From contig SGBD01000003.1 of assembly GCA_004195035.1 (NCBI GenBank), positions 133,981 through 165,980 on the forward strand: a DNA stretch of 32,000 bases, written 5' to 3'. A program made the translations under genes and the position numbers. The stretch is from Candidatus Acidulodesulfobacterium ferriphilum. GTDB lineage: Bacteria; SZUA-79; Acidulodesulfobacterales; Acidulodesulfobacteraceae. The stretch's first letter is position 1; each line of letters begins with the position of its first letter. The notes below the pieces were generated by a model. That model was not told the origin of the DNA. It saw only the letters and a list, made by a program, of their open reading frames with translations, and made no database searches. Of the stretch, positions 1 through 32,000 are shown piece after piece.

Positions 1-134
1 CAAATATATGTGATTTCTTTGAAAGCCTAAAATTTAAGTATTCGGAATTGGACGGATTATATGATTTATCGGAAGATGTTGAGATAAGCATTGATAGACT
101 ATTAGCCGCAATGGAAGAAGAAAAGGGGCAATAA
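1..134 (+). CDS. 3' end of an unidentified gene truncated by the window edge
   Basis: Frame 3 is open from the window edge (...NICDFFESLKFKYSELDGLYDLSEDVEISIDRLLAAMEEEKGQ*). Its TAA (132-134) overlaps the next ATG (134-136) as TAATG, a typical translational-coupling junction. No recognisable motif. Confidence 0.4.
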   Translation, partial: NICDFFESLKFKYSELDGLYDLSEDVEISIDRLLAAMEEEKGQ

Positions 135-844
135 TGGGCGCACATAAAAGGGTTGATTTTAGCGAAAGGGATAAACAATTATTATATCTTTTATATAAAC
201 ATAGGTATTGTGATTTTACGGCTTTAACTATGTTGAATATTAAATATGATACTTTATATAGACGATTAAAGAAATTAATTAAATCCGATTATGTTAAAAA
301 ATTAAATTCTGAAAATATTAAAATCGAAATTTACAGCTTAACGCAAAAAGGCGAAAACTGGCTTACTCAAAACATCGAGCAGGAATTTAATAAACCGATT
401 TTAAGTAAAATTAAAACATCGTCTTTATATAACTTTAATCATCACTTATTAATCGCAAGAATAGGCGCATTATTGGCAAGCAGAAATATCGATTATGAAA
501 TAGATTTAACCTGTAAAAAAGCATATCCAGAACTTAAAATAATACCGGATATAATCATTAAAAAATACGGCGGATTAATCTGCTTTGAAATCGAACTTGA
601 ATACAAAACGGCGGAAAAATACGCAAAGAAATTGTCGCAATTACAGAACAGCGCGGATATAAAAAAGTTAATATATTTGACACAGGGGAAGCCTGATAAA
701 TTACAAAATAAAATATCGATTATAGACCGATATAAGAAGGGTAAAAGTATAGATGAAAGATTTATTGATAACGAAACGAAAAACAAAATAATATTTGTAG
801 AATTAAATAATTTTATTCAGAATATAGACGAATTTATATCCTAA
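134..844 (+). CDS. Replication-relaxation-family-like protein (wHTH plus PD-(D/E)xK-like core), mobile-element associated
   Basis: 236-aa ORF. The N-terminus has a winged-helix-like segment (ERDKQLLYLLYKHRY...TLYRRLKKLIKSDYVKKL). Further on is a nuclease-fold-like core (HHLLIARI ... IIPDIIIKKYGGLICFEIELEYKT), as I recall for Replic_Relax proteins. It sits beside xis/int. Confidence 0.55.
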   Translation: MGAHKRVDFSERDKQLLYLLYKHRYCDFTALTMLNIKYDTLYRRLKKLIKSDYVKKLNSENIKIEIYSLTQKGENWLTQNIEQEFNKPILSKIKTSSLYNFNHHLLIARIGALLASRNIDYEIDLTCKKAYPELKIIPDIIIKKYGGLICFEIELEYKTAEKYAKKLSQLQNSADIKKLIYLTQGKPDKLQNKISIIDRYKKGKSIDERFIDNETKNKIIFVELNNFIQNIDEFIS

Positions 845-907
845 AAAAGAACTAAAAAAATCACACACAAGAACGGACGGAGAAAATAAAAAGAAAATGA
901 AAGAAAC

Positions 908-957
908 GAAAAAGATAAAAAATAATTCAAGTTTTGGCGGAAAAAAGATAAAAAATA
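908..957 (+). repeat. Two near-identical A-rich direct repeats (G-A5/6-GAT-A6-TA)
   Basis: gaaaaagataaaaaata at 908-924 and gaaaaaagataaaaaata at 940-957, with starts 32 bp apart, in the non-coding stretch 845-1231. Confidence 0.5.
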
Positions 958-1012
958 CCGTTCCGTTTTTCGTATGTTGCAGGTCGGAAGGGTATTTTTA
1001 GGGCAAAAGGCA

Positions 1013-1106
1013 CTGTTCCCCTACTCCCACTTAGTAGGTGGTCGGGGAGTTTAAAAAGCCAAACTTCCCGACCACCTACTAAAAGCGTGTGGGAGTAGGG
1101 GAACAG
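1013..1106. repeat. 94-nt inverted repeat forming a 40-bp hairpin (candidate oriT, single-strand origin or structured RNA)
   Basis: Outer stem 1013-1030 (ctgttcccctactcccac) pairs perfectly with 1089-1106. Inner stem 1031-1052 pairs with 1061-1082 over 22 bp with a single G:T(U). The loop is 1053-1060 (aaaaagcc) and there is a 6-nt one-sided bulge at 1083-1088. Confidence 0.9.
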
Positions 1107-1180
1107 CAAAGGCAAAAGCAGAAGCGAAAGACAAAAGCAAAAACCAAAGCAAAAGACAAAGGCAAACTGCGAAAGCAAAA
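1107..1180 (+). repeat. Degenerate purine-rich hexamer array (GCRAAR-like, about 11 units)
   Basis: caaagg caaaag cagaag cgaaag acaaaag caaaaac caaag caaaag acaaagg caaact gcgaaag caaaa, immediately 3' of the hairpin. This array explains the spurious low-complexity minus-strand ORF 927-1178. Confidence 0.7.
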
Positions 1181-1231
1181 TTGAAAAAAAATTATTAATT
1201 ATAAAAATAACTTCTACACGGAAAAAAAATT

Positions 1232-1423
1232 ATGCTGATAAAAATTAAAGAGGTTGCCGGAATGTTAGCGATGAACCAAACAAGCATTTACAAACTTGTT
1301 TATCGTAAAGCTATTCCTTATGTCAAAATAGGCGGAGCTTTAAGGTTCGATAAGGATAAAATTATCGCTTGGATTAATCAGAATAGCTGTGATATGATTA
1401 ATCCGAAAAGTAAGCGTTTGTAA
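1232..1423 (+). CDS. xis: Excisionase / AlpA-type HTH DNA-binding protein
   Basis: 63 aa with a MerR-like excisionase HTH pattern (IKEVAGMLAMNQTSIYKLVYRKAIPYVKIGGALRFDKDKIIAWI). It lies directly upstream of and co-oriented with the integrase. Confidence 0.75.
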   Translation: MLIKIKEVAGMLAMNQTSIYKLVYRKAIPYVKIGGALRFDKDKIIAWINQNSCDMINPKSKRL

Positions 1424-1446
1424 ATGTCGTTTAAGGGGGTGAATCA

Positions 1447-2532
1447 ATGGGCATTTACAAAAAAGCTAACAGCAATAATTTTATGATGAGCAAAACGGTA
1501 AACGGTTTGACTTATTTTAAATCCAGCGGCACAAATTTAAAAATGGAAGCAAGGGCAACTTTCGACCGCTGGGTCATCGAGCTTAAAGAACAAATCCGGA
1601 CCGGCGAGCCGGTAAAGCAGAAACAAGAACCTATAATAAATAATTCTACTTTTTCGGAGCTTGCCGATAAGTATTTGGAATATACCGCCGGACGCTTAAA
1701 AAGCCATAAAGGGCTTTTCACTTTTTACAAAAAACTAAACGGCTATTTCGGAAATAAAACCTTAACGACTATTTCAATAGAGGATGTCGAAAATATGCAG
1801 TCCGATATTTTAAAACAGGGGCTTTCAAACGCATATGCAAACAGGTTATTAATTCATTTTAAAAGAGCGTTAAAAAAAGCGGCCGATTGGGAAATAATAT
1901 CCGACGATGTTCTTAATAAGTTTAAAAAGGTTAAACTCGTAAAAGGGGAAACAAAGCGGTTAAGGTATCTGTCCGAAGATGAGGCGCAAAGGTTTATCGG
2001 TAATTGCGATATTAATTTAAAATCTATCGTAATAACTGCTTTAAATACCGGTATGCGTAAATCGGAAATTCTGCATTTAGCTTGGGACAGGGTAGATTTA
2101 AAGAACCGGATAATCCTTTTAGATAAAACAAAGAACGGCGAAAGGCGAGAAATACCGATAAATCAAACACTTTACGATGTCCTGCTGCAGCTGCCGAGGC
2201 ATATAAGCGGCTATGTATTTGCAAATCCTAAAACCGGCAAGCCTTACAATAACGTTAAAAAGAGCTTTGGATCGGCGTTAAGAAAAAGCCATATTTTTGA
2301 TTTTAGGTTTCACGATTTAAGGCATACTTTTGCAAGCTGGCTTGTTATGGGCGGGGTAGATTTAACGACCGTTAAGGAACTGTTAGGGCATAAGGATGTC
2401 AGGATGACTTTAAGGTATTCTCATTTAGCGGCAAGTCATATATCTAATGCCGTTAAGGTTTTAGAAAAAAACTTTACCGTTTCTTTACCGCAGGAACAAA
2501 AGCAAAAATCCGAATATCTTGAAAGTGTTTAA
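1447..2532 (+). CDS. int: Tyrosine-type site-specific integrase
   Basis: 361 aa with a GGGGGTG RBS 6 nt upstream. Catalytic-domain hallmarks are present: LNTGMRKSEIL (Arg), HDLRHTFASWL (His-x-x-Arg), LLGHKDVRMTLRYSHL (His ... Tyr). Confidence 0.95.
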   Translation: MGIYKKANSNNFMMSKTVNGLTYFKSSGTNLKMEARATFDRWVIELKEQIRTGEPVKQKQEPIINNSTFSELADKYLEYTAGRLKSHKGLFTFYKKLNGYFGNKTLTTISIEDVENMQSDILKQGLSNAYANRLLIHFKRALKKAADWEIISDDVLNKFKKVKLVKGETKRLRYLSEDEAQRFIGNCDINLKSIVITALNTGMRKSEILHLAWDRVDLKNRIILLDKTKNGERREIPINQTLYDVLLQLPRHISGYVFANPKTGKPYNNVKKSFGSALRKSHIFDFRFHDLRHTFASWLVMGGVDLTTVKELLGHKDVRMTLRYSHLAASHISNAVKVLEKNFTVSLPQEQKQKSEYLESV

Positions 2533-2537
2533 ATATC

Positions 2538-2613
2538 TGGTGGGCTGTCCCGGGATCGAACCGGGGACCTACTGATTAAGAGTCAGTTGCTCTACCGATT
2601 GAGCTAACAGCCC
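2538..2613 (-). tRNA. tRNA-Lys (anticodon CUU)
   Basis: The reverse complement reads GGGCTGT TA GCTC AATCGGTA GAGC A ACTGA CTCTTAA TCAGT AGGTC CCCGG TTCGATC CCGGG ACAGCCC A CCA. This is a full cloverleaf with a 7-bp acceptor stem, a TTCGATC T-loop, anticodon loop CT-CTT-AA and an encoded CCA. Confidence 0.93.
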
Positions 2614-2851
2614 ACATAAATGAATAAATAAAAAGGCAAGCGTATTATAAACATTATACTCGATAATTATATACTATTTTTATTTTTTTAGTCAATTCTT
2701 TTCACAATTAGTGATATACTTCTAAATAAGAGGCTGCATTTTAGGGTACCTGCTTAAAGCATTTACGGCAGGCGTAAAAGATAAAGGATAAAAATAACTT
2801 AAGTTTCTCGGTAAATGCGGGAGGCGGATAAAAAGATTATCCGAAAGGCAT

Positions 2852-3502
2852 ATGATATTTAAAAATCGGCAGGAAGCGGGAAAGCTTTTAGGGAAAAATT
2901 TATTAAAGCATAAATATAAACCGGAAAAAACTGTGGTTATAGGTTTATTACGGGGCGGGATTCCTGTTGCTTATGAAATTGCAAAGGCATTGAACGCGCC
3001 TTTAGATGTTGCATTAGTAAGAAAGATAGGCGCCCCGGATCAGGAAGAATTAGCCATAGGGGCGATAGTGGACGGTGAAAATCCGAAGGTTTATCTCAAT
3101 AAATCTTTAATATCCCGTATCGCAATGCCCGAAGGTTATATCGATAGAGTTAAAGAGATTAAGCTCGAAGAAATCAGGAAAAGGGAAAAAATTTACAGAA
3201 AAGGGGGGGGAAGGATAGATGTTCACGGCAAAATAGCAATAGTTGTGGACGACGGTATTGCAACGGGCGCTTCCATCAAGGTTGTAATAGAGGCTTTAAA
3301 GGAAGAAAAACCTGAAAAAATAATAATCGCCGTTCCTGTTATCCCAAAAGACACTCTAAACGAATTAAAAAAAACTGTAGATGATGTTATAGTTCTGGAT
3401 GCCCCCGAAGAGTTTTATGCCGTAGGAGAGTTTTATGAGGACTTTGGTCAGACAACGGATGAGGAAGTAATCTCGCTTCTTCAAAAATCGAAATCTAAAT
3501 AG
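2852..3502 (+). CDS. Phosphoribosyltransferase-family protein (type I PRTase fold, substrate unknown)
   Basis: 216 aa with the PRPP-binding signature IAIVVDDGIATGASI and the N-terminal pattern VIGLLRGGIPVAYEIAKALNAPLDVALVRKIG, typical of stand-alone predicted PRTases. Confidence 0.8.
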   Translation: MIFKNRQEAGKLLGKNLLKHKYKPEKTVVIGLLRGGIPVAYEIAKALNAPLDVALVRKIGAPDQEELAIGAIVDGENPKVYLNKSLISRIAMPEGYIDRVKEIKLEEIRKREKIYRKGGGRIDVHGKIAIVVDDGIATGASIKVVIEALKEEKPEKIIIAVPVIPKDTLNELKKTVDDVIVLDAPEEFYAVGEFYEDFGQTTDEEVISLLQKSKSK

Positions 3503-3510
3503 GTGAAAAT

Positions 3511-3526
3511 TGTGATTTAAATCAAT
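3511..3526. promoter_or_regulatory. CRP/FNR-family-type operator candidate (TGTGA-N6-TCAAT, also readable as GTGAT-N4-ATCAA)
   Basis: tgtgatttaaatcaat lies 112-127 nt upstream of the DUF59 start codon. An extended -10-like TGaTAAACT (3545-3553) begins 29.5 bp from the box centre, which is class II activator geometry. A twin site lies at 6488-6503. Confidence 0.4.
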
Positions 3527-3637
3527 TTAATTGAATTATATATTTGATAAACTTAGATTTAGAGTTTTAGAAGAAAAGACATCTTATATTAATGTTAAGG
3601 CAAAAATTTATAAGGCTTTTTAAATCGGAGGTTTATC

Positions 3638-3946
3638 ATGGCCATAGTTAATGAAAATGATATTTTAGAAAAATTAAAAGATATAGTTGACCCTGAACTC
3701 GAAGTTAATATAATTGATTTGGGGCTGGTTTATAAGGTGAATATAGATGATAACGGAAATGTTAGGATAGATATGACTCTAACGGCTAAAGGGTGTCCGA
3801 TAAGCGATGTGATAAAGTACGAGGTAGAAGAAGCGCTCAAAAGTATTTCCGGTGTCAATGCCGTAAGCGTCAATTTTATTTGGGAGCCGGAATGGAGCCC
3901 GACGATGATAAAAGACGGCGCATTAAAAAGGCTAAAAACCCGTTAA
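3638..3946 (+). CDS. DUF59 / SufT-MIP18-like Fe-S cluster assembly protein
   Basis: 102 aa with a GGAGG RBS. It has the characteristic DIVDPELEVNIIDLGLVY ... MTLTAKGCPISD pattern with the conserved Cys. Confidence 0.85.
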   Translation: MAIVNENDILEKLKDIVDPELEVNIIDLGLVYKVNIDDNGNVRIDMTLTAKGCPISDVIKYEVEEALKSISGVNAVSVNFIWEPEWSPTMIKDGALKRLKTR

Positions 3947-3989
3947 TTTTTTAACCAGTTTAATATTTTAATACAATTATAATATCATA

Positions 3990-5252
3990 ATGAACGCAAC
4001 TGACAGCTCCATTAATATAGCGCTGAGGCATATTAAAACGGCCTTGATATTTTTGCCGATTTTTTTCATCGTAATGTTCCTCGACTCAAGAAGCTTTAGC
4101 GTCTATTTTTTTATGAACACAAAAATAATTTCTCTTACGCATATATTTACTCTCGGTTTTTTGATGATGGTCATTATGGGCGCTTCTTATATGCTTTTAC
4201 CGGTGGCGCTTGGCGTAAAAATTGCTTATGAAAAGCTTTTCTTCCCTGTTTATTATGTTTTTGTCGTTTCTTTATCGTTATTTGTTATAGGAATGCATTA
4301 TTTAATTCCCGTTTTAATAGCAGTGGGCGGGCTTTTTTTATTTATTTCTATTTTGACTTATAACATTAATATACTCATAAGCTTAAAAAAAGTAAAAAAA
4401 TGGGACTATTCGGCATTAGGAATTGCTTTCGCCTATTCTTATCTTTTTATAGGTTTATCGATAGGATTATATCTATCATTATCATTTTATTTTAATATAG
4501 GTTTTAATCTTTACGATATATTGAAAGACCATATTTATTTGATGTTTGCCGGCTTTGTCGCTATGCTTTTTATAGCTGTTTCCTACAGGCTTCTTCCGAT
4601 GTTTTATATGACAAAAACGCCTCCTAATTACTTTTGGAAAACTGATTTAACAATTATTAATTTGGGTATTATTGCCATACTAATCTCGTCGTTTTTTAAC
4701 GGAGGAACCGGTTATATTTATTTTTACTTGAACGATGCAGGCGAAACGCTTTTAGGTCTTGGAGTCTTGTCGTATTGCTTTATATTTTTTAATCTTATGC
4801 TGAAAAGGCTTAAAAAGAAACTTGATATCACTACATTTTATTTATATAGCGGAATTATATTTTTAGTTATAACGGCTACTGCCGGTTTATTGTTAATCAT
4901 TATACCGCAAAGGACTATGGACTTAAATTACGGCATATATTATTCCTTTGGATTTACCGCTCTTTTTTGTTTTGCGGGTATGATTATCATCGGGTTTTTG
5001 CATAAAATATTCCCGTTTTTGATCAGTCTGAAAATATTTGAAAAGGCAAAGAAAGGAGCGTATAACAAACTTTTTAGCAATATGAAAGCCAAATATTTCG
5101 AATACTTAATCTTCGGTCTTTTTTTAACCGGCGGGCTGCTCGGTATGTTCTCCTTATTGCTTATTTACATGGTTCTAATTAAAATTACCGCCATTATTCT
5201 TTTAGTTTCTTCTATATTGCTTTTAATCCATATATTTTCAATGGAATGGTAA
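3990..5252 (+). CDS. Polytopic (~12 TM) membrane protein of unknown function with a repeated His motif
   Basis: 420 aa, almost entirely hydrophobic helices. There is an internal repeat HIFTLGFLMMVIMGASYMLLP / HIYLMFAGFVAMLFIAVSYRLLP, plus GFLHKIFPFL. It is loosely reminiscent of NnrS or heme-copper-oxidase-like heme-binding membrane proteins, but no family could be assigned. Confidence 0.75.
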   Translation: MNATDSSINIALRHIKTALIFLPIFFIVMFLDSRSFSVYFFMNTKIISLTHIFTLGFLMMVIMGASYMLLPVALGVKIAYEKLFFPVYYVFVVSLSLFVIGMHYLIPVLIAVGGLFLFISILTYNINILISLKKVKKWDYSALGIAFAYSYLFIGLSIGLYLSLSFYFNIGFNLYDILKDHIYLMFAGFVAMLFIAVSYRLLPMFYMTKTPPNYFWKTDLTIINLGIIAILISSFFNGGTGYIYFYLNDAGETLLGLGVLSYCFIFFNLMLKRLKKKLDITTFYLYSGIIFLVITATAGLLLIIIPQRTMDLNYGIYYSFGFTALFCFAGMIIIGFLHKIFPFLISLKIFEKAKKGAYNKLFSNMKAKYFEYLIFGLFLTGGLLGMFSLLLIYMVLIKITAIILLVSSILLLIHIFSMEW

Positions 5253-5319
5253 ATAAATTATCCCTTCGCTCCTTTAAGGAATTGGCGCAGGCGATGGGCG
5301 AGCAGAGGGGGGTAATCAA

Positions 5320-5856
5320 TTATCTCCAGACTTTTATCGTATAAAGGTCTTCGCCTGTTTCTTCCGTTAAAAACTTATACCCGGCGTCTTTTAACCTTGG
5401 GTATAAATGTATGGGTTTTCTTTCGTGGGTTATATATAAGGCTTCGCCCTCTTTAATATTTTCTAAGGTTTCAAATATCTTAAGAAGGGGTTGCGGCGGT
5501 TCAAGCCCTCTTACATCTATTTCCACGCCTTTTTTATGGGCTAAATTCTTAAGGTCTTCGTCGGTGAAGTTTTTTTCATCTGCTTCTTCCGATACCTTAA
5601 TGGGTTTCTTGCCTGTTTTATCTCTAAAAAATATTATCTGAAATCCTTCCTGTGTTTTATTCGTGATGTGTTCAAAACCCTTATTTTTTAAAACGGAGTA
5701 AAGCGGAAACGGTTCAAAGCTGTTTGTTAAATCCAAAGCCTCATCCTCTTTTAATCCGTTAATCGCCTTCATAATTCTTTGAAACGGATCTGCGCCGTTT
5801 TTAATATCTTCCCTGACATCTAACTTAATTCGTTTTAAATTATTTATGGTTTCCAT
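5320..5856 (-). CDS. Tandem DUF2249-domain protein
   Basis: 178 aa with a GGAGG RBS. Two repeats have the DUF2249 pattern: LDVREDIKNGADPFQRIMKAINGLKEDEALDLTNSFEPFPLYSVLKNKGFEH and IDVRGLEPPQPLLKIFETLENIKEGEALYITHERKPIHLYPRLKDAGYKF. Confidence 0.8.
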   Translation of the reverse strand: METINNLKRIKLDVREDIKNGADPFQRIMKAINGLKEDEALDLTNSFEPFPLYSVLKNKGFEHITNKTQEGFQIIFFRDKTGKKPIKVSEEADEKNFTDEDLKNLAHKKGVEIDVRGLEPPQPLLKIFETLENIKEGEALYITHERKPIHLYPRLKDAGYKFLTEETGEDLYTIKVWR

Positions 5857-5876
5857 AATTATAACCTCCTACGTTT

Positions 5877-6371
5877 TTATTTGATTGTTCTCATCTTTTC
5901 CATTATGCCTTCTTTTTCGTCTGCGGTTAAGTGCATATCCGCCATATTGAATAATATGTGGTCTTCCTTGTCGATATGTTCCGATAAAAGGGAAGCAAAT
6001 GAACCGCCGACGGATACGACGGTTTTATAGTTGCCGCCGGCTTGATAGTCTTTAATGCTTTTTTTAAAATCTTCCGAAAGCTCTCTGCTGTGCTTGTGTT
6101 CAATAAGCATAACATGTATAGGGCCTGTTTCTAAACCTATATAATTTCCGAGAACGGGGAATAAAGCCTCTTCCTCTTTTTTAAAATGAATTTCTAAATC
6201 CTTATCGATAAATGCGGTTATTTCATTAAGTTGATTTATAAGGTTTTTTCTTAAACTATCCGAGGAGCTTGCCCCAATCTTTTTTAAATACCCTTCAAGA
6301 TTATTTAAAACTCCTCTGACGATTTCGTGGTCGCTTCTTAAAGACATAATTGGGTCGAGATTTGTATCCAT
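5877..6371 (-). CDS. Hemerythrin-like (HHE cation-binding) di-iron protein
   Basis: 164 aa with an AAGGAG RBS. It has spaced His/Glu ligand motifs: LRSDHEIV, LEIHFKKEEEALFP, MLIEHKHSREL, LLSEHIDKEDHILF. It lies 20 nt upstream of the DUF2249 gene on the same strand. Confidence 0.85.
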   Translation of the reverse strand: MDTNLDPIMSLRSDHEIVRGVLNNLEGYLKKIGASSSDSLRKNLINQLNEITAFIDKDLEIHFKKEEEALFPVLGNYIGLETGPIHVMLIEHKHSRELSEDFKKSIKDYQAGGNYKTVVSVGGSFASLLSEHIDKEDHILFNMADMHLTADEKEGIMEKMRTIK

Positions 6372-6487
6372 AATCGATAGCTCCTTATTTGTTCTGATTT
6401 ATTTAATTTATTTCCAACTTTTTAACAAATTAATGAAAGAACATAATATGATTTTATCATAATTTTATCATATAATTAATTTTACGC

Positions 6488-6503
6488 AGTGATAAATATC
6501 ACA
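6488..6503. promoter_or_regulatory. CRP/FNR-family-type operator candidate (AGTGA-N6-TCACA, also readable as GTGAT-N4-ATCAC)
   Basis: agtgataaatatcaca lies 117-132 nt upstream of the hemerythrin start codon (minus strand). A minus-strand TAAAAT (6467-6462) begins 28.5 bp from the box centre. A twin site lies at 3511-3526. Confidence 0.45.
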
Positions 6504-6730
6504 AAAATATAAAAAAAATTATATTAAAATATAATTAAATTATTGCAGGCATTTTATTTTATGTACGAATATTAATTATATATGTATAAGCGTGAGAAAC
6601 ATTGATAACATTATGTTATAATTTTAGATAATATATGATAATATATAACATGGCATAGCAATAAGCGGCAGCAGAAAATCGTAACTGCCAATCATAATCA
6701 AACCATAACCAAAAATAAAGGAGAGCGTAA

Positions 6731-7180
6731 ATGGCTGAAGTACAGGGTTGCGAACTTCCGGAGGATTTATATTACGATGTCGAAAAGGACACATGGGCAA
6801 AGCCGTTAGGTAATAATATAATTATGCTCGGAATGACCGATGTGGCTCAAACTCAAGCGGGCAAGATTTTGCATGTAACATTTAAAAAAATAGGCAGTCT
6901 TGTTCAAAGAAGGGGTAATACCGCGACAATCGAAAGCGGTAAATGGGTTGGGCCCATTCCGTCCCCCGTTGCGGGCGAAATAGTCGAGGTTAACGAAGCC
7001 CTGTTAAAAGACCCTCTCCTATTAAATATATCTCCTTACAAAGACGCATGGGTGAGTAAAGTGAAAGCATTCGACTTGAGCGAATTAAAGAATCTTTTAA
7101 CCGGCTCCGAGGCGGTGGAAAAATACAGAGAAAAAATAATAAAGGAACAGATTCAATGCATGAGGTGTTCAAGCCAGTAA
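6731..7180 (+). CDS. Glycine-cleavage H-protein-like (lipoyl-carrier fold) protein with a C-terminal CxxC tail
   Basis: 149 aa with an AAAGGAG RBS. MTDVAQTQAGKI...TIESGKWVGPIPSPVAGEIVEVNEAL aligns with the GcvH lipoyl-lysine region (ESVKA...P.SGE.v.vN), and the Lys is retained. The C-terminus ends ...QCMRCSSQ. No gcvT or gcvP gene is nearby. Confidence 0.75.
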   Translation: MAEVQGCELPEDLYYDVEKDTWAKPLGNNIIMLGMTDVAQTQAGKILHVTFKKIGSLVQRRGNTATIESGKWVGPIPSPVAGEIVEVNEALLKDPLLLNISPYKDAWVSKVKAFDLSELKNLLTGSEAVEKYREKIIKEQIQCMRCSSQ

Positions 7181-7222
7181 TAATATTTCATTAAAATTAT
7201 CAAATTATCGTTATTATAAATT

Positions 7223-7504
7223 ATGGCCGATGAAATTAACAAAATAAAGGCAAAGCATGATGTTATACTCCTTGTTTCCAAGTGGTGTGAAGAGTGCGTG
7301 CCTGCGGATAACGCGTGGAAGAGATTACATGAGGAACGCAAGGACTTTAATTATAGGTCTTTAGATGTTTCCGAACCCGAAGGAAGACGGCTTTCGATTG
7401 AACTTTACATAAGAAGCGTGCCATCCACCGTTATCGATGGAAAGCTTTCCTATGTCGGAATTCCCACCAAAGATGATGCCAATGAACTGCTCAATTTAGC
7501 TTGA
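7223..7504 (+). CDS. Small thioredoxin/glutaredoxin-fold protein (CxxC)
   Basis: 93 aa with the active-site-like WCEECVP after a beta-strand (VILLVSK) and a cis-Pro region SVPSTVIDG typical of the thioredoxin fold. Confidence 0.7.
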   Translation: MADEINKIKAKHDVILLVSKWCEECVPADNAWKRLHEERKDFNYRSLDVSEPEGRRLSIELYIRSVPSTVIDGKLSYVGIPTKDDANELLNLA

Positions 7505-7608
7505 TTTATCAAAAAATCTAGATACCCTGCCTTTATTTATTAGTCCATTCATATATTTATATTATCTTATATTATTGCGTAAAATAGTTAAAAATTGTAA
7601 TTGATTTA

Positions 7609-7632
7609 TTTGTTTTAATATGTTAAAACAAA
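7609..7632. promoter_or_regulatory. Perfect 10-bp-arm inverted repeat (operator candidate) upstream of the DUF302-like gene
   Basis: tttgttttaa tatg ttaaaacaaa lies 42-65 nt upstream of ATG 7674. The context is AT-rich, so chance occurrence is not negligible. Confidence 0.3.
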
Positions 7633-7673
7633 CCAAAATTAATTAATTTTAAACTTAAACGGAGGGAGTTATT

Positions 7674-8669
7674 ATGAGATTTTTTGCACGAAAACTATTA
7701 TTAACCATGGCTTTGGGTTTTCTGTTCGTACTTATAGGTTCGGTTAATGTATTTGCGGCGACCTACGGCGTATTTACTCAGGTCGCCGTCAATGTTCCCG
7801 GAGATATTCCATCTGTTGTCCATAATATCAAATCTGCCTTGAATCATGCGGGTTGGAAGGTTGTGGGAACAACTAATATATCTCTTCCAAAAAGCGATAC
7901 TCATAAAGCAATCGTCATAGCCGCAACGAATAACGTCTATAATAAATATATGGTCGATAACGGCAACAATCCGGCGGCCGCTTTCGGACTTCCATTAAGA
8001 GTAGAGGTCTATACCACGCCGGCCCAGGGTATTGTCGTCAGTATGTTAAATTTACCTGCTTTAGCAAGAACATTTTCCGGAAATTCTTATGTAGATTATG
8101 CAATTAAAGTAAATAATATGTTAAAGCATGCTATAAGGGGCGCGGTAGGCGGCACCCCTTCAAATCTGCAATACGGTCCGATGAGAAGCGGGAGGTTTCC
8201 CGGCGGTATCGGGGGCGGTTCTTTTCCCGGCAGTATTGACCAGATATCGAACTATTCCGGCAGTACTAATTCTAATTTAAGGGGCGTCGCACAATTAATA
8301 GAAGCGGGGATTGGCCGTAATAACGGCAGATGGCGGTTAGTTTACGAGATAAGCAAACCTTCGATAGGTTTTATAGAATTTGGCGTTACAAGGAATTCGA
8401 CGGAAAGACACTCTATCGAAATCGACAGCGGCGCAAGGGCAACCTCCTCGTATAAAACCCCGGGGATAGACCATGGCGCGTCTTTTCCGATAGAAATACT
8501 TGTTTATAGGGACGGAAATTACACCGATGTGTCGATACTTGGCGAGATGTGGAGAATGAAATATTATTTTGCCGATGCGGGAATGTTAGCATTTATGACA
8601 CATATGGGAATGCCGGGTTCCATACAGGGTTCTTTAAAACAGATGATTTTATACGGGTTGGCATACTAA
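7674..8669 (+). CDS. Secreted protein with two DUF302-like halves joined by a Gly-rich linker
   Basis: 331 aa with a GGAGGGAG RBS and a signal peptide (LLLTMALGFLFVLIGSVNVFA/AT). The first half has a DUF302-like pattern (...AAFGLPLRVEVYTTPAQGIVVSMLNLP). The second half ends similarly (ASFPIEILVYRDGNYTDVSIL). The linker is GRFPGGIGGGSFPGS. Confidence 0.65.
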   Translation: MRFFARKLLLTMALGFLFVLIGSVNVFAATYGVFTQVAVNVPGDIPSVVHNIKSALNHAGWKVVGTTNISLPKSDTHKAIVIAATNNVYNKYMVDNGNNPAAAFGLPLRVEVYTTPAQGIVVSMLNLPALARTFSGNSYVDYAIKVNNMLKHAIRGAVGGTPSNLQYGPMRSGRFPGGIGGGSFPGSIDQISNYSGSTNSNLRGVAQLIEAGIGRNNGRWRLVYEISKPSIGFIEFGVTRNSTERHSIEIDSGARATSSYKTPGIDHGASFPIEILVYRDGNYTDVSILGEMWRMKYYFADAGMLAFMTHMGMPGSIQGSLKQMILYGLAY

Positions 8670-8679
8670 CCCCCACCCT

Positions 8680-8708
8680 GTCCCCTCTCCCATAAAGGGG
8701 GAGGGGAC
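8680..8708. terminator. GC-rich hairpin between convergent genes (possible bidirectional terminator)
   Basis: gtcccctctccc ataaa gggggaggggac forms a 12-bp stem with one G:T. A second 7-bp hairpin, ggatgat gctt atcatcc (8716-8733), overlaps the nrdJ stop. Neither is followed by a clear T-tract on either strand. Confidence 0.45.
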
Positions 8709-8727
8709 TAAGGAAGGATGATGCTTA

Positions 8728-11166
8728 TCATCCGCAATCGGAGTATCCGCAATCAAGGCATACCGTGCAGCCTTCCGCATGTTTTAAATTAGAACCGCCG
8801 CACATCGGACAGGCGCCCCTTCCTTGAACTTTATATGTATCTATATGCCCGTTTTTCTGATTTTTATGAGATATTTTCAGACTTCCATTTTCCAACAGGC
8901 TTTTTTCAAGCGCTTTTCCGATAGCATCCGCGCATGAGTATATTATGTTATCGCCGAAACCGTGCGGTATATTACATCTAATGCCTTTTAGCTGGTTTAT
9001 TATTTCTTCGGTGTCTATTCCCGACCTCAAAGCTAAGCTTACCATTCTGCCGGTTGATTCGGTTTGAGACTGCGCACAGCCGCCGGATTTGCCGATAGAA
9101 TTAAATATTTCAAAAGGCCTTCCGTTTTCGTCGTAATTTATCGTTACATATAAAGGTCCGCAGCCGGTTATTGTTTTAATCGTAATTCCATGTATAATAT
9201 CAGGCCTCTTTCTCGGCTCGATTCTTTTTTCGCCGCCGCTTTTTTTTTCAACGGCGGGTTCGATGCCGATAGGTTCGGTTACCGGAGAACCGCATACCGG
9301 ACACTTATATTTGCCGTTTGCGGAAGGACCTGTCGTTAAGACCTGTTCCCTCGAGCCGTCTCTGTAAACCGTAATACCTTTCAAATTAAGATTATACGCA
9401 AGCAGATATACCTCTTTAATATCTTCTTTTTTTGCAGAGTTTGGAAAATTTACGGTTTTACTGACGGCATTGTCCGTATATTTTTGAAATGCCGCTTGAA
9501 GCATAACATGCCATTTTGGCGTAATATCGTGCGAGGTTATAAATATGCGGCTTAAATATTCATAGATTTCGGGGCTTAATAAATTAGGCGGCAAATCTTT
9601 ATAAGAGTGCCCAAGATTACCGTTCTTAACGACAAAATCTATAAGTTCATTTGAATAAACGCCTAAACTTTCCAGTATATTTTTAAAATTTTTATCGGTT
9701 TCTATTAAAGTTTGATTGTCTAAGACATGCCTTTCATAAGCTAATGCAAATAACGGTTCTATTCCGCTGGATGCTCCGGCAATTATGCTTATTGTGCCGG
9801 TCGGGGCAATGGTTGTGGTTGTTCCGTTTCTCATAGCCTTATAGCCTTTTTCTTTCCAGACGGAGCCTTCAAAATTAGGAAAACTGCCCCTGACCGTCCC
9901 AAGTTCTTCCGATTTTAATTTTGATTCCTTATCTATAAAACCCATTATTTTTTCGGCTACTTTAAGCGCCAGGTCGCTATTATACGGTATTTTTAATTTT
10001 ATAAGCGTATCGGCATATCCCATAATCCCCAGCCCTATTTTTCTATTGGAAAGCGTCATCTGTTTTATTTTTTCGATGGGATAATGATTTTTGTCTATCA
10101 CATTGTCTAAGAAATGAACTGCCGTATGCACGGTTTTTTTAAGCGACTCAAAGTCAATAATATCAAGGTAATAAGGCAGGATAGCATCAGGCTTTTCATT
10201 AAGCCTTTTTAATGCCTCTTTATAATCAAATTTGCCTTTTTTGCTTTCATATCCCTTTATGAATTTTCCAAGATTAATGGAACCCAAATTGCAGGATTCG
10301 TAGGCAACTAAAGGCTGTTCCCCGCACGGATTAGTCGCCTCGATTTTGCCGGCTTTAGGGATAGGGTTAAGTTTGTTTATTCTGTCTATAAAAATAATTC
10401 CCGGTTCCCCGCTAGACCATGCCATTTCCACAATTAAATCGAAAACTTCTTTTGCATTGAGATGTTTAACGATTTCATTGTTTCTCGGGTTTATCAACGG
10501 GTAATTTTCGTTTTTAATAACGCGGCTCATAAAATCTTCCGTGATCGCAACGGATATATTAAAATTGTTAAGTTTTGAGGTATCTTTTTTAGAAGAGATA
10601 AAGTCTAATATATCAGGGTGGTCTATTCTTAAAATACCCATATTGGCTCCCCTTCTTGTTCCGCCTTGCTTTATCGCCTCCGTTGCGCTGTTAAATACCT
10701 GCATAAATGAAACAGGGCCGCTTGACACGCCCTTTGTGGAATGAACGGTATCATTTTTGGGTCTTAAATTAGAAAAAGAAAAGCCTGTTCCGCCGCCGCT
10801 CTGGTGTATTAGCGCTGTATTTTTTATTGTCTCGAAAATCGATTCCATAGAATCTTCGATTGGAAGAACAAAACAGGCGGAAAGCTGCTGCAGCGGTCTT
10901 CCCGCATTCATTAAGGTAGGGGAATTTGGTAAAAAGCGCAGGTTTGCCATCTCTTCGAAAAATATCCCTGCTATTGTTTCAGCCTCTTCTTTGGTTTTGC
11001 CGTAATTTAAATCGGCTTCGGAGATGTTCTTTGCCACCCTTTCAAACATTCCGGATATTGTTTCGATAATTTCACCCTTTTCGTTTTTAGCCAAATATCT
11101 CTTCTTTAAAACCGTTATTCCATTTTCGGAAAAGCTTTTTATAAGCGGGTCATTTTTATCTTTCAT
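8728..11166 (-). CDS. nrdJ: Class II (adenosylcobalamin-dependent) ribonucleotide reductase with a C-terminal TSCPD-type domain and zinc ribbon
   Basis: 812 aa with a GGGGAGG RBS. RNR core motifs are present: LSACFVLPIEDSM, ATNPCGEQPL, YESCNLGSINL. The C-terminal domain reads TGCGPLYVTINYDENGRPFEIF...GGCAQSQTE...QLKGIRC...YSCADAIGKAL, with terminal CPMCGG...CTVCLDCG. Confidence 0.95.
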   Translation of the reverse strand: MKDKNDPLIKSFSENGITVLKKRYLAKNEKGEIIETISGMFERVAKNISEADLNYGKTKEEAETIAGIFFEEMANLRFLPNSPTLMNAGRPLQQLSACFVLPIEDSMESIFETIKNTALIHQSGGGTGFSFSNLRPKNDTVHSTKGVSSGPVSFMQVFNSATEAIKQGGTRRGANMGILRIDHPDILDFISSKKDTSKLNNFNISVAITEDFMSRVIKNENYPLINPRNNEIVKHLNAKEVFDLIVEMAWSSGEPGIIFIDRINKLNPIPKAGKIEATNPCGEQPLVAYESCNLGSINLGKFIKGYESKKGKFDYKEALKRLNEKPDAILPYYLDIIDFESLKKTVHTAVHFLDNVIDKNHYPIEKIKQMTLSNRKIGLGIMGYADTLIKLKIPYNSDLALKVAEKIMGFIDKESKLKSEELGTVRGSFPNFEGSVWKEKGYKAMRNGTTTTIAPTGTISIIAGASSGIEPLFALAYERHVLDNQTLIETDKNFKNILESLGVYSNELIDFVVKNGNLGHSYKDLPPNLLSPEIYEYLSRIFITSHDITPKWHVMLQAAFQKYTDNAVSKTVNFPNSAKKEDIKEVYLLAYNLNLKGITVYRDGSREQVLTTGPSANGKYKCPVCGSPVTEPIGIEPAVEKKSGGEKRIEPRKRPDIIHGITIKTITGCGPLYVTINYDENGRPFEIFNSIGKSGGCAQSQTESTGRMVSLALRSGIDTEEIINQLKGIRCNIPHGFGDNIIYSCADAIGKALEKSLLENGSLKISHKNQKNGHIDTYKVQGRGACPMCGGSNLKHAEGCTVCLDCGYSDCG

Positions 11167-11224
11167 CTATACCTCCCCTTATATTAATTTTAATGAATAT
11201 TTAATTTTAAAAATTTTTACAATT

Positions 11225-11268
11225 AACAATATGTAGATATTTTTTTTATTTCTATACAATATATTGTA
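11225..11268. promoter_or_regulatory. Two NrdR-box-like palindromes upstream of nrdJ
   Basis: Box 2, tacaatatattgta (11255-11268), is a perfect 14-bp palindrome and matches 12/14 of the core of the acaCwAtATaTwGtgt consensus as I recall it. Box 1, aacaatatgtagat (11225-11238), matches about 10/14. The centres are 30 bp apart, about three helical turns, and lie 59-103 nt upstream of the start. Confidence 0.4.
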
Positions 11269-11425
11269 ATTTATCTTTTGTCAATATCTTTTTTTAATTA
11301 CCGTTTTTAATTGTAAATCATTAAAAAAAGTTTTATAATTTTAAAATATGAACAAGAAATAATAAATAAAATAATAAATAATAAGAAATACATAAAAATT
11401 GCAAGGGGGATATTAAAATAAAATA

Positions 11426-12130
11426 ATGCATAGTTTAAATTACCTGCATAGCATGAATATTTTAACCCACATTCTAAGCACAAACATCGTTGTAAAATTA
11501 GTCCTTTTAATTCTATTTTTTTTCTCTTTGGCGTCATGGGCTATTATTTTTTATAAATTAAATTATCTTAATAAAGCAAAAAAGGAAGATAAAGAGTTTC
11601 TCGATTTATTCTGGGAATCTAAAAGATTGGATTATGTTTATACGGCCACCAAAAATTTTAATTATAGTCCTGTAGCCTCTATGTTTAATGCTACATACAA
11701 AGAACTTGTGGACATTAAAAAAAAATCGGAAGAAAAGGATAAGCTTTTTGGTAAAGAAAATAATGGAGAGAATCAAGCATATATAGAAAGGGCTTTAAAA
11801 AAATCACAGCTCTCGTCTATTGCAAAACTTGAGATTTCCCTTCCATTTTTAGCGACGGTCGGCTCCACTGCCCCATTTATAGGCTTATTTGGAACGGTTT
11901 GGGGAATAATGACATCATTCGAAAGTATAGAAAAAGCAGGGACAGCCGGCTTGGCGATTGTAGCTCCGGGTATTGCTGATTCGCTTATTGCGACGGCGGC
12001 GGGTCTTTTTGCGGCGATCCCTGCCGTTATTGCATATAACTATTATTCAAATAAGGTAAGAGTGATAGCTAACGAGACTATCGATTTTGCATATGAATTT
12101 ATGACAATAATCGAAAGGCAGATTCTATAA
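11426..12130 (+). CDS. tolQ: Tol-Pal system protein TolQ (MotA/TolQ/ExbB proton channel)
   Basis: 234 aa. MNILTHILSTNIVVKLVLLILFFFSLASWAIIFYK parallels the E. coli TolQ N-terminus, and the C-terminal channel motif is LATVGSTAPFIGLFGTVWGIM...GIADSLIATAAGL. The start could instead be ATG 11453. Confidence 0.9.
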   Translation: MHSLNYLHSMNILTHILSTNIVVKLVLLILFFFSLASWAIIFYKLNYLNKAKKEDKEFLDLFWESKRLDYVYTATKNFNYSPVASMFNATYKELVDIKKKSEEKDKLFGKENNGENQAYIERALKKSQLSSIAKLEISLPFLATVGSTAPFIGLFGTVWGIMTSFESIEKAGTAGLAIVAPGIADSLIATAAGLFAAIPAVIAYNYYSNKVRVIANETIDFAYEFMTIIERQIL

Positions 12131-12139
12131 TAATTAATT

Positions 12140-12583
12140 ATGTTTATATCTTTTGGCGATAGAGACGATAAAAAAAGTTTTTCTTCCGGCTATAAGCTTA
12201 TGTCCGATATAAACATTACGCCGTTTGTCGATGTAATGCTGGTTTTGCTCGTTATCTTTATGGTAACCGCCCCGATATTGGTTCACGGAATTAAGGTTCG
12301 CTTGCCGGCGGCTTCGGCGCGGGCATTAAAAGCCCCGGAAAAAACGATAGTCGTTTCGGTTACTTCCGGCAGGTATGTTTATATAAACAATTTGAGGGTA
12401 AGCCCCGCCCTTTTGACCCAAAAATTAAGGATTTTATATAAAAACAGGAGGGACAAGCAGATATTTCTTAAAGCAAGTTCAGTCCTGCCCTACGGCTATG
12501 TAATAAGGATAATGGCTGCAATAAAAGACGCCGGCATAACAAAAATCGGCATGGTAACGGCAAATCTCAGCCATGTTAAGTAA
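12140..12583 (+). CDS. tolR: Tol-Pal system protein TolR (ExbD/TolR)
   Basis: 147 aa with the signature SDINITPFVDVMLVLLVIFMVTAP, including the conserved TM Asp. An alternative start is ATG 12200. Confidence 0.9.
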   Translation: MFISFGDRDDKKSFSSGYKLMSDINITPFVDVMLVLLVIFMVTAPILVHGIKVRLPAASARALKAPEKTIVVSVTSGRYVYINNLRVSPALLTQKLRILYKNRRDKQIFLKASSVLPYGYVIRIMAAIKDAGITKIGMVTANLSHVK

Positions 12584-12634
12584 TTAAGCAAACGCTTTTA
12601 GAAAATTATCGCATTTATTTTTTAGCAAGTTAAA

Positions 12635-13405
12635 ATGTTTAACGAAAACCGAAGCGGAATTGGAAAATATTATATATATTCGATTTTATTTCATGCGGCT
12701 TTAATCGGTCTAATAATATATTTAGGGATAAGGTTTAAACCGGAAATTGAGTCTATCGGCTCAAAGGTAGTTGTCAGCGTTGTGAGCAGCGTTCCTGGAC
12801 CGCCTGCTTCTGTTAAAGCGATATTAAAACCGCCTGTGCCAAAGATTAAAAGACAAATTATAAGCAAGCCCGCTCAGGCAAAAAAACCTGTGCAATTACC
12901 CGTTACTAAAAAGCCCTCATCTATGGTTTACCCGAAAAAGGTTCTGCCGAAGTCCGTTCCCGTTAAAAGATATGTTAAGAGGCAAGCCCCTGTTCCTGCG
13001 GTTAATTCCAGTGTCTATACAAATTTACATAATATGATAAGCCTTAATAACGCATATAGCAAGGTTCAGGAATCTTTGATCAGGGGAAATATCCATAACT
13101 TTCAGGGTTATGTCAATAAAATAGTGTCGATTATTACATCTCATTTCGATATTTCTCTTTCTAAATATTTGCACTACAAGTCCGTGGTTGCCTTCCAAAT
13201 ATCCGCTTCGGGAAGGATTTACGGCGTCAGGCTTGCCAAATCTTCAGGCAACGGCTATTTCGATTCTCAATCGATCGAAGCGGTAAAATTATCAAGCCCG
13301 CTGCCTTCGCCGCCCAAAGGGTTTATGAGCTTTATGAACTCTAAGAACGCAGGCGAGGGGGCTTTAATAGCCTTTAATCCGAGAGAGATTCTAAAAAATA
13401 AGTAA
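12635..13405 (+). CDS. tolA: TolA-like protein (N-terminal TM anchor, Pro/Lys-rich linker, TonB_C-like domain)
   Basis: 256 aa with TM YYIYSILFHAALIGLIIYLGI, linker PPVPKIKRQIISKPAQAKKPVQLPVTKKP, and a C-terminal VAFQISASGRIYGVRLAKSSGNGYFDSQSIEAVKLSSPLPSPP. It occupies the tolA position between tolR and tolB. Confidence 0.7.
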   Translation: MFNENRSGIGKYYIYSILFHAALIGLIIYLGIRFKPEIESIGSKVVVSVVSSVPGPPASVKAILKPPVPKIKRQIISKPAQAKKPVQLPVTKKPSSMVYPKKVLPKSVPVKRYVKRQAPVPAVNSSVYTNLHNMISLNNAYSKVQESLIRGNIHNFQGYVNKIVSIITSHFDISLSKYLHYKSVVAFQISASGRIYGVRLAKSSGNGYFDSQSIEAVKLSSPLPSPPKGFMSFMNSKNAGEGALIAFNPREILKNK

Positions 13406-13445
13406 TATTATAATAATATATAAGGGAGGAATAAGGCGGGCAAAA

Positions 13446-14816
13446 ATGTTTAAATTTAAACCTAACGATTTTTATAGGTGTAAGGTTTTTTACACCATAT
13501 TAACATCTTTTTCGATTTTATTTACTTTATTTTTATTTCCGGTAAATTCGTACGCAAAGGTATATATAAATATTTATGCGGCAAGAATTAAAAAAATCAG
13601 GGTTGCCGTTCCTAACTTTAAAAATATTTCAAAGTACGGACAGCATCAAAGAATCGCAAAAAAAATTGCCCGCATAATCAGGCACGACCTTTCCGTTATC
13701 GGATATTTTCACATAGTAAACCCGCTTTCGTATCTTGAAAACTCTAAATATGCCCCTGTAAGCGTTAAGAAAATAGATTTTACAAACTGGAGCGTGTTAA
13801 GCGCGCAATACTTGATTAACGGCGAATATAAAACTGAAAACGGTATTATAAAAATTAAAGCTAATCTTATAAGCATCTATTCTCAAAAATTACTTTTTAC
13901 CGAGAAATTAGAAGGACATGATAAACAATACAGATATCTGGCAAATAAGTTTGCCGACGGTATATTGAAATTTTTAACCGGGATTAAGGGGCCGTTTACG
14001 ACAAAAGTGTTTTTTGTCGGGGAACAGGACGGGGCAAAAAATATTTTTATGATGGATTTTGGCGGGCATAGGGTCAAAAGAATTACAGATAACCCGTCGA
14101 TTAATATATTTCCGCATCCGTCTCCCGACGGCGGCAAGGCTGCCTATATTTCTTTTAAAGACGGTGATCCCGCCATTTTTATTAAAAATTTAAATACAGG
14201 CAGAACTGCAAGGTTTAATCTCCCTGGCCCTGCCGATTATGTCTCCTGGTCGCCTAAAGGAGATAATCTGGCTATAGCGCTCACCCCGGATCATTACAAT
14301 ACCGAGATATATACTATTAATATAAATGGAGGGAATCTTAAGCAGTTGACCGACATAGGCGGCATTAACACATCTCCGTCGTTTTCCCCCGGCGGAAATA
14401 GAATTGCCTTCGTGTCAAACAGGGGAGGAAGCCCGCAAATTTATGTAATGAATTCCGACGGAAGTAATCAGCATAGAATTACTTATAATAATAGCTATTA
14501 TAATACGAGCCCCGCATGGTCCCCTAACGGGAAAAAGATAGCTTTTGCCTCATTCGTAAACGGCGCGCTTCAAGTGTGTATTATGAATGCGGACGGAACG
14601 GATGAAAGACAGATTACCGATACGCCGTATAGCGCCCAGCATCCCGCATGGACAAGGGATTCGAGGATAATTACTTTTGATACCGAAATTGCAGGAAGAC
14701 AGGAATTATTTATGATAGATGTAAATGAAAGCGGCATGATAAGGCTGATGCCCCGCCTATTTCCCGAAATGCAAAATTATTATAGTCCCGAGTGGACATT
14801 AAAATCATCTTATTGA
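13446..14816 (+). CDS. tolB: Tol-Pal system beta-propeller protein TolB
   Basis: 456 aa with a signal peptide and a TolB_N-like start (IRVAVPNFKN...). It carries repeated PD40 propeller motifs (PSPDGGKAAY, WSPKGDNLA, FSPGGNRIAFVSNRGGSPQIYVMN, WSPNGKKIAFAS). Confidence 0.92.
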   Translation: MFKFKPNDFYRCKVFYTILTSFSILFTLFLFPVNSYAKVYINIYAARIKKIRVAVPNFKNISKYGQHQRIAKKIARIIRHDLSVIGYFHIVNPLSYLENSKYAPVSVKKIDFTNWSVLSAQYLINGEYKTENGIIKIKANLISIYSQKLLFTEKLEGHDKQYRYLANKFADGILKFLTGIKGPFTTKVFFVGEQDGAKNIFMMDFGGHRVKRITDNPSINIFPHPSPDGGKAAYISFKDGDPAIFIKNLNTGRTARFNLPGPADYVSWSPKGDNLAIALTPDHYNTEIYTININGGNLKQLTDIGGINTSPSFSPGGNRIAFVSNRGGSPQIYVMNSDGSNQHRITYNNSYYNTSPAWSPNGKKIAFASFVNGALQVCIMNADGTDERQITDTPYSAQHPAWTRDSRIITFDTEIAGRQELFMIDVNESGMIRLMPRLFPEMQNYYSPEWTLKSSY

Positions 14817-14902
14817 CCTTATTCTCAAAATTATTGAAAAATATTGCTTTATATGATAAATTCAATGTAATATTTATAATTATAATACGAGGGCATTACA
14901 TT

Positions 14903-15706
14903 ATGAAAAATAAAAAATATTTTAGAGTTTTTCTTCTGCTTTTTGTTTTTTTATTTTTTACGGCGGCTTTTTTATCGGGATGCGCCGAGATGGAACCTGA
15001 TACCATACACAATTTAAAGGTTCAGGTTAAGAAATTAAATAAAAAGACCGGCAAATTATCCCAAAGCAATACTTATTTAGAGCAAAAGCTTCATGACATT
15101 CAGGTAAATATAGCAAATCAAGGGGTAAAAATAGCTGATATAAATTCTAAACTAAGGGATATTTATGGAAAATATGAAGTAGAATCCCACAATCTCCATA
15201 TGCTTCAAAAAAGGTTTAGAGATTATCGCTTAATTGTTAATAAAGAACTTATTACATTGCTTAAGCATGCTCAAATTAAACCTCCGGTAGAAAAAATCGC
15301 TCCGCCCAAAAAGGCGGTTATCAGTGTAAGCCCCAAGCTTATGGAGTTTAATAAGGGTATGGATTTATATAAAAAGAAAGATTACGCTAACGCCGTTTTA
15401 GCTTTCAATAAATTTATAAGTAAATATCCGCAGTCAAAAGACATCCCTGATGCCGTATTTTATAAAGCTGTATCAAACTTCAATCTTAAAAAATATCCCG
15501 TATCCATATTGGAGTTCCATAAATTTTCCGAAGTTTATCCAAAAAATTCCCATGTTCCTATGGCTATATATTTACAGGGAATGGGGTTTTTAAAGCTTTC
15601 CGATAAGTCCGACGCGTCGATTTTATTTCAACAGGTTGTCTCAAAATATCCGGATGCGGAGGCTTCAAAACTTTCGGCGGCAGAGCTTAAAAAACTTTCG
15701 AAATAA
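14903..15706 (+). CDS. cpoB: CpoB/YbgF-like Tol-Pal protein (coiled coil plus TPR) with a lipoprotein signal
   Basis: I place the start at ATG 14903 (MKNKKYFRVFLLLFVFLFFTAAFLSGC, lipobox LSGC). The ORF-track start at 14792 overlaps tolB and encodes implausible sequence. The C-terminal TPR block DLYKKKDYANAVLAFNKFISKYPQSKDIPDAVFYKA...VVSKYPDAEAS is typical of YbgF. Confidence 0.8.
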   Translation: MKNKKYFRVFLLLFVFLFFTAAFLSGCAEMEPDTIHNLKVQVKKLNKKTGKLSQSNTYLEQKLHDIQVNIANQGVKIADINSKLRDIYGKYEVESHNLHMLQKRFRDYRLIVNKELITLLKHAQIKPPVEKIAPPKKAVISVSPKLMEFNKGMDLYKKKDYANAVLAFNKFISKYPQSKDIPDAVFYKAVSNFNLKKYPVSILEFHKFSEVYPKNSHVPMAIYLQGMGFLKLSDKSDASILFQQVVSKYPDAEASKLSAAELKKLSK

Positions 15707-15710
15707 AAGT

Positions 15711-16754
15711 ATGGGCTATTCCGAAAATATCATTAATCTGGCATTTGAGTCAAGTTGCGACGATTTTTCCTGCGCCGTGCTTTTAAAAGATAATAAAGGC
15801 ATAAAAATTCTTTCTAATATAACATATTCGCAGGATTTTGTGCATGATATTTACGGAGGCGTCGTTCCCGAACTTGCTTCAAGGAATCATATAAAAGCAT
15901 CTTTACCCGCCCTGTCGTTTGCTTTGTCAAAAGCCGCCATCGCACTAAAAGATGTCGGCTTAGTATCCGCTACGGCCGGACCGGGGCTTATCGGCTCCTT
16001 ATTAATAGGACTTATGGAGGCAAAAACTATATCGTATGCGCTAAATATTCCGTTAGTAAAAATAAATCATATCGAAGGACACATATTCAGCCCCTTTTTG
16101 GAAAATAAAGAGGAGTTTCCCTTTATTGCATTGGTTATTTCAGGAGGACACACCCATATATATTTGGTAAAATCCCACAGCGATATAAAACTTATCGGAA
16201 AGACAAGGGATGACGCCTGTGGAGAACTGTTTGACAAGGTTTCTAATTACCTTGGCTTTGGTTATCCGGGCGGCAGGATTATAGACGAGCTTGCCGAAAA
16301 GGGTAATAAGAACGAATTTAAATTTACCCTTCCGATGGCGCATAGCCGTAATCTGGATATGAGCTTTAGCGGACTTAAGACAGCCGTTATTACATTGATA
16401 GATAAACTGGGGGGGCGGGGCAAGATTAAAGAAAAAATAGTTTTTGATATTTTTGCTTCTACAAGAGAAGCGGTAGCCAGGATTCTTTATAAAAAGACCT
16501 TAGATGCGTGTAATATTTACGGAATAAATACGGTAGCGGTTTCCGGCGGGGTTTCTGCTAATTCAAGGATAAGGTCTCTTTTTGGGGAACCCGCGAAAAA
16601 TCCTTGTTTTAAAGTAATTTTTCCTTCTATTTCGCTTTCGACCGACAATGCCGCAATGATCGGTTACGCCGGTTTTTTTAAACCCCCGGTAGATCCCCTT
16701 AAAAATAAGGAAGAATTCTTAAATATTAACGCCGATTCCTCATGGGAGTTGTAA
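15711..16754 (+). CDS. tsaD: tRNA N6-adenosine threonylcarbamoyltransferase TsaD (Kae1/Gcp family)
   Basis: I place the start at ATG 15711 (MGYSENIINLAFESSCDD...). Metal-binding NHIEGHIFSPF, ALVISGGHTHIY and AVSGGVSANSRIR are present. The 15636 start is an out-of-context extension overlapping cpoB. Confidence 0.93.
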   Translation: MGYSENIINLAFESSCDDFSCAVLLKDNKGIKILSNITYSQDFVHDIYGGVVPELASRNHIKASLPALSFALSKAAIALKDVGLVSATAGPGLIGSLLIGLMEAKTISYALNIPLVKINHIEGHIFSPFLENKEEFPFIALVISGGHTHIYLVKSHSDIKLIGKTRDDACGELFDKVSNYLGFGYPGGRIIDELAEKGNKNEFKFTLPMAHSRNLDMSFSGLKTAVITLIDKLGGRGKIKEKIVFDIFASTREAVARILYKKTLDACNIYGINTVAVSGGVSANSRIRSLFGEPAKNPCFKVIFPSISLSTDNAAMIGYAGFFKPPVDPLKNKEEFLNINADSSWEL

Positions 16755-16760
16755 ATTATA

Positions 16761-17630
16761 ATGGAAAATTTACTTAGAAGCCGAAAAGTAATTTATGGGC
16801 AAAATTTTTTAATAAATAAGGAAACAGCCCGCAATATTATAGATTCATGCAATTTTTCTTTTAACGACAATGTTCTTGAAATAGGTCCAGGAGAAGGGAT
16901 ATTGACCGAATTTATTATAGGAAATACAAAAACATACACTATAATCGAAATAGACCCCTTTTATTATAATTTTATTAAAGGAAAATTTAATTTAAATAAA
17001 TTTAGCGGAATCAATATCGTCAACGAAGATGCCCTTAAATTTGATTATACGGGATTAAGCCGCAATCTTTCCTCCAAAATAAGGGTTGTGTCAAATCTGC
17101 CTTACGAAATCTCAAGCCCTATCATAGAAAAATTTATAAGAGAAAAGGATGCTTTTTCGGATTTAACGCTCATGTTTCAAAAGGAGTTTGCACAGAGGCT
17201 TTATGCAAAAGAAAATGATTCGGAAAGAGGGGCTTTAAGCATTATTGCCGATATAAATTTTGAAATTATCAAACTTTTAGAGGTGGACAAATCAAATTTT
17301 AATCCCGTGCCAAAGGTTGATTCGACGGTATTAAGGATAATCCCAAAATATCATACGGATGATAATTATATTTGGGCGGTAAATTCCCCATTCTTTAGTT
17401 ATTTTGTGCATCAAATTTTTAAGCTGAGAAGAAAAAAACTTAAAAACTCTATACATGCGTCGTTTTTTGGGGTGCCTCCCGACATAAAGATGAAAATATT
17501 TGCGGAATTAAACATCGATTTAAATAAAAGGCCGCAGGAATTAACGACAACCGAGTTTATAAAAGCGGCAAAAAAATACGACGACTATTTGAAAATTGCA
17601 GAAAAACGGTATAATAATATTAACGGTTAA
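16761..17630 (+). CDS. rsmA: 16S rRNA (adenine1518/1519-N6)-dimethyltransferase
   Basis: 289 aa with GQNFLINKETARNII, the SAM motif VLEIGPGEGILT, and VVSNLPYEISSPI. Confidence 0.93.
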   Translation: MENLLRSRKVIYGQNFLINKETARNIIDSCNFSFNDNVLEIGPGEGILTEFIIGNTKTYTIIEIDPFYYNFIKGKFNLNKFSGINIVNEDALKFDYTGLSRNLSSKIRVVSNLPYEISSPIIEKFIREKDAFSDLTLMFQKEFAQRLYAKENDSERGALSIIADINFEIIKLLEVDKSNFNPVPKVDSTVLRIIPKYHTDDNYIWAVNSPFFSYFVHQIFKLRRKKLKNSIHASFFGVPPDIKMKIFAELNIDLNKRPQELTTTEFIKAAKKYDDYLKIAEKRYNNING

Positions 17631-17655
17631 CAGTTAAGTCAGACAGGGTAAATTT

Positions 17656-19137
17656 ATGAAAAAGGTAGTTATTGCCCTTGATTTGGGTACTACGGGCAAC
17701 AGAGCTATAGCTTTTAACAAAGATGCCGTCATTACCGCCAGTTCTTATTATGAATTTCCGCAAATTTATCCCAAGCCTGCATGGGCTGAACAAAATCCGT
17801 ACGATATTCTAAATTCCGCCGTAAAAGCCCTTAAGGAAACTATTGAAAAATGTAATTCGTATGAGATAACCTCCGTTTGCATTACAAACCAGAGAGAAAC
17901 CGTCATATTGTGGAATAAAAGAACAGGGAAACCTGTTTATAATGCCATAGTCTGGCAATGCAGACGGACTGCAAAGTATTGCGAGGATTTAAGGGAATTT
18001 AGCCGTGGTATAAAAGAAAAAACAGGTTTATTTTTAGATCCGTATTTTTCTGCAACCAAAATCAGGTGGATAATGGATAATGTTAAAGGCGTTAAAAGTT
18101 TAACGGACAGAGGGGAAATAGCCTTTGGAACGGTCGATAGCTGGATTTTGTGGAATTTAACGGGCGGGAAAGTCCACGCTACGGACGCTTCAAATGCTTC
18201 GCGGACGCTTTTATATAACATTAACACATTAAAATACGATGAAGAACTTCTTGAAATATTTAATATTCCCTGGTCGGTTCTTCCGGAGGTGGGCGACAGC
18301 AACCGCAATTTCGGCTGCACGGATAAGTCTGCGGCAGGCAAATCCATTCCCATAATCGGAATTTTGGGCGATCAGCAGGCTTCCCTGTTTGCCCACGGCG
18401 GCTTTGAAACGGGCATAATAAAAAATACATACGGAACGGGGCTTTTTGCGATGATAGAAACCGGCAATAAAATTTATAACTCTAAGAAATTGATTTCGAC
18501 GATTGCATGGAAATTGGACAGCCTCCCGTATTACGCTCTGGAAGGAAGCATTTTTACCGGCGGCGAGATTATACGCTATATTAAAGACAATTTTAACTTT
18601 ATAAATTCGGCAGGGGAATCTTCCGATGCGGCTAACGGCATAGATTCCAACGGCGGCGTATATTTTGTTCCGGCGTTAACCGGTCTTGGCGCGCCGTTTT
18701 GGGACCCGTGCGCAAGAGGGCTGATTATCGGCCTTACAGGCGCCGCCTCCAAAAACCATATTATCAGGGCGGCATTAGAATCGTTAGCTTATCAAACAAA
18801 AGATGTTATTTTGGAATTTAAAAATTCGTTAAAAAAAGATTTGAACTTATCAAAATATAAATTAAGGGTCGATGGAAAAGCAAGCGAAAACGAGTTTTTA
18901 ATGCAGTTTCAGTCCGATATTTTAAATATGACCGTCGAAAAAACGGTTTTTACGGAGATGACGGCCTTTGGAGCCGCTGGGCTTAGCGCAATAACCACCG
19001 GCTTTTGGACAATCGACGAATTTTATAATCTTAAAAAAATAGAGCGTGTTTATAATCCGCAAATGGACGATAAAACAAGAAACGGTTATTATGACAGGTG
19101 GAAAAGGGCAGTGTCAAAATCTTTGAAATGGGCATAG
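17656..19137 (+). CDS. glpK: Glycerol kinase (FGGY family)
   Basis: 493 aa. IALDLGTTGNRAIAF, TNQRETVILWNKRTGKPVYNAIVWQCRRTA and GDQQASLFAHG closely follow GlpK signatures. Confidence 0.92.
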   Translation: MKKVVIALDLGTTGNRAIAFNKDAVITASSYYEFPQIYPKPAWAEQNPYDILNSAVKALKETIEKCNSYEITSVCITNQRETVILWNKRTGKPVYNAIVWQCRRTAKYCEDLREFSRGIKEKTGLFLDPYFSATKIRWIMDNVKGVKSLTDRGEIAFGTVDSWILWNLTGGKVHATDASNASRTLLYNINTLKYDEELLEIFNIPWSVLPEVGDSNRNFGCTDKSAAGKSIPIIGILGDQQASLFAHGGFETGIIKNTYGTGLFAMIETGNKIYNSKKLISTIAWKLDSLPYYALEGSIFTGGEIIRYIKDNFNFINSAGESSDAANGIDSNGGVYFVPALTGLGAPFWDPCARGLIIGLTGAASKNHIIRAALESLAYQTKDVILEFKNSLKKDLNLSKYKLRVDGKASENEFLMQFQSDILNMTVEKTVFTEMTAFGAAGLSAITTGFWTIDEFYNLKKIERVYNPQMDDKTRNGYYDRWKRAVSKSLKWA

Positions 19138-19150
19138 TAATGGATTAAAG

Positions 19151-19180
19151 TTAGACAAGCAGTGTTCAATGTGATATAAT
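19151..19180 (+). promoter_or_regulatory. Sigma-70-type promoter candidate with an extended -10
   Basis: -35 TTAGAC (19151-19156), an 18-nt spacer, then TGaTATAAT (19172-19180). It lies about 55 nt upstream of ATG 19234. Confidence 0.4.
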
Positions 19181-19233
19181 TTAGTCTAAGTTTAAGGATG
19201 TCCAATTAAAAATAAGTTAAATAAGGGGGTAAA

Positions 19234-19593
19234 ATGCGTAAAATTACTATCTTAACTTTAATTTTAATATTATCCTTGGTTGTATTTTCAAAAGATTCTT
19301 GGGCAGCCAAAATGTCAGGCCAGGCCAATGTCCATAGCGCTAAATTTCAATATGAAAAAGGCCTTGGCGCAATGAAAGGGGGTTATTACTATACTGCGGT
19401 TCAACATTTTCAAAAGGCTATTCTTGTAAAACCGCATTTCGCATTAGCCTGGGCGCAGATGGGGGTGGCTTTATATAAACTTGGGTTTCCGTCTCTGGGC
19501 ATAGTCAGTCTTCAAAAGGGGTTAAAATATAATCCAAATATCAAATGGGCAAAAATTAAATTAAAAGAATACCTTGCCTCTCCAAAAAGATAA
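19234..19593 (+). CDS. Small exported TPR-like protein
   Basis: 119 aa with a GGGGG RBS and a signal peptide (ILTLILILSLVVFSKDSWA/AK). It has TPR-like helices (YYYTAVQHFQKAILVKPHFALAWAQMGVALYKLG...LQKGLKYNPN). Confidence 0.65.
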   Translation: MRKITILTLILILSLVVFSKDSWAAKMSGQANVHSAKFQYEKGLGAMKGGYYYTAVQHFQKAILVKPHFALAWAQMGVALYKLGFPSLGIVSLQKGLKYNPNIKWAKIKLKEYLASPKR

Positions 19594-19597
19594 CTAA

Positions 19598-20524
19598 ATG
19601 ATTTTTGATAAAGTTGAAGCCGGGGGTAAACCCGCAGGTTCTTACAGGGGTTTTGGCAAATTTGCAAAGTCATCCATATTTAAAAACATTATCAAAGAAA
19701 AGGCTTTGAGTCTTAATATCGCTTTTGTCTGCTTTTACGGATCAAGAAATTATAACCTTGAAACAGACAAAAGCGATTATGATTTTTTTATTGTCTATTA
19801 TCCCGCCTTTGATAATTTCTACGCCAATAGATTTGAAAGATTTTCGGTTATAGAAAAGGAGTACGACTATTTTATAACCCCGATCCATGAATACTTTAAC
19901 CATGCAATGAAGGGTAATATAAAGTTTATAGAACCTATCATATGCGGGACGGTTTTTGAGATAAAGAATTTTAAAGCCGTAAAGGTCAGAGATGACGGCA
20001 AAGCTCCCGGACGATTCCGTCCCCGTGAAGTTCCTTCGGGACTTTCCGGATTATTAGAAAAAGTAAGAAAATTTATTTTGATTAATTATAAAAAAAATTT
20101 TAATGCTATGATGGGAATAGTAAATAACAAAAAACTAAATATCGTTAAAGGATTGTACACATCAAGCACATTAAAATACAAAGAGACTCACGGGTATGAC
20201 ATTAAAGAGGCAATAAATTCTTTAAGGATACTTTGCTTACTTGAAAATTATATTAAAAGCGGACAGTTCTCTTTCAGGGTTAAAGGAAACCCTGTTTATA
20301 AAGAGTTTGAAGATTATATGCTTAAAATAAACGAGGGGATTATCTCGAAAGAGATTTATTTAGAAATAGTAGGTAAAAAAGTAAACGATGTTTTAAAATT
20401 AAAAAATAACTTAGATATATTATATGAAGAGCAAAAACAGGCTGTCATAGAAGCCGAAGAAGAAATTAAAGATTGCGTTAAGAAACTTTGCAGAGATTAT
20501 ATCTGTTTTGCAAAACAGATATAA
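19598..20524 (+). CDS. Pol-beta-superfamily nucleotidyltransferase (COG3541 / RlaP-like)
   Basis: 308 aa. FVCFYGSRNYNLETDKSDYDFFIVYYP matches the GS-x9-13-D-x-D minimal NTase signature as found in predicted nucleotidyltransferases of the RlaP type. The start is 4 nt after the TPR gene stop. Confidence 0.6.
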   Translation: MIFDKVEAGGKPAGSYRGFGKFAKSSIFKNIIKEKALSLNIAFVCFYGSRNYNLETDKSDYDFFIVYYPAFDNFYANRFERFSVIEKEYDYFITPIHEYFNHAMKGNIKFIEPIICGTVFEIKNFKAVKVRDDGKAPGRFRPREVPSGLSGLLEKVRKFILINYKKNFNAMMGIVNNKKLNIVKGLYTSSTLKYKETHGYDIKEAINSLRILCLLENYIKSGQFSFRVKGNPVYKEFEDYMLKINEGIISKEIYLEIVGKKVNDVLKLKNNLDILYEEQKQAVIEAEEEIKDCVKKLCRDYICFAKQI

Positions 20525-20545
20525 TATGTTATATAATTATTAATT

Positions 20546-21010
20546 ATGGGTGTTTTAGCAAAAATATTTTTTTCTATTTTAATTTATCTGTTTGTCGAGA
20601 TTTATGTCTTTGTGGAGGCTTCTATCCTGATAGGCTTTTTTCCCGCCGCTATTTTGCTAATTTCCTTTAGCATAATAGGGTATATGATTACAAAAAGAAT
20701 AAAAGGCATCTCTTTTCAAAAAGCGGCGGCGGATTACGCAAACGGCGAATCCCCGTCTAAAAATTTAGTTAAGACGGCAGGTTTTTTTATAGCGGGCGTG
20801 CTGTTTCTTATGCCCGGGTTTATTACCGATTTTATTGCAATACTTTTTTTAATCCCATTTTTAAACTATTATTTAATGTATTTAATTTTTAGATATTTTA
20901 AAAATAAATTTAATGGTTCCTATGTCTATCAAAGTCAAAACGGGGGCGGTGATTTTAATGGCGGCGCTTTCACATTTATTTCGCTGCCTTTTAAAAAGAA
21001 CGGAAAATAA
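20546..21010 (+). CDS. fxsA: FxsA-family inner-membrane protein
   Basis: 154 aa with N-terminal IYLFVEIYVFVEASILIG and the family motif LMPGFITDFIAILFLIPF. Confidence 0.75.
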   Translation: MGVLAKIFFSILIYLFVEIYVFVEASILIGFFPAAILLISFSIIGYMITKRIKGISFQKAAADYANGESPSKNLVKTAGFFIAGVLFLMPGFITDFIAILFLIPFLNYYLMYLIFRYFKNKFNGSYVYQSQNGGGDFNGGAFTFISLPFKKNGK

Positions 21011-21013
21011 TAT

Positions 21014-21373
21014 ATGTATAAAATTTTACTAAAATCAAAAATTCACAGGGTTAAGATAACCGATGCCAATCTTGAATACGAGGGCTCTATTTCCATAGAT
21101 GAGGAACTTATGGATAAAGCCAATATTTTGCCGTATGAGAAAGTTAATATTTGGGATATAAACAACGGCAAAAGGTTCGAGACATACGCGATCCCCGCTA
21201 CGAAACACTCGGGGGATATTGTCGTTAACGGGGCCGCTTCAAGAATGGTTCAGGTAAACGACATTATAATTATTGCAACCTTCGGGCTTTATGACGAAAA
21301 AGAGCTAAACGGATTTAAACCCACGCTGGTTTATGTTGACGGGAAGAATCACATAAGCGATGTGGTTAAATAA
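21014..21373 (+). CDS. panD: Aspartate 1-decarboxylase (pyruvoyl-dependent)
   Basis: 119 aa. LKSKIHRVKITDANLEYEGSISIDEELMD contains the G-S self-cleavage site, followed by NGKRFETYAI...VNGAASR. It is collinear with E. coli PanD. Confidence 0.95.
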   Translation: MYKILLKSKIHRVKITDANLEYEGSISIDEELMDKANILPYEKVNIWDINNGKRFETYAIPATKHSGDIVVNGAASRMVQVNDIIIIATFGLYDEKELNGFKPTLVYVDGKNHISDVVK

Positions 21374-21395
21374 TTTCGTATATTTATAGTATTTA

Positions 21396-21493
21396 TCATT
21401 CGTCATTTCGCAGGACGCGGGAAGGGCGAACGGATTTTTGCCACAAATGCCTGAGCGGCACGGATTTGCGCCTATGGCCCGAACGAGACGTAA
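21396..21493 (+). other. GC-rich, potentially structured spacer directly upstream of the amidohydrolase start
   Basis: About 90 nt are far more G+C-rich than the flanking sequence. ACGGATTT occurs twice (21430-21437, 21460-21467), each copy bracketed by GGC...GCC. Outer segments CGTC-AT-TTCG (21401-21410) and CGAA-CGA-GACG (21480-21490) are complementary. No ORF is open in the frame I translated (the one shared with ATG 21494), and the six-frame track lists no ORF here. Confidence 0.5.
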
Positions 21494-22789
21494 ATGATTA
21501 AAAAGTATTTTGCCGATTATATCTTTATATCTCAGGCGGCTTCCCAGCCGTTTATCGAAAACGGCGAGCTAATAGCGGATGAAATATCCGGCAAAATTTT
21601 ATCCGTTCTGAAAAGCAATAAAAAAAACTATCCGTCCGTGGAAAGAAGTGGGGATTTCCGAACAATCATCATCCCCGGCTTTATAAACTCTCATACCCAT
21701 ACCGATCTTACTATTAAACCCGATGATAAAACGCCCGAAGTCTTTTCAAAATGGGTCATGTCTTTAATAGAAAAAAGGAAATCCTTCAGCCCCGATAAAC
21801 AAAATAGGCTCAGGATTAAAGCTTTTAAGGAGTTTGTAAAAAGCGGGACGACTCTTATCGGCGATATAATCCCGTTAGATTCATTTTATAATATAAACGA
21901 CTCCCTTTTAAAAACCAAACTTGTTCCTAAGGTTAAGGGGTTTATTGAATTAAGGGGTCTTGACCCTCTCCGCGCGCCTGCAATATTAAATGAATTTAGA
22001 GCGTTTCATAAAAAATACAATAATATTTTAAGGAAAAGCAAAAATTATTTTTCCTTGGGCATTTCTCCTCATTCTATCTATTCCGTATCGGAAGAGCTGT
22101 TTAAAGAAATAATAAAAGAAAATTCAAAAATAAGGCTTAAAGTAGCAATCCATGTCTCCGAACATTTGGCCGAAACCCTGTTTATATCGGGAAACGGCGG
22201 GGATATAGCAGTCAATCTTTTACCGGCATTAAATCTGACCAAATTTTCAAAACCGCTTAAAATATTTTCGTCACCCATATCTTATCTGGATTATTTAAAA
22301 ATCTTGAATCAAAATACATCGATAATTCATGCGAATGAAATAAACGATGAGGATATCGAGATTATAAAAAAATCAGGCGCGAATATTATTCACTGTCCGA
22401 GAAGCAACGCCTTTTTTAATTCAAAAAAACTTCCGTTAAAAAAAATATTAGATAAAGGCATTACGGTTTCATTGGGGACGGATAGCCTGTATTCAAATAA
22501 AACGCTGAGCATCCTTGACGAACTCAGGTATGCAAAAAAAATACATTCCGATATTTCTTCTAAAGACTTATTTGCTATGGCAACGATTAACGGCGCTAAA
22601 ATCCTTTCTTTTCCAAATGTTACCGGAACGCTGGAGCCAAATTCTTACGGGGATTTTACCGTTTTTAAAATAGATAAAAATATAAAAGTAAACGAAGGCA
22701 ATATCTATGATAATATATTATCGTTTAAAAAAACTGACATAATAAAGATTGTAATAAACGGAAATGTTGTCTATAATAAACTTAATTAA
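21494..22789 (+). CDS. Metal-dependent amidohydrolase (ATZ/TRZ, nucleoside or aminofutalosine deaminase-like subgroup)
   Basis: 431 aa with IIIPGFINSHTHTDLT (HxH metal site), IHVSEH, IIHANE and SLGTDS (Asp). Confidence 0.8.
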   Translation: MIKKYFADYIFISQAASQPFIENGELIADEISGKILSVLKSNKKNYPSVERSGDFRTIIIPGFINSHTHTDLTIKPDDKTPEVFSKWVMSLIEKRKSFSPDKQNRLRIKAFKEFVKSGTTLIGDIIPLDSFYNINDSLLKTKLVPKVKGFIELRGLDPLRAPAILNEFRAFHKKYNNILRKSKNYFSLGISPHSIYSVSEELFKEIIKENSKIRLKVAIHVSEHLAETLFISGNGGDIAVNLLPALNLTKFSKPLKIFSSPISYLDYLKILNQNTSIIHANEINDEDIEIIKKSGANIIHCPRSNAFFNSKKLPLKKILDKGITVSLGTDSLYSNKTLSILDELRYAKKIHSDISSKDLFAMATINGAKILSFPNVTGTLEPNSYGDFTVFKIDKNIKVNEGNIYDNILSFKKTDIIKIVINGNVVYNKLN

Positions 22790-22873
22790 ATGAGGTAATA
22801 CTATTTATAATAATTATAATAAATATAAATATATGAATATTTGATTAAATTATATTATAAAATTAAACTTGCG

Positions 22874-23704
22874 ATGAACATTATAACGAGTATTGCCGAA
22901 ATGAAAAAAATTTCAAAGGATTTAAAGGAATCATCGAGGCAGATTTCTTTCATTCCTACGATGGGTAAGCTTCATGACGGACATCTAAAGCTTATAGAAG
23001 AAGGCAAAAAATACGGCGAAGTTATCGTTTCGATTTTTGTCAACCCTGCACAGTTTGGTCATGATGAAGATTTTGAGAATTATCCGAGAGATTTCGAGAA
23101 TGATGTTAAAATATTAAAAGATTTAAATATCGGTTATCTTTTTCATCCGCAGGCAGATATAATCAAAAATACGGCGACATTTTTAATTAACCCCGAATAT
23201 GCGAACAGGCTTGAGGGCGTTTTCAGGCCAACCCATTTTCAGGGCGTCCTTACGATAGTGATGAAACTATTTTGTATAATAAATCCGGATTTTGCTTTTT
23301 TCGGACTGAAAGATTACCAGCAATATATTTTAATAAAGAAAATGGTTGAAGATTATTTTCTGGATGTAAGGGTAATCCCTGTTCCTACCGTAAGGGAAAA
23401 GTGCGGACTTGCAATGAGTTCAAGAAACGCGTATCTCGATGAAAAGGATAAAAAAATTGCCTGCAATTTTTACGGGTCGTTAAAAAAAACAACAGATTTA
23501 TTTAAGGCGGGCGAAATATCGGGAGAAAAGCTGACCGTTTCAGCCATAAAAGAATTGATTAAAAGTGGATTTAAAATAGATTATATAAAAATTATGGACC
23601 AAGGGTTAAATACTGAAAAACGAACCGTTGATTCCGGCGATATTCTGCTCGCCGCCGCAAAATTTAAAGGAGTAAGGCTGATAGACAATATTTTTTTCGA
23701 ATAA
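22874..23704 (+). CDS. panC: Pantoate--beta-alanine ligase
   Basis: I place the start at ATG 22874 (MNIITSIAEMKK...); the ORF-track start at 22841 is a TTG extension. It has the HIGH-type motif PTMGKLHDGHLKL, plus FVNPAQF, THFQGVLTIV and GLKDYQQ. Confidence 0.93.
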   Translation: MNIITSIAEMKKISKDLKESSRQISFIPTMGKLHDGHLKLIEEGKKYGEVIVSIFVNPAQFGHDEDFENYPRDFENDVKILKDLNIGYLFHPQADIIKNTATFLINPEYANRLEGVFRPTHFQGVLTIVMKLFCIINPDFAFFGLKDYQQYILIKKMVEDYFLDVRVIPVPTVREKCGLAMSSRNAYLDEKDKKIACNFYGSLKKTTDLFKAGEISGEKLTVSAIKELIKSGFKIDYIKIMDQGLNTEKRTVDSGDILLAAAKFKGVRLIDNIFFE

Positions 23705-23775
23705 TTTCCTAAAGATTTCAAGTAATTTTAATTTGAATTTTTAAAAAAATAAAAAATGGGGAGTAAGGAGGTCTT

Positions 23776-24759
23776 ATGTTCAAAAATCTTTCTTTAAAAA
23801 CTAAATTTACCCTGATTATGGCGATTGTCGGATTCGCGGCAATTCTTGCCAGCCTGATCTGGACTTTAAGTTTATTTCATTATTTCGGCAGGAAAGTTCT
23901 TATCCATGAAGCACACATAATATTAAATTTTGAAAATTCCACCAGATATTATGTTTCTCAAAAATTAAGGCCGGAGGCGATAAATAGAAATAATAATTTT
24001 AATAACATACCCTATGATGCCGACGATATAGGCAGAAATGCAAAACTGCAAAAAATAATAAGCGAAAATAACGATTTTTATATACACGCTTATTCGGGGA
24101 CATCCGTTGCCATGCATGTAGGAAAATTAATGAGGGAATTCGTGCCCCCCTTCATTTATTCGGAACCCGCGTTGAGTCCGTTGAACTTAAGAGATAAAGC
24201 AAATCCGTTCGAGATTAGCGTTATAGGTAAATTTAAATCTAATCCGTCTTTAAAATCAGTCAGCGGCTTTCATGTTTTTAACGGGAAATCATATTTTTAT
24301 TTAATGGAGCCGGTTATCGTCAAGAAAAGCTGCATGGTTTGCCACGGAAATCCGTCAAACCCTTCGCCTATAACCGCGGCGGTAGTAAAAAGATACGGGG
24401 ATACGCACGGCTGGCACTGGAAGGTTGGAACGGCGGCCGGAGTCTTAAGCATCTTAGTTCCGACTAAACACAGGGCAAATATTGCATTGCACAATGCTAT
24501 CATAATAACGACGGCTTTCCTTATCCTATTTATTTTAGCTTTTATAATCGCAATCTATTTTATTAATAAGGCTATCATTAAGCCGATACACGAGATGACC
24601 AAATTGGCGGAGGATGTTTCGGTAGGCAAATCCAACGAAGATTTTAAAGTTAAAGGAAACGACGAAATAGGCGCCCTTGCTAAATCATTTAACAGGCTTA
24701 AAAAGAGCTATTTAAAAGCCGTTCAGTTATTGGCGGATAGAAATAAAGAAAAAAAATAA
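23776..24759 (+). CDS. Membrane sensor-like protein: TM, DUF3365 (c-type heme CxxCH), TM, HAMP; no output domain
   Basis: 327 aa with an AGGAGG RBS. TM1 is FTLIMAIVGFAAILASLIW. The periplasmic domain reads ...SEPALSPLNLRDKANPFE...FYLMEPVIVKKSCMVCHGNP...GDTHGWHWKVGTAAGVLSILVP, with the CMVCH codons at 24331-24345. TM2 is IIITTAFLILFILAFIIAIYFI. The HAMP is IIKPIHEMTKLAEDVSVGKSNEDFKVKGNDEIGALAKSFNRLKKSY, followed by about 20 aa and a stop. Confidence 0.8.
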   Translation: MFKNLSLKTKFTLIMAIVGFAAILASLIWTLSLFHYFGRKVLIHEAHIILNFENSTRYYVSQKLRPEAINRNNNFNNIPYDADDIGRNAKLQKIISENNDFYIHAYSGTSVAMHVGKLMREFVPPFIYSEPALSPLNLRDKANPFEISVIGKFKSNPSLKSVSGFHVFNGKSYFYLMEPVIVKKSCMVCHGNPSNPSPITAAVVKRYGDTHGWHWKVGTAAGVLSILVPTKHRANIALHNAIIITTAFLILFILAFIIAIYFINKAIIKPIHEMTKLAEDVSVGKSNEDFKVKGNDEIGALAKSFNRLKKSYLKAVQLLADRNKEKK

Positions 24760-24783
24760 AAAAACAGGGTTAGGGGAGGTCTT

Positions 24784-25692
24784 ATGTTTAAAAATCTTTC
24801 TTTGAAAAAGAAATTTACCGTAATTATGTTAATTGTCGGGTTCGCTGCAAACTTAACCGTTGCCGTGGGCGCTTTTTATTATATTCAGCAATTTAAGAAA
24901 AACGAGCTGATGCATGAAGCAAAAATGGTTCTTTTTGCGGAAAAGGCGGCAAGAGATTACGATTCCGGCAGTTTAAGACCCGCGGTTATGAAAGCAACCG
25001 ACAAATTTGTTATTCAGGCCGAATCAGCCACATTTTTAGCCCTCGGCGTTGCAAAATTGATTAAAAAGTTTCTGCCTCATTATACATATTCTGAGCCGAC
25101 GCTTAACCCTTTAAATTTAAAAAATAAGGCAAATTCATTTCAGGAAAAAATCATAGACAGGTTTAAATCCAGCCCTTTTTTAAAATCGGTAAGCGGTTAT
25201 CACACATTTAACGGTTTATCTTACTTTTATGTGATGAAGCCCGTTGTGGCAAAACAGGGATGCATGGTTTGCCACGGCAATCCCGAAAATAATTCTCCTA
25301 TAACCCAGGCCATTGTTAAAAAATACGGAGATACGCACGGCTGGCACTGGAAGGTTGGGACGGTCATAGGGGCTCTGAGTGTTTGGGTTCCTACAAAATA
25401 CATAGACCAGGCCGCTGTTAACGATTCTATTATAATAGGCGTCGCAATCTTTGTCCTGCCGTTTTTGGCATTCTTAATAGCGCTTTTATTTATAGACAAA
25501 GTTATTATAAATCCGATACACGATATGGCGAAATTGGCGGAGGATGTTTCGGTCGGCAAGTCAAACGAGGATTTTAAAGCCAGAGGAAACGACGAAATAG
25601 GCGCTCTTGCCAAATCATTTAACAGGCTTAAAAAGAGCTATTTAAAAGCCGTTCAGTTATTGGTGGAGAGAAATAAAGACAAAGATAAATAA
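24784..25692 (+). CDS. Paralogous TM, DUF3365 (c-heme), TM, HAMP protein; no output domain
   Basis: 302 aa with a GGGGAGG RBS and the same architecture: the CMVCH codons at 25261-25275, GDTHGWHWKVGTVIGALSVWVP, TM2 IIIGVAIFVLPFLAFLIALLFI, and HAMP IINPIHDMAKLAEDVSVGKSNEDFKARGNDEIGALAKSFNRLKKSY. It begins 24 nt after the first copy. Confidence 0.8.
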   Translation: MFKNLSLKKKFTVIMLIVGFAANLTVAVGAFYYIQQFKKNELMHEAKMVLFAEKAARDYDSGSLRPAVMKATDKFVIQAESATFLALGVAKLIKKFLPHYTYSEPTLNPLNLKNKANSFQEKIIDRFKSSPFLKSVSGYHTFNGLSYFYVMKPVVAKQGCMVCHGNPENNSPITQAIVKKYGDTHGWHWKVGTVIGALSVWVPTKYIDQAAVNDSIIIGVAIFVLPFLAFLIALLFIDKVIINPIHDMAKLAEDVSVGKSNEDFKARGNDEIGALAKSFNRLKKSYLKAVQLLVERNKDKDK

Positions 25693-25774
25693 AAATATTT
25701 TTGTTATCCTTGAAAAAATATATTTTCGAGATATACTTAAAGCAGATGCGGTAAAAAAGAAATAATAAGGCGTA

Positions 25775-27109
25775 ATGCTTAAGGTCCTGTTTTATCTAAC
25801 GGGATGCGGGGTTTACAGGCAAATGGAAAATAAAAATAGCTTGAAGGTTACTCTTGTGTTTAATCGGGATTTGTTAAATAAAGCCGAAATAAAAAAGATA
25901 ATCTATGTTAAAATTCCCGACGAGAAAAAGAAAAATAATTTAATTAAAAAATTAGAAGTAAAGGCCTTAGATGAAAATATCCGGTTTCAAAAAAGAAAGC
26001 TTCCGCAGTCTTTTAATCCCGTATTTAAAGGGCATATCCTTTTTTCAGAAAAAATAGAATTAAGCGATAAAAAACTTATCGATTTTGCAAATATATTTTT
26101 TGAGAGATTGGAAGAAAATTTTGGAATAAATGTCATAAATTATAGTTTGATAGATGCCAAAAAAGGCGCTCTGAAAGAAAATTACAAATTAAAATTGTTT
26201 GATTTCGAGATATTTAATTATAATTTTATTGAGCATAGGGCTATAAAAAAGGGGTTAACCGTCGCAGGCGGCGCAAAAGAAATTAACGAACTTGCGGAAA
26301 CCATTTTTGTTAAACCGGAATTAAAAATTAGAGTCAGAGAGAAAAAACCTGCAAAGCCCGCCCTGAAAAAGGCGTTTAAGATAAAAGAGGAAAAGGCGCT
26401 TAAAACACCGGGGGAAAAAGCCAAACCTAAAAAAATCGTTAATAAAAAAGCCATCCGCGGTAAAGCAGTAAAAGAAAATGAGCCTGCCGAGGCTTTCAGG
26501 GCATTTGAAGCCCCCGAAGAACAGGCAGCCGGAGCGGTAGAAGTTAGCGAAGCCAATACTTCCGCCGGTACCCGCGAACAGGTAAGCTTAATCTCTTTGA
26601 ATTGGAGCTTATTAAGCCCGTCAGAAAGCCTTCCTGTGCTTGAGAATGGCGAGCCTGAGGAGATAAGGCAAAATAGCTGGGTAAGGATTTATTTTCAAAA
26701 ACCGAGCGTCAGGCAGGTTGTTTGGAGATTAAGGGATAAACCGGGAACAAATTCTGCGAGACCTATTCTAAGAGTTTATGTCGATGATAAAATGCTTTGG
26801 TATGAACTGTTAGATAATCAATTTGGAAGCAGGTACATTATTTTTCCCGATGATTATGAATTAGCTAAGACATGGGTGGAGATCGGATATATATTAGAAA
26901 AAGGGGAATTTATATTTATAGCGAGAAGTCCTATCTGGCCGCCTGCCTGCTTATTTAAAAGGCTGCCGAAAATAAATTCCAAAAAAAGAATTCCTAAAGG
27001 GGTCGCCTTAATAGGCGCAACGGAAAGTATCCCCGGAGGCAGGCATCTTCCGGTTAATTTATCCGGCGGTTCGGGGGCAGGCTTTTTTGTTTCGGGCGCA
27101 GGAAAATAA
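25775..27109 (+). CDS. Hypothetical protein: unknown N-terminal domain, Lys/Ala/Pro-rich linker, DUF4912-like C-terminal domain
   Basis: 444 aa (possibly starting at ATG 25823, MENKNS...). The C-terminal region PILRVYVDDKMLWYELLDNQFGSRYIIFPDDYELAKTWVEIGYILEKGEFIFIARSPIWPP follows the DUF4912 pattern as I recall it (...lRvyd...W.y.v.p....y.vElG......f..lARSn.v..P). That family is commonly found next to GH57 branching enzymes. The linker is KKPAKPALKKAFKIKEEKALKTPGEKAKPKKIVNKK. Confidence 0.55.
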   Translation: MLKVLFYLTGCGVYRQMENKNSLKVTLVFNRDLLNKAEIKKIIYVKIPDEKKKNNLIKKLEVKALDENIRFQKRKLPQSFNPVFKGHILFSEKIELSDKKLIDFANIFFERLEENFGINVINYSLIDAKKGALKENYKLKLFDFEIFNYNFIEHRAIKKGLTVAGGAKEINELAETIFVKPELKIRVREKKPAKPALKKAFKIKEEKALKTPGEKAKPKKIVNKKAIRGKAVKENEPAEAFRAFEAPEEQAAGAVEVSEANTSAGTREQVSLISLNWSLLSPSESLPVLENGEPEEIRQNSWVRIYFQKPSVRQVVWRLRDKPGTNSARPILRVYVDDKMLWYELLDNQFGSRYIIFPDDYELAKTWVEIGYILEKGEFIFIARSPIWPPACLFKRLPKINSKKRIPKGVALIGATESIPGGRHLPVNLSGGSGAGFFVSGAGK

Positions 27110-27129
27110 GTAAGGTAATAATTTTACAT

Positions 27130-28827
27130 ATGAACAATAAAACAGGAAAATGGATTCCCGTCCTGCATTTTCACTTACCGTTTGTCAGGCATCCGGAAAG
27201 TCCGAAATATTTGGAAGAGGAGTGGTATTTCGAAGCGGTTACCGAAACATATCTCCCTTTATTGGAGGTTTTTGAAAATCTTGAAAGAGACAATGTGGAT
27301 TATTGTCTCACAATGTCTTTGACGCCGACACTTTTGAGTATGATGAATGACGATTTGCTTTCCGAACGGCTGGGGGAGTATGTCAGACTTCGTTTAAAGG
27401 TTTTGGATGAAGAGGCGTTCAGAACGGAAGGCGACCCCGATTTTCACCCTGTTACCCTTTTTTACAGGCAAAGGTATAAAAATTGGTACGAAAGAATAAA
27501 AAACGGCGGCGGGAAATACCTTATAAATGGGTTTTTAAGTCACTATGCAAAAGGGCATTTAGATATTATAACCTCTGCCGCCACCCATGGATTTCTTATG
27601 TCTATGGTGGGGGAACCTGAGGCCATAACCGCCCAAATCGAGGTTGGGATAGAAACGCATAAAAATATTTTAGGAATAACCCCGACGGGCATATGGCTTC
27701 CGGAGTGCGGCTATACCGGCGGGTTCGATGCGATTCTTGAGCGGCATGGTTTAAAATACACATTTCTTGACCAGCACGGAATCGAATTAGCCGAGCCTGA
27801 ACCGCCTAACGGCTGTTTTTCTCCTATTATCTCTCCGTTTAATGTCGTAATGTTCGGCAGGGATCCTGAAAGCTCAAGGCAAGTGTGGTCTTCAAAAGAG
27901 GGGTACCCGGGTACTCCCGTTTATCGCGAGTTTTATAGGGATGTCGGATTTGATTTAGACCTGCCGCATCTGACCCCTTTAAGGCATGGCGGCATTAAGA
28001 CTTTTACGGGGCTTAAATATTATGCCATTACCGGAAGCGGAACATATAAAGAGGCTTATAGGCCTTCAGCCGCAAAAAGAAAGGCTTATGAACACGGCGC
28101 TCAGTTTGTCTATCACAGGGAACTTCAATCAAATTATCTTAAGGAGTTTATCGATGAACCGCTTATCGTTTCTATGTATGACGCCGAACTCTTTGGGCAC
28201 TGGTGGTTTGAAGGACCGTGGTGGTTTGAATCCGTGTTTAGAAGAATGCATGAAAATAATTTTATAAAAGGGGTTACGGCAAAGGAGGTCGCGGAAACTT
28301 CATTACGCAGATACAATGAGACGGTAAAATATATCCGCAAAAGTGAAAAGGACGGAGACAATGAAAATGAAAGTTTTTCGGAGTTTGCCGCCAATGTTTA
28401 TGATAGGAATAATATTTGGGTCGCGGAGCCTGCGACATCCTCATGGGGCGGCGGCGGGTATGCAGAAGTGTGGCTTAATGGAAAAAACGACATCATACAG
28501 CCTTTTTTGACGGATTTAGTTATGGAATTAATCGATATTTGCGCAAACAGATATGATGATGTAAAATATCAGGAGGTAATTAATCAGGCGGCAAGAGAAC
28601 TTCTTTTAGCCCAGTCCAGCGATTGGCCGTTTTTGCTTACGACCGGGCAGGCGGTAAGTTATGCGGAAAGGCGGGTTAAGGCGCACCTGGCAAGAGCCAG
28701 AAGGTGTATTTTAATGTCCGTCGGCAAAGAACCGTATGATGAAAAATGGTTTAAGGATATAGCGGGTAAAGACAATATATTTCCATGGATAAATGCTAAG
28801 GCTCTATACGGCAAAAGTATTTGTTAA
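27130..28827 (+). CDS. GH57-family 1,4-alpha-glucan branching enzyme (GH57 catalytic domain plus DUF1957-type C-terminus)
   Basis: 565 aa with the GH57 conserved regions: PVLHFHLPFVRHPE, LDIITSAATHGF, GIWLPECGY (nucleophile Glu), SMYDAELFGHWWFEG (acid/base Asp, a hallmark of GH57 branching enzymes) and LLAQSSDWPF. Confidence 0.85.
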   Translation: MNNKTGKWIPVLHFHLPFVRHPESPKYLEEEWYFEAVTETYLPLLEVFENLERDNVDYCLTMSLTPTLLSMMNDDLLSERLGEYVRLRLKVLDEEAFRTEGDPDFHPVTLFYRQRYKNWYERIKNGGGKYLINGFLSHYAKGHLDIITSAATHGFLMSMVGEPEAITAQIEVGIETHKNILGITPTGIWLPECGYTGGFDAILERHGLKYTFLDQHGIELAEPEPPNGCFSPIISPFNVVMFGRDPESSRQVWSSKEGYPGTPVYREFYRDVGFDLDLPHLTPLRHGGIKTFTGLKYYAITGSGTYKEAYRPSAAKRKAYEHGAQFVYHRELQSNYLKEFIDEPLIVSMYDAELFGHWWFEGPWWFESVFRRMHENNFIKGVTAKEVAETSLRRYNETVKYIRKSEKDGDNENESFSEFAANVYDRNNIWVAEPATSSWGGGGYAEVWLNGKNDIIQPFLTDLVMELIDICANRYDDVKYQEVINQAARELLLAQSSDWPFLLTTGQAVSYAERRVKAHLARARRCILMSVGKEPYDEKWFKDIAGKDNIFPWINAKALYGKSIC

Positions 28828-28856
28828 CGCATTTTTACGGGGAGAATATAAATTAA

Positions 28857-30671
28857 ATGGATTTAGTTCTGTGGTGGCATATGCATCAGCCTGATTACAG
28901 GGACTTAAACGGCGAATTTATGCTTCCATGGGTTTACCTCCATGCCATAAAAGATTATATCGATATGCCTTTAAATATAATGGCAAACCCGGGCATGAAG
29001 GCTAATATAAATATTACCCCGGTTTTAATAGACGAATGGCAGGATTATAATTATTTATTAAAAAAGGCCTTGAACGAGATAGATGCGGTTAAAGCCGTTC
29101 AAATAATACCCGACCCTTTTTTAAGACCGCTTCTTCTTCAAAAATTGGATGATAAAACAAAATCATGGATGATAGTGCATTATAAATGGGCAAATTATGA
29201 AAGAATGGTGAAGCGGTTTGAACATTATAAAACGCTTTTTGATATAACATCGTCAGCTTTCAATGTTTTTTATCTCAACGATTCTTACTATTTCGATTTG
29301 TGCGTCTGGTTTCATCTTGCCTGGTGCGGGGAATGGATGAAAAGATATGACCCCGTGATCAATTATTTTTTTAAGAAAGGGCATAATTTTACTATCGACG
29401 ACAGGCGTTTACTTCTTAAAAGACTGGCAGAATGGATGAATTACGGCGTATCTTTATATGGATTTCCGGCGGTTAAAGGTGGAAAAAATCCAACCCTGCC
29501 CCCCAAATATCCAAATTTTATCGAAAAAGATAAACTGAACGAATTAAATAAAAAAAGGGCGGGCGAGTATTTCGTGACGCTTTCCCCAAATTATCATCCG
29601 ATTATTCCCCTCCTTATCGATATTCATGGAGGAGCCATTTCCGCTCAAATGACCGATATAAACTATGAACCCGTCAACATTCCTGAATATCCCGAAGGCC
29701 TTGACAGCGCCAAAAAACACCTCGATATACTAAATGATTACTGGGCCGAGTCTGGCAAGGATATCAAGGCGTTATGGCCGTCCGAAGGGGCGCTGTCTTC
29801 GCAATCGCTTGACCTTTTTAATGAGTACGGCATAGATATTTGCGCAAGCGGAGAAGAACTTCTTTCCATGTCCATGGGAATAGATGTACGCAAGCCGGCT
29901 TCAACCCACGGCAGAAATGTTATACCCCTCTATAAGGTTTACAAATGGAAAAATACGAATCTTAAAATAATTTTTAGAGACTCCGGACTTTCCGATTTAA
30001 TAGGATTTACTTATGCTAACTGGAGGGGGGACGATGCGGCAAACAATCTTGTGGGTAAACTGAATTCTATAGATGATTTTGATAAAGAGGCTGTTGTCGC
30101 TATTATATTAGACGGCGAAAACGCTTGGGAATATTATCACGAAAACGGGTTTTATTTCTTAAATGATTTATATTCGTTAATTTCCTCGTCAATTAAAATA
30201 AATCCGTTATTTATAGACGATATTTATAAAAATTACGATGCGGATAACTGCATTAGACTTGACTATATATATCCAGGCTCATGGGTAAATGGCAATCTGG
30301 GTATGTGGGTCGGGGAAGAGCAGAAAAATAAGGCATGGGTTTTGCTCTGCAATGCAAAGGAAGAATTCTTAAACTGGGTTAATGGCTTAATGGATAACGA
30401 GGAAAATAGCAACAACAAAATAATCAAAAAAAGGATTAATTCGGCATTAAGACTGCTTATGGCGGCAGAAGGGTCGGATTGGTTTTGGTGGCTTGGGAAG
30501 GATAGCCCTCTTTTTTCTCAATACTCTATGGAGAAAATTTTCAGGAATTTTTTAAAAAATCTTTATATAACAATGGACAAGCCCGTGCCAAACAACCTTT
30601 TCCGTTCTTTAGCTTCCACAGAAAAAACTATTGCGGAAATGGGCGGAGCAATGCAAAGGGGGCATAAGTGA
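28857..30671 (+). CDS. GH57-family glycoside hydrolase (amylase / amylopullulanase-like subgroup, specificity unknown)
   Basis: 604 aa with LVLWWHMHQPDYR, ALWPSEGALS (candidate nucleophile Glu), AIILDGENAWEY (candidate Asp) and MAAEGSDWFWW. Confidence 0.8.
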   Translation: MDLVLWWHMHQPDYRDLNGEFMLPWVYLHAIKDYIDMPLNIMANPGMKANINITPVLIDEWQDYNYLLKKALNEIDAVKAVQIIPDPFLRPLLLQKLDDKTKSWMIVHYKWANYERMVKRFEHYKTLFDITSSAFNVFYLNDSYYFDLCVWFHLAWCGEWMKRYDPVINYFFKKGHNFTIDDRRLLLKRLAEWMNYGVSLYGFPAVKGGKNPTLPPKYPNFIEKDKLNELNKKRAGEYFVTLSPNYHPIIPLLIDIHGGAISAQMTDINYEPVNIPEYPEGLDSAKKHLDILNDYWAESGKDIKALWPSEGALSSQSLDLFNEYGIDICASGEELLSMSMGIDVRKPASTHGRNVIPLYKVYKWKNTNLKIIFRDSGLSDLIGFTYANWRGDDAANNLVGKLNSIDDFDKEAVVAIILDGENAWEYYHENGFYFLNDLYSLISSSIKINPLFIDDIYKNYDADNCIRLDYIYPGSWVNGNLGMWVGEEQKNKAWVLLCNAKEEFLNWVNGLMDNEENSNNKIIKKRINSALRLLMAAEGSDWFWWLGKDSPLFSQYSMEKIFRNFLKNLYITMDKPVPNNLFRSLASTEKTIAEMGGAMQRGHK

Positions 30672-30680
30672 AAATTCGCC

Positions 30681-32000
30681 ATGGTTAATTTTATTTTAGG
30701 TTTTCACTGCCATCAACCCGAAGGAAATTTTGATTTCGTTTTTCAAGAGATTCACAAAAAATCGTACAGTCCGCTTATCAGAACCCTTTTAAAATATAAT
30801 GTAAAGTTTTGTTTTCATGCCTCGGGGGTATTACTTGAGTGGTTGGGGGAAAATGACCCTGAATTATTAAGCCTAATTGCAAAAGCGGTCAAATCCGATC
30901 AAATCGAATTAATGGGCGGCGGCTATTATGAACCGATACTTGCAATGGTGCCGCAAAAGGACAGGATAGCCCAGCTTGAAATGTTGAGCGAAAGCCTATT
31001 CAGGCTTTTCGGGAAATATCCGCAAGGGGCGTGGATTACGGAAAGAATATGGCAGCCTGACATAATTAAGGATTTAAAAGAAGTTGGTTTAAGTTATGCC
31101 TTTTTGGATGATTTTCAATTTTTTCAGGCAGGTATATCTCCTAACGATATAGATAGTATTTTCAGGACGGAATATGACGGGGCATATCTGGATATATTTC
31201 CTATACATGAAAGACTGAGATACAAACTCCCCTTCGCAAACCCGGACGAGTCATTAAACGAGGTTTTATATTTAAACGGCAGGATTTCAAACCTTTCCGT
31301 GATGTTTGACGACGGCGAAAAAATGGGGGGATGGCCCGATACTCATGAATGGGTTTACGGCAAAGACGGCAAAGAGGGATGGCTCGATAATTTTATAAAA
31401 CTGGCAAATAATAGTCATTTGCCGCTAAAATTTGAGCTTCCTTCAAGTATTTTAAATAATACATCCAAAAGGGTCCCTGTATATTTGCCTATTTCGAGTT
31501 ACAGGGAAATGGGGGAGTGGACACTGCCCGTAGAAAAGAGGCATAATTATGAAATTATAAAGTCGGAAAATCCTTTGGCGCCGTTAGGCGGAGGTATATG
31601 GCATAATTTTTTAACAAGGTATCCCGAAGCAAATTTACTTCACAAAAGAATGCTGAATTTAAGCTATAAAATCAATTATGCAATTAAAACATACCGTAAA
31701 AACCTTAAAGAGGCTTTAAACGAGCTTCTAAAGTCTCAGGCTAACGATGCGTACTGGCACGGCGTTTTTGGCGGGATTTATCTTCCCCACCTTAGAAGGG
31801 CTGTTCATAAAGCCCTTATCACATCTTATTTGCTGTATAAGGAGAAGGTTAAAGAAGGTATGGAAATAGAAATGTATGATTTTGATATGGACGGGGAAAA
31901 AGAAATCCAGCTTTCCAATAATTGCTGGCTTATCATATATAAGCCGTCTGCAGGCTCTTTTTTGGCGTTAGATTATTTAGGTAAGGGCTTAATTCATTCT
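30681..32000 (+). CDS. GH57-family 4-alpha-glucanotransferase / alpha-amylase (AmyC-like), 3' end truncated by the window
   Basis: This ORF is not in the ORF track because it has no stop within the window. I translated it from ATG 30681 and it stays open for 440 codons to position 32000. All five GH57 regions are present: FILGFHCHQPEGN, DQIELMGGGYYEPIL, GAWITERIW, SVMFDDGEKMGGWP and SQANDAYWHGVFGGIYLPHLR. Confidence 0.85.
   Translation, partial: MVNFILGFHCHQPEGNFDFVFQEIHKKSYSPLIRTLLKYNVKFCFHASGVLLEWLGENDPELLSLIAKAVKSDQIELMGGGYYEPILAMVPQKDRIAQLEMLSESLFRLFGKYPQGAWITERIWQPDIIKDLKEVGLSYAFLDDFQFFQAGISPNDIDSIFRTEYDGAYLDIFPIHERLRYKLPFANPDESLNEVLYLNGRISNLSVMFDDGEKMGGWPDTHEWVYGKDGKEGWLDNFIKLANNSHLPLKFELPSSILNNTSKRVPVYLPISSYREMGEWTLPVEKRHNYEIIKSENPLAPLGGGIWHNFLTRYPEANLLHKRMLNLSYKINYAIKTYRKNLKEALNELLKSQANDAYWHGVFGGIYLPHLRRAVHKALITSYLLYKEKVKEGMEIEMYDFDMDGEKEIQLSNNCWLIIYKPSAGSFLALDYLGKGLIHS

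Follow-up and report, generated by a model that had tools for sequence, protein, structure and literature searches.

Tandem Cache_heme-TM-HAMP receptors without output domains in an acidophilic lineage, and a candidate Roadblock/LC7-DUF8082 partner

The stretch of DNA analyzed here (32,000 nucleotides, referred to as the window) contains two tandem ORFs on the + strand that encode Cache_heme-TM-HAMP (CHH) receptors, designated CHH1 and CHH2. They lie exactly at the positions given in the preliminary description of this DNA and are followed by a GH57 glucan cluster. The features of the locus are as follows.

23766..23771, + strand: ribosome-binding site AGGAGG of CHH1 (sequence reading)
23776..24759, + strand: CHH1, 327-aa Cache_heme (Tll0287-like/DUF3365)-TM-HAMP receptor without an output domain (ORF; Pfam)
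23812..23868, + strand: TM1 of CHH1, residues 13-31 (Kyte-Doolittle 19-residue window, score 2.45)
23977..24054, + strand: 26-residue insertion in the sensor domain of CHH1, not in CHH2 (BLASTP alignment gap)
24331..24345, + strand: heme-c attachment motif CMVCH of CHH1, C186-H190 (sequence)
24499..24555, + strand: TM2 of CHH1, residues 242-260 (hydropathy score 3.15)
24559..24699, + strand: terminal HAMP of CHH1, residues 262-308 (Pfam HAMP; terminal-HAMP signature)
24682..24733, + strand: 52-nt run identical to 25612-25663 of CHH2, mark of a gene-conversion tract over HAMP helix AS2 (longest identical match)
24775..24779, + strand: ribosome-binding site GGAGG of CHH2 (sequence reading)
24784..25692, + strand: CHH2, 302-aa Cache_heme-TM-HAMP receptor without an output domain (ORF; Pfam; AF2; Foldseek)
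24820..24876, + strand: TM1 of CHH2, residues 13-31 (hydropathy score 2.27; long N-terminal helix in the AF2 model)
25261..25275, + strand: heme-c attachment motif CMVCH of CHH2, C160-H164 (sequence)
25429..25485, + strand: TM2 of CHH2, residues 216-234 (hydropathy score 3.05)
25504..25629, + strand: terminal HAMP of CHH2, residues 241-282, with the AS2 helix running on to the C-terminus (Pfam HAMP)
25710..25737, + strand: putative promoter-like site TTGAAA-16-TATACT, located between CHH2 and the first glucan-cluster gene (consensus scan)
25775..27109, + strand: neighboring gene for a 444-aa protein that matches DUF4912 weakly; it opens the GH57 glucan cluster (Pfam)

The layout previously described for both genes (TM1, DUF3365 with CMVCH, TM2, HAMP, stop) was verified by Pfam and hydropathy. 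PF11845 (Tll0287-like, formerly DUF3365; gathering cutoff 24.1 bits) matched CHH1 with an E-value of 3e-27 (96 bits) and CHH2 with 1e-28 (101 bits). PF00672 (HAMP; cutoff 25 bits) matched them with 5e-10 (40 bits) and 4e-8 (33.8 bits), so that both assignments stand above the Pfam cutoffs. The heme domain is flanked by two hydrophobic segments in both proteins, and each contains a single CxxCH, where all of its Cys residues are located. C160, C163, and H164 (CHH2 numbering) were invariant across 48 aligned diverse CHH proteins. Between the Pfam HAMP match and the stop codon there are 19-20 residues, close to the 20 residues estimated before, and NCBIfam kinase and MCP models matched CHH1 and CHH2 in the HAMP region only. 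In the AF2 model of CHH2, helices 205-256 and 271-301 are separated by a 14-residue connector, and the post-HAMP tail is a continuation of HAMP helix AS2 (pLDDT 93). Both CHH1 and CHH2 are two-pass membrane proteins, with a periplasmic Tll0287/Cache_heme fold that carries one CxxCH and a cytoplasmic HAMP alone. An Rfam scan for riboswitches and other RNAs near the CHH genes returned one tRNA far upstream and nothing else.

The periplasmic domain shares family, fold, and the CxxCH heme-c site with Tll0287 of Thermosynechococcus elongatus (PDB 5B82), which the CHH2 model matched in Foldseek with an E-value of 7e-8 and a TM score of 0.72. A single-protein phmmer search against PDB did not reach Tll0287, but the CHH profile did (E 1.8e-9 against its PDB sequence). 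Unlike CHH1 and CHH2, which are membrane-anchored and HAMP-bearing and have all Cys within CxxCH, Tll0287 is soluble and stand-alone, with Cys/His axial ligation. Geobacter sulfurreducens GSU0582 and GSU0935 (PDB 3B42, 3B47) also have a periplasmic c-heme sensor between two TM segments, followed by HAMP. However, these proteins run on into an MCP signaling domain, and the fold match of the CHH2 model to 3B42 was weak. Of note, three His residues (H140, H185, and H188 in CHH2) are specific to the window clade. They could alter heme ligation, and changed ligation could in turn change ligand specificity.

The architecture without an output domain is widespread. All 19 full-length close homologs are 297-327 aa long and contain the same two Pfam domains. 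The exact CHH2 protein is present in GCA_027307425.1, and same-length orthologs of CHH1 were found as well (L001, L026-L028, P0019). Among the fetched proteins (close homologs plus distant cluster representatives), 136 matched a home-made HAMP model, of which 99 stop within 35 aa past HAMP; the same was observed for 78 of 79 metagenomic relatives. Length and C-terminus stay the same in relatives of 55-94% identity and across about 100 distant clusters. Because of this conservation across lineages, we consider the architecture to be selected rather than decayed, as had been proposed from sequence. The argument used in that proposal, that two paralogs end alike, is weak, since their 3' ends have been homogenized. 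CHH1 and CHH2 are 56% identical overall, whereas their HAMP-coding ends share 89% nucleotide identity, with the 52-nt identical run, and the HAMPs 86% amino acid identity. Synonymous third-position identity was 0.82-0.93 in the HAMP-coding end, with 0.93 over the end of AS2, compared to 0.51 in the sensor domain. This pattern marks gene conversion as the cause of the homogenization.

The HAMP of CHH1 and CHH2 can be assigned by its residues to a distinct "terminal HAMP" subfamily. Its signature (P, A, VSxG, DEIG, FNR[ML][KR]xS) is complete in both proteins and corresponds in CHH2 to P244, A252, S256, G258, R281, K283, and S285. Among the short proteins, S256 occurs in 95/99, R281 in 92/99, a basic residue at 283 in 77/99, and S285 in 94/99; in the long proteins these counts are 2/31, 14/31, 1/31, and 14/31, respectively. 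The subfamily includes Af1503 of Archaeoglobus fulgidus (PDB 2L7H, 4GN0; PMC3585426), whose HAMP is likewise the C-terminal domain with no cytoplasmic output domain after it, and which the CHH profile matched better than any other PDB entry (E 2.5e-13). Af1503 and the window CHHs have in common the RxRRSL tail, and both place a small residue in the core where A291 (Af1503) and S256 (CHH2) align. In contrast to the window CHHs, Af1503 is archaeal, lacks the heme-c Cache domain, and has Ala at the core position instead of the near-invariant Ser. We considered Ser256 as a phosphorylation site, but rejected this because the Af1503 core residue A291 aligns there.

The preliminary description held that this signaling mode is uncharacterized for DUF3365 proteins. 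This is no longer so, as it was published in 2026. Two preprints (bioRxiv 10.64898/2026.02.01.703092 and 10.64898/2026.05.25.727664) define the CHH receptors and characterize one of them, from Pseudomonas azotoformans, the single protein for which NO sensing is shown. They report that its heme binds NO, that a conformational signal crosses the membrane, and that an operon-encoded Ser/Thr kinase docks on the terminal HAMP dimer. The two C-terminal helical modules of this kinase, IGPLARFLVRKSLN and IGPIARIVVSRALR, bind the CHH HAMP with nanomolar affinity. We equate these HAMP-binding modules with Pfam DUF8082 (PF26309), using motifs quoted in the preprints, precomputed Pfam labels, and home-made HMMs to define the module. 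In support of this equation, which was made here by sequence comparison, the kinases encoded directly 3' of the CHH genes in loci L010 and L012 combine Pkinase with DUF8082 and carry IGPIARILVKRE-type motifs, and fragments with the kinase C-terminus alone bear the PF26309 label.

DUF8082 is a frequent neighbor of CHH genes in other lineages. The module HMM detected a DUF8082 ORF beside CHH in 49 of 79 metagenomic loci, which encoded a kinase (33), a TIR protein (12), a cyclase (2), or something else (2); TIR was confirmed by Pfam in all 7 DUF8082-TIR ORFs checked. When only the metagenomic loci with at least 1.5 kb on both sides of CHH were counted, 23/28 had an adjacent DUF8082 ORF. The other 5/28 did not, so other signaling modes may exist. 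In the CHH subfamily nearest to the window clade, a small non-kinase DUF8082 protein is encoded immediately upstream in 5/5 loci. In one of these loci, L047, the downstream genes encode a PatA-type response regulator, CheY, CheW, and CheA (Pfam), and the ORFs downstream in L050 match those of L047 in size. DUF8082 thus appears to be a portable module that occurs beside CHH fused to kinases, TIR, class III cyclases, or small PATAN-like adaptors. The connector of the window-clade HAMP resembles that of the small-adaptor CHH subfamily. Connector position G+4 is Thr (DTPE) in the kinase-linked CHHs examined (P0211, P0217) and Glu262 in the window clade; this Thr presumably corresponds to the phospho-acceptor Thr256 of P. 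azotoformans, and the comparison with the published complex is indirect.

The locus studied here differs from that of P. azotoformans in its surroundings. No kinase, PP2C, histidine kinase, MCP, or GGDEF protein was found in the 32-kb window up to its last incomplete ORF (~30.7-32 kb), in whose place relatives have a third GH57 gene. Likewise, about 30 loci of the order were free of kinase, TIR, and cyclase genes over the 10 kb around CHH, and home-made HMMs found no DUF8082 module in the window or in L001-L003. The product of a 308-aa ORF (19598-20524) was first suspected to be a DUF8082 homolog, but is a nucleotidyltransferase-like protein. Across the complete set of ORFs from 30 loci of the order, the kinase-derived module HMM matched only proteins with an N-terminal Roadblock/LC7 domain and a C-terminal DUF8082. 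This family comprises 69 protein clusters, and all source names point to the Ca. Acidulodesulfobacterales lineage. One member, P0241, is encoded on contig DAIDGP010000087.1 of GCA_027307425.1, the assembly with the exact CHH2 protein; P0241 and the CHH pair are on different contigs there, which were joined into one genome by MAG binning. Members of the family co-occur with the tandem CHH pair in GCA_027307425.1, GCA_023379305.1, and GCA_021831025.1.

The 120 N-terminal residues of P0239, which is 95% identical to P0241, adopt a Roadblock fold, for which Foldseek gave MglB and LAMTOR as matches at an E-value of about 3e-6. Known Roadblock/LC7 proteins act as regulators of small GTPases and lack the DUF8082 tail of the candidate partner, whose gene had no GTPase among its immediate neighbors. 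The C-terminal DUF8082 was assigned by the precomputed Pfam label and by hhalign (E 0.0022 over 57 columns). Outside the precomputed Pfam, its similarity to the kinase modules was weak (hhalign probability 13%, HMM E 0.005-0.03), and the putative HAMP-contact helix is diverged (LGPISAMLFDEK compared to IGPIARILVKRE). Three relative lineages (L006-8, L040, and L032) have the Roadblock-DUF8082 gene at a distance of 3-5 kb from CHH, in two arrangements. Where it is near CHH, it forms a separate transcription unit with unrelated genes between, and this proximity within one order could be explained by shared synteny. In close relatives, the gene block follows cheZ, and the neighbors are cheZ and a second Roadblock-like gene.

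From these comparisons, we propose, at about even probability, that CHH1 and CHH2 are split receptors that signal through the Roadblock/LC7-DUF8082 adaptor P0241. The periplasmic heme-c domain would receive the input, which may be NO, another heme ligand, or a redox state. The signal would cross the membrane to the terminal HAMP dimer, the presumed docking platform for a separately encoded DUF8082 protein. In this organism, the partner would most likely be P0241, with its DUF8082 part docked on the HAMP of CHH1 or CHH2. Roadblock domains dimerize, so an adaptor dimer would offer two DUF8082 modules; these could face the symmetric HAMP dimer and mimic the two modules in one kinase chain. Because the sensor domains are diverged and the HAMPs nearly identical, CHH1 and CHH2 would feed two different periplasmic inputs into one shared adaptor. 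The likely output would be control of motility or taxis rather than of glucan metabolism. The window CHHs resemble the P. azotoformans CHH in their layout (TM1, periplasmic sCache_heme with CxxCH, TM2, terminal HAMP, no output), in the terminal-HAMP signature, and in the presence of a DUF8082-bearing protein encoded in the genome. They differ in that they come from an acid-mine Ca. Acidulodesulfobacterales-like MAG with no kinase or PP2C nearby, that the only DUF8082 protein found is unlinked and fused to Roadblock/LC7, and that the receptor gene is tandemly duplicated with homogenized HAMPs. The identity of the window CHHs to those of Pseudomonadota is only about 25-30%.

Alternatively, both receptors may follow the published scheme and dock an unlinked PknB-like Ser/Thr kinase with DUF8082, the HAMP being phosphorylated on NO. 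The mechanism has been demonstrated for P. azotoformans, the kinase-linked CHHs share the terminal-HAMP signature, the kinase is the commonest DUF8082 neighbor in the metagenomic loci, and Ser260, at the connector start, is invariant in the window clade. However, the absence of a kinase near CHH in the loci of the order and Glu in place of the G+4 Thr speak against it, and a word-based search of limited reach for the kinase C-terminus gave no match with a source name from this lineage. We regard this scheme as unlikely here.

The preliminary description also linked the receptors to the adjacent glucan genes. Such receptors would control the GH57/glycogen synthase cluster, e.g., via the 444-aa DUF4912-like protein. 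The adjacency itself was confirmed in three subgroups of the order: the gene order CHH, 370-444-aa protein, three GH57 genes, and GT5 is kept in subgroups A, B, and C, and it persists even in L002/L044, where the panC-panD-fxsA block upstream is inverted. The consensus scan, which is not decisive for co-transcription, detected no terminator-like site within the 82-nt spacer after CHH2. In subgroup D (CHHs of 75-77% identity), the 444-aa protein does not adjoin CHH, and neither these CHHs nor those of the P0014 lineage lie beside glucan genes, which were also absent at the CHH loci examined outside the order. The fxsA adjacency is equally conserved, so the CHH-glucan adjacency may be inherited synteny, and the spacer contains the promoter-like site. 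The 444-aa protein, whose annotated start is probably too far upstream, has neither a DUF8082 module nor a recognizable signaling domain. It does match DUF4912 as described, but weakly, its 19 bits (E 0.0018) falling short of the 29.4-bit cutoff. What is left of the link is positional, and glucan control by these receptors seems to us quite improbable.

Signaling in trans or by heterodimerization had been suggested for the pair. The first part agrees best with the data, and the second does not hold as a general mechanism, because the tandem pair is limited to a group of at least 91% identity and relatives have a single copy at this locus. In its specific form, CHH1 would dimerize with CHH2, or either with full-length DUF3365-HAMP kinases or MCPs and modulate these, with no partner of its own. 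Such full-length sCache_heme-HAMP proteins are numerous, and the similarity of the two HAMPs next to diverged sensor domains would suit this arrangement. Yet the terminal-HAMP signature differs from that of the long proteins, no full-length relative was found in the loci of the order that were examined, and the consistent neighbor in other lineages is a DUF8082 protein. We give heterodimerization a low probability.

A role as membrane-anchored periplasmic c-type heme proteins in redox or electron transfer, like the stand-alone Tll0287 type, is very unlikely. About half of sCache_heme proteins are indeed stand-alone and redox-like ("Cluster 1", Tll0287/P. putida type), and the acid-mine setting of the organism is redox-active. 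However, a strongly conserved cytoplasmic HAMP would be useless for electron transfer, the Cys distal ligand of the Tll0287 type is absent because CxxCH holds all Cys residues, and the bioRxiv CHH preprint places HAMP-fused sCache_heme members in the NO-sensing cluster. Decay from a longer histidine kinase or MCP gene, for which the missing output domain is the sole argument, is effectively refuted by the conserved length and C-terminus, the strong ribosome-binding sites on both genes, the AF2 model of high confidence throughout, and spacers (24 nt and 82 nt) that, as the preliminary description had noted, are too short for a decayed domain.

HAMP domains are usually described as relays within one polypeptide. 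The function of a protein-terminal HAMP has lacked an explanation ever since the prototype HAMP structure, that of Af1503. A first answer, given in 2026 for one Pseudomonas protein, is that a Ser/Thr kinase docks on it. The window locus presents the same receptor class in a distant acidophilic lineage, where the published kinase is absent near CHH, and the comparative data suggest that the docking module DUF8082 is exchangeable between very different effectors. As a broader and more tentative proposal, somewhat short of even probability, the terminal HAMP may be a general socket and DUF8082 a plug carried by kinases, TIR, cyclases, PATAN-like adaptors, and Roadblock/LC7, with both CHHs here connected to one dimeric Roadblock-DUF8082 adaptor. 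If DUF8082 is interchangeable, its fusion partner could reveal the output of a given CHH. Heme-c sensing of gases or redox state in the periplasm could then feed into phosphorylation, TIR/NAD chemistry, cyclic nucleotides, or motility, and the same logic might account for the orphan status of Af1503, standing since 2006. For this organism, concrete CHH/adaptor protein pairs can now be named, and if the proposal is true, they would represent the first non-enzymatic, motility-directed output of the CHH receptor class.

The tandem pair without an output domain is real and was correctly described. The preliminary description had placed a DUF3365 domain, a HAMP domain and one CMVCH motif in each of two adjacent genes, and ORF calling and a Pfam profile search confirmed this for both of the following ORFs:

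23776-24759, + strand: CHH1, a Cache_heme-HAMP receptor (CHH) of 327 aa
24784-25692, + strand: CHH2, its paralogue of 302 aa

An AGGAGG or GGAGG site precedes each ORF, and CHH1 and CHH2 are followed by spacers of 24 nt and 82 nt, respectively. PF11845 (Tll0287-like, formerly DUF3365) was matched with E 3e-27 in CHH1 and 1e-28 in CHH2, and PF00672 (HAMP) was matched C-terminal to it with E 5e-10 and 4e-8, respectively. In both proteins the heme domain is flanked by two strongly hydrophobic segments, and the two cysteines of the single CMVCH are the only ones in the chain. The NCBIfam histidine kinase, MCP and phosphatase models matched only the TM2-HAMP stretch of CHH1 and CHH2, far under their cutoffs. 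No kinase, phosphatase, MCP or cyclase was found by profile scans of the window.

The AlphaFold2 model of CHH2, calculated with 48 relatives as input, was confident over the full length (pLDDT 93). It begins with a long N-terminal helix, which leads into an alpha/beta sensor domain. TM2 and AS1 form one helix after this domain, and a connector of 14 residues joins it to AS2, which is helical up to the C-terminus. Foldseek matched this model to a WalK model (overall topology) and to Tll0287 (5B82; E 7e-8, TM 0.72), with the GSU0935 heme sensor as a further, weak match. The CHH2 clade has specific histidines at residues 140, 185 and 188 (window 25201-25203, 25336-25338 and 25345-25347). His140 and His185 are invariant in this order (Ca. 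Acidulodesulfobacterales), where the motif reads THGWHWK, whereas it is xxGFGWK in other CHHs. These histidines could provide a distal heme ligand and alter the ligand specificity.

The truncated architecture had been proposed to be selected because two paralogues end at the same point. The proposal stands but its argument is weak, since the HAMP-coding ends of CHH1 and CHH2 are not independent. The two proteins are 56% identical, and their HAMP regions share 86% amino acid and 89% nucleotide identity. Synonymous third-position identity is 0.82-0.93 in the HAMP region, 0.51 in the sensor domain and 0.23 in TM2, and nucleotide comparison revealed an identical 52-nt run (24682-24733 in CHH1, 25612-25663 in CHH2). 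Diverged sensors and TM2 segments next to near-identical HAMP ends give a pattern that reads as gene conversion limited to the HAMP-coding 3′ ends. CHH1 was found only in the group with at least 91% identity (the window and relative loci L001 and L026-L028), while a single CHH gene occupies this position in L029 (84%) and in every other subgroup. CHH1 forms a long branch in a rough NJ tree, and its sensor domain carries a 26-residue insertion relative to CHH2.

The actual evidence that the output-less architecture is selected is comparative, and on this basis we consider that it is. A survey of the DUF3365-HAMP-stop arrangement, as suggested in the preliminary description, recovered 19 full-length close homologues at 55-94% identity, all of which show it; they are 297-327 aa long and have the same two domains. 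Searched exhaustively, 1.8 billion representatives yielded 2537 matches at E <= 0.001. The stop codon lies within 35 residues after HAMP in 99 of the 136 fetched homologues with a HAMP-model match, and in 78 of 79 metagenome-derived relatives. The short proteins (n = 99) share a terminal-HAMP signature that is mostly missing in long, output-coupled relatives (n = 31): S256 (95 short vs 2 long), R281 (92 vs 14), a basic residue at position 283 (77 vs 1) and S285 (94 vs 14). In the PDB, the CHH profile matched the HAMP domain of Af1503 best (E 2.5e-13); this protein is a classic receptor without a cytoplasmic output domain (PMC3585426). A phospho-site at the near-invariant HAMP serine was considered and rejected; its counterpart in Af1503 is the core residue A291, which indicates a structural role.

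The position of the pair had also suggested a link to the downstream glucan cluster. In three subgroups of the order, CHH is followed by the 370-444-aa protein, three GH57 genes and GT5 glycogen synthase, and in L002 and L044 the CHH-glucan order is kept despite an inverted upstream block. However, this adjacency is missing in the P0014 lineage and in subgroup D (75-77% identity), to which the cultured-genus representative belongs, and the adjacency of fxsA to CHH is conserved equally well. A sequence scan detected a promoter-like site in the spacer between CHH2 and the glucan cluster. We regard the functional link as unproven synteny. The first gene of the cluster is:

25775-27109: 444-aa protein, encoded before the GH57 genes; DUF4912 match below cutoff (E 0.0018)

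Neither DUF8082 (PF26309) nor any signaling domain was detected in this protein with Pfam or the module HMM, which likewise counts against the functional link. Its middle part is Lys/Glu/Ala-rich and of low complexity. In relatives, the protein is called at 370-426 aa, which makes the ATG near 25823 the probable true start.

The remaining window genes are of the housekeeping type: tol-pal, tsaD, ksgA, glpK, fxsA, panD, panC, class II RNR and the GH57 glucan cluster itself. About 18 kb from the CHH genes, an adjacent pair (5320-6371, - strand) encodes a DUF2249/TusA-like and a hemerythrin-domain protein, which could be O2/NO-related. The stretch 134-2613 probably marks one end of an integrated mobile element:

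134-844: weak Replic_Relax-like ORF, upstream of the integrase
1447-2532, + strand: tyrosine integrase, abutting the tRNA gene
2538-2613, - strand: tRNA-Lys(CTT)

Signaling by such receptors, described earlier as a mode not known to be characterized, has just been characterized in Pseudomonadota in two 2026 preprints, the form in which the key CHH literature exists. The first redefined DUF3365/Tll0287 as a heme-c Cache domain (sCache_heme) and reported that a P. azotoformans protein consisting only of two TM helices and HAMP in addition to this domain binds NO but not O2 (10.64898/2026.02.01.703092). The second named the CHH receptors and found a PknB-like kinase gene beside CHH in most cases (10.64898/2026.05.25.727664). 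There, the kinase binds the HAMP dimer at nanomolar affinity through two C-terminal helical bundles, whose conserved helices are IGPLARFLVRKSLN and IGPIARIVVSRALR, and NO raises phosphorylation of HAMP Thr256 (10.64898/2026.05.25.727664).

Two distant CHH loci conform to the published pattern: L010 has the order CHH, Pkinase-DUF8082 protein and PP2C, and in L012 (Skermanella aerolata) a Pkinase-DUF8082 protein directly follows CHH. The published motif occurs twice in the C-termini of both kinases (e.g., IGPIARILVKRELG), and database fragments of this C-terminal region alone are labeled PF26309. On these grounds, we equate DUF8082 with the HAMP-docking module of the published kinase. Position G+4 of the connector is Thr (DTPE) in these two kinase-linked CHHs and Glu in the window clade. 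The window and ~30 related loci of the order showed no kinase within 10 kb of CHH.

In L010 (8001-13335), CHH and the kinase are followed by a PG_binding_1 protein, PP2C and, in convergent orientation, a gene for an FHA-GAF-guanylate cyclase. With FHA as a reader of the phospho-signal beside the pair, a downstream route to cyclic nucleotides is suggested. In L012 (BJYZ01000019.1, 1-16873), CHH and its kinase lie in a type VI secretion cluster (TssK, FHA, TssL, TssM, TagF, CHH, kinase, ClpV, LysR, VgrG), at the place expected for the PpkA-type kinase of the threonine-phosphorylation pathway. The CHH preprint makes no mention of T6SS, FHA or TagF.

An alignment of the window clade's nearest CHH subfamily served to retrieve 80 metagenomic loci, which were scanned with a DUF8082 HMM made from kinase modules alone. 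A DUF8082-bearing ORF was present in 49 of 79 CHH loci, nearly always within ~50 nt of the CHH gene; where at least 1.5 kb was available on each side (28 loci), it was adjacent in 23. These 49 ORFs comprise 33 kinases, 12 TIR_2 fusions, 2 class III cyclase fusions and 2 others. The TIR_2 fusions (L056, L072, L081, L089, L091, L098, L101, L102, L106, L108, L121 and L127) lie directly beside CHH and carry one or two C-terminal DUF8082 modules; one protein is SEFIR-like, and Pfam confirmed TIR in 7 of 7 checked. These proteins would be TIR effectors that apparently dock to a heme-c HAMP receptor. The class III adenylate/guanylate cyclases have two DUF8082 modules and directly follow CHH (L064:1790-2890, match over the Pfam cutoff; L104:1264-2346, weak match).

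The subfamily nearest to the window clade (35% identity) is represented by five loci (L047-L051). In each of them, the gene just upstream of CHH encodes a small non-kinase protein of roughly 176-200 aa that has a single DUF8082 module. L047:145-5074 encodes a PATAN-like-DUF8082 protein and CHH, and then, as annotated by Pfam, a REC-PATAN (PatA-type) response regulator, CheY, CheW and CheA. In this Che-like operon, the receptor lacks an MCP signaling domain. The downstream ORFs of L050:1827-7605 match the L047 genes in size.

In this order, the kinase-derived HMM matched only Roadblock-DUF8082 proteins among all ORFs of 30 loci. One of them is a 269-aa PF26309 protein encoded 3 kb upstream of CHH in L006-8. 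Its family comprises 69 clusters, and every attached source name points to this lineage, the acid-mine-drainage clade Ca. Acidulodesulfobacterium/Acididesulfobacter/SZUA-79. The N-terminus has a Roadblock/LC7 fold (LAMTOR2, MglB; E about 3e-6; 117 Foldseek matches at E <= 0.001), followed by a disordered linker and a C-terminal four-helix module. By hhalign, the C-terminal module could be aligned with those of the kinases (E 0.0022 over 57 columns; pattern GPI...L..I.D..DR..F), although this similarity is weak outside Pfam's own call.

In assembly GCA_027307425.1, contig DAIDGP010000037.1 carries the gene for an identical CHH2 protein and contig 87 that for the family member P0241. Members are likewise co-encoded with the tandem pair in GCA_023379305.1 and GCA_021831025.1, with membership of the contigs in one genome resting on MAG binning. 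In 3 of 3 assemblies, the Roadblock-DUF8082 gene is directly preceded by a 228/230-aa gene, whose product is Roadblock-like by eye. In GCA_023379305.1 and other relatives, these genes belong to a conserved block with the order smpB, ahpC-like, cheZ, 228-aa gene and DUF8082 gene. The block with the Roadblock-DUF8082 gene shares the strand of CHH in L040 and L006-8, where it lies 3-4 kb upstream; in L032 (Ca. Acidulodesulfobacterium sp. H_13) it is on the opposite strand, 3 kb downstream.

In L032 (11673-17348), parvulin, rubrerythrin and Fur-family genes separate CHH from the block and a GGDEF gene follows it, giving the neighborhood an oxidative-stress flavor. In L016-L022, L128, L137 and L139, a tyrosine integrase gene lies directly downstream of the Roadblock-DUF8082 gene, often trailed by DnaB/TrbL/Rep3 island genes, which suggests an integration hotspot.

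Roadblock domains, such as those of MglB and LAMTOR, dimerize. A Roadblock dimer would face the symmetric HAMP dimer with two DUF8082 modules, much as the published kinase does from a single chain. The diverged sensors and homogenized HAMPs of CHH1 and CHH2 fit two inputs that converge on one docking surface. The strongest new element is the apparent modularity of DUF8082, which comes from the related loci and not from the window itself; neither CHH preprint mentions TIR, cyclase, Roadblock or DUF8082, and the last term was absent from the literature searched. The CHH class is newly known, and the window instance is a variant without the published kinase partner nearby. The CHHs of the window most likely use a Roadblock-DUF8082 adaptor encoded elsewhere in the genome.
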